This document shows positions 1 through 64,000 of a stretch of 64,000 nucleotides of DNA, piece by piece. The stretch's first letter is position 1; every line of letters begins with the position of its first letter. This stretch comes from the human T2T-CHM13v2.0 reference genome, Homo sapiens: NCBI RefSeq assembly GCF_009914755.1, contig NC_060947.1; one strand, 5' to 3'. A program made the translations under genes and the position numbers. The notes under the pieces were generated by a model. The model was not told the DNA's origin, ran no database searches, and saw nothing but the letters and a program-made list of their open reading frames with translations.

Positions 1-1621
1 TCCATACAAACTCTATTGGAAAAATCTACTTAATTAGAAGGAAAAAATTGGAAAGTGGTTAACATTGTGCAAGTACAATTTTCTCAGATGATTAGACACT
101 TTTTCTTTTGAAATGAATAAATAAAAGGGAGAGAGGGGCAGAATAATAATGGTACAGGTTTTACTTTTTAAAGTTTGAATAAAATTAGCATAATTTCCCT
201 TTATTAAGCTACAGTACATAGAAAGCACATTATAGACACTGTAGGTGGAAATGTGGGTGGATACATAGGAGGGGAAATGAGAGAGCATTGAAAATACAGC
301 TGAAATAATGAGCATGTAAGATGAAGAATGGCAGAAAGGATCAGGCTGGAAGATGTAAGGATCCCTGCTTTGATCACAGACAAAAGGGATAGTGCACAGA
401 AAATAAGAGGGAACCATTCAGCTAAGCTGGGAGACTGGGGCAGCCTGGGCTAATGGAGCTGGGCATAGATAGCAAGAGAACAGGGAATGCTTCACCATTG
501 ACTTGGGGTTAAAAATTATACCTTGTGCTTAAAGGGGAGAAAAACACAATAATATCATTCATAAAAATACCTAGTTTTATCCACACTAACCCTGATGGAA
601 ATAGAAGCTACACAACTCAGCTACGCAACTTTGTACTGCAGCAAGCTTGTTGGAATATGGATCATTGGGTTTGCTGTTTATTCTGTCCATCCTGCTCAAG
701 TATGGACAATGCAGTCCTTCTACACACAACCTTCCTGTCCCATTCATTTTACACATAAGGAAATGCAAGCTCAATGAAGGTATGCAAACAGAGTCATTTT
801 AAAAATCTTAGGTCCTTGGGAGGCAGGCAAGTAAATCTCCATATGTGATTTCTATGGAAAGTGCTCTGCTTCTTGATATATGGCAAAGAATGAATCAAGA
901 AATTGACAGTATTGAAGCAATTGATTTAAATTTTCAAAGGATGTTTACAGATTAGTGGATAAATCCGAATTTGGGACTTCCTAGCCTGACCCATGCCAGG
1001 CATACTATTTAGATGGTACCATAGTTTCAGCTACAAATCTGGAAATCCCAGTGAATTATCAGTATATTTTCTCTCCCGAAAGACTAGGCAGTTAGATGGC
1101 AAATTCTCAGCCCCAAAATTAGTCCTGGGATATCATCTTTTCAGCTTGCACTCTCTGCACCTTCCAGGCAGTGGTTCCACTCAATAACCTCTCTCCTAAC
1201 TCGGAATCTCCTTCTCACTCTTGCCCCAGATTTTCTCGTTTCCCACCCACACCTCCTTTACCTCACCCAAAACTCCCTACTATCTTCTTTTCATCTTTTC
1301 ATCATGGATGCCCTTGATGGCTATTGAGAGGAGCTTTGATTCACCAGTAAATATGGAACCCAAATTTTCATCAGTGGAAATTGGATCTCCCTTACTCAAG
1401 GGCAAGGAGCATTCTTCTCCAGCAACGTAATTAATTGTTAGGTCTCCCCTAGAGACTTTTCTCCTAGAGAAGATAAACTTTCTGTATATATTAGGACCAA
1501 TAGCTCTGTCTAATGCACTCAAGAAAAATAAAGAGAAATTTTTCCTTAAAATAGAGTGAATCCCTGCATCCTATTAAAAGGTTTACTTCCCATGATGAGT
1601 AACCTGTCCTTAGTATACATC

Positions 1622-1970
1622 TATCTTAGTCTGCTTGGGCTGCTATAACAAAATACTTTAAACCGGGGAATTTATAAGCAACAGAGATTCATGCTCACAG
1701 ATCTAGAGACTGGGAAATCTAAGATCAAGGCATAATCTGATCCAGTGTCTGGCACTGGCCTGCTCCTCACAGATGGCACCCTGTATGTGTCCTCGCATGG
1801 CAGAAGGGCAGTCTCCTTTAGGCCTCTTTTATAAGAACACCAATCCTATTCACAAGGGATCTGCCCTTATGACCTAATCACCTCCCCAGCCCCCACCTTC
1901 TAATACTATTTATTAGGGATTAGGTATCAGCATATAAGCTTGGGGGGATCTAAACACTCAGACTATAGCA
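1622..1970 (-). mobile_element. MaLR solo LTR (MLT1A/MSTD-like)
   Basis: Begins tatcttagtctgcttgggctgctataacaaaatac and ends ctcagactatagca, the reverse-complemented termini of MLT1A-type LTRs; about 350 bp. Confidence 0.85.
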
Positions 1971-2129
1971 ACAGCTTAGAACTTGCTATACCAAACAGCT
2001 GTATACAGATTGCCCCCTCATCAGCCTCTCTGGAGGAGTTCTGGCTATGCTTAAAATTATTTACCTAATACTGTGCTGCTCTCAACCATCTTATCTAATG
2101 AAGCACTCCATTTATTCTTTATATTAATA

Positions 2130-2320
2130 TATTATTTGTTTCCTTCATAGGACTTATTTCTCTTAAAATTATAGTATGTATTTGTTTATTTTCTTGTATT
2201 TAAGTTTCATTTTAGCTCTGTCAGGGCAGTGACTATGATTCTTCTGATTTTTGTGTCATTCCCAATAACTAAATGTTTCTGGCAGAGTTAACGCATAAAT
2301 ACGTGTTGATTGATTAAGTA
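2130..2320 (+). mobile_element. L2 LINE 3' end remnant
   Basis: Degenerate agctctgtcagggcag...ctggcaga...cataaatacgtgttgattgatt matches the L2 tail pattern. Confidence 0.6.
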
Positions 2321-2479
2321 GGTAACCTAGTATGAGCTAGGAGATCAGGATTCTGCTGTTCATGGGTAGCTCTCCAGAAAAACGACTTATGTCTACATGT
2401 GGCCCAGAAGCATCAAAAGCCACCTGGATTCAGGATGCTGACTCTGCCATGAGGTTGTCTTGGCTTTGGTCAGGAAATT

Positions 2480-3707
2480 TGCCCCATCCCACCCATGGTG
2501 GACTAAATCACTGAGTCCAGTTCTTTACCCTTCTATCTTCACCCGTTCTGTGGCCTTTCAGTTTTAGTCATGTCTTGCTTTAGCCAGTGTGGCTAGATGT
2601 GATGCTGGGTCAATTCTGAGCCTAGGACTTCAGAGGCTTTGCATATTTCTGTCAAGAGGTGAGCTGTTTTTGAAAAAGCTGAGCTGCCAGGTAGTTAATT
2701 AAGACAATAAGACAAAATGAAAGTGACAGTCAAGCACTTAATCACTTATTGTGATAGTATAAGCAAGAAACTAAACAAGAGTAAGTGCTGGTTCCTGCAA
2801 TGTTCCATTTTTGCCTGTGAAACAGCACCAGGTGAGGGTCAGGTGTATCAGTGCAGATAGTAGGAATTGTCCCACCCTTGAGGGATTACCAAACAAAAGG
2901 CTCCTGCCATTTTATGGACCTGGGGTTGGCGATAGGAAGAGAAATAAAGGCTAAGAGTGGGAAAGTACTGAATATTGAGTCAAAGTAGAGAAAAATGTCT
3001 TCAAGTCACCCTGATCAGGTGGTGTCAGCAGAAGTGCTAGAGAGAAGCCTTGGCCAAGGACCTCCAATAAAGAAGTCTCTGAATGGAGGTGCCTGGCCTA
3101 GGAATTCAGATATTCATACAAGCATGGCAAGCTGGAGGGTCTGAGTCCTTGACTACAACTTCCTTCAGAGATTGCAATTCACAGCCGATATGGTTTGGCT
3201 TTGTGTCCCCACCCAAATCACATCTCAAATTGTAATCCAAATGTGTCAAGGGAGGGACCTGGTGGGAGGTGATTGGGTCATGGAGGCAGTTTCCCCCATG
3301 TTGTTCTCGTATAGTGAGGAAGTTCTCATGATATCTGATGGTGTTAAAGGTGGTAGTTTCCCCAGTACACTCTATCTCTCTTTCGCTGCCTTGTGAAGAA
3401 GGTACCTGCTTCCCCTTCACCTTCCACCATGACCGTAACTTCCTGAGGTCTCTTCAGCCATGCAGAATTGTGAGTCAATTAAACCTCTTTCCTTAATAAA
3501 TTACCCAGTCTTGGGTAGTATCTTTATAGCAGTGTGAGAATAGACTTATACAAAGAATTGGTACTGGGAGTGGGACACTGCTATAAAGTTAACCTGAAAA
3601 TGTGGAAGTGACTTTGGAACTGGGTAGCAGGTAGAGCTGGCTCTTTTAGAACACTGAGTTTGGAGTGTTTGTTATACAACATTATTGTGGCATAGCTGAT
3701 AGATACA
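2480..3707 (+). mobile_element. Old MaLR LTR (MLT1G/H-like), interrupted by younger insertions
   Basis: 5' part gtcatgtcttgctttagccagtg...ctgagcctaggacttcagaggc; 3' terminus tttgttatacaacattattgtggcatagctgatagataca at about 3667-3707. Confidence 0.6.
3186..3640 (+). mobile_element. THE1D-like LTR (3186-3552) plus about 90 bp of internal sequence
   Basis: gatatggtttggctttgtgtccccacccaaat...gacttataca, followed by the MaLR-int start aagaattggtactgggagtggg...tgtggaagtgactttggaactgggta. Confidence 0.9.
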
Positions 3708-4853
3708 CCACCCTTTTTCCAGTCACCATAAAAATTGGCCCCTACCACAGGTCCTTACTCCAATAAAAATTACCAGGCATGCAAAGGAACAGAAAAATTC
3801 TACTCATAATGAGAAGAAATATCAATCAACCAAAAGAAGCCCAGAAATGATACAGATTAATAAACAAAGACATTTTAACTTGTTATGATAACTGTACTTC
3901 ATATGTTCAAGAAATTAGATGACAAATTGAGCATGTTAAGTAGATAATGGAAGATATAATAAAGACATAAATTAAACTTCTAGAGATAAAAAAATATCAT
4001 GTATGAGACAAAAAGGCATGGCATAGAATTATGGCAGATTAGACATTGCAGAAGAAAATATTGTGAACTTGAAAAAATAGCAATAGAAAATATCCAAGAA
4101 TATGAGGAAAAATGAGTAGAGATTAGTGAGTTGTACAACAACTTCTAGCAGCCTAACATAGGTGTAACTGAAGTCCTCAAAAGATAAGATTCATGGGTAG
4201 GGAAGAGAAAAAAGTATTGAAGAAATAATAGCAGAAAACTTTCTAAATATGATTAAAATTATAAATCTACTTATTAAAGATCAACAAATTCTTATCACAA
4301 GTAATAAGAACAAAGCCTACATTAAAGAACATCATAATCAAATTGCTCAAAATAAGTGATTAAAAAATCTGAAAAGTAGAGAAAAAACACATTAGGTAAA
4401 AAGAAACACGAATAAGGATGTCAGCAATTTGCTATTCAGAAACAATGCAAACAATAAGACAGTAGGACAACATATTTACAGTATTAAAATAAAACAATGG
4501 TCAACAAAGAATTCTTTCCCAGTGAAAACATATTTTAAAAAACGAATACAAAATAAAGGCATTTCTAGACACTTAAAAGCTGAAAGTATTAATCACTAGC
4601 AGGCCTGCACTCTAAAAAATGTTAAAGAACTTTATCCAAGAAGAATAAAAATGATGCAATATGAAAATCCGGATCTGTACAAAGTAATAAAGAGCACCTA
4701 AACTGATAACTTACCTGGATAATTATTTAAAATAAACTCTTATTATTTAAATCCCTTTAAGAGGTAATTGTCTAAAGTTGGACTTAGAAAACCTTTTCTG
4801 TTAAGGGCCAGACTAAAAATATTATGATTTGTAGGTCACATGGGCTCTGTCAT

Positions 4854-7813
<2,960 letters not shown>

Positions 7814-7904
7814 ATCACATTACTCAATTCTGCTGTTATTGCATGAAAGCAGCCATAAATAATACATAAATAAAAAGGTGTAACTGTTTTCCAATAAAAT
7901 TTTA

Positions 7905-8202
<298 letters not shown>

Positions 8203-10299
8203 TTACAAAACTAAGTAGTGATCTGAGTTTGCCTCATGGCTATAATTTGTCAAATCTTGTTTCAAAGCAGAAGTAATATCAATATATTACAGGATTTATA
8301 ACATATGTAAAAGTAAAATAGATGCCAAGAGGAGCATAAGGACTGGAGAGGAGAAATGGGAATATATGACAGTTCAGTTATACTGCATGTGAAGTGTTAT
8401 AACATCATGTGAAGATAGGCTATAACATAAGGATGTTTGTTCTAAACCTTAGAATAGCCACTAAATAACACAACAAAGCATTACAGCCAATAATTCAAAA
8501 AATGAGATAAAATGGAATAATAAAGATACCAAATCCAAAAGAAGGCAAAAAGGAGAAGTGAACAAAGAATAGATAGAATAAAACAAATAGCAAGATGTTG
8601 ATTTAAATGCAATCATATCAGTAATCAAGTTAAATATAAATGACCTAAATACTGTACCTAAAATCATAGATTTTTCAGATTAGATTTTAAAAAGCAAAAC
8701 TCAACTATATGCTGCCTACTAATAGGTTAAAAATAAAAGACGAAAAAATATATACTATGGTAACATTAATAAAAATAGAGCTGGAGTGAATATACTAATA
8801 TCACACAAAATAAGACTTCAGAGCAAATAATATTACCAAGGATAAAGACAGTAATTTTATAATGATAGATAAGTCAATTCATCTATCAAGAGAACATAAC
8901 AATTCTAAACATTTATTCACCTTCAGACAGAGCATCCAGATAGGAAAGAAAGAGGTAAACTATATTTGCAAATACTATAATCATTTATCAAGAAAATCAT
9001 ATGAAATTAAAAAAACCAGAAGAACTAATAGGTGAGTTTAAGCAAAGTTATAAAATTTAAATTCAATATACAAAAATCAATTGTATTTCTATACACTAAC
9101 AACAAAAATAAGAAATTGAAACTTAATACTATTTACAGTAGAATAAAATGTAGGAAATACCTAGGGATAAATCTGACAAAATATATGCAAGATTTGTACT
9201 CTGAAATGAACAAAACATTACTGAGGACAAGTAAAGAAGACAATAAATGGAAAGGTATACCATATTTAAAGTTTAGAAGACTCAATTTTGTTAAAATTCA
9301 GATCTCCTCAATTGATCTATAGTTTCAAGAAAATTCCATTAAAAATTTCATCAGGCATTTTTGTAGAAATTGCAAAGCTGATTCTAAAATTAATATGAAT
9401 TTATAAAGGATGAAAATAGCCAAAAAAATTTGAAAGAGAAAAACAAAGTTGAAAGATATACGCTACTTTACTTCAAGACTTACTATAAAGGTACAGTAAT
9501 CAATACAGTATAATATTGCTATAAAACTATACAAACAGATCAATGGAAAAAATACAGAGTTCAGAAATAGATCCATGTATATATACAACTGATTTTCTAT
9601 GAAAGTGTGAAGGCAGTACAGTGGACAAAGATAGCCTTTTCAACAAATGGTACATATCCATTTGAAAAAGAAGAACTTTAATCCACACCTCAATTAACTC
9701 AAAGTGGACCATAGACCTAAATATACAACCTAAAGCTATAAAACTTCTGGAAAGAAATCATAATCCATCTTAATGACCTTGGGTTAGGCAAAGACATTTT
9801 AGATACAAATGTCTTTAATCACCAAAATCACCATCTAATAAATTTCATCTATTTTTTTAAATAATAAATTTGGACTTCATAAGTAAAGGCTGCCACTCTA
9901 CTTCCAAAGACAATACTAAGAGAATGAAAAGACAAACTAAAGACTAGGAGAAAATGTTACAAAATCACAACTTTTATCTGATTTTAATAACTTCTATATG
10001 GAATATATTAAGAACTCTCAAAACTCAGTTATAAGAAAATTAAATTCCCAATTAAAAATGGGCAACGAACTTCAACAAAAAATAGGCAGGTGGTAAATAA
10101 GAACATGAAAACATGCTCAGTACCTGTAGTCATTAGGAAAATGAAAATTTAAACCACAATGAGATCACTATAATTAAAAAAAAAACAAACAACTGACCAT
10201 GCCTAGGGTTGTTAAGGTTGTGGAGTAAGTGGGGCTTTCATACACTGTTAGTAGAAATGTGAAATTGTTCATCCACTTTCAAAAATGGTTAGTTTCTTC

Positions 10300-13200
10300 T
10301 TTTAATGAGCAGCTTTTAAAAAACGTACTTTTAAAAGAGCTTTCTTCAGATATAACTCACATGCTACATGATTCACCCATTTCAAGTATATACAATTCAA
10401 TGTTTTTTAGTATATCCACAGATACATGTAATCATCACCACAGTCAATTTTAGAACATTTTTATCACTTCAAAAAAAAAAATGCTGTTCCCTTTAGGTAT
10501 TATCCTCTACTCCCCTACTACCCCAACCTTAAGCAACCACTAATCTTTCTAGCTCTATAAATTTGCCTTTCTGTGCATGCTATATAAATAGACACATGTA
10601 CACTGTCTTTTGTGATTGGCTTCTTTCACTTAACATAATGTTTCCAATGTTCATCCATCCTGTAGGATGTATCTGTACTTCATTCCTTTTCATTGTCAAA
10701 TTATATTCCATTGTATTACTATAACATATGACATTGTGTTCATTCATTTATCTGTTGATGGACATGTGGGTTGTTTCCTCCTTTTGGATACTATGAATAA
10801 TGCTTGTTTACAAGTTCTCATGTGGACATATGTGTTCATTTCTTTGGGGTATATACTGAGGAGCAGAACTTCTGGGCATAATAAATATGTTTAACTGCTT
10901 GAGGAACTACCAAACTATTTTTCAATGTGACTGTACCATTTTACATGCTTATCAGCAGTATATGAGGGATCCAGTTTTTCTACATCTTCACCAACCCTGG
11001 TTATCTTCTGACTTTTTTGTGATAGCTATATTAGAGGATGTGAGGTGGTATCTCATTGGGTTTTTCATAGATGCCCTTTATGAGGTTGAGGAAATTCTCT
11101 TCTATTCCTAGTTTGTTAAGTGTTTTTTTCCATCATGAATAAGTGTTAGATTTTATCATATATTTTTCTGCTTCTATTGAGATGATCAGATTGTTTTCTG
11201 TTATTCTCTTTATATATTACATATTTCTGTTATTCTCTTTATATATTACATTAATTGGTGTTTCTTTTTTTGGATTTTAAACCAACTTAGCATTCCTGGC
11301 ATAAATCCCATTTGGTCTTGTTGTATAATCCTTTTTATGTATTGGCTAGATTTTGTTTAGTACTATTTTGTTGTGTATTTTTGCATATTCATAAAAGATA
11401 TTAGCCTGTAGTTTGCTTGTGATGTAGTTATCTTGTTTTGGTATTAGATTAACAACTAATACCCTAATAGAATGAATTGGGAAGTGTTTCTTCCTCTTCT
11501 AAGTTCCAGTAGTTTCTTCTCTTAGCTTTTTAGCTCAAGGCATTGTTATAGTTATTATTTTATAGTTTTATGTCTTTTTAAAAAGCTAAGAGAAGAAATT
11601 ATATGTATATACACATAACTTCTTGTTTATCATTTCTGATTCTCTTCTTTTGTTCCTGTAATCGAAGTTACCATCTGGAGTCATTTCCTTAGCTCAATGT
11701 AGCCCTTCTCCCATTCACCTACTTTGTGTGGTTATTGGCAAATATATCACATTTCTATATGTTCAAGGCCCAGCATTCTATGAGATACATATTGTCTTAC
11801 ATGTAGCTTTTAAAATCCGTTGAGAAGAAAGAAGAAGAAATTATGGTTTTATATTTCTTTTATAATTATATAATTACTTTTACCAGTGCTTTTTGGTTTT
11901 TGTGCATGAATTCAAATTGCTATCTGAGGTCACATGCTTACAGCCTGCAGCATTTTTCTTAGTATATATGTAAGGAGGATCTGCTAGCAACAAATTCAGT
12001 TTTTGTTTATCTGGGAATGTCTTAATTTCACCTTCATTTTTGAAATCTAGCTTTGCTGAATATATGAATCTTTTTTTAACAGTTTCTTTCTTTGAGCTGT
12101 CTCAATATGTTATCCCACCACCTTCTGACCTTTACTGTTTCTAATAAGAAGCCAACTGTTAACCTTACAAGGGGTTCTCTTGAAAGTATAGTCATTTTTC
12201 TCTTGCTACTTTCAAGGTTTTCTCCCTGTCTTTGCCTTTTAGCATTTTTATTATGATGTGTCTATTTGTGGACCTCTTTGCCTTTATCCTAGTTGGAGTT
12301 CATGGAGCCTCCTGGTTGTATAGATTCATGTTTTACAATAAATTTGTGAAGTTTTCAGCCACTCATTTTTAAAATATGCTTCTTCCTCATCATCTTCTTC
12401 CTCTGGTATTCCTGTTATTTATGTGTATGCGATGAAGGTAGTAGTGACCCACATTTCTCCTTTGTTCATTTTTCTTGGTTCTTTTTTCTCTGTTCTTCAG
12501 CTTAGATAATTTCTATGAATATACAAGTTCACCATTTTTTTCTTTTTCCAATTCTAATCCATTATTAAGCCCCAGTAGTGAATTTTAAATTTTCATTATT
12601 ATACTTTTAAATTCCCAAATTCCCATTAAAAATATTTTCTATCACTTTATTGACATTCTCTATTTGATGAGACAGTGTCATTGCACCTCCCTTCACTTCT
12701 GTAATCATGTTTTTCTTTTCTTCTTTGAACATATTTCTAATGGCAACCTTGAAGTCTTGGCTGCTAAATCCAACAAGTAGTAGTTCTCACAGGCAGTTTC
12801 TGTTGCCTTTTTTTTATATGATCTTTCCTGTTTCTTTGCATGTTTCATAATTTTTTATTAAAAATTGGACATTTTAGATAATATATTTTATTAACTCTGG
12901 GTTCTGGAATTCTCCTTCTAGGACTTGTTATTATTTGCTTGTTTACTTGTTTAGTGACTGACTAGACTATTTTAGCAAAGTCTGTTTCCTCCATGCCTCC
13001 AACGTGAAGCCTCTGATGTTGCTCCTCAGAGGGCACAGCCTTGATTATGCCAGTAGTTACCTTGGGATGAGAGTGGTTTGGGTAGGGTTCTCTTTGATCT
13101 TCTCTTTCCCTAACCACACCTGATGTTAAGTTCCACTAATTGCCAGCAGATTGTTCCATTGTTTTCAACAATGTCTAAGCATAAATTGCTTCATAGACTA

Positions 13201-14178
13201 ATCCAATCCAATTCAGGCTCCTTTGAAGAGATAATTACTGAGCTCAGTGTTTAGAATTTGTTTGGACTATAGGATATTTCTTAGCTGTCCCTTTCCCTTG
13301 TTTTTCTCCAGCAACCTAGTCAGCCTATAGTTTTGATTTTATTTCCAATTAATCTACCAATCTCCTCCCAGTTGCCTTTCATTACAGTTTTTACTGTTTT
13401 TGAGAGTATTATTAGGCTTGAACTTCTCCACATTCTGTGACAAATTAAGTCAGTTTCTTGAGGTAGGGATTTGGAGCTCTCTGTTGTACAACCGGCTTCT
13501 CCCCTGGAGAAAATCTCTGAGACATAGCTCTTATGCTTGGGGCATGGAAAATGGCATGCATCTCTGAGTGACATCTCACTTTAGGAGCTGGATATTTGAT
13601 AGATGGAGAGAAGCCAACAGCCCTAGGTCTTCTTGCCTTGCCTCTGTCAACCGGAAATCCCCCTTCCCATGAGCTGGAGCAAAGGAAATTGGGCCCTAGT
13701 ATTCTCAGCAATGTTGCAACCTAGTTAGAGCCTCGATGCCATGATTGGGGACTGCATGGAAGAACGGAACACCTACCTCTTGGTTACATTCACCTGGATC
13801 TTAACTTCAGCAAGGGGTAGCTGGAGGCAGGATGAGAAATACTGACACCTCACCTCTCCCAAGAAGTTAGCCCTCTGACTGGGAGCTGGAGAGAAAGGGA
13901 ACCCTGTGTTCTTGGCTGTACCAGGCTGGAATGCAGTTTCCATCTTGCTGAGTTGAGATGGGCAATGGAGGGCACAGATCTTGATTCAAATAACCACAGA
14001 CTCTATCAGTTTCTACTAAGTTTAGTAGATTTTCTTGAATAAATATTCTTCATTTTCTATATTTCCTTAGAACAATTTCCAGAGACTTTAAATGGTTGCT
14101 TTAAAAATAATTTTTACCAGTTTTACTGGAAACAAATCCATGGAGCCCCTCATGCTGCCATGCCAGAAGTAGAAATCC
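10300..14178 (-). mobile_element. Old L1M (L1MB/MD-like) retaining both termini but internally deleted, inserted into the + strand L1
   Basis: 3' UTR agctttcttcagatataactcacat...gtatatacaattcaatg at the left; L1 5' start catgctgccatgccagaagtagaaatcc at the right; host L1 resumes at 14179. Confidence 0.8.
11195..11251. repeat. Perfect tandem duplication, 28 bp (period 29)
   Basis: tttctgttattctctttatatattacat occurs at 11195-11222 and 11224-11251. Confidence 0.9.
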
Positions 14179-15219
14179 AGCAGTTTTTTTAAAAAAGTTA
14201 TATATACATACACCATATGACTTAGTCATTCCACACTTAGTTATCTATTCAAGAGAAAAGAAAATATATGTCTCTACAAAAGCTTGTACACAAGTATTCC
14301 CAACAACCTTATTTTTAATAGCCCCCAACTGGAAATAAGTCAAATGCCCATCAACAGGTCAATAGATGAATTAACTGTGATGTATCTGTGCATTAGAATA
14401 CTATACAACAATAAAATAGAATGAACTGATACACACAACAGCATAGATGAATCTCAAAATAATTACACTGGGTAAAAGAAGTGAGACAAAAAATGACACA
14501 TACTGTATGACTCCTATATAAACTTCTAGAAAATGTAAGCTAATTCATAGTGACAGAAAGCACTGGGGATGGGGTGTGCTGGCAGGGATTAGAGGGAGCG
14601 ATTATAAAGGAGCATGAGGAAACTTTTCAGGGTGATGGACATTCTCATTATTTTCATTACAGTGATTGTTTCATGGGCTCATACATGTGTCAAAATGTAT
14701 CAAATTGTACACCTTAAATATGGAAAGTTTCTTGAATGTTAGTTATAACTCAATTAAGCTGTTTAAAAAAGTTATTCTGCATTTTCTCCCTAAGCATCTC
14801 TGGTCCTGGGGAAAAATAGCAAGTTTCCTCTGGCTCAAGGTGACTTTTCCACTTTCTCATGTCCAGGAACAGCTTTTTGTGTGCTCACAGCTTCTGACAA
14901 ACTGCCCAAACCACTACACTCTTCTCTCTTCCCCTCACTTGAATGCTTGGCTTCCCCCTTTCATCCTGTAATTCAGCTGTGTTTTGGATCCATTCGATTT
15001 TATTTCTTTGTGTATTTATTCGTTCAACAAACATTTGTTGAACACCTGCTTAATGCCACATGCTATGCTAAATTTTAGAAATAAAAAAGAAACATAGTTT
15101 CTGTTTCCAAGGTACTCATAGTCTAGTAAGACATATACACAAAAATGGCTAGGAGTCTTAAGTAATATGGAAGTTGGTGCAATGTACAGTAAAGCACAAA
15201 GAAGGAAATGGTGCTGAAA

Positions 15220-15970
15220 ATATTTGGTTTTCTGTTCCCTGAGTATTCAGCCACCCTAATCTGATAACCACAGCCTGATTTTCTTGTGGATAATTATTTT
15301 TCTCCACTGTGTGCTGTCTCAGTGCAACAACAAGTGACTGTGCCTTCCTTTACCAGGAAGCATGTAACCCAAGCTGAGATGCTTGAGAGTTTTTTCCACG
15401 AATTTTCTGTCTTGAGAGACCCAAGGATGGAAAAATAGATATACAAATGGTCCCCAACTTATGATGATTCAACTTATAATATTTTAACTTTCAAATAGTG
15501 CAAAAGTGATATGCATTCAGTAAAAATTGTACTTCAAAATCTGAATTTTAATTTTTTCTTAGGCTTGTAATATGTAGTATGATATTCTCTCACGATATTG
15601 GGCAGCAGCAGTGAGCCATAGCTCCAAGTCAGTTTTGTGATCACAAGAGTAAACAATCAATACTCTAAAATGCATTAAATACATATTTGACGTATTTTCA
15701 ACTTATAATGGGTTTAACTGAGACATAACTCCATCACAAGTAGAGGAGCATCTAGTGCATTCATTCCAGAACTACTTCTTGGACCAGATGGTCATATTCT
15801 AATCCCTGCTGCCAGCATACCTGATCTGTCTTCATTCTTGTCTATTTCTGAGTCTGGTCCTCCAAACTTCCTATTATGTCTGTGATGAACTTCTAATACA
15901 TTTCATTTTTTCTTTAAATAAGCTCAAGTTACTTTCTGTTGCTTACAAGCAGATAACGCTAAATAATATA
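15220..15970 (+). mobile_element. Old ERVL LTR (LTR33/LTR16-like), split by MER47
   Basis: 3' terminus ctttctgttgcttacaagcagataacgctaaataata with an upstream aatacatttc signal. Confidence 0.5.
15444..15753. mobile_element. MER47-like (Tigger5) MITE
   Basis: ta|caaatggtccccaacttatgatgattcaactta...ccatcacaagtagaggagcatct terminal inverted repeats. Confidence 0.8.
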
Positions 15971-16123
15971 TTTTCATGGAAGAGTTGACTATTAACATAG
16001 ATATGGTTAAGATAGGCCATAGGGAAATTTGAAGTTGCAGATAGGTGCAGGGCCCTGGAGCATCTTAGGGTAAGGACAAGAGGATTTTAAAGTGAAAAGT
16101 AATCAATCAATAAAGTTATGGAT

Positions 16124-16310
16124 TAGTCATTCTCAAAGTGTGGTCCTCCAGACCAACAAGATCAGCATTACATGAGAATTTGTCAGAAATGCAAATTCTA
16201 GAGCCACACCTCAGACCTGCTGAATCAGAACCTCTGAGTATAGGGCCTAGCAATCTACGTTTTAACAAACCCTCCAGGTAATTCTGATGCACTCTAAGAT
16301 TTGAGAATCA
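16124..16310. mobile_element. MER5A hAT-Charlie MITE
   Basis: ttctcaaagtgtggtcc...gaaatgcaaattct...ttttaacaaaccctccaggtaattctgatgcac...tttgagaa. Confidence 0.9.
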
Positions 16311-16624
16311 AATCAATATCCTAGATAATTCACGCTGCTCTGTGAAGGAGGGATTCAAGGGGTTGAAATTTAAAGAAAGGGAGTCCAGTTGGACACTATT
16401 GCAGTAGTATATAACCTAAGCTAAGATACATCAAGTAGATGGAGTGGAAGGAAAAATGCAAGAAATTCAAAGGATAGAGGGCCAAATAGACTTCACCATC
16501 AATAGGATGTTCTCTATGAAGGAAATAAGATATCTAGAATTATTTCCAAATTTCTGATTTGGATGAATGTGTGAATAGTGGTGCCATTAACTAAGCCTTG
16601 GAAGTATAGGGAAAAAAGCAGATT

Positions 16625-17994
16625 TTTAAAAAATGTATTTAGGTGAAATTCACATAACATAAGATTAATTATTTTAAAGTGAACAACTCAGTGGCATTTA
16701 GTATATTCACCATGTTGTGTGACTACCATCTCTATCCAGTTACAAATATTTCTACACTCCAAAATAAAACCCCATGCTCATTCAGCATTTTTTCTCCATT
16801 CTCTCCTCCCCCAGATCCTGGCAAACACCAATTTGCATTCTGTTTATATAGATTTACCTATTCTGTATATTTCATGTAAATAGAATCTTGTAATATGTGA
16901 TCGTTCATGCCTGGCTTCTTTCACTTAGCATGTTTTTGAGGTTTATCCACATTGGAACATAAATCAGTAAGTACTTCATTCCTTTTAATGGCTGAATAAT
17001 AATTCCTTGCATGTATGTACCACTATTTGTTTATCCATTCGTCCATTGATAGACATCTGTTTCCACCTTCTGGCTATTGTGAATAGTGCTGCTATAAGCA
17101 TGCATTTACATCTATTTGAGAACCTGTTTTCAATTCCTTTGTGTATATACCTAGGAGCAGAATTGTGGGGTCATATGGTAATTATATGTTTAACTTTTTA
17201 AGGAACTGCCAAACTGTTTTCCACAGTGGCTATATAATGTTACATTCCCACCAGCAATGTATAAGGATTCAAATTTCTCCACAGCCTCTCCCATATTTGT
17301 TAATTTCCATTAATTTTTTTCATTATAGCCCTCCTATGGGTATGAAGTGGTATCTCATTGAGGTTTTGATTTACATTTCCTTAATGACAAGGATGTTGAG
17401 CATATTTTCATGTACTTCTTGGCCATTTGTATATATTCTTTGGAGAAATGTTTATTCAAGTCCTTTACCCATTTTAAAATTGAGTTATTTGGCCCTTTTG
17501 TTATTGAGCTGTAAGGGTTCCTTATGTATTCTGAATACTAGATCCTTATTAGATATGTGATTTGCAAATATTTTCTCCCATTCTGTGGGTTGTCTTTTTC
17601 GATTTCTTGATAGTATCCTTTGACAAACAAGTTTTTAATTTTGAAGAAGTTCAATTTATCTACTTTTTCTTTTGTTGCTCATGCTTTTCGTGTCATCTAA
17701 AAATCCATTTTCTGAATCCAAGGACATGATGATTTACCCCTGTGTTTTCTTCTAATAGTTTTATGGTTTTAGCTCTTATATTTATTCAGGTCTTTGATCC
17801 ATTTTTAGTTAACTTTCATATATAGTGTAAGGTAGGAGTCCAACTTCATTCTTTTGCGTGTGGATATACAGTTGTCCCAGCATCATTTGTTGAAGAGTCT
17901 ATTATTTTCCCATTGAATGGTCATGGTACCCTTGTTGCAAATCAATTGACCATAGATGTATGTGTTTAGTTCTGTACTCTCTATTCTACTCCAC
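16625..17994 (-). mobile_element. L1MB-like 3' UTR and ORF2 end
   Basis: ggtgaaattcacataacataagattaa...gtggcatttagtatattcac 3' UTR, then antisense ORF2 C-terminal sequence. Confidence 0.85.
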
Positions 17995-20695
17995 TGTGGT
18001 TTTGATGTGCATTTCTCTGATGACTGCTGATGTTGAGCATGTTTTCATGTGTTTGTTGGCCACTCGTATGTCTTCTTTTGAGAAGTGTTTGTTTATGTCT
18101 TTTTCCCATTTAATAATGGGGTTATTTGTGTTTGCTTGTCAAATAGTTTATTTAAGTTCCCTATAGATTCTGGATATTAGACCTTTGTTGGATGCATAGT
18201 TTGCAAATATTTTCTCCCATTCTGTAGGTTTTCTGTTTACTCTGTTGATAGTTTCTTTTGCTGTGCAGAAGCTCTTAAGTTTAATTATGTGCCACTTGTC
18301 AATTATTGTTTTTATTGCAATTGCTTTTGAGGACTTAGTCATAAATTATTTGCCAAGGCCTATGTCCAGAAGGGTATTTCCTAGTTTATCTTCTAGGATT
18401 CTTATAGTTTGAGGTCTTACATTTCAATCTTTAATTCATCGTGAGTAATTTTTGTATATGGTATAAGGAAGGGATACAGTTTCAATCTTCTGCATATGGC
18501 TAGCCAGCTATTCCAGCACTATTTATTGAATAGGAAATCTTTTCCCAATTGCTTATTTTTGTTGACATTGTTGAAGATCAGATGAATGTAAGTGTGCAGA
18601 TTTATTCCTGGGTTCTCTATTCTGTTCCATTGGTCTATATGTCTGTTTTTGTACCAGTACCATGCTGTTTTGGTTACTTTGGCCTTATAGTATAGTACGA
18701 AGTCAGGTGATATAATGCCCCCAACTTTATTCTCTTTGCATAGGATTGCTTTGGCTACTTGTGCTCTTTTTTGGTTCCAAAATAATTTTAGAATAATTTT
18801 TTCCAATTCTGTGGAAAATGACATTGGTAGTTTGATAGGAATATTGTTAGATATGGTTTGACTGTTTTCCTACCCAAAATCTCATCTTGAATTGTAACCC
18901 CATATCCCCATGTGTCAAGGGCAGGACCAGGTGGAGGTAATTGAACCATGGGGGCAGTTTCCCCCATGCTGTTCTCGTGGTAGTGAGCAAGTCTCACGAG
19001 ATCTGATGGTTTTATAAGTGTCTGGCATTTCCCCTGCTTGCACTCATTCTCTCTCCTGCTGCCCTGTGAAGAGGTGTCTTTCGTCATGATTGTAAGTTTC
19101 CTGAGGCCTCCCCAGTCATGCGGAAGTGTGAGTCAATTAAACCTCTTTCTTTATAAATTACCCAGTCTTGGGTATTTCTTCATGACAGCATGAGAATGGA
19201 CTAATACAATGTTGAATCTGCAGATTGCTTTGGACAGGATGGCCTTTTTAATGATATTGATCCTTCCATTTCATAAATGTTTTTCCATTTGTTTGTCTCA
19301 TCTATGATTTCTTTCAGCAGTGTTTTGTAGTTCTCTTTGCAGAGATCTTTCACCCCTTTGGTTAGATGTATTCCTCAGTATTTTATTTTATTATGGCTAT
19401 TGTAAATGGGATTGCATTCTTGATTTGGCTCTCAGCTTGAATGTTATTGGTGTATAGAAATGCAACTAATTTTTATACATTGACTTTGTATCCTGAAATT
19501 TTACTGAAGTCATTTATCAGTGCCAGGAGCCTTTTGATGGAGTCTTTAGGGTTTTCTAGGTATAGAGTCATATCATCAGTAAAGAGAGATAGTTTGACTT
19601 CTTGTTTTCTTACTTGAATTCCTTTTATTTCTTTCTCTTGTCTGTTTGCCCTGGCTAGCACTTCCAGTACTATGTTGAATAGTAGTAATGAGAGTGGGCA
19701 TTTTTGTCTTGCTTCAGTTCTCAAAGGAAATGGTTCCAACTTTTGCCCATTCACTCTAATGCTGGCTGTGTTGTCATAGATGGCTCTCACTATTTTGAGG
19801 TATGTTCCTTCAATGCCTAGTTTCTTGAAGGTTTTTACCATAAAGGGATGTTGGATTTTATTGAAAGCTTTTTCTGCATCTATTGAGATAATCGGATCAT
19901 TTTCACTTTTAATTCTGTTTAATGTGGTGAATCAGATTTATTGATTTGTGTATGTTGAATCAACCTTGCATCCAAGAATGAATCCTTCTCGATCACAGTG
20001 AATTAACTTTTTGATGTGCTGCTGGATTCAGTTTGCTAGTGTTTTGTTGAAAACTTTTGTGTCTTTGTCTGTCAGGGATATTGTCCTGTAGTTATTTTTA
20101 TTGTGTTTTTGCCAAGCTTTGTTGTCACAGTGATGCTGGTTTCATAAAGTGAGTTAGGGAGGAGTCCCTCATCCTTAATTTTTTGGAATAATTTCAATAG
20201 AATTGGTACCACATTTTATTTGTATATCTGATAGAATTTGGCTTTGAATCCATCCATTCCATGACTTTTTTGATTGGTATCACTTTTTTTTATTACTGAT
20301 TCAATTTTGAAACTCAATATTGGGTCTGTTTATGACTTCAGTTTCTTCCTGTTTCAATTTTTGGAGACTATGTGTTGCTAGGAATTTATCCATTTCCTCT
20401 AGATTTTCTAGTTTGTGTATGTATAGAAGTGTTCACAATAGTCTTTGAGGATCTTTTCCATTTCAGTTGTAATATAACCTTTGTTGTTTCTAATCATGCT
20501 TATTTGGATCTTCTCTCTCTTTTCTTTTTAAATCTATCTAGCTATCTATTGATCTTGTGTATCCTTTCAAAAAAACAACTTTTGATTTCCTTGATTCTTT
20601 GTATGAATTTTTGGGTCTCAATTTCATTCAGTTCTGCTCTGGTTTTGGTTATTTCTTCTGCTAGCTTTGGGGTTAGTTTGTTCTTGCTTTTTTAG
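17995..20695 (-). mobile_element. L1P (old L1PA/L1PB-like) ORF2 fragment
   Basis: Minus-strand ORFs 18519-18824 ([26 protein letters not shown]) and 19473-19841 ([21 protein letters not shown]) are ORF2p RT and C-terminal remnants. Confidence 0.9.
18849..19208 (+). mobile_element. THE1C-like solo LTR inside L1
   Basis: gatatggtttgactg...ggaccaggtggaggtaattgaa...tctggcatttcccctgc...gactaataca; TSD ttgtt/atgtt. Confidence 0.9.
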
Positions 20696-21528
20696 TGAGG
20701 GAAGAGATTTAATACAGTGTTTTATGTTGCAGAGAGTTCATGAAATAAATATGAAAAGCAATCAATAGACTTGGAAGTCATGAGGCCACTTGTGACCTCA
20801 GACAGGATAGTCTGCATAGACTGTGGAAGGTAAAACCTGGCTAGAGTGGGTTGAAGAATGTACTGGGAGTAAGAAGAGGGCAACAGAAATCTAGAATGTT
20901 GTTTTTTAGTATCTTGGCAACAAAAAGAAGGGAAAAGATAGGGCTAGTGCAGGAAGATAAAATATAGTGTTATTGGATAATTTAGAGGCTACGGAAATTA
21001 CCTCAAAGAGAAGAGAAGTTGAAAATATAAAAAAGAGTGATAAATGAGTGGGATGAGGCCTTGGATATGCAGGAGATAAGGGAGGATGTGGAAGGAGTTT
21101 CCTTGAATAGGAGAAAGAACAGCCTCCAGAGCCTACTTTCTTCTTCTTTAGCATAAATGACCAAACTTGAAGGTAAGTGCAGATAAAAATGACTCATAGC
21201 TATGAGGAAAAATTATGGAAGTTCAAAACCCGATAGCCATGGTATTCTTGGTGAAATAGGAAGTAAGGTCATGTGCACTGAGAGGATGACATCGATGGGA
21301 TGGAGGACTTGAAGTTAGTGGAGACTTGCAGCAGCCATTGAGAAAAATGAGAGGGGATGCAAGTCAAAGATACCAAATTAATGAGGGCTATTGAGGAGCC
21401 AAGAGATGCTGAAGATTATAAATGGGTGGTGGCACTAATCCATTCAAAGATTTGATTTTCTGCAGCAGCATTCAGCAGCACAAGGTTTGAGCAACAAAGG
21501 CAGATGGTAGGATTAATCTAAAATTTCA

Positions 21529-22068
<540 letters not shown>

Positions 22069-22076
22069 TTAGAATA

Positions 22077-22413
22077 CAGCCATGCACTGAATAATGACAT
22101 TTCAGTCAATGATGGACCACATGTACAATGGTGGTCTCATAATATTATAATACTGTATTTTTACTGTACCTTTTCTATGTTTGGATATACAGATGCTTAC
22201 TATTGTCTTACAATTGCCTACAGAATTCAGTACAGTAACATGCTGTACAGGTTTGTAGCCCAGGAGCTATAGGCTATACCATATAGCCTAGGTATGTAGT
22301 AGGCTCTACCACCTAGATTTGTGTAAGTGCACTCTATGGTGCTTTCACATGACAAAATCACCTAACAATGTATTTTTCAGAATGTATCCCCTTTGTTAAG
22401 CAATGCATGACTG
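22077..22413. mobile_element. Tigger3a (MER7A) MITE
   Basis: ta|cagccatgcactgaataatgac...gttaagcaatgcatgactg TIRs; internal cagtacagtaacatgctgtacaggtttgtagcc. Confidence 0.88.
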
Positions 22414-22539
22414 TGTGAGTTCAGAGGTGGAGTTATTCTAAGTGATATCAAGGCCTAGGTTATGACAATCAGTGGGTCAAGGAGGTAGTTACAAATGAAG
22501 ACTGTTGGTGTTGAAGATGTTTTTTTTAAAAAAAGCCAT

Positions 22540-22760
22540 GAGACCATCCTGGCTAACACGATGAAATCCTGTCTCTACTAAAAATACAAAAAGAATTAGC
22601 CAGGCTTGGTGGCGGGCACCTGTAGTTCCAGCTACTCAGGAGGCTAAGGCAGGAGAATGGCGTGAACCTGGGAGGCAGAGCTTGCAGCGAGCCGAGATCA
22701 CGCCACTGCACTCCAGCCTGGGTGACAGAGCGAGACTCTGTAAAAAAAAAAAAAAAAAAA
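22540..22760 (+). mobile_element. 5'-truncated AluY
   Basis: accatcctggctaacacg and gaatggcgtgaacc...gagcttgcag diagnostics; poly(A); TSD aaaaaagccatgag/aaaaaagctgtgag. Confidence 0.92.
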
Positions 22761-23229
22761 AAGCTGTGAGCCAGAGTTCTGGAAGACTTCATGTGGATAT
22801 AGTTGCTGCCCAGCATGAAGGCAGTACATGAGGAGAAGAAACAGTGAGTTTGTATCCAAGCCATTAACGAGTACAGGGGGGAAAGGTGGGAGGTTCAAAG
22901 ACAAAATTAAGAGGTATGGAAGGAAGTATATATTGTTGGCACAAGTCTTAATAAAAGAAGGTTTTTTGCCCCAGGACAGAGGAGTAATCATCTGCCAATT
23001 GTAATGGCGAGCTAGGAGACCATGCAGTCCACAGCTCGTGATACATGGGTGTAGAAGAATCAGCCTCTTCCATAGAGGTTGCAGCAGTTATTGTGCTCTG
23101 GGGAGAGCCTGGAGATGGAGTTTTGTGAAATGGTTGAGGATATAAGTCAGGTTATTTACAGTGGAATGGGGGTCTCTGAGGAGGGAAGTCAGCAGTGTGA
23201 GAAACATCCGAGTGGAATGAAAATAATGA

Positions 23230-23428
23230 ATGATAATAATGCATGTCCAGCACCATGCCAAGGGTGTGAGATATTTATTTTATTTAATCATTACACTAAT
23301 TCTGCAATGTAGGTGCTATCTGTCTTTTGCATATTAATAAACTGACACTGAGAGCATTTAGAAACTCCTCTAAAGTGGTGTATCTAAAAAGTGACTGAGT
23401 TCAAGACCTGGTCTCTTAACCACTAACC
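23230..23428 (-). mobile_element. MIR
   Basis: tttaatcattacactaattctgcaatgtaggtgctat...aaactgacactgagag...ctcttaaccacta core. Confidence 0.65.
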
Positions 23429-24027
23429 CAGATTGGAATGAGAGGATGCAAGAGGAGAAGGTGCCATGGAGCTACCATTTTGGGAAAGGGCCTCTGATGA
23501 CAGGATGGGAGACATCATGGATCTAACCAACTGTAAGAACCTAGGCATGTGTTTATTGGATCTGCTGGATGGCAGAAGCCCCTGATCAGAATCAGCTGCC
23601 TATCCTGAGAGTTCCAGATGGAATGTGTTTGGAGGAACATATTCAAGGCTTCTCACAAATGGCTCTAATCCTTCCTATATTTAAGCATTCAGTTCACAAA
23701 GACTCCTCAAGAAGAATATCCAGAGAAGCTCTTGTTGGCCAAGGCTCTCTATTGGGAAGTATACTTGGGAATTGCTTATCAAAGGTAATCCCTGCTCCAT
23801 GTCATCAATGGGATGTTAGAAGTGTCTTTTTTATCATGGCTTTTGACAAAGCCAGGAATTCAGTACTAAGTAAATAGAGATAATCAAGGATCTGCTCTCC
23901 AAGCTCTGGAATTAGCAACAACAGGACTGAAGAGACAAGGAGTGATTCTTCGGGTTATTTTCTCTCCCTTTCTCCTACCACTAGTTGTGTCCCTCCCATA
24001 GCCTTCTGCTTTCTAGGTTTTGCCAGC

Positions 24028-24452
24028 TGTGGTGAGAGATTTGCTGATACTCATTCAGATTCCTTTGGATTGCTCTTACTGTTTCTGCACATTTTGGTGT
24101 GCTTTTGCTTCCAATGGCCACATGTGAGACTCTTCTGATGACTGCTGTCTTTGCCTGGGACAGCCTTTAGCCAGTGACTGGTGAGTGTGGCAATATGAAA
24201 GCTCAGCTTCCTTGCCTGATGTTGGGTCAACTTGAAGTCATAACCTATATGCCAAAGTTCCCCTAAGGGATTAGGATGAATCTACCTTCTGTGAGGCCTT
24301 GCCTGAAACTGTCCCCTGGTTTGGCTTCTTCCTCTTCTCTGTCCTGCTTCCCCACTCTCTTCCTAGTCTCTCCTGGAAGCACTTTTTAAATAAACCACGG
24401 GTACATGAATACTCAACTTAGGGCATGCTTCTGGAGAATTCAGCCTAAAACA
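24028..24452 (+). mobile_element. LTR16-family ERVL LTR
   Basis: Ends tcctggaagcactttttaaataaaccac...gcttctggagaattcagcctaaaaca, the LTR16 3' terminus. Confidence 0.7.
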
Positions 24453-24694
24453 GGCCATCAGGTAACTATTAAAGAGAAGTTCTTCTAGATAAAAATTTTG
24501 AGGATAAAGTTGAAAATGTAACTTTTTAAAACAAAAACATGTGACCAACCATTTAGGTACTAAGAGAAAGTATGGATGCATTACTTCATAATATGGGAGT
24601 GGGAAAAGCATTTCTTACTATTACTTAAAATCAAGAAGCAATGACAAGAAAAGATTAATAAATTCAACTACATAAAAGTGAAAATAAAGTTTGC

Positions 24695-25040
24695 TTGAAG
24701 TAGAATGGTGATTTACAGGGGCTGAGGGGATAGGGAAATGGGGAGATGTTGGCCGAAGGGTACAAAGTTTCAGTTATGCATGATGGAAATCTAACGTATA
24801 GCAATGTGACTACAGTTAATAATATTGTATTGCATACTTGAAATTTGCTAAGAGGGTAAATCCTAAGTGTTTTTACCAAAAGAGAAAAAAAAGAAACTAT
24901 GTGAGGTGATAGATGTACTAATTGGCTTAAGAGTCATGATCATTTCACAATGTATATGTAGATCAAAACATCAAGTTGTACACTTTTAACATATACTATT
25001 TTATTTGTCAATTACACCTCAATAAAGCTGGGAAAAAATA
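24695..25040 (+). mobile_element. L1MA9-like 3' end
   Basis: gtagaatggtgatttacagggg...gggtacaaagtttcagttatgc...tcaattacacctcaataaagctgggaaaaaa. Confidence 0.8.
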
Positions 25041-25977
25041 CTTGAAAAAACACCATAAGTAAAGTTTAAAAAGTGACAAAGTAAAATGAAAGGTATTTGC
25101 AACATATAGGGCTAATCTCCCTGATAAAGACCCATGTACAAATATAATTTATCAAAAAAATTTAAAAACTGAGAGGAAAAATACCAAAGGCCTAATCAAA
25201 AAATGATTTAAAAAGACACAGGAAAGTGAAACGGATCTTAAACATATGAAAATATGCTGAAAAGCACTTATAATACAAATACAAATTATCACTGCTCAAA
25301 GATATTTTATACATATCAACTTGACAAAAATGACATGCTTGACAAAACATGCTTCTTGACAAAGTATTCTATTTTATACTTATCAGATTGGCAAAAATGA
25401 AATGCTTGACAAAACATGCTGTTGGCAGGGCTGTGCAGAAACATATGCTCTCATGTATTGCTAGTGGGCAGTGCAAAATGGCACAGGCCCTTAGGAGGGG
25501 AATTTGGCAATAGCTGATGAAATTAAACATGTATTTATTCTTTTACTAAGCAGTACTGAAAATACACCTACACAAAAGTAAAACAATATATGTATAAATT
25601 TATTAGTCATGCATTATTCATAATAGCAGAAAGTTGAAAGCAATGCAAAATCTGTTCATGTGAACTGGTTGAATGAACCATCCACATAATGGAGTACTAT
25701 GCAGCCATAAAGAAAGAATTAGGGCAATCTCTATGAGTGGATATGGAGCAATTTCTAAAATGTATTAAGTTTTTGGGACAAATATTATCATGAGCCTCCT
25801 AATATATATGATACACTAAAAACGGGACATTACTTAAGTAGCAAACCTGCCAAAAATTCTAACTTGAATTTGTCTGATGAAGAAACATCAATCTACAAAA
25901 CAAGTTGAAAGACAATCTACAAAACAGCTGGCCTATACACTGCAATGTGGCACGGTGATAAACAACAAGAAATGCTG

Positions 25978-26730
25978 TTTAGAGGTTCCTCAAAAAGCCT
26001 AAAAATAGAGCCACCATATGATCCAGCAATCTCCCTGCAGCTATATACCCCAAAGAAAGGAAATCACTGTATTGCAGAGATGTTGCACTCCCATGTTTAT
26101 TGTAGCATTAATCACAATAGCCAAGATTTTGAAACAACCTAAGTGTTCATCAACAGATGAATGGATAAAGAAAATGTGGTACAGATACACAATGGAGTAC
26201 TATTCAGCCATACAAAAGAATGAGACTCCGTCATTTGCAACAACATGGATGCAACTGGAGGTCACTATGTTACTTGAAATAAACCAGGCACAGAATGACA
26301 AACATCACATGTTCTCACTTACTTATGAGAACAGAGAATTAAAACAATTGAGCCCATAGAAATAGAAGGTAGAAGGATGATGACCACAGGCTTTGAAGGG
26401 TAGTGGTGGGGAATGGGGAATGGGTGCAAAAAATAATTAGAAAGAATGAATAAGATCTATTATTTGATAGCACAACAGGGTGACTACAGTCAATAATAAC
26501 TTAATTATAGATTTTAAAATAACTAAAAGAGTATAATTGGTTGTAACACAAAGGACAAATGCTTGAGGTAATGAATACCCCATTTACCTCTGATGTGATT
26601 ATTATACATTGAATGCCTGTATCAAAATATTTCATATACCCCATATACACCTGCTGTGTACCCACAAAAATTACAAATTAAAAAATAAACAAAAAAGAAA
26701 GAGAAGCTTTAAAAAGAAAAAAGAAAAGAG
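25978..26730 (+). mobile_element. 5'-truncated L1MA (MA3-MA5-like) with TSD
   Basis: ORF 26018-26359 resembles the ORF2p C-terminus (TPMFIVALITIAK, DEWIKKMWY); A-rich tail; perfect 13-bp TSD acaagaaatgctg at 25965-25977 and 26731-26743. Confidence 0.88.
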
Positions 26731-27048
26731 ACAAGAAATGCTGAGGAGCTTTTCAGATTAAAGGAGACTGGGCAAACATGACAACCAAATGCAATGCATG
26801 ACCCTGAATCAAATTCAGGATTAGGAAAAACAAAATAACTATGAAGGTCAGTACTGGAACAATGATAAGATTTGGGTAAGTGGTGTGGATTAAACAACAG
26901 CATTGTAGCAATGTTAATTTCCCGATTTTGATTATTGTGGTGTGATTATTTAAGAGAATGTCCTTGTTCTTAGAAAATACACACTCAAGTGTGTTGTGAA
27001 GAGGTTTGATATTGTCAACTTATTTTCATTTGAGAGTATTTAGTTCAG

Positions 27049-27051
<3 letters not shown>

Positions 27052-27085
<34 letters not shown>
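27052..27085. repeat. (TA)n microsatellite
   Basis: About 17 uninterrupted AT units. Confidence 0.95.
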
Positions 27086-27088
<3 letters not shown>

Positions 27089-29764
27089 GAGAGAAAGAGA
27101 GACAGAAAGAAAATAAAACAGATGGGGCAAAATGCGAACAATTGGTGAATCCGGGTAAAGAGTATAGGAAAGATCCTTACACTATTCTTAGACTTTGAAA
27201 TTATCCCACCTTCTCAGCTTGTGCAACATTTGAGGAGCAAACCAAATGGAAGGTGCACAAATATTATCCTGGGTGGAGGGTGCAAGACAATTAGAAGACA
27301 AAAAGGGGCTCGGTCTCGAATAACCAAATTAATCCTGAGAATATATTGTTCACAAAATCAAAATGTTTCTAGTTTTTTCCATTAAATATCACAAGTACTT
27401 TAAGTGTACAAAACAAATGGATGGTGTTTTAGATGTGGAATAAATACTAAGACCAGGTAAGAAGCCACAGCCTAGCTTGGGTTTACTGGTCTCTGGAATG
27501 GGGTGGAGACTGGTTCCTATGCCAGGCTGTGGAGGCAGATCCCCTGTCCATAGAGAGGTCAGACCCTGAACGAGAAAGAAAAGAGAAAGTACCAGTGAGG
27601 CAGCAGGCAGGGGTATTCCTTCTCCTGAATAAAACGGAGTAAGGGCATAGGAGGCCACATAGCCCACTCACTTGGGCCAGCAGCATCAGGCTTTTGGAGC
27701 CACCTCATTAACACATCATTAAGAAGAGCAGTATATTCTACGTAAGTGAGTGTTTCCCGGAAAAATGGATTATTTCTGTCCCCTTCAAATTCATGAATGC
27801 TGCCCAGAAAGCCCCAGGTTTCCTGTAATATCTATTAAAAATTCCAGTTATTCCAGCAACAATGTCCAGTCACCACTATTTCCACTAAGAGAAATAAAAT
27901 AGTAACACTAAATTATACTGGTTCTTTCTTTGATGATGTACCCAGTGGAGAGAAGGTGTAATATTGGATTGAATCTGCAATCTCTCAGGATCATTACTAA
28001 AATACCTGATAGACTCTTAAAAAAATTGTAATATGTCTCTTTCTCTTAAAACTAAAATGCAAGAAAACCATTTCAATTATTAGAGTTTGGGGTTTTTTCC
28101 TTTTAAAAATATTAAAACTAAGAGAGTTTATTGTAATAGGGAATATGAGATGAGGTTGGCTTTGATTCTTGAACTGTTGTTTCTTTAGGGCCATAAAGCT
28201 ACTTTTATTTCAGAGTATCTTGTATTTCATAGGAAGGAAGGAAACTGATATTTCTTGGATGCCTACTATGTGCCAGGTATTGTGCCATTTCATTTAATCC
28301 AGGGTTCAGCTCATTCCAAACTTGGGGAAAAGAGAGAGAGAAAACACTAAAAGATTTTTATTAGAAAGGAATAATCTTGGTGCCATTTTTTTTCCTGTGA
28401 ATACAAATTCTGGACTTACATATTCAAATATGTTTTCATGCATCTTCCCAGGCATCTAAGTATTCATGCTGCCCTTGGTTGTTTTGGTCAATAAGAACTT
28501 CTTACTGCAGCTATTTCCGCTTTCTTTCATTTCATCATGGTTGCTTCTTTTTCCAGAATAGAATACTTATAATATTATATCAGTGAGGCTGATTGTGTCA
28601 TATTTTCTCCTTTTCATTTAAAGACAGAAGAAAAGCACTGAAGAAAATTTGGCAAAATTATTTGGGAAGAAAACACTTAAAATCTCCGTCTTCCAACAGC
28701 AATTATTTTCAGTTTTGTGTAGTGCCTTTCAGTCTTTGTTCCTTGTCATACATTTTCACATCATTGCAATAAAAGCATATGTGCAGTTGAGGGCCTTTTA
28801 CTTACCTTCTAAATATTTTATCATAAAGATATATATATTTTTCAATATTATAACTCTTAAAGGCTGATAGCATTCCATTAAGTGGGTATACCATAATTTC
28901 TTTGAGGGTAACCCTACTGTTGAGTAGCTAGACTGTTTCCTATTTTTCAACATTGGGCAAACTGTGTCAAAACTATTAGTCAAAACTATTCCTATTAGTA
29001 CTTTTATGTTTGACATTAGTACTTTTACAGCAGGTGACTCCTCTTGTCAAATTGCTCTTTAAAAGTACTGTATTCAAATGACATCTCACCAGCATTGAAT
29101 ATGTTCCAGAGCTGCCACAATCTCCTCAGCTCTCTTCTAGTACTTAATTATTTCAATCATATTACTCTTTGGTTCATTTGATAGATAAAACATGGTATCA
29201 GTTAGTAACCTATAATATCTCCTATTTGATTTTTATTTGCATAGCTTCAATTTCAGTCAAGGTTGAACATTTCATCTTATGTATATCTATTAAAGGAGTA
29301 AATTTTTGTGTGAATTTTCTCTTTTCCCCATTTACCTATTGATTGTTTTTATAACTGCTAAGTCCATTCCACATTTAAAAGTGCAGGCCCAACATCAATA
29401 CCAGTGTGTCTTTCTTTAAATATCTAGCCCCTACTTCTGTCTCTTTCGGGAGGCACATTGCTTCTTCCCATCTTTAGAACTACATTGAAAGCTGTAGGCT
29501 GAAAGAATAAATAAAAGTCTCCTTTTCTCTTCCAAGTTTTAAGCAAAGAACTCTAGTAGACCCTTCTACTGTGAAACACACTTCTGGCCAAACCACTGGA
29601 GGAATCACCCTGAGACCCAGAATAATGTCCCTATTAATAGCATCTTGGTATATCTTAGGTGAAAGGGGTCCCACATTCATAAAACCAACAAACAGTCCCA
29701 ATATATAAAATTAAAAGCTGAACTTAGCTCCCAGGTTTAAATTCACCTCCTCTTTCTTCCCTTC

Positions 29765-29850
29765 CATAAATATTTGTTGAACATCTACTATGTGATAGGC
29801 ACTGCATCAAGTGCTGGGGATAGAGGGACAAATAAGACAGTCCCTGCCAA
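29765..29850 (-). mobile_element. L2 3' end fragment
   Basis: aaatatttgttgaacatctactatgtgataggcactg...gctggggatag...agacagtccctgcc. Confidence 0.75.
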
Positions 29851-31289
29851 ACAGTCATACTTGCAATTTCTCTTTTAGGATATCCCTTATAATGAAAAAC
29901 AAAAGACTAAGGTATATTTTGGGGAAGTGAATGTGTTTCTGAAGAAATTCCTTCATTCCAAGACAGGATTCTGCTTTTTTCCCAGAACTTTGAGGAAGAG
30001 TCTGAAACTTAAGGCAAGAGTCTTTGTCACCATGATGCCATGCTCAGTTAGCAGGCTATCCATGTCTGCCCAATCAGATAGAAGCCAAACAGTGAGAACA
30101 CTGACCTCCCCAGAAAGGATGTGGAAGAGCATCCAAAGTGAGAGAACAGTATTGGAGACACATAGCAAAAGAATATTACATATAAATACCATCAATTGTA
30201 GCAATCCCTTACATATGGGAGGAGCCCTATCCTGAGGTTCTAATTTAAGAAGCCTGACTTACAGGCCCATTACATTGACCCAAACTATGGTTAGTAGAGT
30301 TAAAGTTGTTATAAAGCCCTATCTTTCAAGTCAATATACAACTGGAAGGTGAACTGTGAAGCCATCATGTGAGCCATCCTGAGAATTGTGTCCTATCTTG
30401 TGAGAAGAAATTCTAGATCTGTAGGGAGCTGGGGACTGGCCTGATGACAATTCAGTAAAGATTCTCACGTGAGGTCACAGGGGCCTCTAATTAAGAATGG
30501 ATTAGAGAACCAGAACCACGTAGAGTTGCTGAGATTTAAAATATTAGGAGGGACAGTCAAAGAAAGATACTGGTATTGATGTTGGGCCTGCACTTTTAAA
30601 GGCTGAATGGCTTTAGCAGTCATAAAATCAATAGTGACTGGTGATACGTTTACTTTTGCCTCATATCCCTTCAAAATCAGAACCTAATGAAGTTATAGAA
30701 TTAATATTCCCATCACTTTTCTTTGTAAGCAACATCACATTATTCAGACACATCACTTAGAAATTGTAATTCAATGAGTAAAGTTTCAGGAGTGAATTTG
30801 GTGTCAATTCACATCAACTTTCTACTGTGAGAACTTTCTATTTTACAGTCTCTCCCATCTGGAAAAACCTTCTTGTCTTTCTACCTCAGTGCTTCCCATT
30901 TTAAAATTAATCTTTTGCTCTCTGTCTGTACTTTGTAATTTCTCTTGTCCTATATTCTATTTACCATTTTAAAGCTGTGTGGTTTGATGGCGTCTATTTG
31001 AAAGGTGTTAAAAAAAGTTTTATGGCTAAAGCAGCACATTCTTCATAACAAAGCAACCCATGCTGGCTACCCAACAAATTGTAGAACATTCTCAGTGCTT
31101 TGTTCGGGACTCCTAGGAATGTGATCCTAAGGATTTGGCAGGGCCCTTACCCTAAGAGGAGACAGAGCCCTGAGAAAGAAGAGGCAAACAAAACTTCATG
31201 GGTATGGGATATGCACCTGTAGATGTATAAAGATGCTGCCGTTTATTCAGGAGGATTCCAAGGTACTAAATAGACGGGGTGCACTAGCA

Positions 31290-31432
31290 CAGTGCCTCTC
31301 AAATTTTAATGTGCACAAGAATCACCTGGGGATCTTGTCAAATGCAGATTTTGATTCAGCAGGTATAAGGTGATTCTACATTTCCAACAAGCTCCCAGGT
31401 GATGCTGATAGAACCACACTTTCAGTAGCAAA
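31290..31432. mobile_element. MER5-family hAT MITE
   Basis: ctcaaattttaatgtgcacaagaatcacctggggatcttg...caacaagctcccaggtgatgctgat...ccacactttcagtagca. Confidence 0.8.
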
Positions 31433-33230
31433 GTCTTTGTAAATACAATGGCTAGTGAAGGCTATTTTAAATGATGTATTTGTTTGCATACTCTTTGTTC
31501 CAAGAAAAAAAAACTTGTTGCCATTTATAAAGTTACGGAAAAGAAAACAAGATAAAAAATTAAATAAAGGAAGAAATTGAGGTTAAGTGACAAAAATAGG
31601 AAAGGAAAACAGCATAAGGCTGGGAAAGTCAGTTGACATGTAAATTATTGTGCCCTGAACAATTGTGGTAGGAGGAAAAGTGTTTCTCTCTATGCTTTCA
31701 AAAATTTATTTATTTTAAATTTGCAGAAAAAAATTGTATTTATCATATACAATATGATGTTTTGAAGTATATATGCATTCTGGAAGGATTAAATCTAGCT
31801 TATTAGCATGTACATTACCTCACTTTACATCCACTCTCTTGGCATTCTTCAAGAATATTGTTAACTATAGTCACCATGTTGCACAATAGATCTCTTAAAC
31901 TTATTCTATCTAACTGAAACTTTGTATCTATTGACCAACATCTCTCCGCCCCTTCCCCAAACACCCTAGCCCCTGGTAACCAACATTCTATTCACTACTT
32001 CTATAAGATCAACTTTTTTAGCTTTTACATATAAGTGAGATCATGCAGTATTTGTCTTTTTGTGCCTTGCTTATTTCACGTAATATGACATCCTCTAGGT
32101 TCATCCATATTGCATAAATGACAAGAATTCCTTCTTTTTATGGCTGAATAGTATCCCATTTTGTTTATATACCACATTTTCCTTATTCATTCATTTGTTG
32201 ATGGACACAGATTGATTCCACATCTTGGCTATTGTGAATAATGTTGCAATAAACATAGGAATGCAGTTATCTCTTCAACCTACAGATTTTTCTTACTTTG
32301 GCTATATACCCAGTAGTGGGATTGCTGGATCATATGATGTTTTATTTTTAATTTTCTGAGGAATCTCTGTAATGTTTTCCGTAATGGCTGTATTAACTTA
32401 TATTCCCACCAGCAGTGTGAGAGGGTTCCGTTTTCTCCACATTCTCACCAACACTTGTTATCTTTTGCCTTTTTGATAATAGCTATCCTAATGGGCATGA
32501 GATGACATCTCATTGTAGTTTTAATTTGCATTTCCCTGATGATTACTAATGTTGAGCATGTTTTTCCATATACCTGTTGATCATTTGTATGTCTTTTAAG
32601 AAATGCCTATGGAAGTTCTTTGCTCATTTTTTAGTCAGGTTATTTGTTTTCTTCCTATTGAGTTGTTTGAGTTCCTTATATATTTTGGATATTAACTCCT
32701 TATCAGGGGAATAGTTGGCAAATATTTTCTCCCATTTTATAGGTTGTCTCTTCATTCTGTTATTTCCTTTGCTATGTAGAAGTTGTTTAGATTAATACAG
32801 TCCCATTTGTCTATTTTCGTGTTTTTTTTTTTTTTTGCCTGTACTTTTGAAGTCTTAGCCATAAAATCTTTGCCTAAACCCATGTCCTGAAGCATTTCCC
32901 CTATGTTTTCTTATAGTAGTTTTATAATTTGGAGGCTTACATTTAGATCTTTAATCCATTTTGAGTTTACTTTTGTATATGGTGAGACATAGGGGCCTAG
33001 TTTCATTATTCTGCAAATAGATACACAGTTTTCTCAGCACCATTTATTAAAGAGGATGCCTTTTCCCCAATGTATGTTCTTGCTACCTTTATTGAAAATT
33101 AGTTGGCTGTAAATACATGGATTTATTTTGGGGTACTCCATTCTGTTCCATTGGTCTGTGTATCTGTTTTTATACCAATAGCATGATGTTTTGGTTACTA
33201 TAGCTGTGTAGTATATTTTGGAGTTAAAAA

Positions 33231-33356
33231 TTTTTTTTTATAGAGACAGGAGTCTCAGTATTGCCCAGGCTGGTCTCAAACACCTGGGCTCAAGCAATCC
33301 TCCCACCTCCGCCTCCCAAAGTGCTGGATTACAGGCGTGAGCCACCACAATCAGCC
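33231..33356 (-). mobile_element. Alu left monomer (FLAM/AluJ-like)
   Basis: tagagacagg...gggctcaagcaatcctcccacctccgcctcccaaagtgctggattacaggcgtgagcc. Confidence 0.85.
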
Positions 33357-33619
33357 TTTATAGTACCTTTTGAAGTCAGATAATGTGATATTTCCAGCTT
33401 TTTTCATTTTGCTCAGGATTGCTTTGGCTATTTTTGGGGGTCTTTTGTAGATTAGTTTTCCTGTTTCTGTGAAAAATGACATTGTTATTTTGATACAGAT
33501 TTACTGAATCTGTAGATTGCTTTGCACAGTATGGTCATTAACAATATTAATTCTTCTGATCTATGAGCATGAGATGTCTTTCCATTTGCTTATATTCTCT
33601 TCAATTTCTTTCATTCGTG

Positions 33620-33911
<292 letters not shown>

Positions 33912-34454
33912 TTATGAGTGTTTTATAGTTTCCACTGTGGAGATTTTTCACCTCCTTGGTTAGATTTACTCCTAGGTACTTTATTTTGTTTGTAGCTATT
34001 TTAAATGAGATTGCTTTCTTGTTATTTATTTCTAGTTTTATTTCATTGTGGTCTGAGAAGATAAGAAGATATTTGATATGATTTTGATTTTTAAAAATTT
34101 GTTGAGATTTATTTTGTGTACCAACATATGGTCTATCCTGGAGAATGTTCCATATGCTGAGGAGAAGAATGTGTATTCTGTAGCTATGAAATGTTCTGTA
34201 AACGTCTATTAGGTCCATTTGGTCTTTTTCTCTTTTTATACTTTTTGACTTAAAGTCTATTTTATCTGATACAAATATAGCTACTCCTTCATGCTTTTGT
34301 TTTTTGTTAGTGTGGAATATTTTTCTTTCCATGCCTGCACTTTCAGTTTATGTATGTCTTTAAGGTGAATTGATTTTCTTAAGGCAGCATACAGTTGGGT
34401 CTTGTATTTTTTTTATTCATTCAACCAGTCTACATCTTGTAACTGGGGAATTTT

Positions 34455-34525
34455 TGCAAAAGGAATTGCTGTTTTTGTCATTAAAAGTAATGGCAAAAAC
34501 TGAAATTACTTTTGCACCAACCTAA
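34455..34525. mobile_element. MADE1 (Hsmar1-derived MITE), left terminus eroded
   Basis: tgcaaaaggaattgctgtttttgtcattaaaagtaatggcaaaaactgaaattacttttgcaccaacctaa|ta, a palindromic element. Confidence 0.92.
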
Positions 34526-35457
34526 TAGTTACATTCAAGGTTGTTATTGTTAGGTGAGAACTTGCTTCCATCATTTTTTATTGTTTTCTGATTATTTTGT
34601 ATATCATTTTTTCCTTTCTTCCTCTTTTATTGTTTACCTTCATGATTTGGTGGGATGTTTTAGTAATACTCTTTGACTCTTTTCTCTTTATCGTTTGCAT
34701 ATCTGCTCTAACCAGTAAGTTTTACACTGTCCTCTGGTTTTATGATTGTTTATATTATCCTTTTGCATCCAGATGTAAGGCTCCCTTAAGCATGTCTTTT
34801 GGGGCCAGTCTAGTGGTGATGAATTCCCTAAGTTTTTCCTTCTCTGTGAAAGACTTTATTTCTTTTTCTGTTTGAAGTCTTTGACTTTTGACAATTTAAC
34901 TGTAATGTACCTTGGTGAAGACCTTTTTGGTTTGAATCTATTTGCAGATCTTTGAGCTTCCTGTATCAAGATGTCTATATCTCTTACAAGACTTGGGAAG
35001 TTTTCAGCTATTGTTTTGTTAAATATTCTACTCCCTTGCCCATCTCTTCTCCTTCTGGAACTCCCAACATTCAAATATGTGGTTGCTTTATGGTATCCCA
35101 TGTGTCTTGTAGGGTTTATTTATTCTTTTTTATTCCTTTTTCCTGTTTTTCTTTATCTGACTGAGATATTTTACAAGACCTTTCTTGAAGTTCAGAAATT
35201 CTTTCTTCTGATTGACCTAGTTTATTGATTGGAGCTCTTGATTGTTTTCTTATATTTCACTGAGATATTTTTAATATCATTATTTTTTATTGTTTTTCAG
35301 GCATTTCATAGATTTCCCTTTCTTTGCGATCTGTTACTGGAGAATTACTGTGTTTCTCTGAGGGTGTCATGTTTACTTGCTTTTTCCATGTTTCTTGTAT
35401 CCTTATGTTGATATCTGCACAACTAGTGTAACAGTCACTTCTTTCCATTTTATAGGG

Positions 35458-35874
35458 AGATATGGTTTAAATCTGTGTCCCTACCAAATCTCATGTTGAA
35501 TTGTAATCCCCAATGTTGGAGGTGGGGCCTGGTGGGAAGTGATTGGATCATGCGGGTGGAATTCTTATGAATTCTTTAGTACCATCCTCTTGGTACTGTT
35601 CTCACAATACCGAGTGAGTTCTCGTGAGTCCTGGTCATTTAAAGTGTGTGGCACCTCCCCTCCCCTCTCTCTCTTACTCCTGCTTTTGCCATATGACGTG
35701 TAATCTCCCCTCTTTGCCTTTTGCCATGATTGGAAGCTTCCTGAGGCCTCCCCAGAAGCAGAAGACGCTATTTCTGTAAAGCCTGCAGAACTGTGAGCCG
35801 ATTAAACTTCTTTTCTTTATAAATTACCCAGTCCCAGGTATTTCTTTATAGAGATGCAAGAATAAACTGACACA
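35458..35874 (+). mobile_element. MSTA-like solo LTR inside L1
   Basis: gatatggtttaaatctgtgtccctaccaaatctcatgttgaattgtaatccccaatgttggaggtggggcc...aactgacaca; TSD taggg/tagag. Confidence 0.9.
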
Positions 35875-36049
35875 TAGAGAAATACATTTTCCTACAGATG
35901 TATTGAGAGTGTGGGTTAGGTAAAGGACCTCGTCTTTGATTTTGGGTGGATACAGTAGTCTAGTTTCCATATGATTTCTTCAGCTGTAAATAGCATCAGT
36001 GGTATCTGTGAGTTCCTCAGTGGCTTAGGCTGCAGTCGTTAGTGGAGGC

Positions 36050-37000
36050 TGTGGCAAGTCTTCATTGAGGACAGGGCCACCAGGCAAGCCAGTCCTCAGG
36101 CACTGGTGGTGCCAGTGGTGGGCCACACATGCAGATCCTTAGGTCCCTAGGTAGCATATGAAGGCATTGGCAATGGCAGGCCTGGGTGGGCTAGTCCTTG
36201 AGCCTCCAGGTGGCATGCTCAGGTGGTGGTGGTGTCAGTGATGGGCTGGACAGTTGTGTTCTCGCTCTCCTGGGCAGCACACATGACATTGGCAGTGGCT
36301 ATACCAGCAATAGGCTAACTCTTGGGCTTCTTGGTGGTGCAAGTGGGCACCAGCAATGGCAGTGGCATGTTTGGTGGATTGGTCTTTGGGTCCCCAGGAG
36401 GCACATATAGGTGCCAGTGATGTGCTGGGTTGGTCCATCCTTATGCCCCTGGATGATGCACAAGTGCACAATTGGCGGCAGGCAGGGAAGTCTTATCCCC
36501 AGGTCTCCAAACAGTGCACATGGGTGATGGCAGCAGGTGGGACAGTCCCATCCTCAGGACCCTGGAAAACATGCATGGGTGCTGGAAGTGGTGGGTGGGA
36601 TGGGTACAATCTCCATCTGGGCAACGCACGTGGGTGCCAGCAGTGGCGGTAGTAGATGGAGTAGGCCAGGCTTCAGTCCTCTAGATTATGTGTGAAGGCA
36701 CTGGTGGTGGCAGCAGGCAGAGTGAGCCTATCCTTAGGCCCACTGATGGTGCATGCAGGGACCAGCTGAAGTTGGTGGGGCAGATGGATCACCAGGTCCC
36801 CAGACAGCATGTTTGGGCACTGGAGGCAGTGGCAGTGTGGGGGACAGGCCTGTCTTCATGCCCCTGGGTGGGAGACTTGTATAGGGAGCTGCCCTATACA
36901 AGTCTGGCACATGTGGGCACCAGCAGTAGCAAGGAGGGCAGGCTTGTCCTCAGGCCCCAGGATGGTATATAAGCAGGCCAGTCCCCGGACTCCTGAAGGT
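36050..37000 (-). repeat. Degenerate GC-rich tandem array in the 5' UTR of the inner L1
   Basis: Recurrent motif similar to ggcaggccagtcctcaggcccc...ggcactggtggtggcagt, spaced roughly 55-65 bp. Confidence 0.65.
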
Positions 37001-37873
37001 GCATGTAGGTGCATGGCAGCCTTGTCACTGGATGTGGCAGAGCTGCTGTCAGTGGCAGAAGCTCTGAGTAGGTGACTCTCAGGCTCTGGGGAGCACAGGC
37101 TTTGGCTCCCTTTGTCCTGGGGGAGACTCTTTGGTGCACTGCACCTCTTGTTCCCTGGAGTGTAGGACACTGTGTGTACTAGAGTGCTGGGGAATTGGCC
37201 ACCCTGCTGGATCCAGCTGGCATCATGATGCTACAGGCCCCTGGGTGGATATGGGGGATGTTAACAGGGCTACAGGGATGTAGAGATGCAGGGGCACTGG
37301 ACTCCGGGGAAGGTTGTAGTTTTGTGGGGGCTGAGCTCTCAAAATGGAGCCTTGCTGCAGCTGCTTGGGTCTCAGGGGGATGGGGGGGTGGAACACAGAG
37401 AAAACTCCTTCTCTGGAACATTGCTGTCATGTGAACTCTAGGCAGCTCCCTATACGGGTCTTAGTGCCCAGAAGGCTGAGGAGCTCTCTCGTGGCTAGGA
37501 CTGCAGAAGTCTGTGGTGGGAATGTGGACCACACGGGGTCTCTCACTTATCTTTTCGCCATGCTGGGGAGTTCCTCCTGGCTCAAATCTGATCCTGGTCA
37601 GGCTGGCTACTTCACTTCACTCTCTTTTGTGCCTCAGAGGTCCTCTATCATTTCCTTGCTGAATTCCAGCGTTCTCTCTTAGAAACTCAATTAGATGTGT
37701 GATCCTCTACTTGCTGTTTTGGCCTTTCTTTGAGGAGGAGATAAGTGTGGGGTACCTCTAGTCAGCCATCTTGAAGCCTCCTCAATCCTTTGTAGTTCTG
37801 TGGTATCAACTATAATGTCTCCTTTTTAATACCTAACTTTATTTGAGCCTTCATTTTTCCTTACTCTAGCTAA

Positions 37874-38198
<325 letters not shown>

Positions 38199-41100
38199 TA
38201 AAAACACCTCTTAGTTTTGTTGATTTTTCTACTCTTTTTCTCCTCTCTATTTCATTTATTTCTGCTCTGATCTTCATTATTTCCTTTCTTCTACTAACTT
38301 TGGTCTTAATTTGTTTTTGTTGTTCTAGTTCCTTTACGTGCAACATTAGATTGTTTACTTGAGATCTTTCTTCTTTTTTGATGTAGGCATTTATTGCCAT
38401 AAACTTTCCTCTTAGTACTGCTTTTGGTGTATCCCATAAGTTTTTGTATGTTGTGTTTTTATTTTCATTTGTCTTAAAATTTTTAATTTCTTCATTGACC
38501 CATTGATTGTTCTAGAGCATTTTGTTTAATTTCTGTGAATTTGTTGAATTTTTTGACATTCCTCTTGCTATTGACTTCTACTTTTATATCACTGTGTTCA
38601 GAAAAGATACTTGGTATTATTTAAATCTTCTCGAATTTGTTAAGATTTGTTTTGTGGCCTACCATATTGATCTATGCTGGAGAACGTTCCATGTGTTGAG
38701 AAGAATGTGTATTCTGTTGCCGTTGGATGGAATGTTTTGTATATGTCTGTAAGGTCAAAAATGCATCTTGTAATTAACTGGTTATTTTAAGCTGGTAACA
38801 ACTTAACCTCTGATTACAAAAACTCCTATCTTTATATTCCACTTCCCCCTCCACATTTTGAAGTTTTTATATCACCATTTACATCTTTTTATATTGCATA
38901 TCCCTTAACAAATTATGGTAGCTATTATTATTTTAAATACTTTTGCCTTTTAACCTTCATATTAAAGATATGTTATTTACGCACCACTCTTATAGTGTTA
39001 GAGTAATCTGAATTTGTCTGTATACTTTTACCAATAAGTTGTATACTTTCAGATGTTTTTGTGTTGCTCATTAATGTCATTTTGTTTCAGCTTGAACTCC
39101 CTTTAGCATCTCTTCTAAGACAGGTATGGTGTTGATAAACTTCCTCAGCTTCTGTTTGTCTAGGACAAGGTCTATACCTCTTTTTCATTTCTGAAGGACA
39201 AATTTTCTGGATACAATATTCTTGGTTGATATTTTCTTTCCTTCAGCACTTTGAATATATAATCCCACTATCTCCTGGCCTGTAAGGTTTAAGCTGAGAA
39301 GTCTACTGCTAGCCATATTGAACTCCCATATATATCAAATGCTTCTCTTCTCTTGCTGCTTTCAAGATCCTTTCTTTGTCTTTGATTTTTGGCGATATGA
39401 TTATGTCTTGATGTAGTCTTATTAGGATTGAATATGGTTGAAGATCTCTGACCTTCTTGAACCTAGATATTTGCATCTTTTTCTAGGTTTGCAAAACTTT
39501 CTTCTACTACTTCTTTAAATAAGCTTCCTACCCCTTTATCTTTCTTGTATCCTGCTTAAATTTTTATCACTCAAAACTTGCTCTTCTGATGCTCTTTCAT
39601 AAATCCTGTAAACTTTCTTAATTCCTTTTCAGTTGTTTTGATCTCCTCTGACTGTATATTTTCAAATAACTTGTAATGAGTTCATGAAATCTTTCTTCTG
39701 TTCGATCAGTTCTACTGTTGATGCTCTCTGTTGAATTTTTCATTTTTTATTGTAGTTTTCAGCTCCAGAATTTGTTTTATTATTATTATTTCAATACCTA
39801 TTAAATTTTCCTTTCTCATCACTTATTTTTTTTCTCATTTTGTTGGATTGCTTCTCTACATTTTCTTGAGGTTCACCAAACATCTTTCAAAGAATTAGTT
39901 GCATTTCTTCATCAGGAAGTTCATATATCTCCATTTCTTTAGGGTCAGTCACTAACACTTTACTTTGTCCCTTTAGTGATAATATCCTGTTTCCTGACTG
40001 TTCTTGATCACGTGGTCATGTGTTGATATCTGTGTATTTTAAGAAGTAGGTAATTATTTCAGTCTACAAGGACTGGCTTTGCTGGGAAAGCCCTTCAATA
40101 CTCATCCCATCTAGAGATTATGGACAGGCTATCTGGCACGATCCTAAAGTCCAGATCATTGCAGGGGGAACAGCCCTGTGGCACACCAGAAGTGGCAGCT
40201 GTGGCCATTGTAGCACTGGAATGCACCAGAAGCCTGAGGTTCCTGCAGCAGCAGTTCACTATGGCAGGTCTGAAGCCCAGGACACCTGTATCTGGCATGG
40301 CACTGAGGCATATCCAAAGCCCAAGAGCACTGTAGCTAGTGCAGTGCTGGAGCACACCTGGAGCCCAGAGCCACTGAGACCTGCCTCCCACTGAAGGCTC
40401 TTCAGAGCTCAGGGCCACTGAAGTTCGCCCAGCAGTCATGTAGGCCAGAGACAGAGTTCTGCCACACAAGCTTGAAGCCTGAAGCCTGGGGCTGTGTGGT
40501 ATCAGGGCAGGTCTGAAAATAGTTTATGGGTAATGGCCTGGAGTAATGGGGCTGTGAGTGTCTGCCTAGTGCTGGGTTTTACAGTGGCTAGACCAGTGCT
40601 GGGGTCCAAGGCAAAGTCCTATGCTCACTCCCCTGTCTTCCTCCCAAGTGGAAAATAGCTCAGTGCTGTGCTTTCTGGGCTTGGGAGAGGGATAATGAGG
40701 GTAATGAAAAACTGTCCTTCCTACTCTCTAAAAAGTATTTTTTCTGTTATTATGCTACAACCAGGTACTGGGATCTCTCACCTGGTTTCTGGAGCCCTTG
40801 CAAAGCTCTTTTCATGCATGGATAGTTATTTAAATTGATGTTTCTTTGTGGGGATGATTGCTGGAAAGACCTATTCTGCCATCTTGCTCCACTCCTCCTT
40901 CTTCTCTCCGTGCTTTTCAATGACCAGAACTAAATGAAAAACTTGATTTGTTACAACTCTCACGGTGTCCTTCAGATGAAACCTACTCAGTTCTCAGCAG
41001 AAGCAAGTGGCACTGAGCCATCAGGGGCATCATTTCCTGCAGGTGACCATGCAGGAAGCACCAGGTGAAACAGTGAGCAATATCCTTCACCATGCTCTGA

Positions 41101-41726
41101 GAAGAAATAGAGTAGTAAATTCTTAGCTGTTTTTCTTTCAAATAAGGTATGCATCCATATAGAGTGATGGCATAATGCCAAAGTTTAGATTTATTGCTCT
41201 CTGAAACATTGGCTTGTTTCAAGGATAAGATTTAGTGTTGCTAGGATGGATGGACTACATATCCTTCAGTATGGATTGTTTATATTAATATATAGAAAAA
41301 TCGGATATGTGTGTAGCTCAGGAAAATTTTGTGTAACAGGATAGGTGAGAGGATATGGAATAAGATAGATCCTATTGGCACAGAGTTTTCGTTAATGCCT
41401 CAAAGCTGAGGACAAGACCTCCACAAGGAACAGCTTCTCAAGATTTGCTAAGACATAGACTAAGTGGTCTTTCAGTTAGCTATCCTATTACAATCTTCAG
41501 AATACATCCAAAAAAACTAGAAAGTCTTTAGTGTGATCATTGAAGGGAAGTTACAGAAAAGAAGAGAAATCTAGCATTTCCCCCTCCTGTGGGAAAAAAT
41601 AGGGGTTTCCTCCTGACCGTTTAAATTTGGAATCTCAAGAGAAGCACTTGGTGAGGTACTGCTTTCTACAAGAGGAGCCACAGACTCTCAAAGACATGCC
41701 TAATGCTGTTTCCAGAGTGGTTTAAG

Positions 41727-41918
41727 CAATGGTCTGCTAATAAGTGTTTAACAAGTTGCTTTCCAGAAGTTTCTGTGGGGGGATAACTTGTAGCATGTTT
41801 TAATTTCTGTGCTGTTATTATTCCCATTATGTCCAATTTCGAGCTACAAGCCTGAAGTCACTGATTTAAAATTGGGAGGATATGTGTACAATTAGCTCTC
41901 AGCTCTAGAACACCACTA
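41727..41918. mobile_element. MER63-like hAT MITE
   Basis: caatggtctgctaataagtgtttaacaa...ctagaacaccacta termini. Confidence 0.6.
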
Positions 41919-41949
41919 ATTTTAGGTAAACCCCATGTTGTTACAGTAA

Positions 41950-42455
41950 TGCACACCCCCACCCCCCACCCCCCCAATGAATCATACTTCCCTGAATCTA
42001 TGCCCTTTTCTAGACTCCTCTCACACTGACTCTGGGCTTAATTATGTGACTTGCTTTCAGACATGAGAAATCAGAAGCAAGACACAAGTAGAAGCTTAGA
42101 AAGGGTTTGTGCTTTAAAACTTCCCATCTTGAAATGTTACATCATGTGAAGAAACCTAGGATAGTCTGCTGGAAGATGAGAGATGACTTGGAGGTATGAG
42201 GCCCAGCCAACATTCAACACGAACTGCCAGACATGTGAGTGAGGTTTTGTGAGACCATCCAGCCCCAGTCAAGCCACCAGATGATGATAGCTATGTAGTC
42301 ATAGGTAAGAGCAGCAAAAGTCTATGCTTCTGGGCGCATCCCAAATTGCTAACCCACAGAATTTTGAGCAAATAAATAGTGGTTGTTTTAACTTAGTAAG
42401 TTTTAGAGTGTTTAAACCTACAAAATTTGTACACAGCAATAGATAACTGATGCCT
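41950..42455 (+). mobile_element. MLT1 (F/G/H-like) LTR
   Basis: actgactctgggcttaattatgtgacttgcttt...aacccacagaattttgagcaaataaatagtggttgtttta...cagcaatagataactga. Confidence 0.78.
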
Positions 42456-43059
42456 CACATGTGCCCCAGAAGTTTGGGATGCATGTGAGGATTAATATTA
42501 GTAAAGTAGCTCATGATGGCATACCATGGAAGGAAGGATCAGCATTGGGTCAAACCACACTGCCACCATTTGGGAAGCAAGGTTAAGTCTTTGCCATGGA
42601 AAATATTCTTGAAATAACCACACCCAAAAAGGCTATCTGCTGTGGCAAAGAGACCCCATAGGAAAAGAGGCTGTGAGCAGTCCCCTGGAAGCAAGAGATG
42701 AGGGCATATTATAAAAGAGGTCTGCCAGAAAGTTTATTGCCCACATCGGAATAAAGGTATAGTGTGATAGTTTTCACCAATGCATCTCATGACAGACTTA
42801 AGATTCAAATGCCTAACAAGAGAGAGGGTGTTCAACAGTCAAGAGAAACATGAACAATATCAACTCTAAGCTCTCTTTTATGCATTCCTTCCTTAAAGGA
42901 GCCACTAGTGGGCATAGAATAAAGCTGCTTGCTTTATTTTGTGTTGTACCAAATCCAGCCAATTCCATAAATTGATTACACTTGCATTTAAAGAATTGTG
43001 AGATACTATTGTATGCATAATGAGTGGCTTATGAACATTCAACAAAAATTAAATACTAC

Positions 43060-43310
43060 CTTATCCATTCATTTATTCATTCATTGAATAAATATGGATG
43101 GAAGGTTACTTTCTACAAGGCAAGTTGTAGGATTTAAGAATTCAGTGATGCATAATATAAAGCTCTGCTTTCATAGATCTTTCATTCTAGTGTCAGGAAC
43201 AGCTAAGTTAAGATAATAAAGCAGAGTGATTGATTGTGGGAGGACTATTTTAGATAGAGTGGCCAGGCAAGATTTCTTTTTAGAGATGACATTTATAGAG
43301 ACCTATATTG
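43060..43310 (-). mobile_element. L2 3' end
   Basis: cattcatttattcattcattgaataaatat tail; ctttcatagatctttcattctagt. Confidence 0.65.
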
Positions 43311-43339
43311 TGAGATGTTTATAATTACATTTATATGGC

Positions 43340-43530
43340 AAATTTCAGGTGACACAAGTTTTCACATATATTCTTACTTGACCCTTGCAACAGCCCCTTG
43401 AGGTGGGCAGGAGTGCAGGCCTCAGAGTTGCTTCATTTACAAATGAAGAAAATGCAGGTCTGAGTGCAACTTGCCTGGTGGAAAATGGTGAAGCTAGGAT
43501 TGGCATGCAAGCTTTCCTAGTCCACTGCTG
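43340..43530 (-). mobile_element. MIR
   Basis: acccttgcaacagccccttgaggtgggcagg...catttacaaatgaagaaaatgcaggtctgag. Confidence 0.6.
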
Positions 43531-44338
43531 TTTAAAGCCCATGAAAATGGAGAAGGTCCCCTTGGAACTTCTGTAAACTGAAGTAATGATCGTTAGAAGT
43601 TGATGATAGGACCTAATACCTAGTCCCCTAGGCCCAGACTTTAACCTGGCATTCATCTGTGATTTAGGCACCAACACACATAATCTGCCTTGGTCACTCG
43701 AGGGAAGGCTAAGACCATGCAATTACAACCAGGGGAAACACCAACTTGCCAATTAAGTGGTAGGGGAATAGGCCTGTATAATCCCTTTGAAAAATAAAGT
43801 TCCATGCTGGGACAACATTGTTTCATCTTTAGAATTTTAGATAAATCTGATTTTAACTCATTATAACAGTATGGACTCTAATTGGCCAGGAACATTACAA
43901 AAACCTTTTGTCTAAGTGAAAGCCTCCTGATGATAATGAAAGGGGTATAGAAAATCCCTCTTCTGAAATTATCCCTCAATATAACAGATCTCTGGCACTG
44001 AATGGTGCCCAGTCAATGCATGGGCAGGTTCCAACAGCTCCAGTAATGAACTTCACTTTGATGCTCTTCATTTCACACAGTTATTTGAGCACCTGGTAAA
44101 AGCAAACTTTTTATTTAGATTTTCTAAAATTGCTGATTCTATGAGGCTCTGCTATATGAATACTTCATTGTCTTAATCCAAATGCAATTACCAGGAACTG
44201 ATATCTCAGGTTCATTCTTTGACTATGCTTAGGTTTTAAAGAAAAGGGATAAATGCTAAGAAAACTAATAATTAGTCATTTAAACACACGTACACACACA
44301 CACACACACAAACATACAAATACACTCCAACAAAGTTT

Positions 44339-44544
44339 CAGTAGCATGCTGGAGCAAGTTCACCCCAACTCACCAGAGCTGATTATTAAAGTTTTAGGAA
44401 TGTTATATGCTAGTTGAAGTTCATGTTAGTAACTCGAAATTGGCCATGGTGCAATATTTACACTACAGAAATAGGCAAACACTACAAATCAGGGCTTATT
44501 CCTCTAAGAAAGATGGTTGTATAACATTTACCAGCATACCACTG
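44339..44544. mobile_element. MER63A-like hAT MITE
   Basis: TIRs cagtagcatgctgg ... ccagcataccactg. Confidence 0.75.
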
Positions 44545-47500
44545 GTTATAGTCCTAGGTTAGTACTTGACTCTGTCAAATCCTTTGTTTCTATATATTTT
44601 TCATTTATATCATTTTGAGCAATAAAAGCCAACATATGGAATAATTTCAGAAAGGCACTATAACACACACTTAAAATTAGGGAAAGATTATTTGATTTTC
44701 TATACTTTCTAAAGCAAGACAATTCATGAAATTTTTTTACATTTTTATTTTGAAGTAATTGTTGATTTAAAGGAAGTTGCAAAGATAGCACAGAAAGATC
44801 CCATGAACCCTTCAACTAGTTTCTCCCCATGATTATCTGACATAATTTTAGTACAACATCAAAACCAGGAATAAAACACTAGTACAATGTGTGCATATAA
44901 ATTTGTGTCATTTGCTGGATTATATAGTAAGTTTATGTCTCATTAAGAAACTTCCAAACTATTTTCCAGAATAGCTGTACCATTTTACATTATCTCCAGC
45001 AGTTTAAGAGATCTAGCTTCTCTACATCTTTTTCAGCATTTGAACTTTGCGCTGTTTTTTAATTTTAGCTCTTCTATTAGATGTGCACTGATATCTCATT
45101 GTGTTCCTAATTACATTTCCAGTGATGTTGAACATCTTTTCATGTGTTTATTTGCTATCCATATATCCAATTTGGTAAAATGTCTCTTCACATCTTTCAC
45201 CAATTTTCCAATTAAACTGTTTTTTTTTGTTAGTGTTAAATTTAAAGGGTTCTTTATATATTCTAGATACCAAACCATTGTCAAATATATATGGTAACTA
45301 TTTTCTTCCAATCTGTAGCTTGTTGTTGCATCCTCTTAATGAAGTCTGTCATAGAGCAAAGGTTTTTAATCTTGGATGAGATTTACAAATTTGATTTGTC
45401 TTCATCATGCTATTGGTGTCTAGTCTAAGAACTCTTTGCCTAGACCCACACCCTGAAGATTCTCTCCTTTCTTATTATCTAAAAAGTTTATAGTTTTGCA
45501 TTTTATATATATATCTATAATCAATGTGGAGTTAGTTTTTGCATAAGGTTCATTTTTTTTTGCCAATGGATATACAATTGCTCCAGCATCATTTGTTAAA
45601 AAGTTTATCCTTTCTCCATTAATTTGCTTTTGCAACTCGCCTTACTTGTGTGGGACTATTTCTGAGTTTTCTATTCCTTTACTGTATTTACTATATTACT
45701 GTAGCTACATAGAAAACTTTAGTATCAAGTAGAGTGATTCTTTTCACTTTATTCTTCTTTTCCAAAATTGTTTCAGCTATTCTAGTTATTTTGCCTTTTG
45801 ATAAAAATTTTAGAATAATCTTGTTTATGTCCACAAAATCTTGCTGGGATGTTAATAGGAGTTACATTAAACTGTATATCAATTTGAAGAGAGTCATAGA
45901 GCAAACCTTTGCTCTAAACAGCTTTTACTATGCTGAGTCTTCCAAGTCATGAATATGGTATATCTCTTCATTTAGTTAAGCCTTTGATTTATTTTGTCAG
46001 CATTTTGTAGTTTTCAGAATACAAGTCTGTATATGTTTTGTTAGATTTACATGTAAGTACCTCAAGGTCTTTTTTGAATTACTGCAGATGGTATTTTCTA
46101 AAAATTTTTATTGTTAATTCTTGTGGGTACATGGTAGGTGTATATATTTATGGGTTACATGTGTTATTTTTATATGAGCATGTAATGCATAATTATCACA
46201 TCAGGGTAAATAGGACATCCATCACCTAAAGCATTCATCCTTTGAGTTTCAAACAACCCAATTATAACATTTTAGTTATTTCTAAATGAACAACTAAATT
46301 ATTTTTACTATAGTTACCCTATTAGGTTAGCAAACACTGTCTTATTTATTATTTCTATTTTTTGTTGTTGCTCCCATGAACCATCCTCCCTTTTCCCATC
46401 ATCCTCCCCAGCTACCCTTTCCAGTCTCTGGTAACCATCCTTCTACTTGCTATTGCAATGAATTTAATTGTTTTAATTTTTAGCTCCTACAGATAAGCGA
46501 GAACTTATGATGTTTGTCTTTCTGTGCCTGGCTTATTTTACTTAACATAGTGACCTCCAGTTCCACCCATGTTGTTGCAAATGACAGGATCTCATTCTTT
46601 TTTATGGCTAAATAGAACTCCATTGCGTATCTGTACCACATTTTCCTTATTCATTTGTCTGTTGATGAATACTTACATTGCTTCCAAATCTTGGTTATTG
46701 TGAATAGTGCTGCAATAAACACGACAGTGCAGATATCTTTTCAATATAGTGATTTCCTTTCTTTTAGGTATACTTAGAGTGCAATTGCTGGATTTTATGG
46801 TAGCTCTATTTTTAGTTTTTTGAGGAACATACAAATTGTTTTCCGTCGTGGTGGTACTACTAATATACACCCTTACCAAGAGTGAATGAGGGTTCCCTTT
46901 TCTCCGCATCCTTGCCAGCATTTGTTATTGCTTGTTTTGAGGATATAAGCCATTTTCCCAGGGGTGAGATGATATCTCATTGTAGTTTTGATTTGCATTT
47001 CTCTGATGATCAATGAGGTTGAACATGTTTTTATATAACTGTTTGCCATTTGTATGTCTTCTTTTGAGAAATGTCTATTCAAATCTTTTGCCCATTTTAA
47101 AATCAGATTATTAGATTTTTTTCTGTAGAGTTGTTTGAGCTCCTAATATATTCTAATTATTAATCCTTTTCAGATGGGTAGTTTGCAAATATTTTCTCCC
47201 AGCCTGTGGGTTCTCTCTTCACTTTGATGATTGTGTCCTTTGCTGTGCAGAAGCTTTTTAACTTGATGTGATCCCATTTGTTCATTTTTGTTTAGGCTGC
47301 CTGTGCTTGTGGGGTATTGCTCAAGAAGACATTGCCCAATCCAATGATCTGGAGATTTTACCCAATGTTTTCTTGTAGAAGTTTCATAGTTTGAGGTCTT
47401 AGATTTAAGTCTTCCATGTTGATTCAATTTTTGTATATGCTGAGAGGTAGGGTTCTAGTTTCGTTCTTCTACATGTGGATATCCAATTTTCCCAGCACCA

Positions 47501-47898
47501 TTTATTGAAGAGACAGTCCTTTCTCAAATGTATGTTCTTGGAAACTTGTCGAAAATGAGTTCACTGTAGATGTATGGATGTACTTCTGGGTTCTCTATTC
47601 TGTTCCATTAATTATTTGTTCATTTTCATGCCAGTACCATGCCATTTTGATTATGATAGCTCTGTAGTATAACTCAAAGTCAGGTAATGCAATCCCTCCA
47701 GTTTTCTTCTTTCTGCTTAGTGTAGCTTTGGCTATTCTGGGTCATTTGTGGTTCCATATACATTTGAAAATAATTTTTTCTATTTCTGAGGAGAACATAA
47801 TTGGTATTTTGATAGAAATTGCATTAAATCTGTATATTTCTTTGGGCAGTATGAACATTTGAACAGTGCTGATTCTTCTATGAACATGGAATCTATTT

Positions 47899-47938
47899 GT
47901 GTGTGTGTGTGTGTGTGCTTGTGTGTGTGTGTGTGTGT
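47899..47938. repeat. Interrupted (TG)n microsatellite
   Basis: Two TG runs separated by ct. Confidence 0.9.
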
Positions 47939-48409
47939 ATGTATGTCCTCTTCAATTTCTTGCATCAATGTTTTAGAATTTTCATTGTAGAGATCTTTTG
48001 CTTTTTTGGTCAATTCCTAGGTGTTTTATTTTATTTGTAGCTATTATAAATGTGATTACTTTCTTGATTTCCAGATTCTTCACTGTTGACATATAGAAAT
48101 GCTACTGATTTTTGTATGTCGATTTTATATCCTGCAACTTTACTGAATGTGTTTATCTGTTCCAATACTTTTTTTGTGGAGTCTTTAGGTTTTTCCAAGT
48201 AAAAGATCATATTATCTGCAAACAAGGATAATTTGACTTCTTCCTTTCCAATTGGGATGCCCTTTATTTATTTCTCCTGTCTGATTGCTCTAGCTAGGAC
48301 TTCCAGTACTGTGCTGAATAACAGTTGTAAAAGTAAGTATCCTCATGATGTTCCAGATCTTAGAGAAAAGGCTTTCAGTTTTTTCCCATTCAGTATAATA
48401 CTAGCTCTT

Positions 48410-48841
<432 letters not shown>

Positions 48842-49158
48842 TTATATGGTTTTTATCCTTTATTATATTGATATGATGTATCACAGTGATAGATTTGTGC
48901 ATGTTGAACCATCCTTGCATCCCAGGGATAAATCCCACCTGGTCATGATGAATGATCATTCTAATATATTTTTAAATTTGGTTTGCTAGAATTTTCTTGA
49001 GGATTTTTGATCAGTATTCATCAGAGATATTGGCCTGTAGGGTTTTTGTTTTTTGTTTTTGTTTGTTTGTTTGTTTGTTGTATTTTGTTTTTTTGATGTG
49101 GCTTTGTCTGGCTTTGGTATCAGGGTAATACTGACCTCATAGAATGAGTTTGAAAGTA

Positions 49159-49662
49159 AAAATCATGCTGCTATAAAGACACATGCACACGTATGTTTAT
49201 TGCGGCACTATTCACAATAGCAAAGACTTGGAACCAACCCAAATGTCCAACAATGATAGACTGGATTAAGAAAATGTGGCACATATACACCATGGAATAC
49301 TATGCAGCCATAAAAAATGATGAGTTCATATCCTTTGTAGGGACATGGATGAAATTGGAAACCATCATTCTCAGTAAACTATCGCAAGAACAAAAAACCA
49401 AACACCGCATATTCTCACTCATAGGTGGGAATTGAACAATGAGATCACATGGACACAGGAAGGGGAATATCACACTCTGGGGACTGTGGTGGGGTCGGGG
49501 GAGGGGGGAGGGATAGCATTGGGAGATATACCTAATGCTAGATGACACATTAGTGGGTGCAGCGCACCAGCATGGCACATGTATACATATGTAACTAACC
49601 TGCACAATGTGCACATGTACCCTAAAACTTAGAGTATAATAAAAAAAAAAAAAAAAAAAAAA
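49159..49662 (+). mobile_element. L1HS-Ta, 5'-truncated (about 500 bp)
   Basis: Intact ORF2p C-terminus (...KTKHRIFSLIGGN*); Ta diagnostics ACA at 49547-49549 and G at 49632; pure A22 tail; TSD gaaagta at 49152-49158 and 49663-49669. Confidence 0.96.
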
Positions 49663-52131
49663 GAAAGTATTCCCTCCTCTATTTTTTGGAATAGTTCGAG
49701 TAGGATTGGTATTAGTTTTTCTTTAAATGTTTAGTGGAATTCAGCAGTGAAGCCATTGGGTCACAGGCTTTATTCTGCTGAGAGAGTTTTTATTACAGCT
49801 TTGATCTCATTACTTGTTATTGATTTGTTCAGGTTTTGGATTTCTTCCTGGTTTAATCTTGGTAGATTGTATGTATCTAGGAATGTGTCCATTTCTTCTA
49901 GATTTTTAAATTTATCAGCATATACTTGTTCACAGTAGCCACTAATGATCCTGTGAATTTCTGCAATGTCAGTTGTAATATCTCTTTTTTTCATCTCTGA
50001 TTTTATTTATCTGGGTCCTCTCCCCTCCCCGCTTTTTTTATAAGTCTGGCTATAGGTTTGTCAGTTATGTTTAACTTTTCAAAAAAACAACTTTTTTGTT
50101 TCATTGATCTTTTGTATTGTTTTCTTCACTTCACTTTCATTTATTTCTGCTCTCATCTTTATTACTTCTTTTCTTATCCTGCTTTTGCTGTACCCCATAG
50201 GTTTTGGTATGTTGTGTTTCCATTATCATTTGTTTCAAGAAATTTTTCAATTTTCATCTTAATTTCTTCATGAACCCACTGGTCATTCAGGAGCATATTG
50301 TTTAATTTCCATGTCTTTGTATAGTTTCTAAAATTACTCTTGTTATTGATTTGTAATTTTATTCCATTGTAGTCAGAGAAGGAGCTTGCTATTATTTTAA
50401 TTTTTTAAATGTTTTAAGACTTGTTTTGTGACTTAACATATAGTCTATCTTTAAGATTGATCCTTGTGTTTAAGAAAAGAATGTGTATTCTGCTGGCGTT
50501 GGATGAAATGTTCTGTAAATTATCTGTTAGGCCCATTTGGTCTATAGGGCAGGTTAAGTCTGATGTTTCTTTGTTGATTTTGTGTTTGGATTATTTGTCC
50601 AGTGCTGAAAGTGGGATGTTAAGGTCTCCAGCTATTACTGTACCGATGTCTATCTCTCTCTTTAGCTCTAATAATATTTGCTTTATATATCTGGGTGCTC
50701 CAGTGTTGGGTGCATATATATTTCAAATTGTTATATCCTCTTGCTGAATTGACCCCTTTATCATTGGCATGGGATATCTTTTTCCAGTTGTTTTTTTTTA
50801 CACTCTGTGTGTGCCTTTATAGGTGAAGTGTATTTACAAAAGTGGAGGAGCCTCATCCCCTGGCCAGCATCATCACAGGTCCATGGGGATTACTGCCAGG
50901 CTACCACTGATGTTCCTTTAAGCCCCAAAGACTCTTCAGTTACCTTTTAGTGAATGTTTCCTGCCTGGGACTCTCCCTTCAAGGCAGTGGGCTCCCCTCT
51001 GTCCCAAGGCAGGTCCAGAAATGCCATCCAAGAGCCAAGGCATGGAATCAGGGACCCCAAAGCCTGCTTTGTGCTCTACCCCCTGTGGCAGAGCTAGTAC
51101 TTACAGTGCAAGACAAAGACCCCTTTACTTTTCCCTCCACTTTTCTCAAGCAGGAGGGATCTCTTTCTATGGCCACCATAGCTGGGAATGTACTGAGTCT
51201 CACCCGAAGCCAACAAGTCTCAGTGTCACCCAAGGCCCTCGACATAATACCTGAGTATTGCTGCTTGTTATTCAGGGCTCAAGGACTCTTCAGTTAGCAG
51301 GTGATGAAGCCTGCCAGGACTGTGTCCTTCCTGTCAAGGCAGCAGGTTCTCTCCTGTCACAGGGTGTGTCTAGATATGTCTTCTGGGAGCTAGGGCCTGG
51401 AATGAAGACCTCTGACCAGTGCCCTATCCTACTGTGGCTGAGCTGATATCCAAGATGTGAGAAAAAGTCCTCCCCACTCTTCCCTCTCCTCTCCTCAAGT
51501 GGAAGGAAGAAGTCTCTTTTAGAGCTGATATCTATGCAGCCTGGTGTTAGGGAAGGGTAGCACCAACACTCCCCTAGCAACCCTGGTTGGTGTCTTAGTA
51601 TGTTACATTCCCCACCCCCCACCCATCCCCCTGAGTCCACTGGCTCTTAGCCCAGTTCAGCACTAGGACTTGCCTAGTAGTTACAGTCCTTGTGGCATAA
51701 ACTGCTTTTCAAGCTTAATCAGGGCCCCAGGGCACTCCAGCCTGAGATAGTGAGCCTTACCAGAACTCAATTTCTGACCACTAGGATAGGCAATGCTCCT
51801 CTGGCTAGAACTGGCTTACATATTCTCTCTGTGGGCGGGTGTCAGCTGAGTTTGTTCTGGTTTTGCTTTCTGCTATAACAGAGCAGCACTGAGTTCAATG
51901 CAATGTCTCAAAATTGCTGCATTCTCCCTCTCCCAAGCACATAGATTCTCTTGGTGCCGCACGGTGGCTACTGGTGGATGGAGGAGGAGTGGCATTGGCA
52001 ATTCAAGACTTTTTCCTACCTCTGTAGTGCCTCTTTCAGCAATATGAAGTTAAAACCAGTTACTGTGAGTGCTCACCCAATTTTTGGTTCTTACTAAAGT
52101 GCTTTTTTTCTTTATGTGCAGATAGGTGTGA

Positions 52132-52596
<465 letters not shown>

Positions 52597-53600
52597 TAGG
52601 AGTTTTGTGTTGTGTTTGTTTTTGTTTTCAGTAGATTCCTTGGATTTTTCAATATAGACCATCATGTCATATGCAAGAAAAGAAGAACGGACAATTTTAT
52701 TTCTTCCTCTCTGATCTGCTTGTTTTTTCCATTTCCTTCTCTTGCCTTATTTTGCTGACTAGATCTTCTGGTACTATGTTGAAGACCAGTGAGAAAAGTC
52801 ATCCTTGCCTTATTCCCAATATTAAGGAAGAAAGCATTCAGCTTTTCACCATTAAGTATAATGTTAGCTCTAGGTTTTTTGTTTGTTTGTTTGGAGTCTG
52901 ACTCCAAACAAATTGTGGATTTATTGAAACCAGTAGACTGTAATACGTTTATAATTGTGGATTTGCCTATTTCTTCTTTCAGTTTTTGCTTTTTATATTT
53001 TGCAGCTCTGCTCTTTGGGGCATACACAGTTCATATAAAGGGGTGGATGGACTCTTTTATCGTTATGTAATGTCCTCTCTGTCTCTGGTAATTTTCTTTG
53101 CTCTGAAGTTTACTTGGTCTGATGTGACTATCACTAGCCCTGCTTTCTTTTGGCTACTGTTTGCATGGTATCTTTTCCCATCATTTTACTTTCACCCTAC
53201 GCATATCATTTTATTTGAAGTGTTTCTTGTAGTTAGTTCATGTCTTTTTCATTCACTTTGCAAATATCCTTCTTTGAATTGGTGTATTTAGACAATGTGA
53301 TTTAATGTAATTATTGGTATATTAAGGCTTAAGTCTGCCGTTTTGTATTTTGTTTTCTGTCATATTCCTATTTTTACTTTTTCATTCCTGCCTTCCTGTG
53401 CTTAACTTGAACATATTTTAGGATTCCATTTTTATTTATCAATAGTATTTTTGTGCTAATCTCTTTGTATAGCTTTTCTTTTTGTGGTTGCTATAGTCTT
53501 TATGTTATATATAAATAACGTATTACAGTCTACTGGTTTCAACTTTTTACCAGCTTGAGAGAAGTATAAAAATATTACCTCTTTTTATATCCTTTTACTC

Positions 53601-53636
53601 TCCCACATTTATAATATTTCCCACATTTATAATATT
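53601..53636. repeat. Perfect 18-bp tandem duplication
   Basis: tcccacatttataatatt twice. Confidence 0.9.
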
Positions 53637-55129
53637 TCTTAGATATTTCCTCTACACAGAGAACCACATTAGAGATTCTTGTAACTTTTATTCAGCTGTC
53701 AAACATCATTTAGAAAACTCAGGAAGAGAAGGGAAGTCTATTTTATTTACCAATATTTTTATTTTTTCCACGTTCTTCCTTCCTTCTTGATGTTCCAGTA
53801 TTCCTTCTTTCACCATATTCTTCTGTTTAGAGAACTTCTTTACCATTCTTTTAGGGTATGTCTGCTGGCAGCAAATTTTCCTAGTTTTCTATCATTTGAA
53901 AATGTCTTCATTTTTCCATCATCTCTGAAGGATATTTTCACTAAATATAAAAGTCTGGGTTGAACTTTTCTTTCAGCATTTTCTTAAAAAATATTGTGTC
54001 ATTTCCTTCTGGTCTTCATGGCTTTTGATGAGAAATCTACTGTCATTCAAATTTGTTGTTCTTGATTTTTTTTTCTTATGGGTAATGTGTCATTTCTCTC
54101 TGGCTGCTTTTGAGATTTTAAATTTGTCTTTTTTTTTCAGACATGTGACTATGATATGTGTGAGCATGGATGGTTTTGAGTTTCACCTGTTTGGGGTTTG
54201 ATCAGCTTCTTAAACATTTAGGTTTATGTGTTTTTGCCAACTTTGGGAAATTTTCAGCCATTATTTCTTTTAATGTTTTTTCAGCCCAATCCTCTTTCTC
54301 TTCTTTTTTAAGGACTGTAATGACATAAACATTAAATCCTTTGTTATAGTTCCACATATCTCTGAAGCTGTTTTCATTTTGTTCAATCAATTTGTTGCTC
54401 AGATTAGATAATTTATATTGTTCTATCTTCAAGTTTACTAATTATTTTTGTTCTCCTGCCCATTCTGCTACTGTGTCCATCCACTGAGATTTTTATTTCA
54501 GTTATTGTATTTTCAGTTCTAAATTGTCCATTTAGTTCTTCTTAATATCTTCTATATGAATGTCTCTTTGTTGAGACTTTCTATTTATTTGCTAAAACTA
54601 TTTTTTCATTTGTTTCAAGCATGTTCATAATTTTTCATGATTGCTCATTGAAACATTGCTGTGATGGCCCTCTAATATCTTTGTCAGATAATTCTAACAT
54701 CTGTGCCATTTCTGTGTTGGCATCCGTTGATTGCTTTTTTAAATTTAGCTTGAGATTTTTCTGGTTCCTGGTATGACAAGTGATTTTTAACTGAAAATTG
54801 AACATTCTGGATATTATGTTACAAGACTTTGGATCTTATTTAAATCTTGTGTTTTAGCAGGCTTTCTCTGATAACACTCCCATGGATAAAAGGGTGCCAC
54901 CTCACTACAGTTGGATGAGGGTGGAATTACACATTCTCCATGCATTCCCCATTGACCCCTGGGTAGAAGGGTCTTCTTGTTCTTCCTGGGCTAGGGTGGG
55001 GGGCCAGGAATGCAGGTGAGGAGAGGCCAGCAGGGGAGCAACTGAAGGCAGAGATGCTACCCTTCACTAGACCCTAATGCTTCCCAAGCAACCAGTGAAG
55101 TTCTTTATATGTAGTTACTTGAGACACTT

Positions 55130-55720
55130 TAAATATTCAACAATAAGACAGTGGACAATTAATTGTGGCATAGTCATGCAATTGAATGCCAAGCACGAAT
55201 GACCATGAATGAATAATTGTTAAATGCATCAACATGGATGAATCTCAAGAACATAATGTGGCAAATAAAAAGGAAGCCACAGAAGAAAACACATATTGTG
55301 TTTCTAATCATATAAAGCTTGAAAACAGGCAAAACTAAGCAAAGTATTTTTTAGGGATACTTGAACAGGTGCAAATGAAAAAGTATAAAGAATAATAAGG
55401 GAATTATTAACAAAATTGAATAGTTGACTCTGGAAGAAAGAGTTGAGTACGATTGGAGAGAGGTACACAGAAGCCTTCAAAGGTACCACAAATGTTCTAG
55501 TTTATCAGTTCTCAAACTCATCTGTGTCAGAATCAGGTAGGAAATTTGATAAAAATTTAACAACCTGAGTTCTACTTCCAGGAATGTAAGCCTCTATAAG
55601 CCCTTCAGTTGATTCTGACAAAACCAAGTTTTAAGAACCACTGTTCTAGTTCTTGAGCTGGGTTGTTTCTAAATAGAAATTTGTTTGAAATTATTATCTA
55701 ACTATATATGTGCTTTAAAT
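55130..55720 (+). mobile_element. L1ME-like 3' end
   Basis: caacatggatgaatctcaagaacataatgt...aaaacaggcaaaactaa. Confidence 0.7.
55503..55643. mobile_element. MER5-family hAT MITE
   Basis: cagttctcaaact...agttttaagaaccactg with a perfect 8-bp TSD ttctagtt (55495-55502, 55644-55651). Confidence 0.75.
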
Positions 55721-56169
55721 GTACATATATATATGTATTTCATGTAAAATTTTATGTAGTTGTCTTAAAGGCCTGATTCATAGTTTCTAGGCAAAAATAG
55801 TTTCAGCAGTTCAAACCTCTTAACCATGACTGGACAGTCCTCAAGATACTTTAGGTGGCAGTCTCCATTCAGAAATTAGATTGTCCAGTCTTGCTTAATA
55901 GTCAAAACGTCAAACTTGAGTTAGCATTAAACTGTATTTCTTTTCTAGTTTATGCCTCCTTTAGGCAAAGACTGCCATAGAAAAGATGAAGTGTGGTTGA
56001 CATGGTTGACTTCTTTTTTTACCTTCTCAAATCTCCCTCTACTAGCTGCTATACTCCAATCCACCATCATCAGCTGTCACAGTACTATTGCAATACTTTA
56101 CTCTGGTCTATCTCCTTTCACTTTTGCTCTCGCCACAACCTTTACTCTATATAGCAACCTGAATAAACT

Positions 56170-56560
56170 TTGTTTATTTTATTTCAAACTAATTTTGGAC
56201 TTAAAAAAAGTTGCAGAGATAGTTCAAGAGAATTCTCTTATACTCCTCACTCAGATTTTTCTAATGTTAGCATTTTACATAACCATAGTACACTTATCAA
56301 AACTGGGAAATTCACATTGGTACAACACTATTAACTAAACTACAAGTCTTATTTTTTCCACCATCCTTTTTCTGTTCCGAATCCTATCCAGGATCTCATA
56401 TTGCATTTGATTGTTTTTCTACTTAGTCTCCTCCAATCTATAAAAGTTCTTCATTCTTTCCTTATCTTTCATGACCTTGACACATTTCAAGAATATTAGT
56501 TATTTTGTTAAATGTCCCTCAGTTTAGGTTTTTCTAATATTTTCTCATGATTGGGATGAA
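56170..56560 (-). mobile_element. L1MC-like 3' end
   Basis: aaaaagttgcagagatagt...cattttacataaccatagtacacttatcaaaact...ctattaactaaactaca. Confidence 0.72.
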
Positions 56561-56711
56561 GCATTGTGATATGCCCTTATTTTAAAACTTTCTATGGCTT
56601 CCAATTCAATAAGAATAAAATCAAACATCATGTCCAAGTCTGGCATCATCTGATACTTAATTTTAGCTCATAGTTTACCTTAATGCACCCTGCTATGGCC
56701 ACAGCAGGTGC

Positions 56712-57146
56712 TGTAGTTTGAATTTCCCAAGAAGTAGACTCTGAGATAGCATTTAACTTGCAGGGTGTTTATTAGGAAGTGCCCTTGGGAGCAACCTATG
56801 TGAAGGGAGGAGAAGAAAAGGGAGTGGGCACAGAGAGAAACAGAGCTGCAGGACTGGCCCAGTAATAGACTGATCCTATATGGAGCAGTGTGGCTAGAAA
56901 TAGCCTTTCAGGGTTATCTTCCTTTGAAATGAGATGGCCAAGCCTTATACTCCCATGTAAATCCATCACTGGATGTGGTCTATCTTGAGAAAGAGGTAAC
57001 CTTGGTAATATGGCTCTCTGCAGCTGAGGGAGCCCCTGAAGGTGGTAACACTGAAGGCTGCCTGCCCTTAGCACTCCCAGCAGCTGGGACAATAAGTCAT
57101 TCAATAAAGGTGTATCTAGGTAGCACATCACAGTATTCCAACACAC
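56712..57146 (-). mobile_element. LTR16A-like ERVL LTR
   Basis: ttcccaagaagtagactctgagat...gtgtttattaggaagtgcccttggga, the reverse complement of the LTR16 3' terminus. Confidence 0.72.
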
Positions 57147-57199
57147 TTTCAGTTTAAGATTTTTTCTCTTTAGAAAATTTCATGTACTTGTATTTCTAT

Positions 57200-57490
57200 C
57201 TGGTATACTTTCCCTTGGCATTTGCATGGGTAACTCATCTTTATCCTTCAGAAATCAGCTAAAATATCAGCGCCATGGTGAGACCATCCTGATTTCTTTC
57301 TCTTTACTTCAAGATTTATGATCACATATCTGTTATTGTTTTGCTGGCTCCCTATGAAGCCGAGAGTTCCATAAAGGCAGGAAGCATATAAATCGATTCA
57401 TCTCTTTTACCACCACTTAGCCTGGGGCCCAGCCTGTGGGGAAGGATTAAAAATTCTTACTAAATTATCCAAAAATGAATAAATAACAGA
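57200..57490 (+). mobile_element. L2 3' end
   Basis: aactcatctttatccttcagaaatcagctaaaatatc...gagttccataaaggcagg...aatgaataaataa. Confidence 0.6.
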
Positions 57491-58347
57491 ATTAATGGAT
57501 AAGTTGAAATATAATAAACCTAGATTTGTTGGACAAAACTTCAGAGTACAGTAGTATCCCCTTATTTGTGGAGGATACGTTCCAAGACCCCCAGTGGATG
57601 CCCAAAACCAAGGACAGTACTGAACCTGATTGTCATCAATCAGAATACACTTCTGCTCATGTCTTCCACCCTCAAATATAATGCCGTTTTCATCTTAACT
57701 AAGCACTTATTACACACCACGGCCACAACTTTTGCACTTTAAAGTGCGACATCAAAATAATTTTTCTCTTTCTTCACAATTTTATGGATAGAAGTTTCAT
57801 TCTTACCATAGATCTCAGCAACTTCAGCATACAATTTGTTTTTCTTTTCATATTAAGTTAGGAACTTACACCTTTTCACTTAAAGGAAGCATTTTACAGC
57901 TTCTCTGTGACATATCTGAATTACCAGCATCATTACTCTTGCACTTTGGGGCCATTATTAAGTCAAATAAGGGTTACTTGAACACAAGCACTGTGATACT
58001 GAGACAGTCCATCTGATAACGGAGATGGCTTACTAAGAGACTGATGGGCAGAGAGTGAAGACAGTGTAGATGGGCTGGACAAAGGGAAGACTCATATCCA
58101 GGGCTGAATGGATATCAAGTTCAGTACTGTCCTTGGTTTTGGGCATCCACTGGGGGTCTTAGAATGTATCCTCCACAAATAAGGGGATACTACTGTACTC
58201 TGAAGTTTTGTCCAACAAATCTAGGTTTATTATATTTCAACTTATCCATTAATTCTGTTATTTATTCATTTTTGGATAATTTAGTAAGAATTTTTAATCC
58301 TTCCCCACAGGCTGGGCCCCAGGCTAAGTGGTAGTAAAAGAGATGAA
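57397..58347. repeat. Inverted repeat: arms 57397-57630 and 58114-58347 (234 bp), 483-bp spacer
   Basis: Manual alignment gives no indels and 4 mismatches, all transitions. Confidence 0.97.
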
Positions 58348-58504
58348 CAGTGTAAGATTTCATAACACTGCTCAGAATGGTGTGCAATTTGAAACTTATG
58401 AACTGGTTGTTTCTGGAATTTTCCATTTAATATCTTCAGACTGTGATTGACCTTGGGTAACTGAAACCACAGGGAATGAAACCGTGGATAAGAGGGGACT
58501 ACTG
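57549..58504. mobile_element. MER44-family (Tigger7-derived) DNA transposon, interrupted by a 234-bp insertion
   Basis: ta|cagtagtatccccttatttgtggaggatacgttccaagacccccagtggatgcc ... gaaaccgtggataagaggggactactg. Confidence 0.88.
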
Positions 58505-58645
58505 AATGGTAAATAGTCATAGACATTTAGGGAATGATTCACGGTGTATTGTATGCTGCAGTCTCCTTAAGCAAGGGGTTCAGGGAGTGGAAAACACAGT
58601 GAAAGAGTCAGAAGTCAGAGAATGTCAAACATGTATTTGAAAATA

Positions 58646-58984
58646 TGTCTTAGTGAGCTCAGGCTGTTGTAACAAAATTCCGTAGACTGGGTGACTTAAA
58701 TAATACAAACTTATTTTCTCACAGTTCTAGAAGCTGGAAATCTAAGATCGAAGTGCCAACATGATTGGGTTCTGGTAAAAGGTCCTTTTGTAGATGGCTG
58801 CCATCTTGCTGTATGCTTACATGGCAGAGAGAGAGAGAAAGAGAGAAAGCAAGCTCCCTGGTGTCCACCCTCACAACTTCATCAAAACCTAATTGCCTCT
58901 CAAAGGCCCCATCTCCTAATTTCATCGCACTAGAGGTTAAGGTTTTAACATGTGAATATGGGGGAGACTATTCAGTCTGTAGCA
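58646..58984 (-). mobile_element. MLT1A/MSTD-like solo LTR
   Basis: tgtcttagtgagctcaggctgttgtaacaaaattccgtagactggg ... ttcagtctgtagca. Confidence 0.85.
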
Positions 58985-59231
58985 AGATGCAACATATTTT
59001 GTATTGTTTGTTTAAAAGACTAAAATATATCAGCTTTATATTAACTTACATACTTTTGCATTGTTTGTCTAAAAGACTCAACATATTAATTCATTATCCT
59101 TTTTTAGAGTATATAGTTAGTTCTCAAGGAATAATGTCACTACATATTAAGTTTGAAATACTGAAGACATACTCCTTAGGACAACATGTGCTGTTGGTAA
59201 TTGAATATGAGCAACACGCCAACCTTTTAGC

Positions 59232-59418
59232 TAGCAATACTCAAATGTTTGTGTGCATTGAAAATCTCCTGAGGATTTGGTTAAAATGCAGATGCCTGGG
59301 CTCCAGAGTTGGCACATCTGATCTGGTAGGTCTGGAGTGGGAATCTGCCCTTTTAACCAGAGGCCCAGGGTGATTCTGCCGCAGATAAGTAAGGATTGCA
59401 CTTTAGAGAACACCTCAC
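59232..59418. mobile_element. MER5B-like hAT MITE
   Basis: gttaaaatgcagatgcctgggctcca...gaatctgcccttttaacc...ggtgattctg...cactttagagaacac. Confidence 0.75.
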
Positions 59419-59697
59419 TGGGTAAGTTAGCAATAACTTTGTCCTTCAAACTGAGTTCCACTTTCTGCTGCCTCTTTCCATGGCATGACAGGCAAGGACA
59501 CTGCAACACCTGTAAGAGGTCTGGTGGGTATTTAGGGCTGTGCTAGGTACTGAAACAACAGGGAGAGGGGTTTCTGACAGCCAAAAATCTACTACCTTAA
59601 CTACACAAGCACGCGTGCAAACACACACACACACACACAATTCTGCCTCTTTTCTCCACTATAGTTGTCATCAACTCATCAAACACCCATTCTTCCC

Positions 59698-60535
59698 TAA
59701 AAGGAAAAACTTTTTTTAATACTTACAACACTTCTGACACCAGACTTCTGGGGGTTTGGACACCAAACGTCCAATCAACCAATTATCTAACTCTCCAGAT
59801 ACTAGCAGGATGTTCTACAATTCAAATCTGACCCCACAGGCAAAGGGTTTAGTCCCACAAGACTTCACATGCCAGTCATTAAGTCCCAGATTGTCACCTG
59901 TATGTCAGACCAACTGGCTATAAATTGGGGTTTCCTACAACTGCTTCTTCATCTTTGATAATTTGCTATAATGCCTCCCAAAACTCAGGGAAATATTTAC
60001 TGGCTTATTATGAAGTATTTTACAACGGATACAAATGAACAGCCAGACAGAAAGGTGAATAGGGTGAAATATATAGGAAGGGGTGCAGAGCTTTCATGCC
60101 CTCTCTGGGTGCACCATCCTCTCAGCACTTTGATGTGCTCACCAACTCAGAAGTTCTCCAAATCCTATTGTTTAGGGTTTTCATGGAGGCTTCATTACGT
60201 AGGCATGATTGTTTAAATAATTGGCCATTGGTGACCAGCTCAACCTTCAACACCATTCCCCTCACTAGAGTCAGAGGGTGGCACTGAAAGTCCCAACTCT
60301 CCAATTATACCTCGTCCTGAAGCTATCTAGGGGTCCCCAGTCAACAGTCATCTCAGTATGCAAGAGACACTCATCACTCCAGAGATTCTAGAAATTTTTG
60401 TGTCAGGAACCAGGGACTAAGACCAAATATTATAACAAAAAATGCTCCTATCACCAAGGAAATTACAAGAGTTTTAGGAGTTCTGTGTCTGGGACTGGGA
60501 GCAGAGGCCAAATATATATTTCTTATTATGTCATA
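59698..60535 (-). mobile_element. MER21-family LTR
   Basis: acaacacttctgacacca..., ctggctataaattgggg, gagctttcatgccctctctgggtgcacca, terminus gcagaggccaaatatatatttcttattatgtcata. Confidence 0.85.
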
Positions 60536-61775
60536 TCCACTCTCGGTGAAAAACTGGCAGTGGGGCCTATTGAAGCCTATGGAAGTCGTGGAAATGCATT
60601 AGTTTGAAGTGAAATGCCCTCACGGGTATGGAAATGTAGCTGTAACTGAGAGTCCTCAATTTGGTTTAAATGCTTGCAGCATTGTGCAAGGAGTCATTTG
60701 CATTTCAAAAAGAAGGACCAGCAAGGGAAGAAACGGTGCAAAAAGATTTGCTGGCGGAAGAGGGGGAGCTTGTGGGCAGCTCAGGGAGATGCAGGAGGTA
60801 GGTGCAGCTCCACACTGCACTGTCACTGAGAGGATAAGCATAATGCCTTTAAATAAGTAAGTAAAGGAAGACAGTGAAATAAAGACAATTTTTGTAATCT
60901 GATATAGCCCAGCCCAGCACAATCCAAGCTCTTAAAATAAATGGGAGTTTAAGAATATCATTTTTATCTCCATGCTAGACTTCTATATTTAACAGGCCTC
61001 ACTTCTTTTCATACCCAAGAGTATTCACAGAATGCAAGGGTAAAGCTCAGCTAACTTGAGGATGGAATTTAATTATTATACGTTTTAAAAGAACCAGCAC
61101 AGCAACTGTGTGCGATGTGGATGACTAGAACAAGTGAAATCCGCTTTGGCCCCTTTTTGATTCACACTATAGGAGGGATTACACTTCCTAGTATTATTAT
61201 TATGATCGTCATTATTATAATTCAAGTATTAATACACATATTTTAAAAACCCACTCTAATCTGGTAATGGAGTTGACTGTGGAAAAGTGAATTACTTATT
61301 TGTTTCATTTTACCTATGTATATTATGACTAAAAATTTATGTTATTTAACTAGGGGTTAAAATAGGGATTAATTAGCATGAATCAGATATAAAAATGAAG
61401 GGGAAAAATTTAAAAAATAAATCAGTTTTGTATTCATCACTTAACTATTTTTCACCTCATTTTAATTAAAGAGAAGAGAGAAAGTTAGCTTTTATTTTCC
61501 ACCCTCAGCTATTACTTCACTGAAGGTTGAAAGATAATGAATAAGTAGTTTCTAAGTGTTCTTTTGTGATGAGAGAACATTTTTCAAAGAGAACAATTTT
61601 CAACAGCTTTCAAGAAGCTGTTGCTTAAAACATCTTTCTCTTGTATGAGGAACAAATAAAATAGAATCCAGTGATCAGACTGTGTTTGCAACAGTTGTTT
61701 GTTAAGCCTGGGACTTTTTAAAAACAAGTATATAATTATTCATCTAATCTAAACTTTGCATTTTTCTGTTTGCAG

Positions 61776-61931
61776 GTCAAACTCCCAAGAGTTTGAGGTC
61801 GAATTTGATGGAACACCCAGATGTCCTCAGCTGCCATGGAGAATACTTACCATATTTGCTTGCATATTTTCCCTATTATACTGGCAGACACTTTTAGTTG
61901 TTAACATAGAGGAAAGAGGTGAATTAAGGAG
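61776..61931 (+). other. Candidate spliced exon (unverified)
   Basis: Branch-like ctaat, pyrimidine tract and tttgcag|G acceptor; donors GAG|gtgaat (61919) or GAG|gtaacc (61932); lies in non-repeat sequence. Confidence 0.3.
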
Positions 61932-62126
61932 GTAACCTATTAATCACTGTAGCTTGGGGCCAATATCAACTTTGATGTAACCCAAGGCTTTCGGCTTTAT
62001 TATATTTTTTTTCAGAAAGAAGCCATTGTTTCACATGTGGCTAATAAAATAATAATAATAAAGATAGTAATAATAGAAGAAAAAGAGCTGACACTCACTG
62101 AGCACCTACTATCCCCACTATACAAG

Positions 62127-62129
<3 letters not shown>

Positions 62130-62160
<31 letters not shown>
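62130..62160. repeat. (CA)n microsatellite
   Basis: About 15 uninterrupted AC units. Confidence 0.95.
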
Positions 62161-62161
<1 letters not shown>

Positions 62162-62851
62162 TTTGCCTCTTGTCTTTATCGCTGTCATCACCTCATCACA
62201 CACTTATTCTCCTCTCTTCTGGTAAAACTAGCAAAGGTACCTGTTGAAGCCTACAGAAGTCTTGGAGATGCATTGGTTTGATGTGAAATGCCTTCACAGT
62301 GTGGAAGTGTGGCTCTAACTAAAGATTTCTCAGCATGGTCCAAATGTTTGCAGCATTATGTAGGGGGTCTGGCAAATGATGAAATTGTGCAAAAGGATCT
62401 GCCTGGGGTTGTGGGTGGGGAAGGATATTTCCTTTTTAAAGACCTAACTTCTCTCCTAAACAGCAAGAGCAGGAAATAACAGCCCCGTGAATTTAAAAAA
62501 TATGAAAAGACTACCAGGACTGGAAACCCTAGCACATAGCAACTGCCAGTCTAGGGAACTCCCACAGGTCTAGAAACTACTGTTTGCCTCTAGCAAAAAT
62601 TAGGAGAAGAAAGTTTCCTTGCCTGTTATTAATTGCCAAAACATATGTGTCAAACTTTAATTGATACAAGAGCTTCTTGGGACATTTACACATGAATGGA
62701 GAGAAAAAGGAGGCAATATCTAGGGTTTTGCCCTTAATCGTCTTTTGTAATTTTCTCAAGTATAACAAATGCTGAATTCTCCAGAGGAATAAACTCAAAG
62801 ATTTAGGAAACTTGGATACCAACAAGACATACCTTTTTCATCTTTGCCAGG

Positions 62852-63019
62852 TGCTCTAGTTTGGATGTTTGACTCCCCAAACCTCATGTGGAAATGTGAT
62901 CCCCAATGTTGGAGGTGGGGGAAGGTGTTAGGGACATGGGGACGGATCCCTCAGGAACAGCAAAACGTCCTCCAGGTCTGATTGTTAAAGAGAGCCTGGC
63001 ACACCTCCTCCCCTTCTTG

Positions 63020-63052
<33 letters not shown>

Positions 63053-63222
63053 TCTCTCTCTCTCTCCCTCTCCTCTCTCTCTTTCTCCCTTTCTCTCTCC
63101 CTCTTCCCCCCTCTCTTACCATGTGATTTCCGCTTCCCTTTGCCTTCCACCATTAGTGGAAGCTTCCTGAGTTTCTCATCAAAATAGATACTGGTGGCAT
63201 GCTTCTTGTACAGCTTGCAGAA
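62852..63222 (+). mobile_element. MSTB-like LTR, 3'-truncated, with a (TC)n expansion at about 63020-63115
   Basis: tgctctagtttggatgtttgactccccaaacctcatgtggaaatgtgatccccaatgttggaggtgggg...catgcttcttgtacagcttgcagaa. Confidence 0.82.
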
Positions 63223-63442
63223 TAGTACTTAGGGAAATTTATTTCCTTTTTTCTTGTTTTCTTTCTTTTTTCTTCCCCTTCCTCTTTCCTCCCTCACTCG
63301 CTCACTCCCTAACTCACTCTCTCTCTCTCTCACCTCTTGTTTTATTGCAAAATGTGTATGTTGAGGGAGGTTGGCATATATAAATATGAGATAAACCTAA
63401 GAGACAACATGAAAAGTTTCCTCAAGTAAAAAGCATGGAAAG

Positions 63443-63769
<327 letters not shown>

Positions 63770-63824
63770 TTAAGAGAGGGGAGGATAAGAGGGAAGGAGA
63801 AACACCAAAAGCTTCATGAGTACC

Positions 63825-64000
63825 TTTTTTTTTTTTTTAATTATACTTTAAGTTTTAGGGTACATGTGCACATTGTGCAGGTTAGTTACATATGTATACA
63901 TGTGCCATGCTGGTGTGCTGCACCCACTAACTCGTCATCTAGCATTAGGTATATCTCCCGATGCTAACCCTCCCCCCTTCCCCCACCCCACAACAGTACC
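63825..64000 (-). mobile_element. L1PA2-like 3' end, running off the window
   Basis: Poly(T), then attatactttaagttttagggtacatgtgcacattgtgc...cccactaactcgtcatctagc; has GAG and A, not ACA and G, at the Ta diagnostic sites. Confidence 0.9.

What the first reader, a model, noticed from the sequence alone, without database searches (positions are those of the whole stretch)
57397..58347. Near-perfect 234-bp inverted duplication inserted into an old MER44 element
Seen: 58114-58347 is the reverse complement of 57397-57630 with no indels and 4 transitions (98.3%). The arm is not a transposon TIR. It contains 152 bp of flanking host sequence (partly L2) plus the first 82 bp of MER44, and the copy sits mid-element (ctgaatggat|insert|cagtgtaagatttc) with no poly(A) or TSD. 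The arms are far more alike than the surrounding decayed repeats are to their consensus. Inference: a comparatively recent templated insertion from about 0.5 kb away (replication template switch or end-joining), or homogenisation by gene conversion. The arms could drive recurrent inversion of the 483-bp spacer, form a hairpin or cruciform, or make a long non-Alu dsRNA if transcribed.
Basis: partly seen in the sequence, partly recalled or inferred. Interest (0 to 1): 0.8.

Follow-up and report, generated by a model that had tools for sequence, protein, structure and literature searches.

The report
Young inverted duplication inside old transposon
A 234-base piece of human X-chromosome DNA was copied backwards into an ancient dead transposon half a kilobase away, leaving a real but apparently functionless near-perfect inverted repeat of a kind already known as a copying-error scar.

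Summary
Bases 58114-58347 are the reverse complement of 57397-57630: 234 nt, no indel, 4 transitions, 483-nt spacer.

- The outer 152 nt of the arm occur only twice in the whole assembly, once in each arm.
- The inner 82 nt are the terminus of a dispersed, decayed transposon family, 80-88% alike.
- Seven paralogous copies run collinearly through the left arm's inner edge.
- In 27 of 28 copies with matches on both sides, the right arm is missing; the window has 227-253 extra nt, most often 229.

So the left arm is the source, the right arm is a later insertion, and the spacer keeps its ancestral orientation. There is no target-site duplication, no poly(A) and no microhomology at either junction.

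My best reading is a DNA-level fold-back or template-switch copy, made at a replication fork or during break repair. It has the 3-2-1-4 pattern of short-range template switching but is longer than catalogued hominid events. Its divergence (1.7%, CI 0.5-4.4%) suggests ape or catarrhine age, but orthologues could not be examined. No RNA family or functional element matches. It is a real, tidy example of a known mutation class. Interest is low to moderate.

The parts
57397..57548 (+). Outer 152 nt of the left (source) arm: single-copy host flank, ending in the TA next to the transposon end
   Evidence: A whole-genome search with 57250-57548 finds only itself and 58196-58347 (2 candidates, 2 scored). 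TA at 57547-57548 is seen.
57549..57630 (+). Inner 82 nt of the left arm: native terminus (CAGTAG...) of the old Tigger-type element
   Evidence: The 38 scored matches elsewhere in the genome cover arm positions about 140/162 to 222/234 at 80-88% identity, out of 872 first-look candidates. Seven copies continue collinearly into the spacer.
57631..58113 (-). 483-nt spacer: internal part of the same element, in ancestral orientation. It carries a decayed reading frame on the minus strand.
   Evidence: It is collinear with paralogous copies. Translating 57955-57632 on the minus strand gives 108 codons with 11 stops, with no Pfam match.
58114..58347 (-). Right arm: the inserted inverted copy of 57397-57630
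   Evidence: It is 230/234 identical to the reverse complement of the left arm. It is absent from 27 of 28 paralogous copies with matches on both sides. All 3 polarisable differences are derived here.
58348..58505 (-). Remainder of the interrupted element, up to its other terminus (...CTACTG)
   Evidence: Family copies align from 58347/58357 to 58503-58507.
57549..58505 (-). The whole old transposon copy: 957 nt now, 723 nt without the insert
Evidence: The MER44-Tigger7 relation itself is stated in passages of PMC5753468.

Best explanation
Long after a Tigger-type (MER44-like) transposon copy had died and decayed, one DNA-level copying error duplicated 234 bp in inverted orientation. The copied piece was the transposon's left terminus (82 bp) plus the adjoining 152 bp of unique host DNA. 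The copy landed 483 bp downstream, inside the same element.

The most likely mechanism is fold-back or template-switch synthesis. A growing 3' end at 58113 left its template, either at a stalled fork or on a resected break end. It then copied the same-sense strand backwards from 57630 to 57397 and returned to its own template at 58348. In the four-point notation this is a 3-2-1-4 event (1-4-3-2 if read on the other strand).

The product is a 951-bp structure with 234-bp stems. It has no detectable function and is a neutral mutational scar. Going by arm divergence it is probably of ape to catarrhine age.

Shown: the arms, the direction (left is the source, right is the insert), the exact junctions, the absence of transposition or retroposition hallmarks, and the ancestral orientation of the spacer. 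Inferred: the polymerase-switch mechanism, the date and the lack of function.
For: - Arms and differences.
- The full arm has only two copies in the 3.1-Gb assembly, and its outer 152 nt only two.
- The source context is native: 7 paralogous copies cross 57630/57631 in one alignment.
- The insert is absent from paralogues: the window has 227-253 extra nt relative to 27 of 28 copies, with a mode of 229 in 13 of them, which equals 234 inserted and 5 fewer.
- All 3 polarisable differences are derived in the right arm: family states at 57579 are A13/G4/T1 with the left arm keeping the CpG, at 57583 C16/T2, and at 57626 C9/T5/A3/G1.
- The arms are 98.3% alike, against 69-88% between this element and 37 other loci.
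- In 117 kb around those 37 other copies, no inverted pair of 50 nt or more exceeds 88.5%.
- Passages of PMC7954356 say that patterns 3-2-1-4 and 1-4-3-2 are the commonest short-range template-switch outcomes in great apes and create single inverted repeats. They also say that point 2 preceding point 1 allows intra- or inter-strand switching.
- No Rfam family matches 56800-59000 at E<=1. The hub's annotation lists no gene or functional element in the window.
Against: - Both junctions have 0 nt of microhomology. Priming after a switch is normally thought to use a few paired bases, so blunt junctions fit ligation of a ready-made fragment at least as well.
- At 234 nt the copied tract is nearly twice the longest event (128 nt; median 12) in the 1503 gold-standard hominid events of PMC7954356. 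That screen discarded donors masked as repeats, so its upper limit is partly methodological.
- The date rests on 4 differences only, and the rates I used are assumed: 0.4-1.0e-9 per site per year gives point estimates of 8.6-21.6 My and extremes of 2.3-56 My.
- No orthologue, second haplotype or read-level data could be examined.
Confidence: 0.6

Rival explanations
1. End-joining capture. A double-strand break at 58113|58348 was sealed by non-homologous end joining around a free 234-nt fragment, double- or single-stranded. The fragment would be a displaced nascent strand or a piece cut from the sister chromatid, originating 0.5 kb away and ligated in inverted orientation.
For: Both junctions are blunt, with 0 nt of microhomology and no target duplication. 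The site has about 5 nt fewer than the family mode (229 rather than 234 extra nt in 13 of 28 copies), as small end-processing losses would give. Three of the four differences are C>T at CC on one strand of the copy. That would fit a single-stranded intermediate.
Against: The best alignment puts the 5-nt shortfall 3 nt to the right of the junction, not at it. Other copies also carry indels there (L004, L023 and L031), so it may be unrelated. A free fragment has no reason to come from only 483 nt away unless replication or repair was already under way there, which blurs the difference from the template-switch model. Sequence alone cannot separate the two.
Confidence: 0.2
2. The duplication is ancient (tens of millions of years, pre-catarrhine), and the arms have been kept 98% alike by repeated gene conversion between them.
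For: Two of the four differences lie within 15 nt of an arm end (positions 15 and 230 of 234). Edge-poor conversion tracts would give this, but the chance probability is 0.08. Passages of PMC8755829 put the minimal homology for eukaryotic homologous recombination at 50-250 bp, so 234-bp arms are just long enough.
Against: There is no decayed extension of homology beyond either arm end: 5 of 15 matches on each side, and both neighbours are native transposon sequence. The whole original insert would therefore have had to be homogenised to its very ends. All 4 differences are G/C in the source and A/T in the copy. That is the ordinary mutational direction and the opposite of what GC-biased conversion fixes. 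Arms this short are at the lower limit for efficient conversion.
Confidence: 0.08
3. Assembly artefact: a fold-back chimera in the reads was built into the consensus.
For: Nothing positive. Only one assembly could be examined here.
Against: An artefactual fold-back would be an identical copy and would usually truncate or scramble the neighbourhood. Here the arms differ at 4 sites, all transitions and one at a CpG, and the interrupted element resumes cleanly after the insert.
Confidence: 0.02
4. A mobile-element product: the arms are the long terminal inverted repeats of a 951-bp element, or the right arm is a retroposed 'retro-DNA' copy made by L1 machinery.
For: The arm contains a genuine transposon terminus. 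Retroposed fragments of Tigger7 are reported in primates (passages of PMC11195612).
Against: The outer 152 nt of the 'TIR' occur nowhere else in the genome. No other copy of the family carries the structure. There is no TA or other duplication at 58113|58348. There is also no poly(A), no TSD of 8 nt or more and no TT/AAAA-type site, the features that define retro-DNAs in PMC11195612.
Confidence: 0.01
5. A functional long-hairpin RNA locus (a source of small RNAs or an editing substrate), with arms kept paired by selection.
For: The strand folds into a 234-bp stem: DNA parameters give -316 kcal/mol against -94 +/- 6.6 for 20 shuffles, z = -33.5. Template switching is proposed to create new hairpin RNA genes (titles and abstracts of PMC8794818 and PMC10710096 in the listing; the papers were not read).
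Against: No Rfam family matches at E<=1. No gene or functional element is annotated in the window (hub note). Any young inverted duplication folds this well, so the fold says nothing about function. The 4 differences are uncompensated.
Confidence: 0.03

Closest known systems
Short-range template-switch mutations (four-point model; Loytynoja & Goldman 2017; Walker et al. 2021, PMC7954356)
   Same: The inserted tract is the exact reverse complement of nearby sequence. One event explains everything. The switch-point order is 3-2-1-4 (or 1-4-3-2), the commonest pattern, and it creates a single inverted repeat. The donor lies within hundreds of nucleotides.
   Different: The tract is 234 nt, against a median of 12 and a maximum of 128 in the 1503 gold-standard hominid events. 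The donor is partly a masked repeat, so that screen would have discarded it. There is no pre-existing quasi-palindrome at the switch points.
FoSTeS/MMBIR and fold-back inverted duplications (title and abstract of PMC3907307 in the listing; the mechanism is from general knowledge)
   Same: Replicative or repair-linked copying produces an inverted duplicate separated from its source by a short single-copy spacer.
   Different: Those events span kilobases to megabases and typically show microhomology at the junctions. This one is 234 nt with 0 nt of microhomology at both junctions.
Genome-wide 'inverted duplicates' censused with Inverted Repeats Finder (Chen et al. 2017, PMC5398296)
   Same: Two reverse-complementary arms with a spacer of 1 kb or less. 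This one is intergenic and overlaps repeats, so it would count as a 'repetitive' inverted duplicate of their longest class.
   Different: The 80th percentile of human arm length there is 36 nt, so 234 nt at 98% identity lies far in the upper tail.
Large X-chromosome palindromes (Warburton 2004 as cited in PMC5398296; title and abstract of PMC8327919 in the listing)
   Same: Highly similar inverted arms on the human X, for which arm-to-arm gene conversion is the accepted homogeniser.
   Different: Those arms exceed 8 kb and carry testis-expressed genes. This one has 234-nt arms made of a dead transposon end and unique intergenic DNA, with no gene.
Retro-DNAs (Tang & Liang, PMC11195612)
   Same: A young extra copy of a fragment of an ancient DNA transposon, Tigger7 family included.
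   Different: Retro-DNAs have poly(A), TSDs of 8 nt or more and a TT/AAAA site, and they land far from the parent. None of these holds here.

Membership tests
Short-range template-switch mutation (four-point model) | The new tract is the reverse complement of a nearby tract on the same chromosome | tested here: met
   230/234 identity with no indel, donor 483 nt away
Short-range template-switch mutation (four-point model) | One pair of switches explains the change; the switch-point order is one of the described types | tested here: met
   Points 3=57397, 2=57630, 1=58113, 4=58348 give order 3-2-1-4. Passages of PMC7954356 name this a majority pattern.
Short-range template-switch mutation (four-point model) | The ancestral (outgroup) sequence lacks the tract | tested here: inconclusive
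As a substitute, 27 of 28 paralogous copies lack it. That shows an insertion into the element, not when it happened.
Short-range template-switch mutation (four-point model) | Tract length within the described range (median 12, maximum 128 nt) | tested here: not met
   234 nt against the figures
MMBIR/FoSTeS junction | Microhomology of a few bases at the breakpoints | tested here: not met
   0 nt at either junction when target, donor and product are compared
DNA transposon with long TIRs / MITE | The whole TIR recurs at many loci; a target-site duplication flanks the element | tested here: not met
   The outer 152 nt have only 2 genomic copies. No duplication at the outer ends: 5 of 15 matches.
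Retro-DNA / L1-mediated retrocopy | Poly(A) tail, TSD of 8 nt or more, TT/AAAA insertion site | tested here: not met
   The insert ends ...GAGATGAA|CAGTG and begins GGAT|ATCAAG. There is no A or T run and no repeat of the flank.
MER44 (non-autonomous Tigger7 derivative) | Match to the curated consensus; TA target duplication; Tigger-type termini | not testable with these tools
No repeat library was available. Consistent observations: a CAGTAG.../...CTACTG terminus pair, TA at 57547-57548 (the other side reads AA), at least 872 and 1681 first-look candidates genome-wide, and a decayed minus-strand frame with no Pfam hit.
Known structured RNA / miRNA family | Match to an Rfam covariance model | tested here: not met
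   0 matches at E<=1 over 56800-59000, both strands

The most novel reading that the evidence does not exclude
The insert may be the scar of a single-stranded intermediate that a cytosine deaminase hit before the event was sealed. The intermediate would be a displaced nascent strand of roughly Okazaki-fragment size, or a single-stranded template during fold-back synthesis.

The pattern behind this idea:
- All four differences are G/C in the source and A/T in the copy.
- All 3 polarisable ones are derived in the copy.
- The three non-CpG ones are C>T at 5'-CC on one strand (ACC, TCC, ACC). CC is the looser APOBEC3G motif reported for clustered hominid germline mutations (PMC4864454).

If those three arose with the event, only one later CpG transition separates the arms. 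The duplication would then be far younger than 1.7% implies, possibly human-lineage or still polymorphic. It would also be a germline example of rearrangement-linked deaminase clustering, and an unusually long blunt-ended template-switch or capture event that bridges 10-100-nt switches and kilobase fold-backs.
Probability: 0.1. Interest if true: 0.5.

Novelty: new member of a known kind. Interest (0 to 1): 0.25.

Why it matters
In itself it matters little. It lies in a gene-poor stretch of the X with no annotated gene or element, and nothing suggests a function.

It does have some value as a specimen. Paralogous transposon copies give an internal 'before' picture, so source, target, orientation and both junctions can be read to the base without an outgroup. 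The event is also about twice as long as the longest short-range template switch in the published great-ape catalogue, and both junctions are blunt. That makes it a useful test case for whether polymerase switching, end-joining capture or both operate at the 0.1-1-kb scale.

If it is polymorphic or lineage-specific, the 234-bp arms around a 483-bp spacer would also be a small natural substrate for spacer inversion and hairpin formation.

Tried and rejected
I did not ask again. I scanned the 37 loci already held instead (117 kb), which is a small and non-random sample.
- Pfam on the decayed minus-strand frame of the spacer, read through with X at 11 stops, gave nothing at E<=1. The Tigger/pogo assignment therefore has no protein-level support here.
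- Rfam gave nothing.
- I looked for microhomology or a pre-existing quasi-palindrome at the switch points. In register only 5 of 15 bases match on each side. By eye, a shifted 6-of-8 match is in the wrong register to prime the observed junction, so I rejected it.
- I tried to tie the 5-nt shortfall at the site to the event. It lies in a short tandem-like stretch where other copies also have indels, so it cannot be assigned.
- The supplements of PMC11195612, which list primate presence/absence DNA-transposon fragments and might include this one, could not be read.
- The other inverted pairs in the window are ordinary. 5268-5415 / 6082-6359 are two copies of a dispersed repeat. 48538/52200 is 73% alike. 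29342/30569 is 64 nt at 89% and was not followed up.

Full report
**1. The observation**

The sequence and the repeat finder show arms at 57397-57630 and 58114-58347, 234 nt each, with a 483-nt spacer. A base-by-base comparison finds 230 of 234 matches and no indel. There are four mismatches, all transitions:
- 57411/58333, C in the left arm and T in the right arm read in the same sense
- 57579/58165, G and A, at the arm's only CpG
- 57583/58161, C and T
- 57626/58118, C and T

Similarity ends abruptly. Of the next 15 bases, 5 match on the outer side and 5 on the inner side.

The longest exact inverted run is 167 nt. In 20 first-order Markov simulations of the window the longest was 14-18 nt. 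Among the 5 inverted pairs of at least 60 nt within 5 kb in the 64-kb window, this is the only one above 91%.

**2. What the arm is made of**

A search of the window's own 3.1-Gb assembly with the whole arm returned the two arms and 38 other scored matches, out of 872 first-look candidates. Those 38 cover only arm positions about 140/162 to 222/234, at 80-88% identity.

A search with 57250-57548 found exactly two places, itself and 58196-58347 (2 candidates, 2 scored). So the outer 152 nt are single-copy DNA that exists only in the two arms. The inner 82 nt are the end of an old dispersed repeat.

That end begins CAGTAG at 57549 and is preceded by TA. The other end of the element...CTACTG, is at 58505, where family matches stop at 58503-58507.

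I recall it the same way, as a non-autonomous Tigger7 derivative. Passages of PMC5753468 state that relation. No repeat library was available, so the name is not tested. The minus strand of the spacer carries a frame of 108 codons with 11 stops that gives no Pfam hit at E<=1. 'Partly L2' could not be tested either.

**3. Which arm is the copy**

I fetched 37 other loci holding family members and aligned them to 57300-58700.
- Seven of them (L004, L020, L021, L022, L023, L028, L038) cross the left arm's inner edge, 57630/57631, in a single alignment. The left arm's 82 nt are therefore in their native context.
- Twenty-eight of the 37 have matches on both sides of 58113|58348. In 27 of these the window carries 227-253 more bases than the locus between the matched ends, and the value is exactly 229 in 13 of them.
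- The exception, L015, shows only 78 extra nt, because it has about 156 extra bases of its own there.
- The nine loci without matches on both sides say nothing either way.
- A multiple alignment of 20 of these loci shows the element running straight through the site.

The right arm is therefore an insertion into a 723-nt element. The left arm is the source. The copy was made after the transposon had landed, because it includes the junction of host flank and transposon end. The spacer is in the ancestral orientation in this assembly.

**4. The junctions**

The product reads ...GAATGGAT|ATCAAG...GAGATGAA|CAGTGTAAG....

I compared the target, the reverse complement of the donor and the product. 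No base is shared at either junction, so microhomology is 0 nt. There is no duplication of the target, no A or T run and no filler.

The modal 229 rather than 234 means this copy has 5 nt fewer than most relatives near the site. The best alignment puts the gap 3 nt to the right of the junction, within a short tandem-like stretch where L004, L023 and L031 also have deletions. I cannot assign it to the event.

**5. Age**

This element is 69-88% identical to its relatives, and the arms are 98.3% identical to each other.

Four differences in 234 nt give 1.7% (Poisson 95% interval 0.47-4.4%). With assumed rates of 0.4-1.0e-9 per site per year, the point estimates are 8.6-21.6 million years and the extremes 2.3-56. 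These rates are my assumption and do not come from a tool.

Using recalled figures for X-chromosome divergence (human-chimpanzee near 1%, human-orangutan near 3%, human-macaque near 5%), the event would be of ape to catarrhine age.

In 117 kb around the 37 other family copies, no inverted pair of 50 nt or more exceeds 88.5% identity. So this is not something the family tends to do.

**6. Direction of the differences**

Eighteen family copies give the ancestral state at the three differences inside the transposon part:
- 57579: A13/G4/T1. The left arm keeps the CpG that most copies have lost.
- 57583: C16/T2.
- 57626: C9/T5/A3/G1. This position lies near a subfamily split, so it is less secure, but the most similar copy, L004, agrees with the left arm.

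All three are derived in the inserted copy. The fourth lies in unique DNA and cannot be polarised.

All four have G or C in the source and A or T in the copy. The three non-CpG ones are C>T at CC dinucleotides on one strand (ACC, TCC, ACC). With 20 such cytosines and 13 equivalent guanines among 90 G+C, the chance of three out of three is about 0.014. This is a post hoc test on three events.

Passages of PMC4864454 report strand-coordinated clusters at the APOBEC3G motifs CC and CCC in hominid germline evolution. None of my three sites is the stringent CCC motif. I treat this as an unexplained detail and as the basis of the 'novel case', not as evidence.

**7. Mechanism**

The copy is the same-sense strand read backwards. 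That is what results when a 3' end at 58113 folds back on its own strand, or crosses to the sister template, copies 57630 down to 57397 and then returns.

In the four-point notation of Walker et al. 2021 (PMC7954356; passages) this is order 3-2-1-4, or 1-4-3-2 if replication ran the other way. These are the two majority patterns that 'generate single inverted repeats', and point 2 before point 1 allows both intra- and inter-strand switching.

The same product would arise on a resected break end by snap-back synthesis followed by end joining (general knowledge, recalled).

Two things count against a simple polymerase switch:
- Both junctions are blunt.
- The tract is 234 nt, against a median of 12 and a maximum of 128 in their 1503 gold-standard events. 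That screen removed donors masked as repeats and searched only close to mutation clusters, so its maximum is not a biological limit.

Ligation of a ready-made 234-nt fragment into a break fits the blunt junctions equally well, and sequence alone cannot exclude it. I put 0.6 on fold-back or template-switch synthesis and 0.2 on capture by end joining.

**8. Rejected readings**

- Transposon TIR: the outer 152 nt occur nowhere else and there is no target duplication.
- Retro-DNA: the defining poly(A), TSD of 8 nt or more and TT/AAAA site (passages of PMC11195612) are all absent.
- Old duplication kept alike by conversion. This is possible, since homology of 50-250 bp is the stated minimum for recombination (passages of PMC8755829). 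Two of four differences lie within 15 nt of the arm ends, with chance probability 0.08. Against it, there is no decayed homology beyond the arms, and the differences run against GC-biased conversion.
- Artefact: the arms differ at four sites and the host element resumes cleanly.
- Functional hairpin: the strand folds at -316 kcal/mol against -94 +/- 6.6 for 20 shuffles, but any young inverted duplicate would. Rfam finds nothing, and nothing is annotated in the window (hub note).

**9. Comparison with what is known, and novelty**

Inverted duplicates are pervasive in the human genome. In the census of PMC5398296 (passages) the 80th percentile of arm length is 36 nt and 197 elements (0.003%) exceed 10 kb. 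A 234-nt, 98% pair is therefore in the upper tail but within a recognised category.

[quoted passage not shown] It fails the usual length range of the former and the microhomology of the latter. I file it as a new member of a known kind.

I did not search the literature for this locus itself, because coordinates are not searchable. I therefore make no claim that it is unpublished.

**10. What remains open**

- The date and the lineage
- Whether the 5-nt shortfall belongs to the event
- Whether the arm or the spacer orientation varies among people
- Whether the region is ever transcribed

All of these need primate orthologues, other human haplotypes, raw reads or RNA data, none of which these tools reach.

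Noticed in passing
57411/58333, 57579/58165, 57583/58161, 57626/58118: All four arm differences are G/C in the source arm and A/T in the copy. All 3 polarisable ones are derived in the copy. The three non-CpG ones are C>T at CC on one strand (post hoc chance about 0.014). This may mark a single-stranded, deaminated intermediate, or it may be chance.
   Followed up: partly
57625-57631: The arm's inner end (57630) lies about 5 nt from the point where family copies split into two kinds. One kind continues ...AACC|TGATTG... like this element; the other continues ...AACC|CTATATATA. That split is an old subfamily deletion junction. The closeness is probably coincidence.
   Followed up: partly
5268-5415 and 6082-6359: A second inverted pair (93 nt at 91% and 63 nt at 87%, with about 120 nt more in the right arm). 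Both arms belong to a dispersed repeat with many genomic copies at 84-90%. These are two inverted copies, or the ends of one old element. Ordinary.
   Followed up: partly
29342-29405 and 30569-30632: A 64-nt inverted pair, 89% complementary, 1163 nt apart. Not examined.
   Followed up: no
L015:1700-1923: One paralogous family copy has about 156 extra bases of its own close to the same position where the window's copy was interrupted. The extra bases were not examined.
   Followed up: no
57632-57955 (minus strand): A decayed reading frame starting MAPK..., with 11 stops in 108 codons and no Pfam match. It is presumably the remnant of the transposase N-terminus of the parent element (recalled, not shown).
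   Followed up: partly
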